Shown one piece after another: positions 1 through 64,000 of a stretch of 64,000 nt of DNA. Origin of the DNA: Trichosphaerium sp. ATCC 40318 (taxonomy: Eukaryota; Protista; Tubulinea). A program made the translations under genes and the position numbers. The number at the start of each line of letters is the position of its first letter. Positions within the stretch are counted from its first letter, which is position 1. The notes under the pieces were generated by a model. That model was given only the letters and a program-made list of their open reading frames with translations, had not been told where the DNA came from and ran no database searches. Location: contig JALMLS010000471.1 in assembly GCA_038496445.1 (NCBI GenBank), positions 1-64,000 on the forward strand, read 5' to 3'.

Positions 1-496
1 CCATACTTCGTTTTTTAAAGGATTCGTACTAGTAGACCTGAGTTATTCACAAAAAATAGAAAAATCAAGAAATTGTTGGTTTTTGGGTATTTTTAGATTT
101 TTTCGCCTACTTTTAGAGCCATGCCGATACAAACCTAACTACTGCTTACTTGGGTGAAAATACATGTTTTATTGTTGACCATTGGAGGCGATCGGCTTTG
201 GGGTGAGATGGTTGAGTTTTGAGTTTGTCAATTTTTTTATTTTGAATTTTTCTCCAAATTTCTATTAAGGACAGGTCATTGTTAAAACATGCAAATGGCA
301 CATTTTGGGCATGTTTTGGACACGTTTATATTCCATGCATTTGGCATGTTTTGGACACACATATTTTGTCCAATTTTGTAGTTTTGTACAGCAATTTGAA
401 TTGTGTGGAGGCCAAGTACCAGTACTATTACACCATTTGCCATGGCAAAGTATACATTAAGATATTAAATCAGCACATAAGCTCACACACCTCAAG

Positions 497-784
497 TTGT
501 GGGCTAAAAACAAAGTTAGCATCTATTGTAAAAACAACAAATCTTGCAAGTTTAAATTGGTATCTGGTGCTTTGAGATCAACTGTGGATCTTAGCCATAA
601 GTACCACAAACTTTATATCTCTGGTTTTGACATCAGGCACATTGTTGCTGAGCCAAGCAATGTGAACAGTGAATGTGAAATGTGCTATAGCCAACTGTTA
701 GAAGATGATCATTATGTTTGCATGAGCATTCACAATGGTTGTGGTTATTGTTTGAGTAGATATGCAACAGATGATGAACCTTAA
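497..784 (+). CDS. Cys-rich ORF fragment of unknown function (possibly the last exon of an element-borne gene)
   Basis: ORF with CEMC...C...H...CGYC pattern. No ATG; the upstream exon is uncertain. Confidence 0.2.
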   Translation: MWAKNKVSIYCKNNKSCKFKLVSGALRSTVDLSHKYHKLYISGFDIRHIVAEPSNVNSECEMCYSQLLEDDHYVCMSIHNGCGYCLSRYATDDEP

Positions 785-1031
785 AACACCTTCATCTATT
801 AATAATACATGTTTTTGTACCTTACGATTACAAGCTGCCATTTTATTGCAGTAATTTTTTTTTGGATTTTTTGATTGCCAAATCCAAACAAAAATTTGAT
901 GGCCAAATTTTTTTTTGATTGCAAGTGTATACTGATGTTGTGGTTTTGGCACACATGTGATATATGTGTACACATACATTGTATGGAAAAAGAGGAGTAT
1001 ATTCTGTATCCAATTTTTCATATTATTAATT

Positions 1032-1226
1032 GTACTCTACCCGTACGGATCCGTACGTAACCCGTACGGGTAGAGTACGGGTCAACAATACGGAACCCGT
1101 ACGGTTAAGTACGGGTCAAAAGTACGGGTTCCGTACGGGTTTAGTACGGGTCAAAAGTACGGAACCCGTACGGGTTAAGTACGGGTCAAAAGTACGGGTT
1201 CCGTACGGGTTTAGTACGGGTCAAAA
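1032..1226. repeat. Perfect 17-bp inverted repeat (1032-1048 / 1062-1078) followed by about 4.4 tandem 35-bp units built on CCGTACGG/GTACGGG
   Basis: GTACTCTACCCGTACGG ... CCGTACGGGTAGAGTAC. Units start at 1074, 1108, 1143, 1178 and 1213. Confidence 0.92.
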
Positions 1227-2133
1227 TCCCGATTCCAGTACTGTAATGAATGACCAAATAGATGACACTGATGTAAGTTGATTTTGTGGATTTTTTTGTT
1301 TGGTTGTTGTTTTGTGGTAATAGCGTTGTAGGATATGAAAAAATAAAACACTATAGATGCCAGCATTTGCTCTTAAATGTTCTTTGGCATGGATGTGTAT
1401 CAAATAAAATTATTGCTGCTGTTTCAAGTTGTTTTTTATTGATTGTTTTCAATAAAGTTGATAAACTGCACCATTAACAGCCAAGCTGTTATTAAACAAT
1501 TGCTACTACAGACCCATCAAGCTTTTTAACAACAAGTACAAGATCTTTATGAAGGTACTCAATAATCAACTACTAAATCTGCAAAATCAGCATTTTTATT
1601 TACAAATTATCAATTTGCCTTTATTTAAATAACTTACAGCACAACAGACACAATAGCAACTACACAAAAAGAGAGTTTTTAACTGTTTAAATCCAATGGA
1701 TATTGGTTCAATAAAAAACATCACTGCAGGTCATGAACAGCGTATATATTCTTACACACGTGTGTTTTACCCCCAGCAACGTTAGAGGTCGTCTTAGGAC
1801 GAAAGTTTTTGTGTTATTAACGTTTGTCCTTATTACCTTTCAATTACAGATCCAACAGTTCATTACGTACATGAGAGCTATGTTTGCTGTCACTCTGACA
1901 AAGTACTACATTTTGCACGCAGTACCATTCCACTACTTCCTCGAGGAGCTACTCCTTCATTGGCGAATCTAGTTGGGCTCAACCGCGTTGGGCAATTTTT
2001 CCTCAAGGTTACTTTCACACTGCACCTTTTGTGCAAAGTACAGTTTAACGAAGCAGAGAGGCGTTGTTTGATTAAGTAAACCTGCCTTGACTCTTTTACT
2101 CAACATTTCGCAACTCTGTAGAAAGTACAAAGC

Positions 2134-4331
2134 ATGGGTCGTAAAACTAACACCAAGATGCTGAACCATGTTCGGTACAAGCCGAAATCAGCTGTACGCT
2201 ATTTTACACAGGCCAACCACTAACTCTTGTAGTTGAGGGCTAAAAAGGAATACTGGTCAAGCTCCAAGGCGCGCAGGAACGCACAAGTCAGTCAATTCGA
2301 CTTTAGGTACATTACCTAAACAAAATACTTGAGAAATGACTTGAAACAGGCGGTTATGTATTCTAAAGGGTATTTACCCGCGTGAACCACGGAATAGACA
2401 CAAGAAAGGGTTCAAACCTGATGCAATTCTATACAGGTACGCCCAAGACCGCTGTTCTTGCTCGTAGTATACGTTATGACATTTTTTAAAGAGCGAAGGA
2501 TGTACGCCATCTATTACACGACCCAATGCTTGAAACGATGCTCAAGCTCAAGACGTGGCACAAGAGAGTAAAGCGAGCAGAGCAAGCTGGCGATTTTGAC
2601 GCAATTCGCACATTAGTTACAGAAAAACCGAAGATGAACCTAGACCACGTTGTACGTATTTCTTTTTGACACTTGGTAAAACAATGCTTTTTTTTTTTTG
2701 AAACCAGAAATGAAAAGGTTGAGCTGATTGTAATTGTTTTTCGCAGGTCAAGGAGCGCTACCCTACGTTTGAAAAAGCTCTTCAAGGGCTGGACGATGCT
2801 TTATCCGTCCTTGCTCTATTCGCACACATGCCAAAAATATCAGATCAACTGCCACACGCGCACCTCAACACAGCCAATGCATATTTGAAATACTTTAAAT
2901 TCTACGTATCCAAGACGAATGCCTTGAGAAAAACCTTTGTCTCCATCAAGGGTATCTATTATTCAGTTGATATTCACGGTCACAGAATCACCTGGCTAGA
3001 GCCGCACAACTTTAACATGGCTGTACGTAATATGATTAGCCAAATCGCCAATTTTTGGATTTGACAAATATATGTTTTTTGCTTATTTTTTATTGCAGGT
3101 GAACGCTAGTGTTGGTCAGCAATTAATCGTCATTTCTTTCCTTGAGTTTTATTTGGTATACATGGGATTTGTAATGTTCAGACTGTTCAACCAGGCCGAG
3201 CTATCGTACCCTCCAAAGGATGATGAGCTTGTCATTCAGTACCTGTCCGCCGAAACAGTCGACAAAATGCACCACACAGACGACGATGATGAGGTAATGA
3301 ATCATTTTTTTGGTTTTTTTGAGCACCCCACCAAGCGTGCCACCATTTCTTGCATTCGTATTCAGTTGCTGACACGGATGTGATGTAGGACGCCGAGATG
3401 CACGATGAAGTCGTTGAGATTGATAACAATGTACTAGAGCAGGCTGTCACAAGACAACAAGAATCTGACGAACACAACACGGTGACACCAATGGAAGAAG
3501 AAGACCAAGCCGATATGAACGAAAACGTCCCTCCAGAGCAGTTTGAGAAGGATCGAGATGCCCTCCTCGACAAAGGCAAAGGGCGTGTGGCTTCAGTGTT
3601 TAGCGACTTGGTATTCTACCTTGGTCGTGAAACGCCAATGACGTCGCTAGCCTTTATCATATTGGCTGCCGGTGGCGAGGTGACGCTGGATGTAGATGAT
3701 GAGAATATAACACACGTTGTATGGGATCGTCATGACATGAAGCACCGCATGTTGGACCGCGACTACGTCCAACCTCAGTGGGTGTACGACTCGCTCAACT
3801 TTGCAGTGCCAATGCCTGTGACCGATTATGCCCCAGGCGCTGTCCTACCACCTCACTTGTCGCCTTACACCAACTACGGAAGGGAGAGCCATGTACCAGC
3901 CTACAAAAAGAAGGCTGAGAAATACAAAGCCGCTTTACTTGGACACGATGAGCCATACGTTAGAAAGCCAAAGCTGGTGCAAGACGAAGGGGTACGTTTT
4001 GTGTTCTTTTTTTATTTTTTATTTGTCTTACTTTCAAGTCGTTAACCATCTGCTGTTATAGCCTAATGAGGAACAAGTTGAGGATAATTATGCACGCGAG
4101 CTACAGGCTGAACGGGAAGGTAACTACGCCCCTGTTGAAGCAGATGTCACTATTGAAATGAGAAAACGAGCCCAGACAGAAAAGGCGCTCAAGGAGAAAG
4201 CACAAGTTAAGGATATGGCATTAGAGTTTAAACCAAATAAAGTCAAGAAAGCCATACGCCATCACCAAAAGCAGCGAAATAAAAGAGACAAAAGGAATGC
4301 AAGACTTGCTGAGCGTGCTAAAAAACAATAA
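2134..4331 (+). CDS. PES1: Pescadillo/Nop7 ribosome biogenesis protein with BRCT domain (multi-exon)
   Basis: Spliced product has DFRRLCILKGIYPREP, KERYPTF..AL..LDDALS, LRKTFVSIKGIYY and BRCT YVQPQWVYDS..LPPHLSPY. Includes a 31-nt intron at 2437-2467. Confidence 0.95.
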
Positions 4332-4668
4332 ATGTACAAATAATTACAACATACTTTTGGTCTCGTTTTTTTGTTCGCTTTGTGTTCACTTTTTGGAATT
4401 TACTCCAATCGTTATCGCATGCTTTTTGAATGTCAAAACTTCTCATCCACTATCTTGACTGTTGGGTGATGTCACCCCTTCAAATACTTGATCAGGTCGC
4501 TACTCTCCCCACTCGAAACAAGTGGTCTTAAATGTCACACAGACTTAAACAAATCATTGCTCTCTGACACGAACCACGTAAAGCGTTACTGTACGTGGAA
4601 TAACCAAAAGTACTTTATACCAGTCCAGTGTTGTACTCCAAGGTGTATTTTTTCATCAAGTAAACAAA

Positions 4669-6167
4669 ATGGCGGACGACGAACGCCAACGCCTTATTGA
4701 ACTCGGCAAGATGGTACAGTACAGTAACGGTTAATAAACCATTTTTAAACAATTGTAGCTAAGTGCTGACGCGTCAGACAGCTCCCTAACAGCTACACAA
4801 CCAACAAGTAGCGTTCATACGCAAAACCCTACCCAAACAGCAAATATTCAAGTGCCAACGTCGACACTTGCCTCTAATCCAGTGCCACACACTACAGATA
4901 GTCCATTACGCTACAAACTGTTGGAACAAACAAACAAACAACTCCTACAAGAAAAATTAACCAATAGCGCAACAATACAGAAGCACGAAAAGACAATACA
5001 GGCACAAAAGGAGGAAATTGTGTCGTTGCAAGAGCAATTACAAGTACGTAACGTAAACAACGCGCTAGAAGTATTAATACAACCGCAGAAAGCGAAGGAC
5101 GCAAATAGTGACACTTTGTTAAAATTCCAAGGCGTTGATGGAAAACTTGCAACCCTAGACAATTTACAGCGCGAGAACGAACACTTATCGACCACCCTGG
5201 AGCAAGTAAGAAATGATCACAAACAAGAGCTGGAAGCACAACGACAGAAACTTGTGACAGAATCAGACAGAACTATAGGCAGTTTGCGAACACAGCTCGA
5301 AGCTGCCGGTAAGTCGTTCAATCAACTAGTTCCTTTTGTTTGTTACAATGTACCGGCCTTGTCTCACCCAATCACAGGTACTGCTACAAATGCCGCACAA
5401 ATGGAGAGCAACAGGCTACGCAAACAAATTGAAGAGATGACAGCCATGACTCAACGCGCCAATGTCACTGTCGAGCAATCGCAACAACACCAACACCTCT
5501 TGGATAATATTACCGCCTTGACTACGGCGGTTACCGCTGGTACGTTAAAACAAGTCTGATAATCCAATAAACCGATACAATAACCTAACATATACCCCTA
5601 GCTGAACGCCAACGCGATGAAGCCATAGCACGTGCTGACAAACTGGAAGCAGCAAAGCCACAGCAAAGCGACAGTCCCAAGAGATTGCCCAGCAATGACA
5701 GCGTGTATAACGCGGAATTGGTAAAACTTCAAGCCGCTAGAGGGAGATATGAGGCCGCCGAGCGGGAAGCAAGTGCCTCTATTGTTACACTCCATAACCA
5801 AAGGAACAAGTTGATGAAGCAGTTGCAAACTGAAATAGAACGCAATGGAAGATTGCTGCAGGAGACGACAAAACTGAAATATGACTTACAAGTGCAAAAG
5901 ACGGTGATAGTTAATATAGCTGATCGTATGGCTGCTGGCGCACCTATTAATACTATCGAAGCAAGTGGTACAACAGCGGCAAGGAAAAGGAGTAAAACCA
6001 AACGAAGACAATATCCTAAAGTGGCAGGTTCTGGACATGCGCATAACGCTGCTGAACACGCTCACGGCGAGGGGCACAACCACAGCCATTCATCAGGATC
6101 GTGTAACCACCCTCACAACGGAAACCACGGCCACCAACACCGACCACACACAGAGCAAGGTGCGTGA
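4669..6167 (+). CDS. Coiled-coil protein with His-rich C-terminal tail, function unknown (multi-exon)
   Basis: ORFs 4852-5559 and 5685-6167 are linked by GT-AG introns. Heptad-rich Q/E/L/K sequence ending HAHGEGHNHSHSSGSCNHPHNGNHGHQHRPH. Confidence 0.75.
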
Positions 6168-6742
6168 ATGAATGCGAAAAACAACAACTCTTTTTTTTTT
6201 TTGGGTTTTGAAAACAAAAGAAATGTCGTTAGTGCACATCCGGGACTAACTTGTACAGGACATACCGAAGCGCCAGAAGACAACCATAGCGAGCTTATTT
6301 CTTCGGGAAGAGTACCACACGTTGTAAAAAAAAGCTACCAAGTCCCATTGTAAAATTAGATAGACCACACAATTAAAATACCGAATAAGCCAACGGAAGA
6401 AATTTTATTATGTCATGACACGAAAATGAAAAACGGTTGTAGGTACCTACTAGTACTGGTTTGTACCAAAAAAAAAGGGTTGATACCAAACGGGATAACT
6501 TACTGTACATCGCCTAGGTGTAATACTGCGTACCGCGGCGCTATACAGTGTAACGTATATTGACGACAAAAAGGAAGGGTGTCATTCGCCTTAACATAAT
6601 TTTCTGAACTACCTCATAAAAAAAATCACCTGAGCGCAAATAAGTCAAAGAACAATATTTCAGGTCGATTTAACATCATTTTCGATCATAGAACGCAAGG
6701 CACGGCGGCAAAGCGCACTTTTTTTGTGTTTGGAGTGCGCCA

Positions 6743-9700
6743 ATGAGCAAACGAGACACCAGCTACGATGAAAGTACAGAAGTACTACACGAGAGAGCCA
6801 AAGCTAGACGATGCCTAAAATCTGAGTCTAATGGATCGTTTAAATCATTCGTTAATAGTAGCACGTGCGTTAACACATGCCCAGTAAAAAAGAACGGCCA
6901 CGCTAATTTTTTTTTTTGCTTTTTTTTTTTTTGGTTTATTTTTTTTCCTGGTTGCGCCACGTGCGTGAAACGATAATTTTTTTCGGTTGTACAAACCAAT
7001 ACCTTTTGGTTTTGTTGTGCGTAGGTAAAGCGCAGATTGGGTATTTTTTTTTTTTTTTTGCTTTTTTTTTGATTTTCGGTTTTTTTGGCTTGTTTTTTCT
7101 TTTGGCGCGTTTCTCTATCCACGACATTGATCCAGAGTAGAGAATTGCCGACGCCTTTCACACCGGAGACTATAGAACAAACTGGGCTTGCAACAACGGA
7201 ACAGGGGTTTGGCAACGATGTTACGATCACTGCACAGGCTTCCGCTTCAGCACTTCATTCCACTTCCAAACATAACGTTGCCTCACACGCACAGAGCGAA
7301 GTGAACATGGTGTACGCCCTACGTTGTGATTGTTACACACTGTTTGCCGTAAAGCGAAAAAAGCGCTAACCTGCCTCATTTATCTTTGTTACTCCTAACA
7401 GCCCGTCCGTGAACAGGTCCTCAGAACCGACCAGCATGTGGAACCACGAGTCAGGCAGGTCCGCGTATGATGCATTTGCCCATGGCAATTCAACGGATGC
7501 ACTACACCAGAACAGAACACAGCAGAGCACAATGCGACCCAGGTCACAGGCACCAGTCGTGAAACTAACAATAAACTTGGGTACGTAACGTTTTTTTTTT
7601 TTGAATTGAAAAAAATTTAGCCTTGCACTTCTCACCCCTTTTCTAGACAAAACGTACAGCAACTTGACCAAGGTACTTTATTCATCCAACCTCGTGATTT
7701 TTACGCGCTACAACAACCAAGAGCCGGTTTTTGAAGGCCGCAAACAAAACTTTCACAAAACCGTTTCACCTTATTTGCTTTGCAGGTTTTTGCCCATAAG
7801 TTGAGTCAAGTGCAGCAAGTCAAGGAGCGAAACTACTACAAAGTACAATTGGGTGAAATGTTAGGAGATTTCTATCAAGTCACAGAGATTTTGGGTGCAG
7901 GATCACACGCTCAGGCAGTCGCTGCGGTAGACACACGAACAGAGGGTACACTTTGTTGAGCAATAGAATTCTTTTCTTAGTAGAGGCACAATTTGAAAGT
8001 GCGTTTGGTGAATCCTACAGCTTCATGAGAACTGGAAGGGTTTGCAGTATCGTCGTATTGCAGAAAATCGATTGGATTTGACGTGAATACTCGTTTTTTT
8101 GCTTTTTTGTTGTCTGATATCATGATAATGTTGACGTCACGGTTTCTTACTGCCTTCATAGAAAAATTCGCCATAAAGATTGTACGGAACAGTCCAGCGT
8201 TTAAAACGTGCGTATTAGTCATTACCTTATTACGGAAATACAATATTTATTTTTGGAAGTGGTGCTCGCCAGGAGATTGAAATACTCAAATTTTTGAATG
8301 CATCGCCGCACGGCACATCCCACATAGGTACCATTAAACTATTGCTATAACCTGTTCCAATGCTAAGAATGATATTACAGTGGAATACAAGACAGTGTTT
8401 GAGCATAATGGGCACATGTGCATAGTGTTTGAGCTTCTCTCACACAACCTCCTCAAACTCCTAAACTTTACGATTGAAAAAACGTCTCCTGGCCTATCCC
8501 TGCGCGTCATTAAGAAGATTTGTTATCAACTCCTTTACGCTTTGATTGTTTTGCGCAACAAGAAGATTATACACAGGGATTTAAAACCAGAGAGTAAGCA
8601 AAAGGACAAGCCGACCGCAACGTTTGTGAATATTCTCCCTAATCGTTTTTGTATTAGACATAGTGTTGATATCACCCACGTCCGCTCATGTCAAGTTGAT
8701 AGATTTTGGGAGTTCAGTATCGGCGTCTAACAAGGACGAGCTGGTATGTCTGCCTCAACTTGCTTGTGTTTCAAGTTTTATTTTTTTTTAATACTAAAGG
8801 CGTTCTTGAACAAAATAGAAGTATCCCTACGTACAAAGTAGATACTACAGGGCACCTGAGATATTGCTTGGTACTGAATACAGCTATCCTATCGATATGT
8901 GGAGTTTGGGATGCGTATTGGTGGAGCTCTACACAGCACAGCCTCTCTTCCGAGGAGACGACTCAAAGGACCAACTGTACAAAATAATAGACGTCCTGGG
9001 TCCACCCAGCTCTACCATGATGCGCGGTTATTACGCCAGGCACATATTCAAGGTTGGCAGGGACACTTTACCGCGGCAGGTACGCACATTTTTGGGTTGC
9101 TTAATGCTTACTCATAACACTGTCTCTTGTTTTGGTACACACTAACGCATTGGTACTAGGATGGCGAGAGGACATCGCTCCTGGATATTATTGAGTCGAA
9201 GAAGGCGCCGGATATTAATGTGTCAGAACTTGAAGCCTTCCACGATCTAGTATCTAAAATGCTGGTGTATGAACCACGAAATCGAATCACTCCACTGGAC
9301 GCAGTGAATCATCCATTTTTGAAAAAGAAGTTTGCAAAGCAACCCAAGATCGTGCAGCCCTCTGCCGTGCAAATGTCACCCAATATGTCTACAGGTGGTC
9401 GGCGTATGTCGCGGATAGTAGAGCCTCAACAACAACAGCGACCGCAAGAGCGACAACAGCGGCGATCACAAGAAGTAGCACCAGTATTAGTGCCAAACAA
9501 ACACATACATAGACCTCAGCACAGACGGAGCATGTCTTTTGAGGGCGCTGCACAGAGCGCCAGTGTTAACGCCTTCTATGACGTACATGGCTATCCAACC
9601 CAACGCGCACGCGCCAAGGGTTATTACACAGACGATGGCGCTATGTTGAGCAATGCGATGCATCATATAGCGCTGAATAGACGAGAGTCTGAGCGACGAG

Positions 9701-9858
9701 ATTCAATGGGATCTGGCAGATCCTGCTTTTGGCCAAACTCAATACGCGCAACCAAACTTGGCGCCAACCGCCGTAATAACCCCAGGAAAAGGAGTGCTTC
9801 TCGGACGTACGGTAGGCAGACCGAGGATTTTGACTTTTCTAATCGTGTAACATATTAA
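6743..9858 (+). CDS. DYRK1/Yak1-family dual-specificity protein kinase (multi-exon; first exon less certain)
   Basis: [14 protein letters not shown] (DYRK1-like N-terminal motif), AIKIVRN, HRDLKPEN, LIDFGS, activation loop [21 protein letters not shown]. Confidence 0.9.
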
Positions 9859-10277
9859 TTTCAACCAACAAACCCTCACCAAAAATAATTTCTGAAAACC
9901 ACCTCCTCTTCTTCCGTTCAAAACAAAAAAAAAAAAGGAAAAAAAACCCAAAAAGAAAAAGGGGATCATGTAACTGTATGTAAATATAATAAACCCACAC
10001 GCTGTGAAAAAAAACTGTCCCATGGCTTTTTTCCTGCTCGCACCAACCAACCCCAACTCGTTAACTGTTAAGACGTTGATTAGGGCAAAAACATTTCATG
10101 ATGTTTGAGTTTCTTGTTATTAGAGTTGTTCTACAATCTTTTCGATGCTTTTGCGTTGAAGTGTCGTTTGGAATAAAATAAATGCCTTGACGCAATGATA
10201 TAGATTTACAGCAATCCAACAGCGTACAAAGTGTTGAATTAGCCTTTGAAGCGCGATTATCAGCGCCTGTGTTGAGT

Positions 10278-10703
10278 TTAATGTCCACGTCCGGCCCAGT
10301 TGGCTTGGTCGAATGGGTTTTTACCCTGTTTCAACAACGTAATACGATGACCAGTACGTGAAGGTCCATAAGCGCCACTCGCTAAAACTAGTGTCAGTAT
10401 CCCTTAGGCATAACATAACAACGTACTCTCCCATCCTGTAGCTGGTTCTTTACCAATGGTGTAAATTAGAGTGAAAACAGTAATTGATACACCATAGAAT
10501 AATAGTGGGACAGTGCCTTTGAAAAAGGTGTATGCGTTGGCGCAACCAATTTTGAAAAAGCTAACTGGCGAAACCATGCGAGCTTGTCTGATTTGTAGCA
10601 TGCTAGTTGCGTTGAACGGCCTAATAGGCGCTTTCTTGAAAAACGACAATGGGATCTTAGCGTCACGAGAGATGGTGTTTGGTGCACCGTATTGTTCTGC
10701 CAT
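10278..10703 (-). CDS. Small single-pass membrane protein, possibly a mitochondrial NDUFA4/B12D-like subunit
   Basis: Two exons (GTACGT donor). One hydrophobic segment VPLLFYGVSITVFTLIYTIG. Family assignment is weak. Confidence 0.55.
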
Positions 10704-10790
10704 GGTTATTGTGTGAAATTGAGTGCAAATGTCGACTTTGCAAGAATATTCGACCAGGCCAAAAAAAAAAAACCACGCTTTTAACCACAA

Positions 10791-11664
10791 ATGGCCACAA
10801 CTCAAATTACGACCCTCACACAGCTCGAAAAACTATCTGAATTTAGATATGGACAAATTATCATCAATTTCTGGGCTGAATGGTCCAAACCATCCAAGCA
10901 AATGAACGCAGTGTTCGAACAACTTGCAAAGAACCACCCAAGCATAAAATTCGTAACCGTACGTAACCTACAAACCGCAATTTGTTCAAATTCACATAAT
11001 ACGCCTAGGTCGAGGCGGAGGAAGTGGGGGAAGTGACCGAGAAGTACTCTGTCGAGTCTGTACCTGCTTTTATCTTCTTAACAGTACGTAAAACGCAAAC
11101 TTACAGTCTGGCGTACAGTGTCATTCGAAGTTAACGCGTTGGTAGTCGGGAAAGCAAGTGAACAAGGTGATTGGCGCTAACCCACAGGATTTGAGTGCTC
11201 GTGTTGGCGAGTTTGGTCTCGAAGGCAAATCTGCCAAGGAAGAGCTATGGAAGCGCCTAGAGAGCTTGATAAATAGCGCTGATGTGGTTGGATTCATCAA
11301 AGGTACAATACAACAAAAACCCATCTCACTACTCACTGTAACAACAATGTCTTAGGTACCCCTGAAGCACCACGTTGCGGATTTTCTGGTAGATTCTGCA
11401 AGGCCCTTCAAACAGAAGGCGTAGAATTTAAAACCTTCGACATCCTGTCCGACCAAGCCGTCAGGCAAGGATTGAAAGAGTACTCACAGGTACGTAAAAA
11501 GAAAAATTACAACCAAATCCCCGAATTTGTTTTTGGCTAATGTTATTATTCCCTTCTAGTGGCCAACATATCCACAATTGTACATCAAAGGCAAACTGGT
11601 AGGTGGATTGGACACTTTAACTGAGTTGGTGGAAGATGGAGAGTTCAAAGATATGCTTGCTTAA
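10791..11664 (+). CDS. GLRX3: Monothiol glutaredoxin Grx3/PICOT type (Trx-like domain + one CGFS Grx domain), 5 exons
   Basis: FWAEWSKPS Trx-like domain; [12 protein letters not shown]; [27 protein letters not shown]. Confidence 0.93.
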
Positions 11665-11779
11665 AACAAATCTACCTCTCACACAAAAAATACACGTGAC
11701 TATGTAAAATAAATAAAAGTCAGTCTGGGAGAGTCAAAAAAGGGTTTGTCAGTTATGTGTGACTTGGGATTGAACCTAG

Positions 11780-14046
11780 TTATACATTTTTTTGTTCGTC
11801 TTGTTTTTCTTTCAGTTCTCCTTTTTCTTGTTCGTCTTTGTTGGCTTCTTCTGAGACTTTGGTTTCTTCTGAGACTTTGCCTTCTTCTGAGACTTTGACT
11901 TCCTCCTCTGCTGAGGTCTGGTGAGGTGGTACCACTGCCTCTGATTTTTGAGAATCTTCTACACTAGATTTTTTCATCGGTGGAGGTTTGGCACTTGGCA
12001 ATGGTTTTCTTACAACCCAAAAGGCACAATTGTACGTGATTGTCATCATTGCATCAGTGTCACACGTGTACTGGCAATGTGTCATTTTCTCTTCCTAAAA
12101 GAGACATTTAAATCAATTAACATTTGAGTGTTGCACGTGGAGTTTGTGGAACGCACCAAAAACTGGAAGCCTACGTACTTAACTACGTGCAGGACTTCTT
12201 CAAGTGTCAATTCTAACGAGTTTTCATTCGCCATGTCAGCGTAGTGATATAATAGAGGCCCTACAATAATTGAGTTAGTTCAAATGTGCAGAGCCAAGCT
12301 TGGCAATAGTAATAAATGTCATTTGGATCACGATCCGTGATGCAGGATAAACAACATTGGAAACACACGTGCCATGATTAATCCAAACGCCTCCTGGCTT
12401 CAACATGCCGTAGATGGCTTCTATGTAATTGATGACGTTGTGTGCCGTGTCCAAAAAGAAACAGGTCGTCACACAATCCCAAGAATCTGTCGCATTTTAA
12501 ACGTTAGTACACATGTCATCCAAAACAAATGGAAGGACAATGCTATTATTAGTGCGTGCCATGCTGATGACCATAAATCTCTAAAAAGTCGCCTGCGGTG
12601 TAGGAGAACTTTGCATGTGGCGGTATGTCCTTGGGGTACACTAAACAATGTCTTAGCAACATTTAGTTTGAGGCGAACTAGACGCACCATCTGGGACGGT
12701 GACAGCTTGCAATTGTTGCTCTACAACCAACTGTTAAAAAAGGGTCGAGTCGAGAACGCGGGGCAGGGCAACAAATACAAAAAAATTGAGATGAGCAGTA
12801 CCTTGAGCTACGACATTGCACGTTTCATGGACATGCGGATAGATCGTGGCCATGTTTGCAGCGGTTGAAAAGTTGAGCATGAAGTTGCCGCCAATCAACA
12901 TAAAGTAGGACCACTCATTGCCCTGACAGATGTACCCTAGTTTAGCAATCTCGTAAGGCATACGACCCAACCCTGCTCCAGGACACACTACTCTGAACAA
13001 GGCACATGTGTCAGTGTTTGGTTTATGGGTGGGTATGGGGAGTGTGTGTGAATGCAGTAGACAGGCACGCACTTTTGTTTGTATCTAGTGTCATCATTCA
13101 CAGGCAAGTATTTTCCGAGCGCTTCCAATATTGGCCCGTAGCACTGATCGCGCTCAGATTGACCTAGAACAAGGAGAATCAGTCAATTACATAAACAAGA
13201 AAAAAAAAAGAAAACAAGAAAGGTGTATTTAGGAGTAAATAAGTAAGATTCTTACCTTGTGCACTCCACTCTCTTGCAAATTGTCTGATAGTACTCCTCA
13301 ACTTATCCATGTTATACCCCGACGCAACAGCGGTGTCCTTGGTGGGGAAAGCCTAAGGATGATGAGACTGGTTCGAAGTCTCTTGGATTTTTCTTGATGG
13401 ACGTACATAGCTGTGGTTCTGGAATACTTGTTCGTTTTCTACGATACAATCGAGGAATGCAGCGTTTGCTTTGAGAGCAGTTCTTACCTTTGCCAGTTTG
13501 GGTGCCATGTGTGTCAACATTTTCCTGTGGCGGTCTGGCAAGACCAAGTAGTTCTTGTACAAACGTTTCAAAAAAACGGATTGAGACCATCTGTTGTAGT
13601 ACATGTACGCGCTCTAAAATTTACGTTAATTTTTCTATGCCCATTAGGCACCCATTTATGACGTTGGATAGGTGCAATGCTCTTATTGGCCGTACAACAA
13701 TATCTTGAAAATGCTGTTCTTCTTTATTACCGCCGTGAGCGCTGTCATGACTGTTTCCGTGTCCTTGACAAGGTTTTCCGCCATGTGTATGTCCTGTACG
13801 CTGGGCATGTGACTGTTGGGCATGTCCGTGACCGGTACAAGGCTTTCCACCATGTGTGTGGCCCGTATGCGTGTGTGACGGCGCAGCATGGCCATGACCA
13901 GTACAAGGTCGTCCACCATGCGTGTGGCTAGTCTGTGTATGCGGTTGTGCTGTATTCTCTGTCTTTTGTTGCGCTGCGGCTGTTTTTTGGGCGTTTCTTT
14001 GCTTATTTGCTCTATTGCGCTTGTTTCTCTTCCTCCGACCTGACAT
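11780..14046 (-). CDS. CARNMT1: Carnosine N-methyltransferase / protein-histidine methyltransferase (N2227 family) with His/Cys-repeat N-terminus
   Basis: STIRQFAREWS, VVCPGAGLGRMPYEIA, QGNEWSYFM, AGDFLEIY, TCFFLDTAHNVINYIEAI, WINHGPLLYH (across a GC-AG intron). Confidence 0.93.
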
Positions 14047-14226
14047 TATATTGTTTTACGGCGATAGCACAATACGTGATTCGTGTAAAAGAAAGCCAAT
14101 AATAACTGACAAAACTATTTTGTTTGACCAACGCATCAACCGTTAACGCGCTCAAATGTGTTGTATTGTAGTTTACAAAAAAAAGAAGATAAAATACAAG
14201 TTGTCTTTGGTGCTGGGCTATTCTTT

Positions 14227-18680
<4,454 letters not shown>

Positions 18681-19039
18681 TGTTGTAATTACAAGATCAA
18701 CGCGGTCACATAACTACTTTGGATCGAATGCCGTGTTCTTGGCATGTTTGTAGACCAATTTCTGCCATCAAAATTTCTCGTGTTTATTTTACTTTTGTTG
18801 AAATTTTCGTTACTGTCAACTTCCTACTGAGTGATCTAAAACTCGCGGAACGAATGATTTGGATTGTGCAGTCGCGATAAACTTTAAAATTAAAGTAAAT
18901 ATCACTGATTCTATTTTGCAGCTCTACGACGGTAGAAAGCGCACTGGGGAACGATAGGCGGTACATTTTTAACAGACACGGTTTTTACCAGCCAAGTTCT
19001 GACCGACCTTTTTTATTAAGTTAGTCCAAAAGCGTTCAA

Positions 19040-19934
19040 ATGGCAGCTGTTGGAGGAGCGTCTATTGTTGAGTTCTTGAAATTGGTGTACAAGCTGAAGG
19101 TACGCAATGAAAAGCAATTTTACTGGTTGCTTGCCGGAATTTGAAAGGCGTTAATCTATTACAGTCTACGAACAGAACAGGTTGGGTACACTGCAAAGTC
19201 CGTAAACCTGAGACAATAGCCAGCCACATGTGGGGTGTTGCACTCTTATCTTCCATCGTAGTGGAACCAGAGATAGATAGAAACAAGTAGGCATAGCATT
19301 GATTCTAAATTTTGTTTTTACCATGAAAATCCACTCACGTTGACAAAAGGCTTATAAAGCTCGGTTTGGTCCACGATGTTGCAGAATGTATCGCTGGCGG
19401 TTCGTAACGAGTGAAATTGCAGCGAAATAACAAACTACAGATATAACGCCACACGACGGCATATCTAAAGAGAAAAAGCACCAACTCGAAGAAGAGGGCA
19501 TGCAGCAAGTACAAAAAACAATTGGAGGAGCGCTAGGCCAAGAAATGTATGATTTGTGGTGTGAGTACGAAGATGGCATTACAAAGGAAGCAAAAATAGT
19601 GAAACAGGCAGATAAACTCGGTAACCTTTTTTTTTTTTTTGTGACACTTTTTTTTCCAATCTGGTGCAAAATGAACCTCCAAGCATGTGAGTAATATTCT
19701 GAATGCTTCACCACAGATATGATCATGCAAGCACGCATCTACGAGCAAGAAGACCCTACGCTCGATCTGGAAGGGTTTTTCACATCTACAAAAGGCTACA
19801 TTACGCACCCACTCCTCGCCTCTGTCGACAGCACAATTCGTCAAGAAAGAGCGACCAAGAATTCGCCTCCAACCCAGAAACCAACTCCAAGCGATACTTC
19901 ATCTCCAAACCGTGCATCATCCCCTGACGAATAA
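19040..19934 (+). CDS. HDDC2: HD-domain 5'-deoxynucleotidase HDDC2/YfbR-like
   Basis: RTGWV..PETIASHMW, LVHDVAECIAGDITPHDGISKEKKHQLE, LWCEYE..TKEAKIVKQADKLDMIMQARIYE. Confidence 0.9.
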
Positions 19935-20158
19935 GAAGTGGCATGCGCCTGTCATAAAATAGATATTCCTTCATGATTCTTTCTTTGGTAATCCAACAAA
20001 CCAAGTCGCTTTGCAAATTTTTTTGTAAAACTCACCTTCTTGACCTCAACGGACCCTCGCATCGTCGCTGGCACAAGGGAAAATACGTATATGCAATACT
20101 AGAGGAATTACAGAAGGAAACAGCCAGATTTACGATCAGTTTTGAAAATCACGCTCAA

Positions 20159-22933
20159 ATGAACGGAGAAAGCATCAGCGATGATGTACATATGGCAAAT
20201 AATACTCTGGACTTAATTCCAAACGGTTTAGACGAGGACAGGCACGTTTACGATGCTAGCGCGCAATCTCCAGTAAATCAGCGCTCTTTTCGCCGTTTAT
20301 GCGCTTTTATAACAAAAAATGATGTATTTAGCGGTTTGGTTATTTTCATGCAGGTTTACAAAGTAAAACCACGTTTTCTACACAACCTGTAAAGCAAAAA
20401 TTATTTTAAGCTCACAGAGCGTTTCCGGGGTTTAAAACTAACGCGTTTTGATAGAGAAATTCAAGGTTTGGGTGTTTGGCGAGGAGATGTCTTGTGGCGT
20501 TGGCGATGGTTGGAAGTCCAAATGGCCCACCTTGACAAGCAGCTGGCTAACCACAAGAAAAGCTTGGATGCTGCAAGCGCTGCAGTTGCAAGTCGTGATG
20601 TACACACTTTGTTTTGAAGATCTCAACCTCATCTCATTGTCATTGCTCTCAGCACTCACACGTGACTAGGTAAAAGACGTTGAGTGTAGTAGGACACGAG
20701 GATATGTTCCTTCTCGCACTTGCCGAACTTTTAAGAATGTTGGTGCCAATGGTGTACGTAAATGAATGACACAAAATGATTTTTTTTGGGCGTTGTGATT
20801 CAATGACCCATTTTTTTTAACCTTTTTGTCTAATTAACAACGTGTCATGTTTGTTGGTTCCTTGCATGTTGGTATTGTAAAGTTAACTCCTAGTTAGAAA
20901 CCGAAACAATTATCTCCCGCGGATAAAAAGAAACATCCTTTGTTTGGGTTTCCAGTGTCCAAAGGAAGTACACCCATCAATGCAGTCACGTCTGGAACGC
21001 CTGCACCAACTACCCGTATGTTTTATTGCAATGTCATTGTAACTGGGTTTACCATTGCTAACTTCATTTCTAGGCACGAGACGAAAATCAACTAGGGGTG
21101 CGTTTCTTATCTACTTGGGAATATTAAAAAAAAATTATTGCATCGCCTCAAAAACTGTTGATTTGCATTACAAGCAGCAACTACTACTTTTTGAAAAACA
21201 CCACAGCAAGAATTCTAGAAACAATTTTAGCTCATGGTTTTAAATATTAGGTCGCAAATCATTGTCGAACTCTCGTGTACGCAAGGTTGAACAAGATGTG
21301 GTACCGATGGCGTTATCATCATCCAGGTCTTCGATTCCTGAAGCTCCAAAAATTATTCATACACCTACTTGGCGTAAAGTGGACTTTGGTGAGGCTGATG
21401 CCAAGTACAGAGCAAAGAAAATGGCACGAAGAAACTTGACAATGTCGGCACCTTCTAAACTGACCCGAAAAAAATCGCGTATTACACGTGATGTAAAACG
21501 GATTACTGTGGTTACGCCAAAGGGCAAAAACAACAACAAACTTACGATCAAGGGACACAGTGGCGATGAATTGATGATCAAAAAACAGAAAAAACCAGCA
21601 ACTTCTAGTACTAGGGCCAACGCGGCTAATTTTGGTGGATCCTCTGCTGATGATGATGATATTATATTGCTCATTTCAAACCCAAAGGTTCCCCAGGACA
21701 CGAATCATAAAGCGAACGGTCACCGTAATGGTAGTGGCTATCAAACCGATGTAAATCATGTAAATAACCGGCTTGTCAAGACACAAAAACCTTACACTGA
21801 TCCAACAAACTCTGGGATACATTTGATAAAGGCTATCCCTCAACCCGTTAAAAACAATGCCCGTAATGCTGTTACGAATGGTGCAAACAATAGACAGAAC
21901 TCTATAAAGAGCAAGCCAGGAGAGAGCAAAGATTCTGCAATACAGGACGAACTCAACAACATTAAACTTGATCAACCTGTTGATCTTGAAGATGATGAAA
22001 GAAATGCCCTTTGCTGAGCATAGCAATGGTACACGCCTGGAGGATATGGAATACACATCGTCAAGTTCTTCTGATGAGGTATGTGCGCTTATACTAAAAA
22101 TTTTTATTTTGAAAAAAACATCCAAAATCCAAATGGATACACCCTTTTGTAAGCACACTAAAGTACCCGTATGGCTAATTTCGAACTCGTACGGGCAGTA
22201 AGATGTGCGATATTCTATCAAAAAAGAAAACAAGTCTCGTTTAAATGTCGATTCCTGTTTCTTTTTTTTTCTCTTTTTTCTGTTTGACTCTACTGTAACA
22301 TTAATTAACACATTGTTCGTATAGGAGCTGGAAGAGGAGTTTTACAACTTTATGCATTTCCAAAAAGAAGTTGAAGAAAAGATGCTCTTTGAAACTGCCA
22401 CCAAAGACAGAAAACGTTTACGACCACGGGATATTAAAACCTCAAAGAAAGATTATATGGAATCTCCTTTGAGACCATCATACGATTGTCAGCCATACCC
22501 TCCAAGGTAACAAATCTAAAAAAAAGGAAGTGTTTCATTTTGTACTTACGCACTATCTAGAGTTCCTGATGGAGAATGGATGGCGTCACCAATGCCCAAA
22601 CGTAGTAAGCGACGCAAAAAGAGTTCAAGGAAAAGTAACCGAGGGAGGAAGCGAAAGGCGCCTGTTGTCTCGTCGTTGTTACCTAACAAGTTCCCAAAAA
22701 CGCTGCGTGCCATTCCGGTTACGCAAGTGTCTGCCACCGATCAAGTGTATGCATTAGCGTCAGTGCAGCCGTCAACACGGTACAAGGGCAATACACGTAG
22801 AAGAGCACAACATCGTAAAAACGCGCCACCCAAAAGGAACGTTGTCTGGGAAGTACTTAATAAGCCTGCTCCTGTTGATCCAAAGACCAACAAGAAACGC
22901 AATGTTATTTATTTGCGGTGCAAGGCAAAATGA
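20159..22933 (+). CDS. KANSL1/MSL1-like PEHE-domain protein (NSL complex scaffold-like); apparent +1 frameshift near 21998
   Basis: Spliced frame gives WRGDVLWRWRWLEVQMAHLDKQL, CSRTRGY (WDR5-interaction-like), IHTPTWRKV and SDEELEEEFYNFMHFQKEVEEK (PEHE-like). Confidence 0.62.
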
Positions 22934-23069
22934 ATATTTGAAAAAAAAAGAAAGAAAACAAAAAACAAAAAAAATAGATTTTATTTTGATAAATAAAATA
23001 ACAAGTGTAACATCATAACGAGAAAAAAACTAGAATAAAGGCTCATTGTACATAAAACACGTGTAGTTG

Positions 23070-24882
23070 TCAGTATTCCAGTATGAACTTTCCAAGTTGG
23101 CCGTGACCCTGCCACACTACCATCGTTTTGATTAGGTGCTATGCGGCATATTGACAGTTGCGTACGTGCTAGTGCTAGGGGAGTGTATTCATTTGTTGTA
23201 AATGCTGCTGAGTCGGCTCCTTTTTCCAAGAGTAGCTTTGACATATCGAAGTAGCCATTGTTTGCTGTGGTACTTGTTAATACAAAACTGTTGTCCAAAG
23301 CACTCGTGCCAGCAATGTGCAAAGGCGTCCATCCGGCCGCTGTTCTGATATCTACTTCTGCACCACGTTTAAGTAAGTACCCAGCAACATCGAGGTGGTT
23401 AGCGCGAACTGTTGAAATAGTTAATAGTGTAGTAGCTTTCTTATCCGCACCTGCTCTATGCAAGGGTGAGTATCCTCGGTTATCTAATGCATTTAAATAA
23501 GCGTCATGCTTCACCAACATTTTGACGACTGGCATGATGCCGTTGAAAGCTATCGTATTGTGTGAGTATGTAAATGGTTGCCTTTCTATGTTACCTGCCA
23601 AGTAGAGGGCGGTTCTCCCTTCGTGATCCTTGGCATCTATGTTAACGTCTCTACCTTCATCTAACATGGAAGTGGTAAACGCTAGACCGTGAATTCGGTC
23701 AAATGCAGCAACATGCAAAAGAGTGTAGCCATTCTCTTCTTCCTTATACCTCAGATCAACTTGCTGTTTCAGACCCTCCAACACTCTTTCTTGATAACCT
23801 TCTGTAGCTCCTGTTATTTCGTCTCTAACAATAGGTAAGCTATGGCATACATAAAGCAGACTCACATTAAGCGTGCAGCTGTAGGAAGTTGAACTGTTTC
23901 ATCTCCCTTGTGTATGGACTCCATGCTCTTCTTTTTAGGGAGACTTGCTTCTTCGTCATCCACAAACTCAACACAAGGCTCTGATTTCGCTTTGTGCTGT
24001 TTTTGAGATTTACGCTTGGCGCTTTTACGCTTATGGCTCAATCTTCTCATTGCTTTCCTTGGTTTAAACGCTTTAAGCGTTGTACTAACTACATTTGCAA
24101 ACGTTTTTTCAGGCTCAGAATGGTAGTCAAGCGGAGGGTCCTTCTCGGTACTGCTTGGTACTGTTGGCGTTTTATTTCTTCTTTGGCGTCTTTGTTGTTT
24201 CTTAAGCTTTTGATCTCTTGACTACCGATTGTGTAAGTAAGGCGTAATGTTGGACATTAAGTAAGGGTGTTGTGCTTGCATAGAATTGGTGTTTGATGTT
24301 CAGGTAGCCGCTGATATCCTTGTCATCTCGTCCAGGCCGTGGTTGGAGCAAGTAATCCATTGCACTATCAGGTGATCCAGTTGTTGGACTCCATGCCATG
24401 TCATTCACTTTCAAAACTACTTCTCCAACTGCCAAACTACTGATTAGTTTATGCTAAATTCTTCGTCAATGTCAAAAAAAAAACGTACGAAAGTCATCAC
24501 GTTTTAGCTTGTCATCATCCCAAACTTGAAACACGATTGTTTCCTCCTCATCAGCAGTATAAAATCTAGAATATGATTACTTAAAATACATAGTATAATG
24601 AACTTGCATAGAAGTCACGTTTTTATCTTCCTTTGTCCACGTGGGGTTAAGCGTTTTCTTTTTGATGCGTGTATAATGGTGTTGAGTCTCATCATCCTTA
24701 TTCTTCTCCAAATACACCCTACACATTTAGTTTCGCTCGTATTTAGTTTACTGACCTAACATAGGGGTCGCTGGTGCCTTTATCATGTTAGTTTACAAAA
24801 AAGCAGATTTAGTACCTCCCACATCTGCTGCTTTTAGATTGTAAGCTGATTCAATTGTAACGATGAGTATCTCCTCAAACAT
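23070..24882 (-). CDS. C2-domain + ankyrin-repeat protein (multi-exon)
   Basis: SAYNLKAADVGGTSDPYV..KKTLNPTW..VWDDD (C2); GYTLLHVAA, GRTALYLAA, GYSPLHRA, GWTPLHIAA (ankyrin). Confidence 0.88.
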
Positions 24883-24980
24883 GACAACGTTTTGTAGCCA
24901 AAGGTTGCACGTATCAACAAAAAAACAAAATTAACACGTGATCCTCACTTAAGTCCTGTTTTAAAGCTAATACTGCGACA

Positions 24981-26950
24981 ATGGCAACTCTTATTATTGG
25001 CAGTATATGTATTCTCGTTCTGTTATGGTTGCGGCCAGTGTTCGCAATGTATGCCAAAAAGATTTGGGGTTATTGCCGCATTCCGTTTTTGTATCCCTCA
25101 CTCAAGCGCCACCCTAAAATAAAGTCGCTCAATTTGAGCCTCACGACCGACCCTAAAACGTATGAGATAAAACAAGACAGAATGATTTTGTTAACTTTTA
25201 GTAGATATTCGTATGAATTCTCAGCTTGGCCCAAAGCTGATGATGGCAGTTACGAAAAAATAATATTGCTGACCTGTAGCATTGCGTCTGGTGAGCCCAT
25301 TGTAGGCATTGCCGATCCAGAATACGCCAGGCAACTTGTGCTACAGGAAAACGTACCTAAAAACATGACTGCTTATTCAGGAGTACGTGGATGATTACAC
25401 AAATAAAAAAAAAACTAATTGTTACCTAGTTTCAACTTCTATTTGGGCGAGGTTTAGTATCACTGCAGACCAACGCAGAGTGGTAACATGGACTTACCTA
25501 TCGATTGCGTATATGACAAACTAACGACCGGCTACATAGGAAAATGAGGAGACGAGTACTTACCCCTACATTCCACTTCAAGTCGCTGTCTTCGATGATA
25601 CCCAGAGTTTCAACAAACGTTGCGACATGTTTATTGAACGTCCTAGACAACGTTTCAAATGGTGAAGACAGGAAAAAGCTAAGACCAAAGTCAATCAGTC
25701 ATCCAATATCAATGAGGCTTGTGACATCGTTGATATTTGGCGGTGATTTTGATGATACATTCATTGTTGAGCAAATGACTATAGTTTTATCTCATTTTAG
25801 AGATTACCTTCTACATCGCAAACTACTAGGGCGTATCGCTGAGTATGTGCCTTGGGAGACAGGTCATCAGTACGAACATTGTTTGTTTATGGAAGGCATT
25901 AACTTTGCTCTTTAGCATCTTTAGTAGATCTAAAAACGCAATCATTAACAGGATCAAACAGAACTTGAATGAAAAAAGACAAGTGTTAAAATCAGGAAAG
26001 AAAGGAGATGACTTGATTTCGTTAATGTTACAAGCGCAGCAACTAAATCCGGATATTATCACCGATCAAGTTATCGTTGAAGAATCCATGCTCTTCTTCT
26101 TAGCTGGCTTTGACACTGTGCGTTGTAACCTATTCATGTTTGTCCCAATGCAGATCAACTAACACTTGACTAGACGTCATCAGCGTTGGCTTGGGCGTTA
26201 TACGCCATGTCTCAATTTGAAGACATACAACAAAAGTTACGGGATGAAGTCAACACTCTTCTACGTACGTAACTAATATTACTATTCATCCAATACGTCA
26301 ATAATCTTTGTGAGAATAGCGAATGGAGAGAGCATAACCACTAAAAAGCAATTGAATTCTTTCAAATACACAAAGGCGTTTATAAAGTACGAGGAACTCC
26401 AAAGTAAACAATTTTGTTCTAAAGTTGTGCACAGAGAAACATTGCGTTTATTCAGTCCAGTCAGTGGCATGCATCGAAGACTGGCTAGAGATATCACTTT
26501 GGGTGATACAACTTTAAAGGCGGGACAACCAATTCGTATTGGGTATAATTTACTACTTCGTAGCCCCAAAACCTGGTAATGTCAAATACCTTATGCACCA
26601 CGTGATTTTTTTTTGATTTTAGGAGTCGCCCTTTAGAATTTGATCCGACAAGGTTCTTAGGAGACAACGATCGAGCATTGTTCTCATGGATTCCCTTCTC
26701 CGCCGGACCTAGGAACTGTATCGGGCAACAACTAGCAATGATGGAATTGGTAATCATGATTACTAGTATAGTAAAACAGTTTCGTATAGTCCTACCAAAA
26801 GGTACGGTCCATTCAGTGTTTCTGAAATTATACTGAGTGTTGAGAACAAAAGGTCAAAATACAGAGAATGTTACGAGCATGGATAACTTCTATGGGCACT
26901 TCCTCAATGAACCTAAACCGAGTATTATGGTAGAACTAGAAACTCTATAA
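24981..26950 (+). CDS. Cytochrome P450 (CYP4/CYP3-clan-like), multi-exon
   Basis: N-terminal TM anchor, WKMRRRVLTPTFHF, FFLAGFDTTS, ETLRL, PTRF, heme motif FSAGPRNCIG. Confidence 0.93.
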
Positions 26951-27611
26951 CGCAATATACGCGGCAGCGTAAGACTTGTTTGAAGATGAGCATAAATTTT
27001 CATCACGTCAACTTTTTTTTGTCCCTGATTGTATTCACGTATCTCTAAACTCCCAAGTACACTTCTATGGATGACTGAAGTATATGACGTATAGGTCGTT
27101 TAACTTTGAAACGTTTTTACAAGTCTGGAAGAAGTAATACGCGTACTGCACGGAGTCTACGGACAGACAGCTTTTTCAAAAGTGTGATACAGGAGGTAGT
27201 TCTCACGTCGACTGCAAATATTGCTAAAATGTTGTGTTGAATCCTATTTTTATCAATTTGGATGACTATGGTCTCTTTTGTAAAATCCTCGTAAGTGGTG
27301 ACTAGGAGTTGTGAAAGCAAGTTCCGTAGTATACTTGGAGAGGTTCACATTAATAATGCGGGTTTTTACTAGTAAATATGCCGTTTCCCAATGAGAATGC
27401 TACGAAAACAGAAAATACAAAAGTGTTTTGTAGGTGGTATGAGAAGAAGTATGTTGTCGCGTCATGTTTTTTTGGGTTCACCGGAGAATGACCAACTTGG
27501 TTCACACCTTGCTGTGCATCCTAAGTACGAGGGCCTTAAACAGAAAGCGGGTCCAGCAGAAGTTAGCCGGGGCAAAGGGTGAAATAGCCTGAAAACAAAT
27601 AACAAAAAGAA

Positions 27612-29471
27612 ATGGGTGCCTGTGAAAGTAGAAGCCCTAAGGATAGGGAAATATCAAAAGCACTACACAAGGCAGGAAAGGAGCGTAAATACCATAAAGC
27701 AGTTCGCATTCTACTGCTTGGTGGCTCAGAATCCGGAAAGTCGACTATAGCCAAACAGATGCATATATTGTACAACGCAACGGATGCACACTATTCAGGG
27801 GAGGTATGTACCCGCTTCTGTGCATTCATGACGTCAAAGCACCAAAATAGCCATCTAAACTTTCTTATTCTTTCATCTGTCTTTCCCTTACCATCTGTTT
27901 CTAAAGGAAAGCGAATGTGTTCCTATATACATAGCGTTTGGTTATTGTCTTACAATGTTTTGTCGTCAAATTGGTGTAGAGGTACGTAACGAAGCAGTTT
28001 TTGTGATGAATTCATTTGCAAAACGCGCTAGTTTATTTCAATGTACACGCGCTGTTAAAATTGGATTCCTTTTGTTTTTTTTTTTTGTTGAGTTAGCCTT
28101 TTTTATTTTGCTCATCACGTGATTATAGGTGCCAAGAGAAATAACGATATGGATACGCAGTAATCAGATAAAGAAGCTGGCTAATTTTTTGGAGCCGCTA
28201 GTAGACGATTTGTCTGCCCTTGTAAACGAAACAAAGACCTTTTCAGGCGCTCACGACGCTACTTTTAAATAGTACGTTTACACATTCTCTTAATAGAACA
28301 AACTGACAGTTTCCAACGGTATTTTACAAAAAAAATCAGCGTCACGTGACGTAACACGTGGTAGATTTTTTTTTTATTATTTTGTCGGTTTCTTTTGTAT
28401 TTTCTGTTATCGGCTCGTATTTCTTAGATTTATATCTAACCGCTGTTATTTAGTTTATTAGAGCACAGAAAGCGTATTCTATCGAAGCGATATGTACCAA
28501 CGAACGAGGATATTTTAAGGATAAAACAAAGGACTACCGGGGTTTCCGAAATTAATGCGCACGTGGACGGCATGCAAATTGATATGGTAGACGTTGGTGG
28601 ACAAAAAGCAGAGAGACGAAAATGGATTCATTGCTTTGAGGGTGTTAATATTGTATTTTATGTTGTTGGGTTGGGCGATTGTATCCTTTTTCCTTCGTTG
28701 TTACTTTTTTTTTTCAGTTTTTTCGAAACCAATGTATTTTCTCCTTGACAAAAATGAGATGACTTGCGTTGTGATCAAAGGAATACTACTGCTTTACGCG
28801 AATCCCTTGAAGTTTTTAAGCAAGTGCTCTCCCTTCGGATGTTCGCAGATAAACCTCTGGTGATCTTGTACAACAAGAACGACTTGCTTAAAGAAAAAGC
28901 AACAAAAATTGATTTGCGCACGTGTTTCCCTGATTACAAAGGTAAGACTCGCTTGAGTTTGGATGACAGAAAGCTAAAAATATACTAGGTGGTCTCAAAT
29001 ACGAGAATGCCCTCAACTTTATAAAAGATAAATTCAGAAGCCTCATACCTCCAGATCGACCTTTTTCAGAACGAGAACTTTCTGCTATAGATTCTGGTAC
29101 GTATTTTCATTTTCTGAAAACTTATCGGAAAAATTGTGTTCCGAAATTTCTTCTTGAGCTGTTTTTTCTTGTTCTCAAGAATGTAATAGATAAATTTGTG
29201 GATATTTTCGATGATATACAGTCCACCGTTTTTAAAGCTATCCTTAGATAACTTTGTGGACATCTTTGATGATTTAAAGTCTCACACATTCACAACTATT
29301 GCGGGTTCTAAAAAGACACGCTCAAGAACAAAGACACGTCAACGATCAAGGACACGGACGGGTTCAAAACCAAGAGGTCGTAGAAGGAGAGCATCTTCAA
29401 TAGCAAAAGAAGGCGTTCGACGATTTAGTACAACCGACAAACCATCCAATTTTTCCAAACGAAGACATTAA
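27612..29471 (+). CDS. Atypical heterotrimeric G-protein alpha subunit with basic C-terminal extension
   Basis: MGAC acylation motif, LLLGGSESGKST, DILRIKQRTTG, DVGGQKAERRKWIHCFE, NKND, SAID. Includes a 75-nt exon at 27907-27981. Confidence 0.92.
28681..28758 (+). other. U12-type (minor spliceosome) GT-AG intron in the G-alpha gene
   Basis: 5' GTATCCTTTT; branch site CTCCTTGAC 9 nt before the end; GAG acceptor. Removal gives GDYDLRC...ALRESL, matching the G-alpha SEYD...RM.ESL segment. Confidence 0.88.
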
Positions 29472-29696
29472 ACAAACAAACAAAAAAAAAAAAAGGAATC
29501 CAAAAAATAAAGCCTGTACATAATACTTACTCCTAAAAACATTGTATGTTATGATAATACAACAAACGTTGACTCACATACGGAGAGTGCATAAAAAAAA
29601 ACTACAAAGTAAACTGCACAACTTTGGAAAAACGTTCAAGTTTATTCATGACTTATATTCGATTCGTCAGCGTTCGTTATTAGCTTCAGTTGTCAT

Positions 29697-31175
29697 TCAC
29701 TCTTGGAGTTTTGTTTCTAAGAGTGCGCGCATGGCATTGTTGCAAAGTGGGAGAATGTTGGTTGGTGGTTTAGTCTCCATTCTAAACTCCCAGCCTATTT
29801 CGGAAGTTACAGGCTATAAATAGATATTGGGTTTTCGTGCCTGCTCTCCCAAACAAAATAGCCTCATCCTTCTGCATGTCAAACATAGCTGTGGATGTAC
29901 CCATACCTAATCAATTAGTTACAACACACAATCAACCAATAAAAGTGAAAGAACGGACCAATATACTTCCCAAAAGGATTGATCTCAATCAGGTATACTT
30001 TGTTGTTTGGCAAGTCCATCGCAAAGTCAATCACCTTTTTTTTTCAATTCAATTAGCGTCCAGTACAGAATTACATTAAACGTACGTATGTCTTTTCCGT
30101 TAGAGGAACTTTATCCTTCAACGAATCAAAGAACTCTAAAAATAAATTATTGGTTTGATGCAAGGTTGGCGGTAAACCATACCAGTAACCATCTTCTCGA
30201 TTTTATCCTTGTCCTTGTGCAAGTGTTCAAAGTATGCAAAGTGATAGTATTGACACATGCAAGTAAGCTTGCCGTCAACTACGAACCCTCTGTACTCGTA
30301 TTCTATTGGAACATCAACAAACTCTCTCAGTACAATCTACACATTATCAATAAGTTGATTTAATGCTGCTAAATGAAGGGCTAATCAACTCACTTTCTGA
30401 GACCACTTGTCAGGGTGTTCGAATGCCAATGTTAAATCCTCATAAATGCGTTCTGAATTCAGAAGAGTGGCAAGGGCTTGTGTTCCTGATGTCATCATGA
30501 GGCCCTTAATATGCGCTGTAACACAGTTAATGGCTGTAACACATATAAACAAAGTTGTATACCTCTGTAAACAGCAATCAATTTTGTGTTTTCGTCATGT
30601 GTTTTTGCTGTTTTCATAATGTCCTTGTAAATCTAAAAACACTATTTCAACATTTGACCACGTGATGCACGTGACATACTTGTAATGTTTTTTCAGAGGT
30701 AAGTGTAGCGTCCTTTGGTGACCGAGAGCTTAGTTTGGCGAAGGCTTGCTTTGATGGGAAGTCTTGAACGACTTTGTCAACCCTAGACGCCAACGCTTTT
30801 AAAATTTGTGGCCAAGCTTCAACATCTTGTTTTCCGCTTTTAAGGTTTGCTTTATATTGCTCCATCTATATGGGTTTAGCGATTGAAGTTGTTTTAAGTA
30901 TTTTTACCATTGCTCTTCCTTCTGTAACGCTAAGATCAAGAAAAAGCGTCTTATATGTGAATTCTTGTAACGCATCATACCTTTCGGGTTGTTACAGAGA
31001 GTTTTATCTAAAATACGTACCAAAAGTCTAAATCAGCCTCTCTTACGCGATTATATATGACATCTAGCTGCCCAGCCAGCTTTTTATCGATGTCAGCTTG
31101 TTGTTTTAATGTCGGGCTTGTTTTTGGGACTGTTGCCTTTTTAAGCGTTATGTTCTTGAGATCACTTGCTTGCAT
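29697..31175 (-). CDS. CDC123-like (R2K clade) ATP-grasp protein with N-terminal WH2-like segment
   Basis: DLDFWYDALQEFTYKT, AFAKLSSRSPKDA, VIDFA..VYLIEINPF, AMFDMQKDEAILFGRAGWEFR. N-terminus MQASDLKNITLKKATVPKTSPTL. Confidence 0.78.
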
Positions 31176-31760
31176 TGTTATATAGTGTACTAAATGGTAT
31201 TTCGGTTTTATCCTAGCAAAACCATAGAGTAAATTTAGACTAAATTATTCGAAAAAACCAAATCTCTCGTTCACAGATCCTCGTTACAGCAAATCTCTTT
31301 TCGAATTTTCCTGACCCGTTTTGGTCAACCTTATTTATGCTTATATGCATGTACTACATTAATTTTATACCTTGGCAATGAGTTTTAAGGCGCTAAAAAA
31401 CTTAGTCAAGTATTTTTTGCAACATGTACTTCTCTCGACTTTGCTCTTCTTAATCAATTCTTAAATTAACCATGCGCAACGTTATATCGCACTACATACA
31501 CAGCCAAAGGATATTTAGTGTTTGGTGCTGTTAAAACTGGCAATAATTATTCCTTAAAAATCAGTAACCTAACTTCAAAAAAAATTGAATGTTTGAGTTA
31601 ATGATGTTTGGCTTTGAATTGTCTGTCACGTTGCATCTACTTCATCTACTGTGTGCGTTGTCTAAACCCAAACTCAAGTGCGTCAAAGTATACGATCGCA
31701 ACCATTGCAAAAAGAGGCGTAATGTGCAAAAAAAGGAAGAAACGTTTTAATATTAGCCCT

Positions 31761-32519
31761 TTACAAAATAGCACAACGTCTCCTTTCTTTTGGTTTTGGC
31801 GTGCTAGTAGGATCAGAAGATGATGTAAGTCCAGGGTTACGCTTTTTGTATATATCTCTAGCCAACTCTATAAAGGAGTGTACGACGTTTACACCTGTTT
31901 TAGCTGACGTTTCCCAAAATTTACATTTAAGATTTCTCCCCAGTTCGTGTCCATCTGCGTTTGGTACTACACGTGCGTCTTCAAGGTCTACTTTATTACC
32001 CGCTATAACTATTGGTACATCATCACTATCATTTGCTCTAAACAAAAATCACGTGTGGGTGTGACGCCATATTTTGATGTATGTATTGTAGTCATCCTTG
32101 TTAATCCTTTTTTTATTGCGTACCGTACGATAGCATCCCGAAACCTTGTAATTTCTGTAAAACTGTTCTGGTCGATAATAGAATAAACAAGAAGAAAGCC
32201 ATCACCATGTTTATAATACTACACAATAATAAAAATTAAAAAAAAAATGTTTTTTGGATTTTTTTGGTTAAAAAACGTGTTTAAAGTGTTACTCACGTGT
32301 TTTACGTACTTGGTCTCGAAGAAATGAGTACTCTTCTTGCCCTGCAGTATCTAAAATATCCAAAACTACTGGTGTTCCATCTAAATCTACTGTCTTTCGA
32401 TACGAATCTTCTACAGTTGGATCATAGCTTGTTATAAATTGCCGTTGTACAAATTGTATTGTTAATGCTGATTTACCCACTGCACCACCGCCTGCAACCA
32501 CTATCTTACATTCAGTCAT
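31761..32519 (-). CDS. Ras-family small GTPase with CaaX (CAIL)
   Basis: [45 protein letters not shown]. Confidence 0.95.
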
Positions 32520-32809
32520 AACAGAAGCGGTTTACTCCCAAAATAGAGGTGTTTTCATCAAGTCTCGAAAAGTTTAGTTTCCTTTTTTCTTCATGACCTC
32601 CTTAATACCTGAAAACAACTATAGTTCTTACGTATATACGCACTTGATACTAAAATAGCGATACCATAGAGTCATCAAGGGATTTAATGCTTTTCAAGTT
32701 GAGAAAAACGCACGTGTTGTTTGAACAAGTCAGTGCACAGTTTGTGTTTAAGTGTTACAACAGGTACTTCCTTTCATTCCACTTGTCCGCGGCTAGTTTT
32801 CTCAGTAAA

Positions 32810-35012
32810 ATGAACTATTACAACTGCACCTACTGCTGTACGTTTCTTGAGAATTACAAGAGAGCTTTTTCCGAATGACGCCACTAACATCACCAAATAG
32901 CTTTCATCGCTGTATTTTGCATCCTCATTACTCTAACGCCTCTTTGTAATGCACGGGTGACGACTTTGTTTGAGCACGTGTCTGTAAACGCCAGCGACAC
33001 TACAACGCTTGAGGCGTTCGGTGTGGATGCCACAGCGTCGCCACCAATGCTGTATTACCACACTATGTCCAGTCACGTATATTTCTGTTTTATTAAGCTA
33101 ATATTGTATGTAGGTTCTAGTTCGGGCGTAACAAGTCAGTTCGTGTTTGTTTCACGAACGTTGGGTGAAGGAAATGTTCAGGAGAAAACCCAAGTATTTT
33201 CAAGAGATGACGACCTCCTAACAAACCCCCAACGGGGTATTTCTTACATCCCGAATATCGACTCTTTTTCAGTTGTATCAGGTGGTGCGTTGTTTATCAT
33301 TGGAAATAGATTAAACTCCTCTGATCCGCGGGAGGTACACGTGATTTCCATTTGGGTTTTTTTTATTATAATTTTCAAGAATATCTGGTACAATGTTAGA
33401 ATAACTCCTTTTAACTAGTTATGGTATGTTAATAATGTACAACAAGTTAAGATAAACAGTGATGGTAGCTCCGTTACAAATTACGTGGTCCGTACAAGTT
33501 GATGCATCAAAAGGGAATTCAACTAAAATAAAAGTCTAGGTAAAAGAAAATACCCTTGTTTTTGTGGTAGCGGAGAGAAATGCGGAGTCCTCGCAAATAC
33601 TCACAGTGGACCTAACAAATCCGTCTAAATTAATATTCCTTCTTGATGGTCAATCTACAGCGAAGCAAAATGTGGTAGCGACAAGGAACTAGTACGCCAT
33701 AAAAAGTTGATTTATCCTTCTTACTAACTCTTTTTTTTTTTTCTACAGTTTTTATGTACTCAACATGGGATTCGAGTCACAACGCTTTTGGCTTGCTAGA
33801 TGGGAGGACCCAATGTTTTTTAATACTTGCAGTGGTCTTACATCAGAGGATATCTATTTAAAATCAATAGATTACGAAACAGATACTATGGTAGTAGTAA
33901 CAGATGTTCGAAGCTCAAGCAGTGTTTGGCTTATTTCCGGTGAAAAATGTAAATTCTTAAGGTCTTTTGGCGATAAAATCGACTTTGTCTCTATCAATGT
34001 CCATCAAGGCCAAACACGTGCAGCCTTTGGAACAAGTTCATTCTTACTTGAAGTCTCCGAGGAAGGAGAGCCATCACTACTATTCGTCGCAGGCAGCAAC
34101 GAGAACATTCAACAACTACACGTGCGTTTCCGTTTTTTTATTCTTTGTACTCACTTGTTTCATCAGGCTTTTAAAGGAGACTGGCTTGTCGCTACAAAAT
34201 CGACAACAGACGATGTAGTAACTTTAAGAGCCATTGGTGAAGAAGGGCCGAAAGCAATCATACCAGAGGCCTTTGGTGTTACAGTACAGATATCCAATGA
34301 CAAGAATTTTTTGGCTGTAGGATGGAGATCAAGAGAACATGCTGAGATCTTAGGTGGGTATGAAATAGATGACCTATGCTTACTCAAAGGAATGGACGCT
34401 TCTCCAATTGCCCAATTTGATGGCGCAGCACTACCAGTAATACCAAGATTTCAGAGTTCACTTTTATACGCCTCACTCGGTGAGAGTGTTGGAAGCTTTC
34501 CTTCAGTGGTACTTAATACAACTTAAGTCACTACTGTTTGTTAACAAAAGCAATAGGTGTCAACGAGTGTTATAGTTGGATTCGATGTCACTAACATCAC
34601 ATGTGATGAAGTGCCTTCCACTTTAGCTCCAACAGCGGTACCACCAACATCAGTACCACCAACAATCTCGCCTACAACATTAGCACCAAGTACTGTACCT
34701 CCAACTTTGCAACCGTCTACGTTACCTCCTACAACGATCGCCACTCCATCAGTGGCTTCATCTGGGTTGCAGCTGGATGCTGCTTGTATTACAATAGAAA
34801 TGGGACAGTGCCAGTACGTGTTTCTATTATTGTGTCTTTGGGTTGTTATTGGGTAAACCAGAAGGGCTAAAATAAATTTTAGTTGCAGTCGTACGCCATG
34901 CGTATGTGACAATACTTGCACTTGTGAGGTTATTCCTGGAGATTTTTTACTTTGTTTCCTTCTTGCTCCAGGGAAAAGCATAAATTATGGCGATCTCACG
35001 TGCTGTGGATAA
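32810..35012 (+). CDS. Secreted protein: beta-rich domain, Pro/Thr mucin-like linker, Cys-rich C-terminus
   Basis: Signal-peptide-like SFIAVFCILITLTPLCNA after the first intron; PTAVPPTSVPPTISPTTLAP repeats; C-terminal CSRTPCVCDNTCTC...CCG. Confidence 0.72.
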
Positions 35013-35540
35013 CAGGTCTGCCAAGTAAAACAAAAATCTTGTAAATAACAAAAATCTACCTGTATTTATTCAACAATAAAAACCAACTCGCTATTTGTTG
35101 ACTCGCTTGCGTCTAAAAACCTTGTTGGATTAAATACTAAATAAAGGGAGACTACTGAATTTCAAAAAAATCACGTGGCGAATAGGGTTTTGAGAGAAAG
35201 CGCTCCTTGGGTTTGTCCGCGAAGTAGTAACCCAATTGGTCGCCCACCTTTAAGTTGTAAAACGTTGCTTTTCATGTGAAGAAAAATATGGACTTTTTAG
35301 GTTTGTTTTATGATATCACTCGAGACTGAATACCACAACCTTTATTGATGTATTTCTGGTTTATTGGTACACTCAGATTCGAACCTAATTGTGAGCACTG
35401 TTTATTCAACGCCATCCTTTTGCGAATAATTTAAAGGTGTGTTGTGACTAGATTTTCGTGGAGAAAAAATAGGATGTATTGTTTGTACTTGGTGCTGTTA
35501 TCGCACAAAACAAGTAACTGTTATATATTTGAAAGCCAAG

Positions 35541-37380
35541 CTAGAATTCCACCGTCTTTAAATTCTGAAGCGCTGTGAGTTTTCCAATGCAATCACTAAA
35601 TGTTTGTCAACCAAAACCTGTCAATCAACAAAAATTGGAAAAAAAAACCCAAAAAAAAATATTGATCAAACATTCTAGCTAAGACATACGTGTTCTTGAC
35701 GCTTGTATTTCTCACATCGAGAGTGCGTAATAGTATTAATTTATTTATGCTATCTAGACCACCAGGTGTGACGTTACACCACTGTAGGTTCAAAAACTCT
35801 GAGAACATAAAAAGTAAGAAGAAAGGAAGAAAAACAACAATTGAATGTTGTGAGGTACCAAGGTTCGTTAAGCAAGTGAATTTAGCCAGTACCACATCAT
35901 CAACAGAATGCCATCCTGCTAGATCAAGCCACTTCAAATTCGTCAAGGATTCGAGAGCGCACAAGCCTTGAACAGTAATGACATCACTAATTTCATCGCT
36001 ATTTTCAATAGCTGATAGGTTCAGGTATTTCAAGTTTGTTAGGTATGCAAGGTATGCCAGGCAATGGTCAGTATTTATAGCATGTTCTTCCATCTTTAGC
36101 GATTGAAGATTTGTGAGTAAAGCAATGTAACTGATGCCCTAAACCGAAACGTCAACAAAACTTTCTCCCAATTTCTAATTTTTTTTTTATTTTACCTCTT
36201 CTCTCGTCGCTTGCCCGCAGTGCGACAAGTTCAACTCTGTAAGATTTGTGAGAGTAGTAATAAACTTGAGACCTGTAGATAGATAAAGTAAGAACACATA
36301 TTCACGTGATAAAAGCTCGACAGTACCTTTAGCTGTAATGGAACTCTCACGCAGATCCAATGACTAAAAAAATGAGATCAACGCTTCAAAAAAAACCCCG
36401 TGAACCGCGGTACCTTCAAACTTATAAATCCTGCTAGCTGTTTTATAGCGCTATCTGGAATATAACCTATTTTTGTAAGCTGCAAATCAAAAAAGCCGAA
36501 AAGTTTTTTCAATTTTTTGAACGTTTTTTTTTGTTGTTTTTCATTTGTTGCATTTTTAAACACGTACCAGGTAGTTTGAGACGCTCTAGTTTCACGAGAG
36601 AAGACAGCTCTAGCGTTAAGGAACGTTTTCATTGAGGTAAAACTGGATTTAAAAAAAATAGGATACATATTCGACTCCTCTCTTTGAAACTTGATTACAG
36701 TGTCTTAATTTTAGCGTGCGAAGATTTGTTAATTGTGCAACAAACTCCAGAGACTTGTTGGTTACTTTTGAGCACCATGAAAGGTTTAGCAATCTCAAAC
36801 TTTGAAATGAGGTTAAATGTCTCAAACCCTAAAATAATGTCACTTTAAGCGATGAGGTGGTTACTGCTGAGCGCTCCAGCGGTTTTTGGCGAAGCTGTCA
36901 AAAAAAAAAAACTAAAAGCGTTGAAAAGTTGCCAAAGATGTTGGAAGCGCTAGTTTATACGTACCTTGTTCGTTATGGTCTTTTTAGCAAGGTTCAAGTC
37001 AGTTAGCCTTGAGTACTGAGATAGGTTTATGAGCACAGAATCGTTTACTTTTATGTTTGAGAGGTCAATGTACGCAAGTGAAGAACGTATAATATACTTC
37101 CATCTTTAAAATCATGATCAGCATTCTGAGTGTCATAAAACGAAAAGTAGTGCGTCGTACAGCGTGCAGGTCTCACTACATCGTATTTGGTCGGCAAGGC
37201 AGAGAAATGATGATATTAACGCTACAATCTCGCTGGGTAACGACGCGAACGCTAGAACGTTAACGGAGAAGCTACGTGAATAAAAGACGTTATACCAGAT
37301 ACTTGATGAATTCTAAAACGATGCTGCAATGACTCGGGGATGCCATTGAACCAAAAAGCGTCTATTACAGGCGAGGCCAT
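35541..37380 (-). CDS. F-box / leucine-rich-repeat protein (multi-exon)
   Basis: FASLPSEIVALISSFL (F-box) and repeated LTNLxxLxLxxCxxVT LRRs. Confidence 0.88.
36608..36666 (-). other. U12-type GT-AG intron in the F-box/LRR gene
   Basis: Minus strand 5' GTATCCTATTT; perfect branch site TTCCTTAAC, then GCTAGAG. Removal joins RGVEY to LSSLVKLERL in frame. Confidence 0.88.
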
Positions 37381-37622
37381 GGCTGTTGTTGTGCTATTTA
37401 TGCGCTTGAGTTTAAGCCGATATTAGTTTATGACACTTTAGTATTGTGCAGATGACTACAGTTTCCGTACATGTACAACGTCACATTTGAAGACAATGTG
37501 ATTAAGTCTTCAAAAAAAAACCAATGCGATACTGCGTAACTGTAATACGTAATAGAAGAGGAGCCTTTGTTTGATAACGAAGCGTTGATTGCTTTTATTA
37601 ACATCAAACCAAACGCATCTTC

Positions 37623-39554
37623 ATGTCAAGGAAAAGAAGCGCGTCCTTTAATAAAGGGAATAAGAATCAAAAAAAGAAACAAAAAACGGAGCATAACCCA
37701 ATGCAAGTCCCAATGGAAGACGGTTACAAAATAGTACAGGAAGGAAAAGTAGAAATTCTCATGGTAGACGATAAGCATACGCCTGAGAAGACAGTACGTA
37801 GAGTTGTTGGCGCCTACCTTCGATACCTTGTAAAATCTTCGACAATTGTCTGTTTTTGTTCACACGTTGCTGCTGAGGCTAACAAAAGTAGATTGGGTAC
37901 TACAGCCGCCAAATGGAAAGTAACCGAAACTTGACAACTTTGTTACTACAAACGTGCCACAAACCAGGCTGGGAGGTACAATACAACATTGCGACATCAT
38001 TTAACTACTTTTTGAAGGTTTTAGATGCGTTTGCTTCAACAGGCGTTACAGGCATTAGATGGACCAAGGAAGTATCCTCCAAAGGCGATCCCATCAAAGT
38101 AACAGCAAATGACATTGATGGCTCGTACGTTTTTTTTCAGATTATCAGCTTTCCACCTCTAACGCGCTGTACAGCGTAGTAGAGCTAATAAAGAAAAATA
38201 TTACTAGAAACAAAGTAAACGTACGTAAAAATCCCTTCTACCATTAGAGTCTGCTTGTTTCACTATCTTTACACATATTAGATTGAGGTGACGCAAAAGG
38301 ATGCCAGTATACTAATGTTAGAGCGGTCGTGGGACTATATTCGTATCCTCTTTTTTTATTAGTTTATTCTGAGTATATTTTCACTCTTTTTTTTCCATGA
38401 CTGACGCTAAGAACTCGATCCATATGGCTCTCCGTGTAATTACATGGAAAATGCTTTTCGGAATCTACGAAATGGCGGTATTTTAGGCCTTACATGCACA
38501 GATATAGTACAATTTCTTTAAATTCTTTGTTGACTATGAAGACTAACACATAAATAGTCTGCTGTTTGCGGTATGTACCCCAATGTTGCCTTGAGACATT
38601 ACGGAGGGCTGACTTGTAGGACTGTTGTATTTTATAAAGAACTAGGTAAAAAATATCTCAACGGTTTTTTTGTCAATTTTTTACCTACTTTTCGTCAACT
38701 GCTAAAAAACCTTCTAGGTGCCCGTGTCGTTATTGCTGCTGCAGCCCGAGCTGCTGCGCGATGTAGTAAAGGCATTCGCGTACTCACATGTATGTACAAG
38801 TACGTGTAAACCAACGTTAGCGGTAACAATCAAATTAAGGAGCTGCTTATAGGGACCATTACCTTGTAATCGCTTTACAAGTAGTGCGTGGTTGCAAACC
38901 AGCAGATCAATGCCTATCACGAGTTAAGCCTGTTTACTATGCGCCAACAGCAAAGCGTTACTCTTTCGACAGAACTAAGTGTAGTTTAGAGAACCCTGGC
39001 TCAAATGTACGTTTTTTTTGTTGAAAATTGATTGTAATCTCGTTGTAGATAATGGAGTTGGGTCCTGTTTGGACAGGTCCTATTTTCGATAGTGAGATTA
39101 TGGAAAAGGTTCACAGTGAAGCTTTAAAACGTGAGAATATGAAGAATAACAAACCGTTTATGCGGATACTTGGGGTACGCTTTTCTGATTATAAGTCGCT
39201 AACGAGGTCGTGTCTTACTTCTATATTTGATTTAGCTCATTGTTGAAGAGTCTAAGCTTAATATACCGTTTTACTGGAGCCTTGAAATGTTTGGGATTGC
39301 TGATTTGCCTAAAATGTCTCGTGTGAGTGCTATGTTCCACAAGGCTGGGTACAAATGCAGTAGAACTCATTTTGGATCAACATCGTTAAGGTTCGCGTAG
39401 ATGACAATAGAAAAAAATAAAAACTCTAAACGCTCTGTGTAGGACTGATGCGCCTGCTAATAAGATTATTGCTCTATTAACACACAAGGAATCAGCAGAA
39501 GGCAAGGAAAACGACATAGAATCTCTGGCACTGTCGTGTGGTCTTATCAAGTAG
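37623..39554 (+). CDS. TRMT1L: TRMT1-like tRNA (guanine-N2,N2)-dimethyltransferase, TRMT1L type
   Basis: VLDAFASTGVTGIRWTKE, ANDID, LDPYGSPCNYMENAFRNLRNGG, ALRHYG..FYKELGARVVIAAAARAAARCSKGI, ELGPVWTGPIF. The AAARCxKGI block is recalled as TRMT1L-type rather than TRM1. Confidence 0.82.
38343..38411 (+). other. Probable U12-type GT-AG intron in TRMT1L
   Basis: 5' GTATCCTCTTT; branch-like TTCCATGAC 10 nt before the end; AAG acceptor. Removal gives WDYIQLDPYGS. Confidence 0.75.
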
Positions 39555-39624
39555 AGCTACACTAACCAAGGCTCATTTTATTCTTTGTACTATAACTCTA
39601 ACAAGAATCGTTTTATTTTGATGT

Positions 39625-40810
39625 TTATTCGTTAACTGTTTTAAGAATACCTCTGAAACTCATGATACCGCCATCCATACCTTGCCAACCTTCATGGTAC
39701 CCTCTCCTATTTCTGGGCTTATTTATGTCTTCTTCAATCTGCGCTCTATTGCTGCGGATTGCTTCTCTCGTTTCCTTCTGCTCTTCTTTTGACACTCCAA
39801 GGCCAGCAAACAGACATATTTTGAGGCATATCTCAGCTGGTATTTTACCACATAAAATAACGTGCAAGCGTGACGCGTGATACATGATGTTTCGGCATCC
39901 TAAGGATTTTGTAGAGGGAACCTTATGCTCTGTGTCAATTAACCAGAAAGCAACGTAGGATCGTCTTGCTGTTGTAGATGATGTATTTGATACCTTACTA
40001 AGCCTGTGGATGACTTCGTAGTTAGAAAACGCTATCGCTGTTCCAGCTTTGATAGGTACGCAGATATCGTCATCTCCTAGTTTATAGTGGCCGTCGTGGC
40101 CACCATAGCACAAATGCCTTGGTCGAAACCCTAATTCGCCTCCTTTTAAGCTATCCGAGAATTCATAGTAACAGATCCCAACGCCCTAGTTCAGTTAGGC
40201 TGTACAAGCGAGTATTGTTCTAAGGTACTTTGATGTGTTCTGCGTTTACGCCTTCAATATGCCAGAATCCTTCGTACTCACTATTGGGCTCCATTACAAA
40301 GCTCTGTGCTTTCACGACAACTTGTAGGTTGCGTGTGATTTGATTGGTACGGCTGAGGATACCCAATTTGTTGAACAGAGGCATAATACTGGTCCCAAAA
40401 AGATCTGCAACAGTTTTATATAAATCTCCGTGTTCGCCTACTAGATAGGGTTCAATGGATGATATTTTTGTCACTTGATTTGTCCTTGTATTGACTGTAA
40501 ATTCGGATGGTACAAGGCGGTATTCGTCCGTTTGATTTCCTTCTTTATTCGTTTTAGTAATCTTAAGAGCAAAGTTATTTGGATTTATATGCTTCGTTGC
40601 GCCTTGAACGTCGGTAACAGGCTTAGATCTATTACCAAGAGCGTGAAAGGTATTTTTGGTGGTTTGACAGAGTTTTAACGGTATTTCTTTCGTACAAATA
40701 TTGTATGGCTCAAAATACAGGCCATAGCGTTTTGAATACTCTCCTTGCTCCCAAAATTGCAATCCTTCAAATTTGTTGGATATATTGTACGTTGAAATTC
40801 TATTTCCCAT
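39625..40810 (-). CDS. DUF4246-like 2OG-Fe(II) oxygenase-fold protein
   Basis: LQVVVKAQ..YEGFWHIEG..EHI, LGFR, AFSNYEVIHRL, RSYVAFWLID. MGNRIS is a possible myristoylation motif. One intron. Confidence 0.75.
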
Positions 40811-42543
40811 GCGTTTTAACAAGTAAGTGAAGAAGCCGCTTCTGATAGGTGGACAGTTTTCAAATAAAATTAGTCAAGCTGCACTGTGGCTTAACGATGT
40901 TGGAATGTAAACCGCGAGTAAAAACAAGCGAATCTCAGAAGAATACACTAATACACAAGTATGCAACAAACACGGAAAAAGCCACTATGTGTACATAACG
41001 GGATGTGAGTGGATTCAATCGCGTAGTTGATGCGTGATGAACTATAATCGGTAGGAGGCGGACATAATTATGGCACTAGAAACGAAGGACCAGAAGGACG
41101 CGCACCTTTGCTGCAATTGATCAAGTCGCTATAATAAACAAATCATATTTACAACATCGGCGGTTTTTAATCAGAAACATTACGTACAAAAAAAAAGAAT
41201 TGTTCTTTCGCGTCAATATCTTCAGGAATCCCTTCGTATTTAGAAAACCGGTTTGTTAATGTTCAACCAAAAAAACAATTACGCCAGTTTCATTCAGAAC
41301 TGTTACTCCTAATTAGCTCGCTTGGCGAATCCTACCTACGCTGTCTTCACCTATTTTTGGTTACGCGTAGCCAGTTACGTTTTGTAGAACCAGTTATGCC
41401 AAATCTTCGCTTGCGTAACGCGTGCGTTTGGTTAGTATATCTGTTTGAAGTAAAAAAGAGCCTTGTTTTAAAAAAATCAGAAGAGATAGAGCTTGAACGC
41501 TCGTACTTGGTCTCATGCTTGACGCAATGGTATACATCGTAAAACTGGATTTGAATAGTTTCAGATTAGGTCTAAAACCAGTTTCCCTTGTAATACAGCC
41601 TGATGAACACATAGCTTGTGGCCTAGTGCTTGAATGTCGCTAGATACGAAGTAGACAATGATTCATCAGCAAGACGCTGCTCACAAGTTTGTTTGTTGTT
41701 ATTAGCGCGGATGCGATAGAATTCCAGAGTTTTGAAAAAGTTGCTCTCAGATTTTCAAAGCAATTCTAACTCGGCTTGCTTTCTTTCAGCAGACCTCAGG
41801 TTGTACTCGCCGCCATAAGTATTAATATCTTGCTGCACCTGAGGCAGGATTTAATACCATGCAACGGTAGCTTTTGGCTCCTGTGTGCACCACAGACTTT
41901 AACTGCGTCTAGAGTAAGTTGTGCTTGGAATCTACAAGTTTTGGCTGGAAACTACCGATAAACTGAAAGATGGTCTATGGCTCGTTGCTGCGTATAGTTT
42001 AAACACTTCAACCCGAAAACTACTAACCGTTGTGATGTTGTTGCTGGCGAATTCTGGCGCCATTACAATGGTTCTATCACTACTGACAAGCGCTAGGACG
42101 CCGAAGGATCTACTTGTAATTAGTTTTTGCACTTCTGTCTGGAATTGAACCGGTAAGTAGACAACCGTTGTAGCTAGTGTATGTAATGCTCATTTCGCAC
42201 ACCTTTAGGTCTCTTCGGCGAAGTGATAAATTAGAGAATCGGATTCGAATTTCGGATAACAACCCTCTTTCGAACAACCAAATGCAACTTTCGAACAACA
42301 AAATGCTGCAAACGTTGTGCTAAACCGTGTGGTAGCATTTGTTTTCTCATTGGTGACAAAAAGTGTGCCGTTTCGATGATAATGACCCATCCACAAATCG
42401 CGCTGTAAATGCACACACTTGTTCACAACGGTCTGGGAACGCGTCTGCTGCAGTTTGAGCGGCTACAACATTGTAACCATAATTTATTTTTTTCAATAAA
42501 TCTCGTGTTCTTAAACGATTTTCTTTTTTAGTACTATCACAAA

Positions 42544-42984
42544 ATGATTACTGCACACATTTATTTGTGCGCTCTCAGCTTAATCGCTGACCCCTTTGCT
42601 CTCGTGCTGACAATCCTGTTTGTCGCATGCTGGATGATATTAGCATTTACTGCTATATCAGGCCTAAACCCTCCTCCTCCTGCTAGGCCTCATACTCGTA
42701 TGACGGCCCCAACTACCCCGAGTCCTCAACCGACTCCGAGTCCTAAACCGACTCCTCCCCCTACTGACAATAAAATTGTGATGATCAACTCGGAGAATTT
42801 CTCTATGGTAGATTCTCCGAGTGCTGTATTATCATGCAGTTTCGATCATCACAAGTCAAAGGGCGGACTTAAAACTAAAATGAAAAAGTCCTATAAGGCA
42901 GCCAAACGAAAGTCTGGTCGAGCTTTCCGAAGACTGAGGCACTTAGTGCCTAAAACAGTGTATAAGAAAGAAACTCAAAAATAA
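42544..42984 (+). CDS. Small intronless membrane protein with Pro-rich linker and basic tail
   Basis: 146-aa ORF; hydrophobic N-terminus, PTTPSPQPTPSPKPTPPP, K/R-rich end. Confidence 0.6.
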   Translation: MITAHIYLCALSLIADPFALVLTILFVACWMILAFTAISGLNPPPPARPHTRMTAPTTPSPQPTPSPKPTPPPTDNKIVMINSENFSMVDSPSAVLSCSFDHHKSKGGLKTKMKKSYKAAKRKSGRAFRRLRHLVPKTVYKKETQK

Positions 42985-43313
42985 AAAAATCCATAACCAA
43001 AAAACTTAATAGGAATTCCTATTTTTGTTTGGGCGGATATCTTTTTCTTATTTTTTTCACATTTGTTGTTTTAGATGTTTTTGGCATGCATGAATACAAG
43101 TGTCTTTGTTTTATCATGTAAAATCAATACTAGCGTACAACGTATGTACTTCTTGATTAAGACGTAATGCCGTGACAAAGTTGACGCGTTGTTTCCTATC
43201 CATTCATTGAACGAGAAGAGCGGTTAACACTATCAACCTGATCTTGTTATTGTCAAAATGGAATATATTTATTTTACACAAGATAAAACAGCATCACTTC
43301 CTGGACAGCATTG

Positions 43314-43841
43314 CTATTTGGGTCCTGCTAATTTGTCCTTGTGTGCTTGTAAATAAGTCGCCACTTCGTTTCTTTTGAATTGTATTGCCATTTCTAGGGG
43401 TGTTTTACCGTTATATACATCCTGCGCTGTAGTATCGGCTCCATGTTCCACAAGAAACTTTACACAATCCAAGTGGCCGCGGACAGCACATGCATACAGC
43501 GGGCCGTGACCTGACGCGTCCAGTATGTTAATATCGGCGTTTTGAGCAAATAACGCTTTTATAATATCCAACTGCCCCTTAGCTGCCGCAAAACCTATTG
43601 GCGTATGATCCATTCTATCTAGAATGTCTACGAATGCGCCTAGCTCTATCAGCTTCTCTATTGCGTTTAAATTGCCTTCATCTGCCGCAAAGTGCAATAA
43701 ATGTTGTCCCATCTTTTCTACTTTATCTAAGAGTTGAGGGGACTGCTTTAGAAGCTCAAATACTCTATTCCAATCCTTATTGTACGCAGCGTTCGCAATT
43801 TCGGGCATCAACTGTTCGTCTCGAGCCTGTGAAGCTCCCAT
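43314..43841 (-). CDS. Intronless ankyrin-repeat protein, probable N-myristoylation (MGASQA)
   Basis: LLHFAADEG, TPIGFAAAKG, GPLYACAVRGHLDCVKFLVEHGAD, KTPLEMA. Confidence 0.9.
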   Translation of the reverse strand: MGASQARDEQLMPEIANAAYNKDWNRVFELLKQSPQLLDKVEKMGQHLLHFAADEGNLNAIEKLIELGAFVDILDRMDHTPIGFAAAKGQLDIIKALFAQNADINILDASGHGPLYACAVRGHLDCVKFLVEHGADTTAQDVYNGKTPLEMAIQFKRNEVATYLQAHKDKLAGPK

Positions 43842-44063
43842 AGGTCAAATTGTGATATCACTGCGCTCTACAGCACGTGTAAACGAATATACCGTACTCT
43901 TCACTTAACGCCTCAATCATTGAAAGACACATTAAGTCCTACCCAAACCACTCGTCCAAAAATGTGTTGTAAACATCAAGGTTGCTTTTAAACTAAGTGG
44001 GAGTAACAATATTTTACACGTAATGTATTGATAGTATATTATTTTTTATTCTTGTGGAGTATA

Positions 44064-45694
44064 TTACAATAGAGCGTCTTGGGCGATTTGTTCACCTTTT
44101 CTTGCGTGCTCTTCATTATGTGGGAGTCCATGTATTTTATATATTGCATGAACACCATATGTATACTTTTCTTTATCCCTCTGATCACTCAAAGGATAAA
44201 AAGGATGAGCAGAATAGTTGAGTTGAATAAAATAGACTTTGTTCTTTTTACGACTTGCTAAAGCCATAGCAAGTTTTTTTGTTGATGTGAATGGAACAAC
44301 CGCATCTATCAGAGAGCTTATAATAATCACAGGTACATCAGGAGGGAACTCATCGACAAGATTTCCTTTCAAAAAGTAAGAAAAAAGTAAGAAAAAAAAA
44401 GCTAGCTTCGGGCTTTCTTTGTTGCTTTGCGTACCTGGAGCTGGGCCTTTTGGATCATATTTTGGGAAAAGTAATGGCATAAGCGCATGTACTGCATCAT
44501 GGCCGTAAGGTACAGCATTAGCGAGTACATCCCGTATAGAGAAGAAAACGCCTTCCAATATCACCATTTTAACATTTTGGTATTTATTCAAACAAATTGC
44601 GTTCCTAAACTCAAAGGTGAGACAAAATATTACTAGACGCGTCCACAGTTCTTTTAGTTTGTTTAAAAAAACCAAGCCGTACCATGTAGTTGCTGCGCCA
44701 CGTGATACACCAAAGAGTATTACGTCATTGTTATTATTTTTTGACATCTAACAGAATTAGCTTGAAAATGAGTCCGAAACCGAAAACATGACGATAAAAA
44801 AAAAAGAGGAGTGGTGTTTGAAACGACCATCAGCCTTTTAGTTAAAAAGACAGCAAGAAAAACTTTTGGATTTTCAGTGTCACAAAAAGTTATGCTTAGT
44901 ATTGTCCTTACGCATAGTTCGTATTTTTGGCGATGATTTTCAACGTCTATCTTCTGTCCGAAGGACGCAGAAAATACATCAACTAGATGCGCATCAACTG
45001 TCTCTTTTTGATCTTCCTGTGCCTCGACGGTTATGCCTAAAAGACTAGATTAGGTTTTGGAAATGTCTTTCAAGTTTTTTTTTTTTTGAATACTCGCCGC
45101 AAACGGACCGTATTTGTAGTTGCTTCGCCAATTTGTGAAGTAGTGGATGATAGGAGCGACTGAGAGCTTTGCGAACGCATTTTGAGGGTTATTGTCAAGT
45201 TTCCTTTTTGACGTTAATTAAACGTCGTTTTGAGTAGCCTGTTAAGGTGGGTGGCGCCGTATCGTACTTTAGTATGATTTCATCAATCTCTTTACCTACG
45301 AAAGGCTTGTATACGGTCTCAATACCATTTTTACACGTTACTCTATCACCTGCTGTGCTTTTAAATCCTTTTGGACCAGTATATTTTGACAGTTGTGTCT
45401 GAGAGCTCCAAACGCCTATGAATTGGTTAAAACGCGTTATTTTGGTCGCAAGATGATATTTTACCTTGATAAAAAATAGTTAACGGCGCTTCGCCTGGCG
45501 TATGCCACTCTAGATGATCTGTCGCCATTTTTATACTCTACCAACTCAAATTCAGCCAGAATTCCAGTTAGCCTCCAAAATTCATCAAATGGCGCCCAAT
45601 ACCTGAACGCTGCGTGTGTTTGATCGGTTTGTAGATTATTAAAACAATTTTAGGTCACACTTACGAATAATTGTCAATTTGATGCCTTACCCAT
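44064..45694 (-). CDS. Alpha/beta-hydrolase-fold protein (multi-exon; start approximate)
   Basis: SFGQKIDV, nucleophile elbow ILFGVSRGAATT, VILEGVF, SSLIDAVVP, C-terminal His. Confidence 0.8.
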
Positions 45695-46047
45695 TGTTGG
45701 ACCTCCGTTAGCCGTTATGCTGTACATCCAGCTTCAGCAAAATAGTGGTCTATAGATACCCAACAAAGTAACGTCTAGACGCCACTAGAAAGTACTTGTC
45801 TTTTTTAGCTTCAAAAAAGGAAAATTTTGTCGGGCGAATTATTTATTGACAACCAAAACATTTCACAATAAAACGGACTTCAGACCGCTCTTCTAGTTGG
45901 AAACATATTACTTGATCTTTGTCAAACATTTTTCGGTGTCCCTGTCCGTATTAATCAATCATTCTTTTTTATTTTTTCTGTGACATTCAGTTTAATAACT
46001 TAAGTTTTTATTAGTGATAGTTTTAATTACTTTTTGTTTTAACAAGG

Positions 46048-47196
46048 ATGCTGACTAGTCCTAATTCTATAGTAAACAAGGTATCAGAATATTTTAATCA
46101 CAATACAAACTACCTAACAACCAATACATAGAGATTTACTGCTCAATCAGACAATTGCCATCTATTAAACCTCCCGCTTGAGATTCAGCTTGATATTATA
46201 GATTTGGACTCATTTGTGTATTTAATTTGGCCAATTATGTCGAAACAGGCGGCTATGACCACAAGGTATGATAATGAGATGAACAAGCATGGAAAATGGC
46301 AGATACATAGCAAAAACATACTTTTAGATCAAACCAACTGGAAACACGGTGTACAAGATGGAGAATGCAAGAGGTTTGATAATGGCCAATTGTGGAGTAG
46401 TGGAAATTACATCAATGGTAAGAGAGAAGGAAAGTTCAAGGAATGGTGTTTCGATGGTCAATTGATAGAGCGTATTTACATCAATGATAAGATAGAAGGA
46501 GAATACAAGAGATGGTATGTTAATGGCCAATTGTGGGTTTTATGGAATTACATCAATGGGAAATGTGATGGAGAATGCAAGAGCTGGTATGATAATGGCC
46601 AATTGGAAGAGCAGTATAATTGCATCAATGATAAGATAGAAGGAGAATACAAGAAATGGTATGTTAATGGCCAATTGGGGGTTTTATGGAATTACATCAA
46701 TGGGAAACGTGATGGAGAATGCAAGAGCTGGTATGATAATGGCCAATTGGAAGAGCAGTATAATTGCATCAATGGTAAGACAGAAGGAGAATACAAGAGA
46801 TGGCATCATCGGAACAGTGACCAATTATGGTGCCAGTGTAATTACATCAATGGTAAGAGAGAAGGAGATTTCAAGAAATGGTATGATGATGGCCAATTGA
46901 AAGAGCAGTATAATTTCATCAATGATAAGATAGAAGGAGAATACAAGAGATGGCATCATAATGGCCAATTGGAAGAGCAGTATAATTACATCAATGATAA
47001 GGAAGAAGGAGAATGCAAGAAATGGTATGATAATGGCCAATTGGAAGAGCAGTATAATTGCATCAATGGTAAGAGAGAAGGAGAATACAAGAAATGGTAT
47101 GTCAATGGCCAATTGTGGGTTTTATGGAATTACATCAATGGGAAACGTGATGGAGAAATTAAACGATGGCATAAGAATGGTCAATTGTGGCCGTAA
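46048..47196 (+). CDS. F-box-like N-terminus + about 12 MORN-variant (YwqK-like) repeats; one intron 46081-46131
   Basis: Spliced start MLTSPNSIVNK|RFTAQSDNCHLLNLPLEIQLDIIDL, then 24-aa repeats EGEYKxWYxNGQLxxxxNYINGKR. Confidence 0.85.
46357..47190 (+). repeat. Coding tandem array of about 72-bp near-identical units
   Basis: Recurrent AATGGCCAATTG, ATCAATG(G/A)TAAG and GAAGGAGAAT blocks. A 144-bp two-unit block is almost exactly duplicated around 46480-46770. Confidence 0.93.
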
Positions 47197-47829
47197 TATG
47201 ATTCGGAATTTGTTGGACGTTCACAATGCAAACATGAGAAAAAAACATGTTAGTTTATTTTAAATAAAGTGCTTGTATAAGAAACAATTTCTTTATATTT
47301 CCTTCTCAATGTTACAGCATCTTGCAGCTACCACTTGATACACTTATATCTCTTTTTCTTTCTTTTAACTGTATTTGTAGGCAAATCACGTGTTGCGTAG
47401 ATGACTACCAATACTAACCCTACTGCAAACAAAATTGTAGGTGAATGGAAGAAAACAATTTCTTTTCATCCGTAATGGTAAGTACCTCAATATATATTTT
47501 TTGTTGTACATCTAACACTTGCCCATATTTGAAACAAGCGCTTATTACTTTTCTCTCATAAACCTAAGATTTGACCAGTATTGAAACTAAACTTGAATAA
47601 AAGTAAAGGTGTCAATTAAACGCAAAAAGTATATTCTTGGTGTGCAGTACATACAGCACACAGTCTCACAATTTTTAAAATGACTTCGATTTACTTTCAG
47701 TGGCTTCATTCAATCAATGTTGAGTGAGGTTGGCTACTTTACAGTTGACATTAAAGGCATTTTCCGAGTGATTTGCTCAAGCGTCTGAACAAGATTATGT
47801 TTATATATATACACTGGTTGGTTTACTGT

Positions 47830-50800
47830 TTAAACGCTACTATCTGATTCGTCTCCTGAACCCTTTGCATGCACTACTTCACTTGTAACAAAGTTACCTC
47901 TGCTGACTTTCTCTAGTTTTCGTTTCATCTCTGCAAGACGTTGTTTTAAGTCAGCGTTTGACTTTTCTAAAGTGTCTACTTTTTGTTGTAGTTCGTTTTC
48001 ACTTGTATCAAAACCACCTGGGCCAAAAGTACCAGACATGACTCTCGAACTAGTCGAACCTCCTGTGCTTTTTTTGAGTTCTTCTTCACTTTTTGTCATG
48101 TAGTACATCCGTGGGATAAGCAATGATAAGATTGATATAAATGGTCCGAGAATAAGACATACAGATCGAAGAACAAACGCCACCTCACGGTTACTTGATC
48201 CAAAGACCTTGTGACAAGTATCAGTAAAACAACCAATAGATTTTGATACATACCTGAATGACGATGATAATAATAATGAAAAACGTGAGGTTGTAAACAG
48301 CGAATCCAATCGATCTTTAAAAAAAAAATTAGTCATATTTTTAAACATCAGTTCGAATGTCATGTCCTCACCTCGATTCGTTGTATAGTATTGCCTTTAA
48401 TTTCCATATTTTATATACCCAATAAAGTCCATATACCAATACACCAGCATTGAAGAGCATGAGAATGGCAAAGAAGATCGTATCCCTTGTTGATGTTGCA
48501 CAAGTAAAGTGATCATCTGACAGAATAAAAGGAGCTTCTTCCACAAGTTCAGCTTGACCGATGCTTACTATTGTCCATAGAGTAAGGATAACAATCTCTA
48601 TGGATACTATAATAGCAACAATAGGGATTATCATCATGTTCGTTACTTTGAAGACATCCAAGGACTTCACAAGGAATATTTGACCAATTCTATAAATCCT
48701 TGCAAACATTGCTCCGTAAGTCAACTACAAACGATTGTAAGGTATCGTTACAATTTAAGATAGTGGAGTTAGATGTACGTACACCAAATCCAATTGCTAG
48801 AAACCATCTTACAAGAGTACAATGAACGTCATCCGTGTGAAGAGTCCAGAAAAATATTGAACAATACATGACAATAGTACCAACCTAGTGGCTTCTTTAG
48901 TATTTGATGTAAAAATAACAAAGCAAGGTATTGTCAGTACCAAAGCGAGAATAACGAATAGCGGTTGCGAAGCGCGTATGACTATATGGTTGTGAAATAT
49001 TAGTATCCACACGATGAGACCAAGTGTGATCAGAATAACAGAAGCAACCATACATAGGATTACAAGCTCGCTTGTGTACTCTAGAAGTAAATACATCAGC
49101 TTTCTTCAACTACGAGCTGGGATTTCATGACGTACTGTACCAACCGTATGTTGTTTCTCTTTCATCCCATTTTGGCGCTGGATAAACAAACTGGTCTGTG
49201 ACAGCAAAGAGAGGAGCAATTATCTGATATTCGACATTCTCATCAAGCTGAACAGTCAAACCACTTCTTCCCAGATTTTGACCGAACTGATCAAACTCGT
49301 ACTCACCACAGAAGCCTGTTATATCAATAGCGTTGATAGCTTCTTGTAGTTTATCAGCATCGAATGAACTAGAACATGGTTTATTAGCAAAAGGTTGAAC
49401 AAAGATTTGTCACGTGCTTAGCTGTTTCATATGCGTATTGAATGATATATCCTGCACTATAACCTATCATCCCTGCAGGAGAAAATTAAAGAAAGAGAAG
49501 AACCTTAAAGGGGATATGTGTCGTACCTACTGTACCTGGTTCCATTCCATACATATCCAGGTACTTATTGTTGAATAGTATAGGCGAAGTTTCAGTGCCG
49601 TTACTAATGAAGTGATGGTAAGGAACATTGTTGTCATTTTCGTCATAACGCTCTGATCGTAGCCTCTTATCCCACTAAACAAGATAATAAGCTAACATGG
49701 GACAAAAAAGTCTGTCGTACATTCGCTCCAGCGACCATGACGTATCGAGAGTCTTTTCCTAAATTATGAATAGGACAAGGCCGAGACAATAAGAAAGCCT
49801 GTAACCGCATAAGTATAGATAGGAAGTAAAGGACATACATTGGCGTTGTAGTTCATTCTCTTTGCTGTCTCCAATAAAGCAATACATGAAAAGAAAGTTC
49901 CTCCCAGAACAACATCTGTAACGAATAGCGATTAGGTAAACCGATCTTTCTGTTTGAGAATTACGCACCAGGTTTTTTTTCCTTCAGTACCGATATGAGC
50001 TCGTCAATCTCAGGTTGTACCCTGGTTGCGTTTGAAGAAAATGTGATACTTTTATTGTAAACAAGATCCATTCCCAAGAATTCTATACTCCTGAGTGCGC
50101 CCTCCGCGATAGATCTGGTGAAAGCAATATCTTGTATCTCGTAAGTACAACATAGAATTTAATCAATTACTAGCTAGTCGGCCATACCTTCCCAATAAAC
50201 AGCTATTGTTTTGACATTATTCGACACAGCAAGCAAGTTTAAAGCCTCCACCATGAACCTCGTAGTTGGCTGTATGAGACTACTTGTGTACTTCAATCTT
50301 CTTCCAAAGGGTAAAGTACATGGGTAGCTTAAGGTTTCATCACAAATATAGTTACTGGGAGTAGCGGCGCTAGCTAAAAGAGCAGTGTTAGTAACAGTTG
50401 CATAATTATCACTGATTGTTGCGTACGTAAGAGAGAATTAACTTTCAGATCATTTGCGACTATTGCCCCAGGAAGTCCCAAATGGGTTGTTACCGGCTTT
50501 GAAAATGTATTTTTAGAAAGGGCACGTGTTTGTGAAAAAAAAACGTGATGTGACGAAATTTCAACTTAAATAGGAGACAAACAGAAAAGAGAGCGTACCA
50601 ATAATACAAAGTCAACGTTCTCGTTATCGATGAGGTGTCTTGTAGCGTTAGCTACCGCGTCACCGTTACCTGCTAAAGAAAACCCATTAGTCAAGCTGCA
50701 GTAGACATAGTCGAAGTAAAGTACAAAAAAGACGCCAATGTTAAAGGTATCCAAGTAACCGTACCTGTACCGAGCTCTATAATTTCAACGTTATAATTAG

Positions 50801-51042
50801 TGCCGTTTACACGGATACCTCCCCGAGCATTAACCTAGGAGTGTATTGTTACGAACATTGAGTGAAGTGAAGTAGCGTACTGTGTCCTTCCACATTTGTT
50901 GCCCGTTTTTTATTAAAATATGGTCATTAACTGTACTCCCTTCTGTAGGGAGTACGCTTCCGATGCGAATAACATTTTGAGCACCGGAAGGCACTGCAAT
51001 AGTACATAACAGTAGTACGCCAACAATTATGGCTAAACGCAT
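47830..51042 (-). CDS. Class C (GABA-B/Grl-like) GPCR with periplasmic-binding-type ectodomain and C-terminal coiled coil
   Basis: Signal peptide, IRIGSVLP..VNARGGI ectodomain, TM region IRASQPLF, YGAMFARIYRIGQIF, YNESR, then ELQQKVDTLEKSNADLKQRL. Confidence 0.88.
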
Positions 51043-52146
51043 TACTTATATGCTCCTTTATATGATGTAAAAATGAAATTTAGGGCAATCCACAAAATTA
51101 ATCAATAAGGCAGTTAACAATTCACCGGAGTTGGGAATGTTGGGGTTAAAAACGTTCCGCTATAAAACGAAGTCTAATCTATTAATAAAGCATAAAGCTA
51201 CTGCAATGGTATTGCTTCAATATAGTCTAAGTACTTTCCGTTTTAGGTGAACCAAAATGGTAGTTTAGAGACTATAGTGGCCTGGATGGGATTCTGTATA
51301 GTTCAGGCTCAGTGAAAAAAACAAAAGATGCGGCAAGCGGACGGAATCAAAAAATTAGTAAAACCATTGTAATCTTTTTTGATTTGGCAGTAAAAAAAGA
51401 TGTTGTTTTCGGAACGTTTGAAACAAAATTCGATAAAAAAAACCAGCAAAAGTTACTTTTTTTTTTTGCGTAGTTAGGACACAAAGTGTGTACTGTATAT
51501 ATACCTACTTTGTTCATGGTAGATTGCAAACGCGAAGGCTAGTATCTAGATGATATGCATAGCACACGGCGTCAGGTATTGAAATATTATACATCACGTG
51601 ATGTATCGTCAACTTCAACTCAATTCCGTAGTCACAAGTCTCCAATCTTGTATTTAGACGTACTAATACCTAAGCTGCAAAGAGTAATTTGATACCTCAC
51701 CACAGACTATTCAAACAACTAAGGTACTGCACAATTTCTAAGAACTTGGAGCTTCCTAACCGTGAAGGCGTCACTTTGTTTGTCGTTAACAAATAAGAGG
51801 TGGCATAATTATAGATTGATGCCTGTACTCCGCAAGGTTCAAACTGCTCCTTAATAACAACCTGTGGTTGCCTTGACCTTTCCGTCTTAAGACGCTAATG
51901 AATGGATTTGAGGAACACAAATTAGTAAAGGTAAAGAACATATTATGTGGATGGTGCTCATCATGATAGCACAAAAAAACCTGAGACAAAAGTGGTTGCA
52001 AAAGAGTTGTTTCATTGTAGTTTCCAAAATCCGACTATCATATGCGCCTAGCACATGTCATACTTCTAAGTGTAGGACAATCTGCTCCAGTTGCTATGCT
52101 TTCACAATCAGCTCTAACCTCCACGGAATTATCAGGGCTGCAACAC

Positions 52147-53388
52147 CTACAATAAGTAGTTAGTATCAAGGTTCTCACAACCATTGCAATAAATGGCATA
52201 CTCATCATTGTCATCTCCACCGCTTATCATCCTTGTAGTCCCTCCACAACCCCTTCCTTTAAAGCCTCCAACCGATATCCAATCGGAACCTGAAGCTCCT
52301 CTCACGGGTATGTCATTAGCAGCTTCAGCTAAACAACACGTGTAAGCACTTGAATCACATTAGATCAGCCATGCGTACTCAAATAAAAGTTAGACAATAT
52401 CAGCCTATCGTCTCCGGAATCGCCAAATATAGAAGTAATAGTAACTCTATCCATATCAACAATATCGTTGTCACCTCCAGCTGAAAACAGCAAGAGTTAG
52501 TTACTAGTTAGAACAAAGATAGTGAAGGTTACCTCCAATTTGATCTAAAGTGCTTCCAATAGCCTCAATACAATCATTACCTTCATTTGTAAATATACCA
52601 CCAACTGTAGAATCCGTTACACTAACACAATCATCACCAGTAGATGTGACAAAGCTTGAAAACCTAAACCACTTTCTTAAATGGATAGTTTAACCAAAAT
52701 ATCAAAACTCTTACATTCCATCACCGTCACCATCAGTGTCACTTCCTGAGAATACAATAGCATCATTATCAGCACCTGGACTCAGTGGACCTACGCTAGA
52801 ACCACTAACTCTGATACAATCATCTCCAGGACCTTGAATCTCTTGTCAAAAAACAAAAACCAACAAACTCTTTTTTTATAATTCTTCAGAAAATGTACGA
52901 TCGTTACCTGTGTTAATGACATCTTGAACAGTTGCGTCCACAACCCATACGCAATCATCACCAGCAAACATATCCATACGACCAGTTACAATAGTATCAG
53001 CAAGGATAACAACACAATCAGCTTGTGTTGATCCGCTAATTGATATTGGCGTTGTTTTATCTGTAGGATTAACAATAATACACTTTGTTGTGAAAGCTGC
53101 GTCACTTAAATCGACTATCAACTATTTTAGAATGCATTTCAAAGACTGATGAGGTTAGTACTTGGATCGTTAGCTGTTATCGTTGTACATGAAGACATAT
53201 CTCTAAACGGGCACATATCACATACACGACAAGAGCAGTCACAACCTCTAACCATTGGAGGCATCATTAAATCCCCTGCGAGTGAGTACGCTACTTTTAT
53301 TGTAAATAAAAGCCGTTGTTGTTCATAAAACGTAATGGTAGGTACCAAGACATGAAAAGAATAGGTACACAAGTAGTTTGATGTTCAT
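52147..53388 (-). CDS. Secreted protein with RTX/hemolysin-like Gly-Asp (GxGDDxI) beta-roll repeats
   Basis: Signal peptide MNIKLLVYLFFSCLG; repeats AGDDCV, GPGDDCI, GADNDAI, TGDDCV, EGNDCI, GGDNDIV, DSGDDRL. Confidence 0.68.
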
Positions 53389-53923
53389 CACGTGATAAGA
53401 TATTGTTAAATGACTAAAATAGCGGAGTCTTTGTGAATTCAACCACAAAATCATGATTTCAGATTTTGTAAATATTGTAAATGTGGTGTAAATAACGCAA
53501 CATGCAGGTTGTATTAGTAGGTATTGTTAAAATGAAAATAGCATCTTCTTTCCGTTCGTTGTGTTATTACAAACACTGTATCTTGGGTAGGTTTTCTTAG
53601 TTTCTTTCACGTCGTTCGCTCAAAAAGCAAAAGCTCTCGTATTGTTGTGCAGGTTAATGACTCTCTTCCAACCCCTTTATGCGTTTCCAATGCTTGCCAG
53701 TTGTTAGCAACAACAAAACACAATTTAGTACATGACATTTTCTTCGAGGACCTCTTCTTGGTTATCATCACAGGTCCTCTTTTTCTTTGTTTTTTTGAGA
53801 CAATTTTTACAATTCCTTCTTCTCCATCTTCATGTGTTCTGAACTCATACTAAGAATTCAAATTCTACACACCTCCATGTAAACGCCATACAAACTATAA
53901 GGCCTGGAGTGGATTATGACCAA

Positions 53924-54034
53924 CTAAAAAATGGGGTAATCGATGATATCGAATTGAATCTCGACTGGAAGGAGTATTAGGTGACATTGCTCTGATTTTT
54001 CAGTAAATCTGTTGGGATTGCTTGTTTGGTTCAT
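53924..54034 (-). pseudogene. Truncated paralog of the F-box-like N-terminus of the MORN-repeat genes
   Basis: MNQTSNPNRFTEKSEQCHLILLPVEIQFDIIDYPIF* aligns with RFTAQSDNCHLLNLPLEIQLDIID of 46048-47196, then stops. Confidence 0.68.
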
Positions 54035-54385
54035 GTTTATCCTACAGCGACACGGACATACAAAAACAGTGTTTTGATATGCTACCTTACAAAGTGGTAT
54101 CAGTTACAGCACATTTAGACGCGTATTTATTTATCTCGTGTAAACGCACTTTACCTGTTAAATAGAAGTAACTACAAGGTTAGGGCAAGCCTGTGCAATC
54201 TTCAATAAGCGCATATATTCTCGTGGCTACCAAAGGTGTGACAATTCGCATTCCTGAATAATGGGGTTTTTTTTTTGCAAGTGGTGAAACCCTGTGTCGT
54301 GCTGTGTCTTAACTAAAACCAAAACAAATGACAACTTATTCTTTTCACAATACTTGGAATATATTAAGTTGGGAAACATAGCAAT

Positions 54386-55906
54386 TTACAATAAAACTGG
54401 CTTTGGTTTCTTGACGAGAATACTACAACAAGATAGTCTTCCATCGACCTTTGCAAATTCAGAGCTGTCAACAAGTACAATCTCAAGGTTTCTCTCCTTT
54501 GCTGCTTTTACGATTATAGGTGTACTATTTGGATACTCCTTTTGTGCGATAATGGTATTGTGTATCCTAAACCACGTGATTAGTTTATACCAGGAAGTAA
54601 AAAACAAAGATAAATAACTTCAAACTTAAAAAGAAGTGTACCTAAGAACGTTGCTAGCAGGTGCATCTGGCACAAAGATGAACTCATAGGAAGGATCTAC
54701 AGCTTTCATTACGGCCATTGATTGTTTACCAAGTTCGCTATCGGTTATAAGAACAGTGTGTTCATCAATGAGAGATAGACTACAAGTTAGATGGAGACCT
54801 AATGAAAAGGAAAAATCAGCTCGGAATTTTGTTGTGGGTTTTTTTTTTTTTTGGCTTTACCTTCAGTGACGGGTATGGCGTGAACTTTGTGTTCCGAAAA
54901 AAATGCTTGCATTTGGTCAATAGCGCTTTGGTTTGTACGCTTAGATAATCCGACAAAAATATCTTGGACAAAAATTGTCAGTTGAACATAGTTTCATTTT
55001 CCATTTTAGGAAGAAGGTATATTTACTCACTTTTACCGGCGTATAGAACATCACCGCCATCTATTGTTCCTGGGCTTTTGATTTGACCAACTTCGAATCC
55101 CATCTTCTTGAATACTTCACCAGTCTGAAAAAAACCAAATAAGTAAACGAGATGGAGGTACATGACCCAAAAAGCAAAAGAATAAACCAAACTTTTTTGT
55201 TTTTATTTTTATGGATAGATAAACACGAAAACGCAACATCTTTTTCGTGTTATCCAAAAAAGTTTTTTTTTAGGTCTATTTTTATTCATAATGCCTTCTC
55301 ACAGTAGAAAAGAAACAGACCAACGAATTTAGAAGTCAGTTAAAACTTTTATTTTTTCCGAAAATATTTTCTTTTCAAATTCTCAGTTAAAGCGAATAAA
55401 GTAGATTTTCATGGCCCTTTCTACCTTGTTATGACCATAGAAGGTCAAATAATGATTTTACGTACAGCATTTTGTTCGCCGCGTCTAGCAGGAGCTCCTG
55501 GGATGGTAATAAGCGCCTTGTTTTCTATTACGACGCCTGTATCCTCAATGAAGACACAGTCAGGATATCTCTCATCCAAATCAATCTAAAGAAGAAACGT
55601 TGGCCGTTAATCAAATTAAGACTCTGGGGTTTTTTTGTACATGTTCAATTTCCAGTTGCTTCCCGAGAGCATCTACGTATTCCTTATGTTGCACTCTTGT
55701 CTTTGGTACGTCCAAAGGTGTCTCTGGTTTATCTATAAAGATAGCATCTACGAATGAGTCTAAAAAGTAGATGTGGTTAGAAGAGAGTGTAACTACTCGC
55801 GTCAAGGATTGTGTGACATTCTCCAAAGCCTTGTAGAAGAATTTTACAGTGAAGACTAAGCGTTACCTGGTATACTTCTTACGAGTGCGTGTGTGAATGA
55901 AAACAT
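54386..55906 (-). CDS. DDAH: N(G),N(G)-dimethylarginine dimethylaminohydrolase (amidinotransferase fold)
   Basis: FTHALVRSIP, QHKEYVDAL, YPDCVFIEDT, GAPARRGE, IDGGDVL, FVGLSKRTN, LHL, SEFAKVDGRLSCCS. Confidence 0.93.
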
Positions 55907-56161
55907 TGGCGTTGAGTAGTGATTGAGCTATGAGGGCCTTTAAAAAGGGTATCAAGAATACACGAGACCATTCTTGTTTGAGGTTTGCTTGTACTGAAAA
56001 TAGTGATTGGGTAGCAGTTTGATTGGTGTTGTCGGGAACAGTTACGATACTTTGTGTGAATTCCGCTTAAACCACTAAAATAATCGTAAATTACGTACGT
56101 ATTGTACTACAAGATAGTACGCCATATTATATAGCGTAATATTGACAATGTGAAGCGTTTT

Positions 56162-57406
56162 ATGTCCAAGCGCAAAAAAGTTGTAAAAACAAATCCAAAA
56201 CAATGTTCTTTTCGCCTACACGCAGAGAAAATGAATATGATAGAAGATTTACCAAAAATGCGTATTAAAATACTAATCAAGCCTAAAACCGCTATAACCC
56301 ACTCTACAGACATCACACAGCTTGAAAATAACGTGAGCGTAAATATATACGGCATAACATCGTCAACATACCCACAAATTGACGGAAACAAATACGCATG
56401 TCATCCTATCAAAGACTATTTTTCACTGCTCTGGAGCCACACTGGAGCTCTCTTTTGTATAACTGACGGATGTAATAGAGGACAAAGGGCTCTAGAGGCA
56501 TCAAAAAAAGCCAATGACACGTTCATGAGTGTGCTCAAGAGCAAGATGAAACATATCAATTGTACAAAATTATTAGCCAAAGAATTTATATCTGCTTTAA
56601 GTATTGCGCACGTGACTATTCATAAAGATTATTCTGATGTGTGGGAGGCAGGAACAACTACTATATTAGGAGGACTTATTGTAAAAGTTATTAATGATTC
56701 AAACAAGGATGGTAATTTAAATTCTTGGGCGTTTGTAGGAACCAATATTGGTAGTAATAGAGCTTTTGTTTATAGCAAAAAATTCAAAACAGTTACACAA
56801 CTTGGAGGCGCTGATCGTCTCAAAAAAGATCCTAGGGACCGTGGAGGACGGATTGGTAGTTAATACATTATGTTTGTTGAATAATAACTGTTGTAGGGCC
56901 GACAATGGAAGGTGGTGCCCCTGATTTAAGAAATTGGCGTATCATTTGTGAAACGGTCTATCAAGATGATATTGTATTTATAGTAACTGATGGTGTACAT
57001 CATAACTTTGACCCTGAACAATTAGGAATAACCCCAGGGATGCTTAATCTTGTACCCAAAAATGATAACCGAGATTGGCATGACCTTGATCCAGACCTCG
57101 TAGCGCAAGCAAAACTGGTACTATCTTTTTCTTATATTCTTACCTTGATTGATTCAACTAATGCCTTGGCACGTGTAGGACTTTAAATGTACAAAAATAG
57201 CTGAACTAATACATAAAGACAATGTCGTTGTTACAGCAAAGCATGTGTCAACAACATTAGTACAATACTGCTTCGACACAACATTAAACTTTAGAGCTTT
57301 TTTCAAGCAATTTCCTGCAAAAAAAGCACCTACTGACAGAACACTGTACCCTGGAGTTATGGACCATGTTACATGCCTATCATTCACAGTAGGTATAAAA
57401 AACTAA
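56162..57406 (+). CDS. PP2C-like-domain protein (CG9801 type), with degenerate metal-binding motifs
   Basis: STYP, PIKDYF, ITDGCNRG..ASKKA, AGTTTILGG, DPRDRGGRIG, PDLRN, TDGVHHNFDP, GVMDHVTC. Confidence 0.78.
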
Positions 57407-57845
57407 GTGTATAACACCATAGTGTAAATCTTGTACAATAACATGTTTGGTACTGTAGTCATCTTCGCATTCTTCAAAATCATAACAATCCAATTTTGTA
57501 AGTATCAGTACTAAAAGTGTCCATACTTTATTTGATTGTGACTTGAAGTGAACGCAAGTACCCTACCTGCTAGCTGCATACATCCCACTTTAAAGGCGAA
57601 ATAGCAAACAAGCAAAAAGCTTGCACACAAAGTTGTGTACCACCTGTGACAATTTTTGGTTCCTGCCTTAATTTTGCATTAAGTCTTTAGCTCAGAAAAT
57701 ATCGGCGGTTATTGTGAATCAAGCTTACGTACGCTAGTAATACATAGATTTAATACCTTTCCCAAACTCTCCCATTTGTACTAAAATCGCCGGCTATTTT
57801 TAATTTATAATTTGAGTAGCTTATTGTGCCGTAGAACTATAAAAA

Positions 57846-60800
57846 ATGAGCGAAACAGATCAATTACGCGCTCGTGCAGCTATTGACTGGATCTCGACAG
57901 TAATCGAAGAGCCACTTGTTACAGATGTCCAAGAGGTTAGAGATGAGCGTTTAATATCAAACTTCCAAATAACTACTTTAAACTTTTACCAAAATGTTCC
58001 GTTTGCGTCACAAGTAGCTATAAACGCTAAAACGACGCGTATCTCTTCTTTTGGAGCAAAAACAAAACAATTGAACAAAAAGCGTTTTTTTTTTTAATGT
58101 CATTCCGCTGAACATCTACTTGTAGGCTTTAAAGAATGGAGTTGCTCTATGTAAACTAATGACCGCTTTGTTTCCGGAGAAGCGTCTTATAACAAAGTTT
58201 AATTCAAACACCACATTTAAGTTCAAGGTATGTGCATGTACATTCTTACGTCACTTTCCAATTGCACGCAAACCATGTTTTATTATTTTCCAACTCCGCC
58301 GAAACTCGGCTTTTTCATAAAACAATTCACAATATCGACTTTCATCCTATGTACTCACTTGCAATGTTAGCTAAGAGAGAATATAACCTTTTTTATAAAC
58401 GCTATGGAACAAATAGGTTTTAAAAGGTAAAACACGTCCCTTGTTGTAACTAAGCGTATTAATTATACGTAGAATGGAAGTATTTGAACCTGAAGATGTC
58501 ATGGACGGAAGAAACATAAGATATGTTGTTGACGTCATACATAAACTCGCAGACCATGCTGCAAAGGCAGGTTACCTTTTTAAGCTACATTTACTATTTT
58601 TCTCTTCGTCTGACGTTTCTAATCTACTTTTAGGAGGGTTATGGTACTAAAATAAAAGTATACGCAGATGCGGCACAAGCAGATCAGTCAAAGAACGAAT
58701 TAGAGGCACTTCGACAAAGATCAAAGGAAAAAGGAGGACCTGCACTAGAAAACAAGGAATATGGTAGAAACGCTGATCCATCACCACGTAGCGCCCATAT
58801 CAACGCTAAGTTTTCTGCTCAAAGACAAGAACAGGAGCAGCAGCGTCCACCGCCACAAAACACACAACCTCAAAGAAACTGGGGCGCACAACAACAAAGG
58901 CCTGTAAGACCTCAAGTGTCGCCACAACAACGTCAATCTCCAGCTCCAGCACCTGCGCCAGCACCTGCACCTGCACCAACCCCAGTCCGCGCACCTGCGC
59001 CAGCACCTGTAGTGCAGCAACAAGTACGTAGTCAGTTGTAGAGTTTGAAAGCATTTACATGTGCTAGCCTCCACCACAAAGACCAGCAGCAGCATTTCAA
59101 GCACAAGGAAATGTAGCCGCTGCTCCACCACCTATTCCAGAACCACAACCCTATGCGTCTCCGCATAGTAACATTGGTGTTGCCACACAAGAAAATGGAC
59201 CATCAGGACCAATCACTATTAATGTCCAAGTAACAAACCCTAAAGCCGAAGGCAAAAAGAGGTAGCGTATTTTAATTCCTTTTTTATTTGTAAGGGTACT
59301 CAACGTACTATGTAGGAGAAAGAAAAAGGGCAGTAAATCTCAAGCAAGTGACGATGAAGCAGGTGAACCAGCTAAGAAAGGAAAAAAGTCAAAAAAGGTC
59401 AAAGGCGATGCTGAAGTATCAGGAAAGAAAGGTAAAGCTGGAAAGAAGGGCAAAAAGGGTGGAAAAGGAGAACCAGAGAGTAAAGGTGAAAGTGGTGGAA
59501 AGAAGAAGAGAAGAGATTCTAAAGCCGAGAGACGTGGATCTAAAGGAGCTAAAGGTGGCAAGGAGCCTGGTAAAAAGAAAAAAGTTAAAAAAATCGTTGT
59601 CAGCGATCCAAAAGAGCAAGAGAGGATAAAGAAACTCGAGAGCCAGCTCGAAGAGGCAGATAAGGAAAAGAAAGCACTCACCGTACGTTTGAGAATCTTG
59701 CCTAATTGCGCGTAGTGAACATGTATTTACTCGTTTTTTTAGAAGGAAAAGAAGAACTTATCCAAGAAAGCTGGGCAATTAGAAGAAGCTAACGCTGATC
59801 TCAAAGAAACAGCTGCCGAACTAGAAAAGGCTAGGGCAGAAATTGAAGCACAAGCCAAGCAAGCTGCCATTACACCATTCTCAGCGCCTTATGATGCTCA
59901 AACGCTAAAGTTAGCAATGAAGGGGTTCAATTGCGACCACAAGCTGCTTATTAAAGTGCTTGCAAATCGTAGTCCAAAACAAATCACAAAAATCAAAGAA
60001 CACTTTGAATCAGAGTATAAGAAACCTCTAGAGAAGGCTATTGAAAAGTCTACTAACTTAATGTTCAAATCAGCGCTTATTGCTCTAAGTACGTAGTGGT
60101 AGTATATCTACGCACCCATTTCTTTTGTTTAATTATGTTCAACAACACTCATTTCTTCGTGTAGTACGTACTCGCGATCATATGACTTGCTCATACATTC
60201 GTCGTTCTACAAACTCACCAGTTAACCACGATGGTATCATTGATGTCCTAACACAGTGTAAAAACAAGCGTTTAAAGAGCTTGAGTGTGGAGTATGACAA
60301 ACTATATGCTGAGGGTAAAAAAGCAGGGAATAAAATGGCTAGGTACAACAACCAACAAGCAACAAGCATTCACCGTCTTACCCTCTTTTTTTTTTCGCAG
60401 AGATATTACAAATGCAGCTGGAGGCGGTTCCAACCTTCAAAAGGTTTATGTGGCTTTATTAAAAGCAGAACGTGATGAAGGTGCAACTAATAAGGATGAT
60501 ATTCGCAAGGACACACAGGCACTTTACAAGGCTGGTGAGAAACGTGTTGTTGGTACTAGCAACAGTACCTTTATATCTATTTGCACCAAACGGTCTGCTA
60601 CTCATTTGAGTGAAGTCAGCGAAGCATACGCAGGTACGCTTCTTTGTTACGTTTTTATTTTTTTTATGTTTGTTTAACACCCGCTAAAGGATGGTACGGA
60701 AACACTTTGTACAAGATTATTAATGCCGAGACGTCTGGAAACTACAAAACAGCTCTGAATGCGTTAAGTAAGTATATTGGATTAAGTCATTGTTTTAGTT

Positions 60801-61140
60801 TCAAATTTCTTATTTTTTTCTTTTTAGCACGTGATAAGATAGAGTATTATACCAAGAGATTGAATAAAGCTTTATCAGCTATACCTATGGATGATTATGG
60901 TATTCTTTATCTAATGCTGTCATTGACACCTAAAGAACGCCGAAAAATCAACAAAGAGCATCAGGTAGATATTGTTAAACTTTTTTTTTGGATTTTTTTT
61001 TTTTTGGATTGTTTGCTTACTAGTTAATGTAGAAATTATTTAAGAAGTCTTTGGTTATGTCTATACAAGAGAATGTAGGTGGAAGCTGGAAGAAACTTCT
61101 TCTCGCCTTAATTTACTCACAATACGCGAAACAAGTGTGA
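57846..61140 (+). CDS. Calponin-homology domain + low-complexity linker + coiled coil + annexin core fusion protein
   Basis: AAIDWI..ALKNGVALCKL..RENITFFINAM..FEPEDV (CH); YDAQTLKLAMKG..LIKVLANRS, DTQALYKAGEK..FISICTKRS, IINAETSGNYKTALNAL (annexin). Confidence 0.82.
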
Positions 61141-61515
61141 TAGCCATTCAGACTTCTTTTGCTTTAACTTTTTTTTGTTACAAAAAAAACATGTTACGGT
61201 GATTAACTGTTACAATAAAAAAACATTGTTTTCCACATAAGTTTACACCTTATTGTACAGTAATGTTGTTCCACGTGAGCTTGCAAAAACCAAATAAAGT
61301 AGGCGCTAGCGGTGCCACTTATTCTAAAAAAAAGAGCTTGTTCAAAAACCAAAAGGATTACACGCCTTTCCCAGTTTTTTTGGTGAGACTAGTCATAGGT
61401 CCGTAATACAACATTAACAACACTTGAAAGTTTCAGTGCATCATCGGTTTGATTACAAATACACGTAATGATGTACATAGAACGCATGCAGTATTGTAGT
61501 CAGCCAAAACCAAAT

Positions 61516-62124
61516 TTACCATTTGTAGGTTTTTCTGTCTCGTTTACCTTGGACACAAGTATACACCTCGTTTAATTCACCGGTGTCATGCCAAGTTGTG
61601 CATTCACCTTGTCGTTTACCCTTGACATAAATGGACTGTTCCCTCAAGATGCCATTTGTATGCCAACTCCTGTAGCGTCCTTCTCGTTCACCTCTGACAG
61701 CATGATAGTGTAGAAACATTCTACCATTGCTGTGCCATTCTTTGCACTCACCATGTGTTTTACCTGCTCTGTAATGCTTTTGTGCACGTAACTTACCAGA
61801 GTGCTTGTTAAAACTCTTGCATTCACCATCTAATTTACCATTTACATAATGATAGTGTTTATATAAATGACCATTTTTCCAACGCTTGTACTCTCCTTCA
61901 TATAGACCATGTCTTAATGTTTTATGAGCTGTAATTTTATTTGTTTTTGAGGAATGTTTCAACCATTTGCCATGTCTTTTCAACTCACTATCAAACCTTG
62001 TTGTCACTGCACTGTATTTTGATAACAGCGGCCAATTAAAATACACTTCATTATCTAATTCCATCACAATGAGATGTAGTTCCAGTGGAAGGTGTAATAC
62101 GGTGTAAGTATAACGTTTTGGCAT
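61516..62124 (-). CDS. F-box-like N-terminus + MORN-variant repeats (paralog of 46048-47196), intronless ORF
   Basis: VLHLPLELHLIVMELDNEVYFNWPLLSK..TTRFDSELKRHGKW then GECKEWHSNG-type repeats. Confidence 0.85.
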   Translation of the reverse strand: MPKRYTYTVLHLPLELHLIVMELDNEVYFNWPLLSKYSAVTTRFDSELKRHGKWLKHSSKTNKITAHKTLRHGLYEGEYKRWKNGHLYKHYHYVNGKLDGECKSFNKHSGKLRAQKHYRAGKTHGECKEWHSNGRMFLHYHAVRGEREGRYRSWHTNGILREQSIYVKGKRQGECTTWHDTGELNEVYTCVQGKRDRKTYKW

Positions 62125-62619
62125 AGATTGCTAATAATTTTTAACTTTTTTTGTTTATTTCGAGTTCAAACGAGGATACCTTCTGGTTTGTTGCCATTTT
62201 CTGCTCTTTTCGTTGACAACCACAAATATGGAATGAGGTTGACTGAAATAAACACGTGACATCCAACGAACGCAAGTGAACCTAGATATAAGGAAACTGG
62301 TATTGCCGACCTACATATTGATACGCACTTTTGTTTTCAGAAATAGAAGGCGTAGAAAAGACTATTTTATTTGTGTACAAAGTATTACGCTGAGTCTTTT
62401 TTTTTGTGTGAAAAAAAAACAGGTTTATTTCCAGTAGTGATACTAAACATAACCACTTGCAATCACGTGTACTTGATCTGTCGAATGAGGATTTTGTACC
62501 ACTGTTGGGATACGAACGAACGAATCACCGTGCGTCATAGCACGGTTTCGAGCTTGAATTTGAGGGATAACAGGCTGTGCTACGCTACTTTTAACTAAAA
62601 CTATTATTTTTATCGATGA

Positions 62620-63153
62620 CTAAAAAAACGTACTTGGTCGGAAACTATACTGAGTCCAAGAACCGACACGCTTTGTATCTCTTGCAACCCAACCGTTACG
62701 TTGCATAGATTGTTGGTTTTTTGGAGCTGCGTATACTAGCGCTCCTGGCGGTACAGAAGGTTTAATTTGTTGTACAGGTATCATCTGTTGAGAGCTTTGA
62801 TGCATCGAATGAGAAGATGTTTTGTTGCGTTCTAAGAAAAGCTGTTGCTGAAGCATAGAATTTTCATGATACGTCTTAGCGAAAAGAGCTTCTAATCGTG
62901 TTATATAACGCAAAGAAGCATCTAGGACTTTCGTCCTATTCGTTGCTTTATCACGTTCGTCAGGAGGCAAAATATTAAACAGCTTATTCAATCTAAGATT
63001 GAATTCATCTCTTCTTTTCTTCTCGCAGCTATTTAATAGCTTTTGTTCTTGTACTGTTCTGTCCCGTGATACGCTCCGGTGGCGCTTAGTACCTCTTTTT
63101 TTCTTGCTTGAAGGTGCGCATTGCGCTCTAGGGTATTGTTCGGGATAGTACAT
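62620..63153 (-). CDS. bHLH(-zipper) transcription factor
   Basis: NSCEKKRRDEFNLRLNKLFNILP...NRTKVLDASLRYITRLE followed by Leu heptads. Confidence 0.85.
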   Translation of the reverse strand: MYYPEQYPRAQCAPSSKKKRGTKRHRSVSRDRTVQEQKLLNSCEKKRRDEFNLRLNKLFNILPPDERDKATNRTKVLDASLRYITRLEALFAKTYHENSMLQQQLFLERNKTSSHSMHQSSQQMIPVQQIKPSVPPGALVYAAPKNQQSMQRNGWVARDTKRVGSWTQYSFRPSTFF

Positions 63154-63693
63154 GTGTTACACGCACGTGTGGGGACTGGTATGTTCGTTTGGGAATTCAA
63201 AAAAGGAATCAGACTGCTGTTGACCAGTAGAGATTGATAGGAGTTTCGTAGTTTCGGTTTTGAATTGCTTCTTGTTGTGCTTTATTCTTATATGTGTTAG
63301 AGGAGGTATTATAAAAGAGCTGGCTGAAACTAGTATTTTCAAGACAAAATGCTTTAATTGGCGGTGTATAGAGCAGTGAGGTTGTTATTTCTGCTGGAAA
63401 CCATCTTTCCTGTTTAGAACCACGTGGAGGGAAGTCCGGAAAACGTGTTGCAATCGTTAAAATTCTAGAATAAGCTTTTCTCCCTGACTCCGAAAGTAAT
63501 GCGTTACAAAGGGAAGGCAAAACAAGAGTAAACTACAGAAGTGCATATCAATCTACAACTTTGCGAATTTAAAACTACTTGGCTTCAAAAACGAGTACTC
63601 AATCAGATGGATAATAAATTGTAGAGCAAGCATGAAAGGATGTAGGTTCACTTATAAGTATGATACGCTATAAACAAACAATATATTTCTTTC

Positions 63694-64000
63694 TTAGAAT
63701 AATGGTGCTGTAGGTATTACAGTGCTGTTATTGAAAGCATCATTGTTGGCGTCATTCTCAGCATGCTTTGCCACCACAAACTTTTGTACAATAAATATAA
63801 CTACTGAAGCTAATAAATACCCAGCTCTTAGTAGTCGAGGTCTTGTCAGTGTTACACCAAACACAAGAAAACCTTTTCAACATTAAAAGTTAGAATAAAA
63901 AAAGCAATAACAACTGGCCTTGCAATACGTACCTACTCGTCCAGAGTTGAGCCATGTCATAATATAGTTTCTTAAATGATTCAAGTCTTCTGCGTTCATC
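63694..64000 (-). CDS. 3' end (partial) of a DUF3537/gustatory-receptor-like 7TM ion-channel-family protein; intron 63873-63932
   Basis: Spliced LRNYIMTWLNSGRVGFLVFGVTLTRPRLLRAGYLLASVVIFIVQKF resembles DUF3537 RQALVTYL..N.AGITVFG and the Gr TM7 motif (T/S)xhhhhhQ. Confidence 0.62.

Follow-up and report, generated by a model that had tools for sequence, protein, structure and literature searches.

Three Introns of Probable U12 Type within 10 kb of the Trichosphaerium sp. Genome

Introduction

Canonical U12-type GT-AG introns, known from animals, plants, and some fungi and protists, carry an RTATCCT donor and a TCCTTRAC branch site near the 3' end, and tolerate acceptors other than YAG. The branch site usually lies about 8–20 nt from the 3' splice site, and the introns are biased away from phase 0. 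U12-type introns make up 0.36% of introns in human, 0.272% in Rhizophagus, and 0.554% in Basidiobolus; the AT-AC share in human is ~26%.

Other close systems have been described in amoebozoans. Physarum polycephalum has 20,899 U12 introns, which account for about 12% of the total (Larue, Elias and Roy, 10.1101/2020.10.12.336362), with a TTTGA branch motif, a co-evolved U12 snRNA (GCAAAGAA), and many non-canonical ends. Minor splicing is canonical in Protostelium aurantium (265 U12 introns), Pelomyxa schiedti (90), and Acanthamoeba (about 12), as it appears to be in Trichosphaerium, and there are signs of interconversion of minor and major introns at shared positions; for instance, in alignments Pelomyxa has major introns at 69% of human minor intron positions (PMC10639083). 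The text of this pan-eukaryotic survey of 3,000 genomes does not mention Trichosphaerium, the Trichosphaerium genome paper (PMC10521059) does not mention spliceosomes, and a literature search returned nothing on TRMT1L as a minor-intron gene or on U12 introns in Tubulinea.

Here, we analyze three introns in a 64,000-nt stretch of DNA from the marine amoeba Trichosphaerium sp. (positions 1 to 64,000 of contig JALMLS010000471.1; hereafter, the window). An earlier note, made from the letters alone, had read them as U12-type and as a possible sign of de novo U12 intron gain in an undescribed lineage. The lineage is in fact a described one, Trichosphaerium sp., with a published draft genome (PMC10521059). 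We consider it probable that the three are genuine U12-type introns in a genome with an ordinary level of about 0.4%, that their local density is a sampling peak, and that the G-alpha position is old.

Compared to canonical U12-type introns, those of Trichosphaerium have the same donor and branch motifs, show the same tolerance of acceptors other than YAG, and lie in phase 1 in two of three cases; the genome has a like U12 share, an AT-AC share of about 20% (from motif counts), and canonical U11 and U12 recognition sequences. They differ in being very short (59–78 nt, in line with the host mean of 75 nt; those of Blastocystis are shorter still, at about 42 nt), in a loose donor position +8, and in branch distances of 8–11 nt, close to the lower limit of what is usual. 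The snRNA complement also differs, in that U4atac was not found in the genome and the donor-pairing stretch of the U6atac candidate is altered. Physarum and Trichosphaerium are both amoebozoans with short-intron genomes, U12 introns in fast-evolving families, and paralogs that are informative on intron type. In contrast to Physarum, whose U12 share is about 30 times larger, Trichosphaerium has canonical branch sites and a canonical U12 sequence, and introns 1–3 are all GT-AG.

Three Introns with U12-Type Signals

Intron 1 (28681–28758, plus strand; 78 nt, phase 1) lies in a G-alpha gene at 27612–29250 on the plus strand, which encodes 360 aa and has five introns. The gene was delineated from the alignment of the transcript contig L037, matches to Pfam PF00503, and the public full-length protein P0001, with an approximate CDS end. 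Its donor, GTATCCTTT at 28681, follows an exonic T, and the intron is laid out as T/GTATCCTTT...TCTCCTTGAC aaaaatGAG/. The branch site TCCTTGAC occupies 28742–28749 and places the branch A 10 nt 5' of the GAG acceptor. The exons on both sides match PF00503 collinearly, and the other four introns are U2-type, with GTATGT, GTACGT, or GTAAGA donors.

Intron 2 (36608–36666, minus strand; 59 nt, phase 0) belongs to an F-box/LRR gene whose approximate extent on the minus strand, 35599–37312, rests on frame analysis, Pfam matches, and transcript joints. The F-box exon spans 37312–37136, and LRR exons continue down to about 35600, with Pfam matches to F-box-like, F-box, LRR_6, and LRR_14, the F-box scores being slightly below the Pfam cut-offs. 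The donor, GTATCCTAT at 36666, is again preceded by an exonic T, in the layout T/GTATCCTAT...GTTCCTTAAC gctaGAG/, and the branch site TCCTTAAC at 36622–36615 has its branch A 8 nt 5' of the GAG acceptor. The other five mapped introns of this gene are U2-type, with GTAC or GTAA donors and TAG or CAG acceptors.

Intron 3 (38343–38411, plus strand; 69 nt, phase 1) interrupts a gene at 37623–39554 on the plus strand whose 12 exons encode about 426 aa. Translated exon by exon, the gene has an open frame, and the exons match PF02005 collinearly; on this sequence basis we assign the gene to the TRM1 family (N2,N2-dimethylguanosine tRNA methyltransferase-like) and name it to family level only. Besides the single U12-type intron, it has ten of U2 type, and eleven joints are present in transcript contigs. 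The donor GTATCCTCT follows an exonic C, in the layout C/GTATCCTCT...TTTTCCATGAC tgacgctAAG/, and the branch site TCCATGAC at 38394–38401 has one mismatch, with its branch A 11 nt 5' of the AAG acceptor. All Pfam searches were run exon by exon.

The coordinates and signals of the three introns, including GTATCCT donors, TCCTTRAC-like branch sites, and non-YAG acceptors, are thus as the earlier note had described them. Donor position +8 is T, A, or C in introns 1–3, and all four bases occur there among the genome matches. By contrast, the U2 introns next to them in these genes begin with donors resembling GTACGT or GTAAGT and end in TAG or CAG, often with a branch site similar to CTAAC.

Inspection of all other RTATCC(T/C) sites in the 64-kb window revealed no further U12-like intron. 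At 15786 on the plus strand, the donor-like site lies opposite a GTACGT...TGTAG intron that belongs to a minus-strand gene. The site at 48480 and all the remaining ones lack a T-rich intron body, most of them lying in long open reading frames or antisense to genes.

Excision of the Introns and Restoration of the Reading Frame

Transcript contigs support the excision of all three introns. For intron 1, the junction 28680/28759 is exact in the public 1,554-nt mRNA contig L037, which aligns to the window with 100% identity. Transcript contigs aligned to 34300–39900 yielded 23 joints in 5.6 kb, and the joint of intron 3, 38342 to 38412, is present in contigs from the runs X1, X4, and X5, which together represent two studies. 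Excision of intron 2 follows from the length bookkeeping of one contig, its own joint being one of 8 outside those listed: in contig X4-10, positions 36138 and 36667 are separated by exactly 207 nt, a length that equals the four predicted exons (77 + 37 + 53 + 40) only if 36608–36666 is removed. A 26-nt exon pattern from the F-box gene had no exact match in JGI metagenome contigs, which thus provided no independent transcript for intron 2.

In each gene, removal of the intron restores a conserved frame, as had been proposed. The G-alpha gene then reads VVGLGD-Y-DLRCDQRN, and the public protein P0001 reads ...GLGDYDLRCDQ.... In the F-box/LRR gene, retention of intron 2 leads to a stop after 7 codons, and its removal regains the LRR register GVEY/LSSLVKLERLKL. 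Similarly, without intron 3 the TRM1-family gene regains the PF02005 motif I-Q-LDPYGSP.

Minor snRNAs in the Genome

We searched the 70.3-Mb genome for minor snRNA genes using Rfam models. U11 scored 66.4 bits, above the cut-off, with the 5' end UAAAAGGG. The U12 candidate is full-length and contains the invariant branch-site reader GUAAGGAAAAU, GUGAGUAAGGAAAAUAAU, and an Sm site, although its score of 39.2 bits lies below the Rfam gathering cut-off of 53. U6atac is represented by a single candidate of 51.9 bits, above the cut-off, that lacks AAGGA, the stretch that normally pairs with the donor. U4atac (RF00618) had no match in the genome, a miss that does not show its absence. Thus, of the four minor snRNAs named in the earlier note, U11 and candidates for U12 and U6atac were found and U4atac is without a match; the three that were found support the presence of a minor spliceosome. 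An Rfam search of the 64-kb window found no snRNA.

The recognition sequences of U11 and U12 are canonical and complementary to the intron motifs. Judging from these sequences, introns 1–3 would be cut by the minor spliceosome in the canonical way, with U11 snRNA pairing with the extended donor GTATCCT and U12 snRNA with TCCTTRAC at the branch point. Selection of the 3' splice site would depend on a short branch-point distance of 8–11 nt rather than on a YAG or polypyrimidine signal, and the acceptors may be GAG, GAG, and AAG because this distance picks the splice site.

Genome-Wide Level of U12-Type Introns

Across the 70.3-Mb genome, we counted 76 instances of the strict motif pair GTATCCT-N25-55-TCCTTRAC, compared to 5 in a control read backward and 8 with the order of the motifs reversed. 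Excesses were also found for the strict GT class with a gap of 56–86 (56 vs. 5 in the control), the strict AT class with a gap of 25–55 (21 vs. 2), and the strict R class with a gap of 87–117 (29 vs. 5), although about 15% of the strict matches are duplicate haplotigs. Allowing at most one mismatch in the GT class with a gap of 25–55 gave 605 matches against 253 in the control. All strict classes together amount to about 2.7 times the GT 25–55 class, and scaling the net 352 by this factor leads to about 950 U12-type introns. The denominator, ~210,000–240,000 introns, comes from 27,369 transcripts with 7.7–8.7 introns per gene (PMC10521059). We thus arrive at roughly 900–1,000 U12-type introns (plausibly 500–1,400), or about 0.4% (0.25–0.65%), in the range of human and Basidiobolus and similar to vertebrates and the richer fungi. 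This figure reflects a motif excess and does not come from classifying annotated introns. It may err on the low side, as U12 introns with at least two mismatches are skipped, or on the high side, as the backward-read control may under-count noise.

At this level, chance alone places about 0.9 U12 introns in a 64-kb window and at least three in ~6% of windows. Three in one window are unremarkable because the genome, cut into 64-kb windows, should hold dozens of such windows by chance. The ~2% share put forward in the earlier note is fair as a local count (1–2%) but does not extrapolate, and the genome-wide share of about 0.4% is an ordinary level by the note's own yardstick. Trichosphaerium would then keep a conventional minor spliceosome with roughly 900–1,000 U12-type introns, and the three introns in 10 kb would be a sampling peak of a whole-genome scan rather than a lineage-wide expansion.

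Among the alternatives, the one that fares best, though we deem it unlikely, is a moderate enrichment to 0.6–1.5% of introns, above every known level but that of Physarum, with some recent gain and many degenerate signals missed by the motif count. In favor of it, the branch site of intron 3 already contains a mismatch, the base at donor position +8 varies, and the one-mismatch class exceeds the strict one by a factor of five, so that a two-mismatch class may be sizeable. However, about half of the one-mismatch matches listed resemble noise, and the absence of a T-rich body at the other donor-like sites of the window argues that no hidden degenerate class is present in these 64 kb.

Even less probable is a lineage-wide burst of new U12 introns, Physarum-like or intermediate, that would bring them to at least 1.5% of introns. 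The local share, the origin of two host genes from fast-evolving families, and a fourth U12-like intron, located 4 kb beyond the window end, would fit such a burst. Against it, a share of 2% would require about 4,000 or more U12 introns, well outside the range allowed by the motif excess; the signals, U11, and U12 are canonical, with neither the TTTGA branch motif nor the altered U12 of Physarum; windows with three or more U12 introns are expected at the frequency given above; and the G-alpha position is common to paralogs (see below).

Finally, it is highly improbable that these are U2-type introns, excised by the major spliceosome, whose likeness to U12-type introns is accidental: all three are GT-AG introns with lengths matching the genome mean of 75 nt (PMC10521059), but the paired 7-nt and 8-nt motifs exceed the control about 10–15 times genome-wide, the branch A lies 8–11 nt from acceptors without YAG, adjacent U2 introns use GTACGT-like donors and TAG/CAG acceptors, and the genome encodes U11 and U12 complementary to the motifs. 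For the window itself, ~0.007 strict pairs are expected by chance per 64 kb and two are seen, at introns 1 and 2, which excludes a chance origin. The U12-type assignment proposed in the earlier note is thus borne out by the motifs, the acceptor spacing, the genome-wide excess, and the snRNAs.

Origin of the Intron Positions

The G-alpha gene has at least four distinct paralogs with a U2-type intron at the identical Tyr codon and in the same phase as intron 1. The introns at this position have the donors GTACGC in L007 (51 nt), GTAAGC in L008/L012 (65–66 nt), GTACGT in L020 (209 nt), and GCACGT in L024 (115 nt). De novo gain, as suggested for this intron by the earlier note, does not agree with a position and phase already occupied in the paralogs, which instead point to an older intron that has changed its type rather than to a fresh insertion. 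We infer that the switch most likely ran from U12 to U2 in the paralogs.

It is conceivable, and we advance this only tentatively, that Trichosphaerium has ~1,000 canonical U12 introns, at or beyond the upper end of the levels known outside Physarum (at least 0.5%), with the large G-alpha family, of 25 or more paralogs, forming a U12/U2/GC-AG series at one position. The motif estimate of ~900–1,000 would make this the largest amoebozoan complement after Physarum. If so, the G-alpha family would offer a tractable system for intron switching between two spliceosomes; having U12-type, U2-type, and GC-AG introns at one position in one genome, it bears on minor-to-major conversion. More generally, a tubulinean amoeba would join the lineages with working and fairly rich minor splicing, and a striking local density of U12 introns does not amount to a Physarum-like expansion. 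For annotation, several hundred genes in this genome would be mis-modeled by any gene caller in which YAG acceptors or U2 donors are mandatory.

Two relatives of the G-alpha gene from other organisms, P0004 and P0006, come from intron-free metatranscriptome contigs and are uninformative on intron positions. The TRM1-like gene has one paralog, with a U2 intron located 6 nt off the intron 3 position, close to it without occupying the identical site.

Three U12-type introns and their host genes

Re-reading the sequence bore out the positions and signals that the earlier note had described for three U12-type introns. Intron 1, in a G-alpha gene, lies at 28681-28758 on the forward strand (78 nt, phase 1) and reads ...GGCGAT T, then GTATCCTTTTTCC...TTTTCTCCTTGACaaaaatGAG, then AT GAC.... 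Intron 2, in an F-box/LRR gene on the reverse strand, spans 36666-36608 (59 nt, phase 0): ...GAATAT, then GTATCCTATTTT...ACGTTCCTTAACgctaGAG, then CTGTCT.... Intron 3, in a tRNA methyltransferase gene, occupies 38343-38411 on the forward strand (69 nt, phase 1): ...TATATT C, then GTATCCTCTTTT...TTTTCCATGACtgacgctAAG, then AA CTC GAT.... The distance from the branch-point A to the last intron base is 10, 8, and 11 nt, respectively. These introns form a class distinct from the other 19 mapped in the same genes, which have donors such as GTACGT, GTACAA, GTAAAA, GTATGT, and GTACC, often a CTAAC-like branch site, and, with few exceptions, TAG or CAG acceptors.

Each removal restores a conserved frame, as claimed. 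Excising intron 1 gives VVGLGD-Y-DLRCDQRNTTALRESL; excising intron 2 joins ...RGVEY to LSSLVKLERLKL, which lines up exactly with the repeat before it, SLEFVAQLTNLRTLKL; and without intron 3 the exons read DYI-Q-LDPYGSP, where TRM1 enzymes have their SAM-binding motif. Pfam scans, run exon by exon, match G-alpha (PF00503) on both sides of intron 1, over profile positions 148-216 upstream and 226-280 downstream. The minus-strand gene of intron 2 matches F-box-like or F-box (scores slightly below Pfam's own cut-offs) together with LRR_6 or LRR_14. Four exons of intron 3's gene match TRM (PF02005) collinearly, which shows membership of the TRM1 family; TRMT1L is a putative label.

Checking all RTATCC[T/C] sites of the window turned up no further U12 candidates; the remaining sites are without a T-rich intron body, and the majority lie in long ORFs or antisense. 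One look-alike at 15786-15863 on the forward strand (GTATCCTTTT...CTTGACgctCAG) was rejected, being antisense to an exon and a GTACGT...TGTAG intron of a coiled-coil gene encoded on the minus strand, and it cautions against calling U12 introns by motif alone. A fourth U12-like intron of 84 nt, GTATCCTTAAC...TGTCCTTGACgttgTAG, with open frames on both sides, lies on the same contig 4 kb past the window end (G000:C113:68258-68341, forward strand, in this assembly; L036:359-442).

Transcript evidence for splicing

Transcripts show the excision of introns 1 and 3 directly. P0001, a 360-aa protein of the public library, matches the G-alpha exon at 100% identity and reads ...GLGDYDLRCDQRN...; its coding sequence lies on an intron-free 1,554-nt JGI contig whose alignment to the window stops at 28680 and restarts at 28759, each block at 100% identity. 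Intron 3 (38343-38411) is skipped exactly in transcript contigs of sequencing runs X1, X4, and X5, from two studies, and the same contigs skip ten U2-type introns of its gene.

For intron 2, excision follows from length bookkeeping. In record 10 of run X4, 35859-36137 aligns to contig positions 115-393 and 36662-36827 to 597-762; positions 36662-36666 carry two mismatches in five bases, so the alignment over-extended into intron 2. The minus-strand U2 introns of this gene have mapped ends at 36139-36195, 36273-36326, 36364-36413, and 36467-36567, and the exons between them and intron 2 sum to 77+37+53+40 = 207 nt, the length in the record, a match that holds if 36608-36666 is removed. The transcript contigs carry the label "RNA?"; they are intron-free across more than 20 introns and thus derive from mRNA.

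In the stretch 39441-39900 and beyond, contig X1-3 (2,557 nt) extends ~840 nt beyond the TRM1-like stop codon at 39552-39554 and enters the region of minus-strand ORFs at 39625-40822, which suggests convergent genes with overlapping 3' ends.

Minor-spliceosome snRNAs

Profile searches of the whole assembly support the active minor spliceosome proposed in the earlier note, which would be of canonical type. U11 scored 66.4 bits (cut-off 39) and has an Sm site and, at its 5' end, the donor-reading sequence UAAAAGGG; U6atac scored 51.9 bits (cut-off 33). A full-length U12 candidate reached 39.2 bits, below the cut-off of 53, and has the invariant branch-site reader GUGAGUAAGGAAAAUAAU and an Sm site, AAUUUCUGG. 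U4atac gave no match in this search, a null that is uninformative on absence. The U11 and U12 recognition sequences are canonical and fit the canonical intron motifs, unlike in Physarum, where the U12 snRNA and branch motif co-evolved to GCAAAGAA and TTTGA.

The U6atac candidate (L002:1501-1621; G000:C20:307774-307894, forward strand), the sole one among the 45 of 3,091 first-look candidates that were scored, reads GAGCCGAGAGA against the family consensus GAAAGGAGAGA, with GCCGA in place of AAGGA. The AAGGA of U6atac normally pairs with the donor's UCCUU. Either another copy exists, or U6atac recognizes the donor less stringently, which would be consistent with the variability of donor position +8.

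Ancestry of the introns

The earlier note had raised de novo gain as a possibility, which fails for the G-alpha intron. G-alpha forms a very large family here: the 73-aa exon preceding intron 1 has 38 matches across the genome, and even the best paralog shares only ~50% identity with the gene in the window. At five of these loci, which amount to four distinct paralogs, the first base of the same Tyr codon is followed by an intron: L007 (T, GTACGC...TAG, AC; 51 nt), the near-identical copies L008 and L012 (T, GTAAGC...TAG, AT; 65-66 nt), L020 (T, GTACGT...TAG, AT; 209 nt), and L024, the locus at G000:C28:375028-375171 and downstream, with a GC-AG intron (T, GCACGT...TAG, AT; 115 nt). In all five, the frame resumes in good G-alpha sequence, e.g., YDAVLEEDPTQNR or YNMTITENNSTNRLEESL. 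Loci L005, L006, and L029 have no intron at this position, and in L009, L011, and L022 an intron lies three codons downstream.

The Tyr-codon position is common to three sequence groups, and the intron is U12-type in the window's gene only. A single old intron whose type has changed is a much likelier explanation than independent insertion at the same nucleotide. Established background favours conversion from U12-type to U2-type, as does the massive minor-to-major conversion in Pelomyxa (PMC10639083), and the change in the G-alpha family most likely ran in this direction. Two G-alpha relatives from other organisms (P0004, P0006) come from intron-free metatranscripts and carry no intron-position information.

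The single TRM1 paralog (L035; G000:C56:143047-143139, forward strand) is canonical and reads …NVIDLDPYGAPSIFVDAAVQSV…. Its U2-type intron lies 6 nt further downstream than intron 3, in the D of LDPYG; this different position makes it uninformative on intron 3's ancestry.

Genome-wide share and local clustering

The assembly searched holds 70,278,838 bases in 642 contigs. A Trichosphaerium sp. draft is published (70,866,254 bp, 710 scaffolds, 37.7% GC; 27,369 transcripts, 7.7-8.7 introns per gene, mean intron 75 nt, mean exon 154 nt; PMC10521059), and the undescribed lineage suggested earlier is not supported. The window has 37-44% GC and introns of 42-182 nt.

Across the 70.3 Mb, 76 copies of the strict pair GTATCCT-N25-55-TCCTTRAC were counted, against 5 for the pattern read backwards and 8 with the motifs in reversed order. 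From these controls, fewer than 0.01 pairs are expected by chance in 64 kb; two lie in the window, along with a third that has one mismatch. Net of the control of 5, this class holds 71. GT pairs with a gap of 56-86 number 56 against 5 (net 51), AT pairs with a gap of 25-55 number 21 against 2 (net 19), and GT or AT pairs with a gap of 87-117 number 29 against 5 (net ~20, allowing slightly more noise than the control shows). Once an assumed AT class with a gap of 56-86 and a minor tail of longer gaps are added, the strict total is ~190, 2.7 times the first class.

With one mismatch allowed, the first class rises to 605 against 253 in the control, and the net of 352 ± 29 agrees with the listed one-mismatch matches, about half of which resemble real introns. 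Scaling gives 352 × 2.7 ≈ 950 U12 introns genome-wide, with a lower bound of ~500 since the control may under-count noise and an upper bound of ~1,400 since the two-mismatch class was left out. This amounts to ~0.4% (0.25-0.65%) of the 210,000-240,000 introns annotated. About 11 of the 76 strict matches are identical copies on small contigs (e.g., C38/C382/C456 and C76/C192/C343), probably haplotigs reflecting ~15% redundancy kept in the assembly, which inflates numerator and denominator alike.

Comparison values are 0.36% in human, and 0.272% in Rhizophagus and 0.554% in Basidiobolus, "one of the highest outside Amoebozoa" (PMC10639083); Protostelium has 265 U12 introns and Pelomyxa 90 (PMC10639083). 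This genome thus falls within the ordinary range, towards its rich end, with a share ~30 times lower than that of Physarum (20,899 introns, ~12%; bioRxiv 10.1101/2020.10.12.336362).

The earlier estimate of ~2% is fair locally but not genome-wide: 23 joints found in 5.6 kb imply perhaps 200-260 introns in the window, of which three make up 1.2-1.5%. About 0.9 U12 introns are expected per 64-kb window, ~6% of ~1,100 such windows should hold at least three, and ~3 stretches of 10 kb genome-wide should hold three by chance. For strict matches lying no more than 10 kb apart, 6 pairs were counted where 3.3 are expected, a mild excess only; the local cluster of three is a selected peak.
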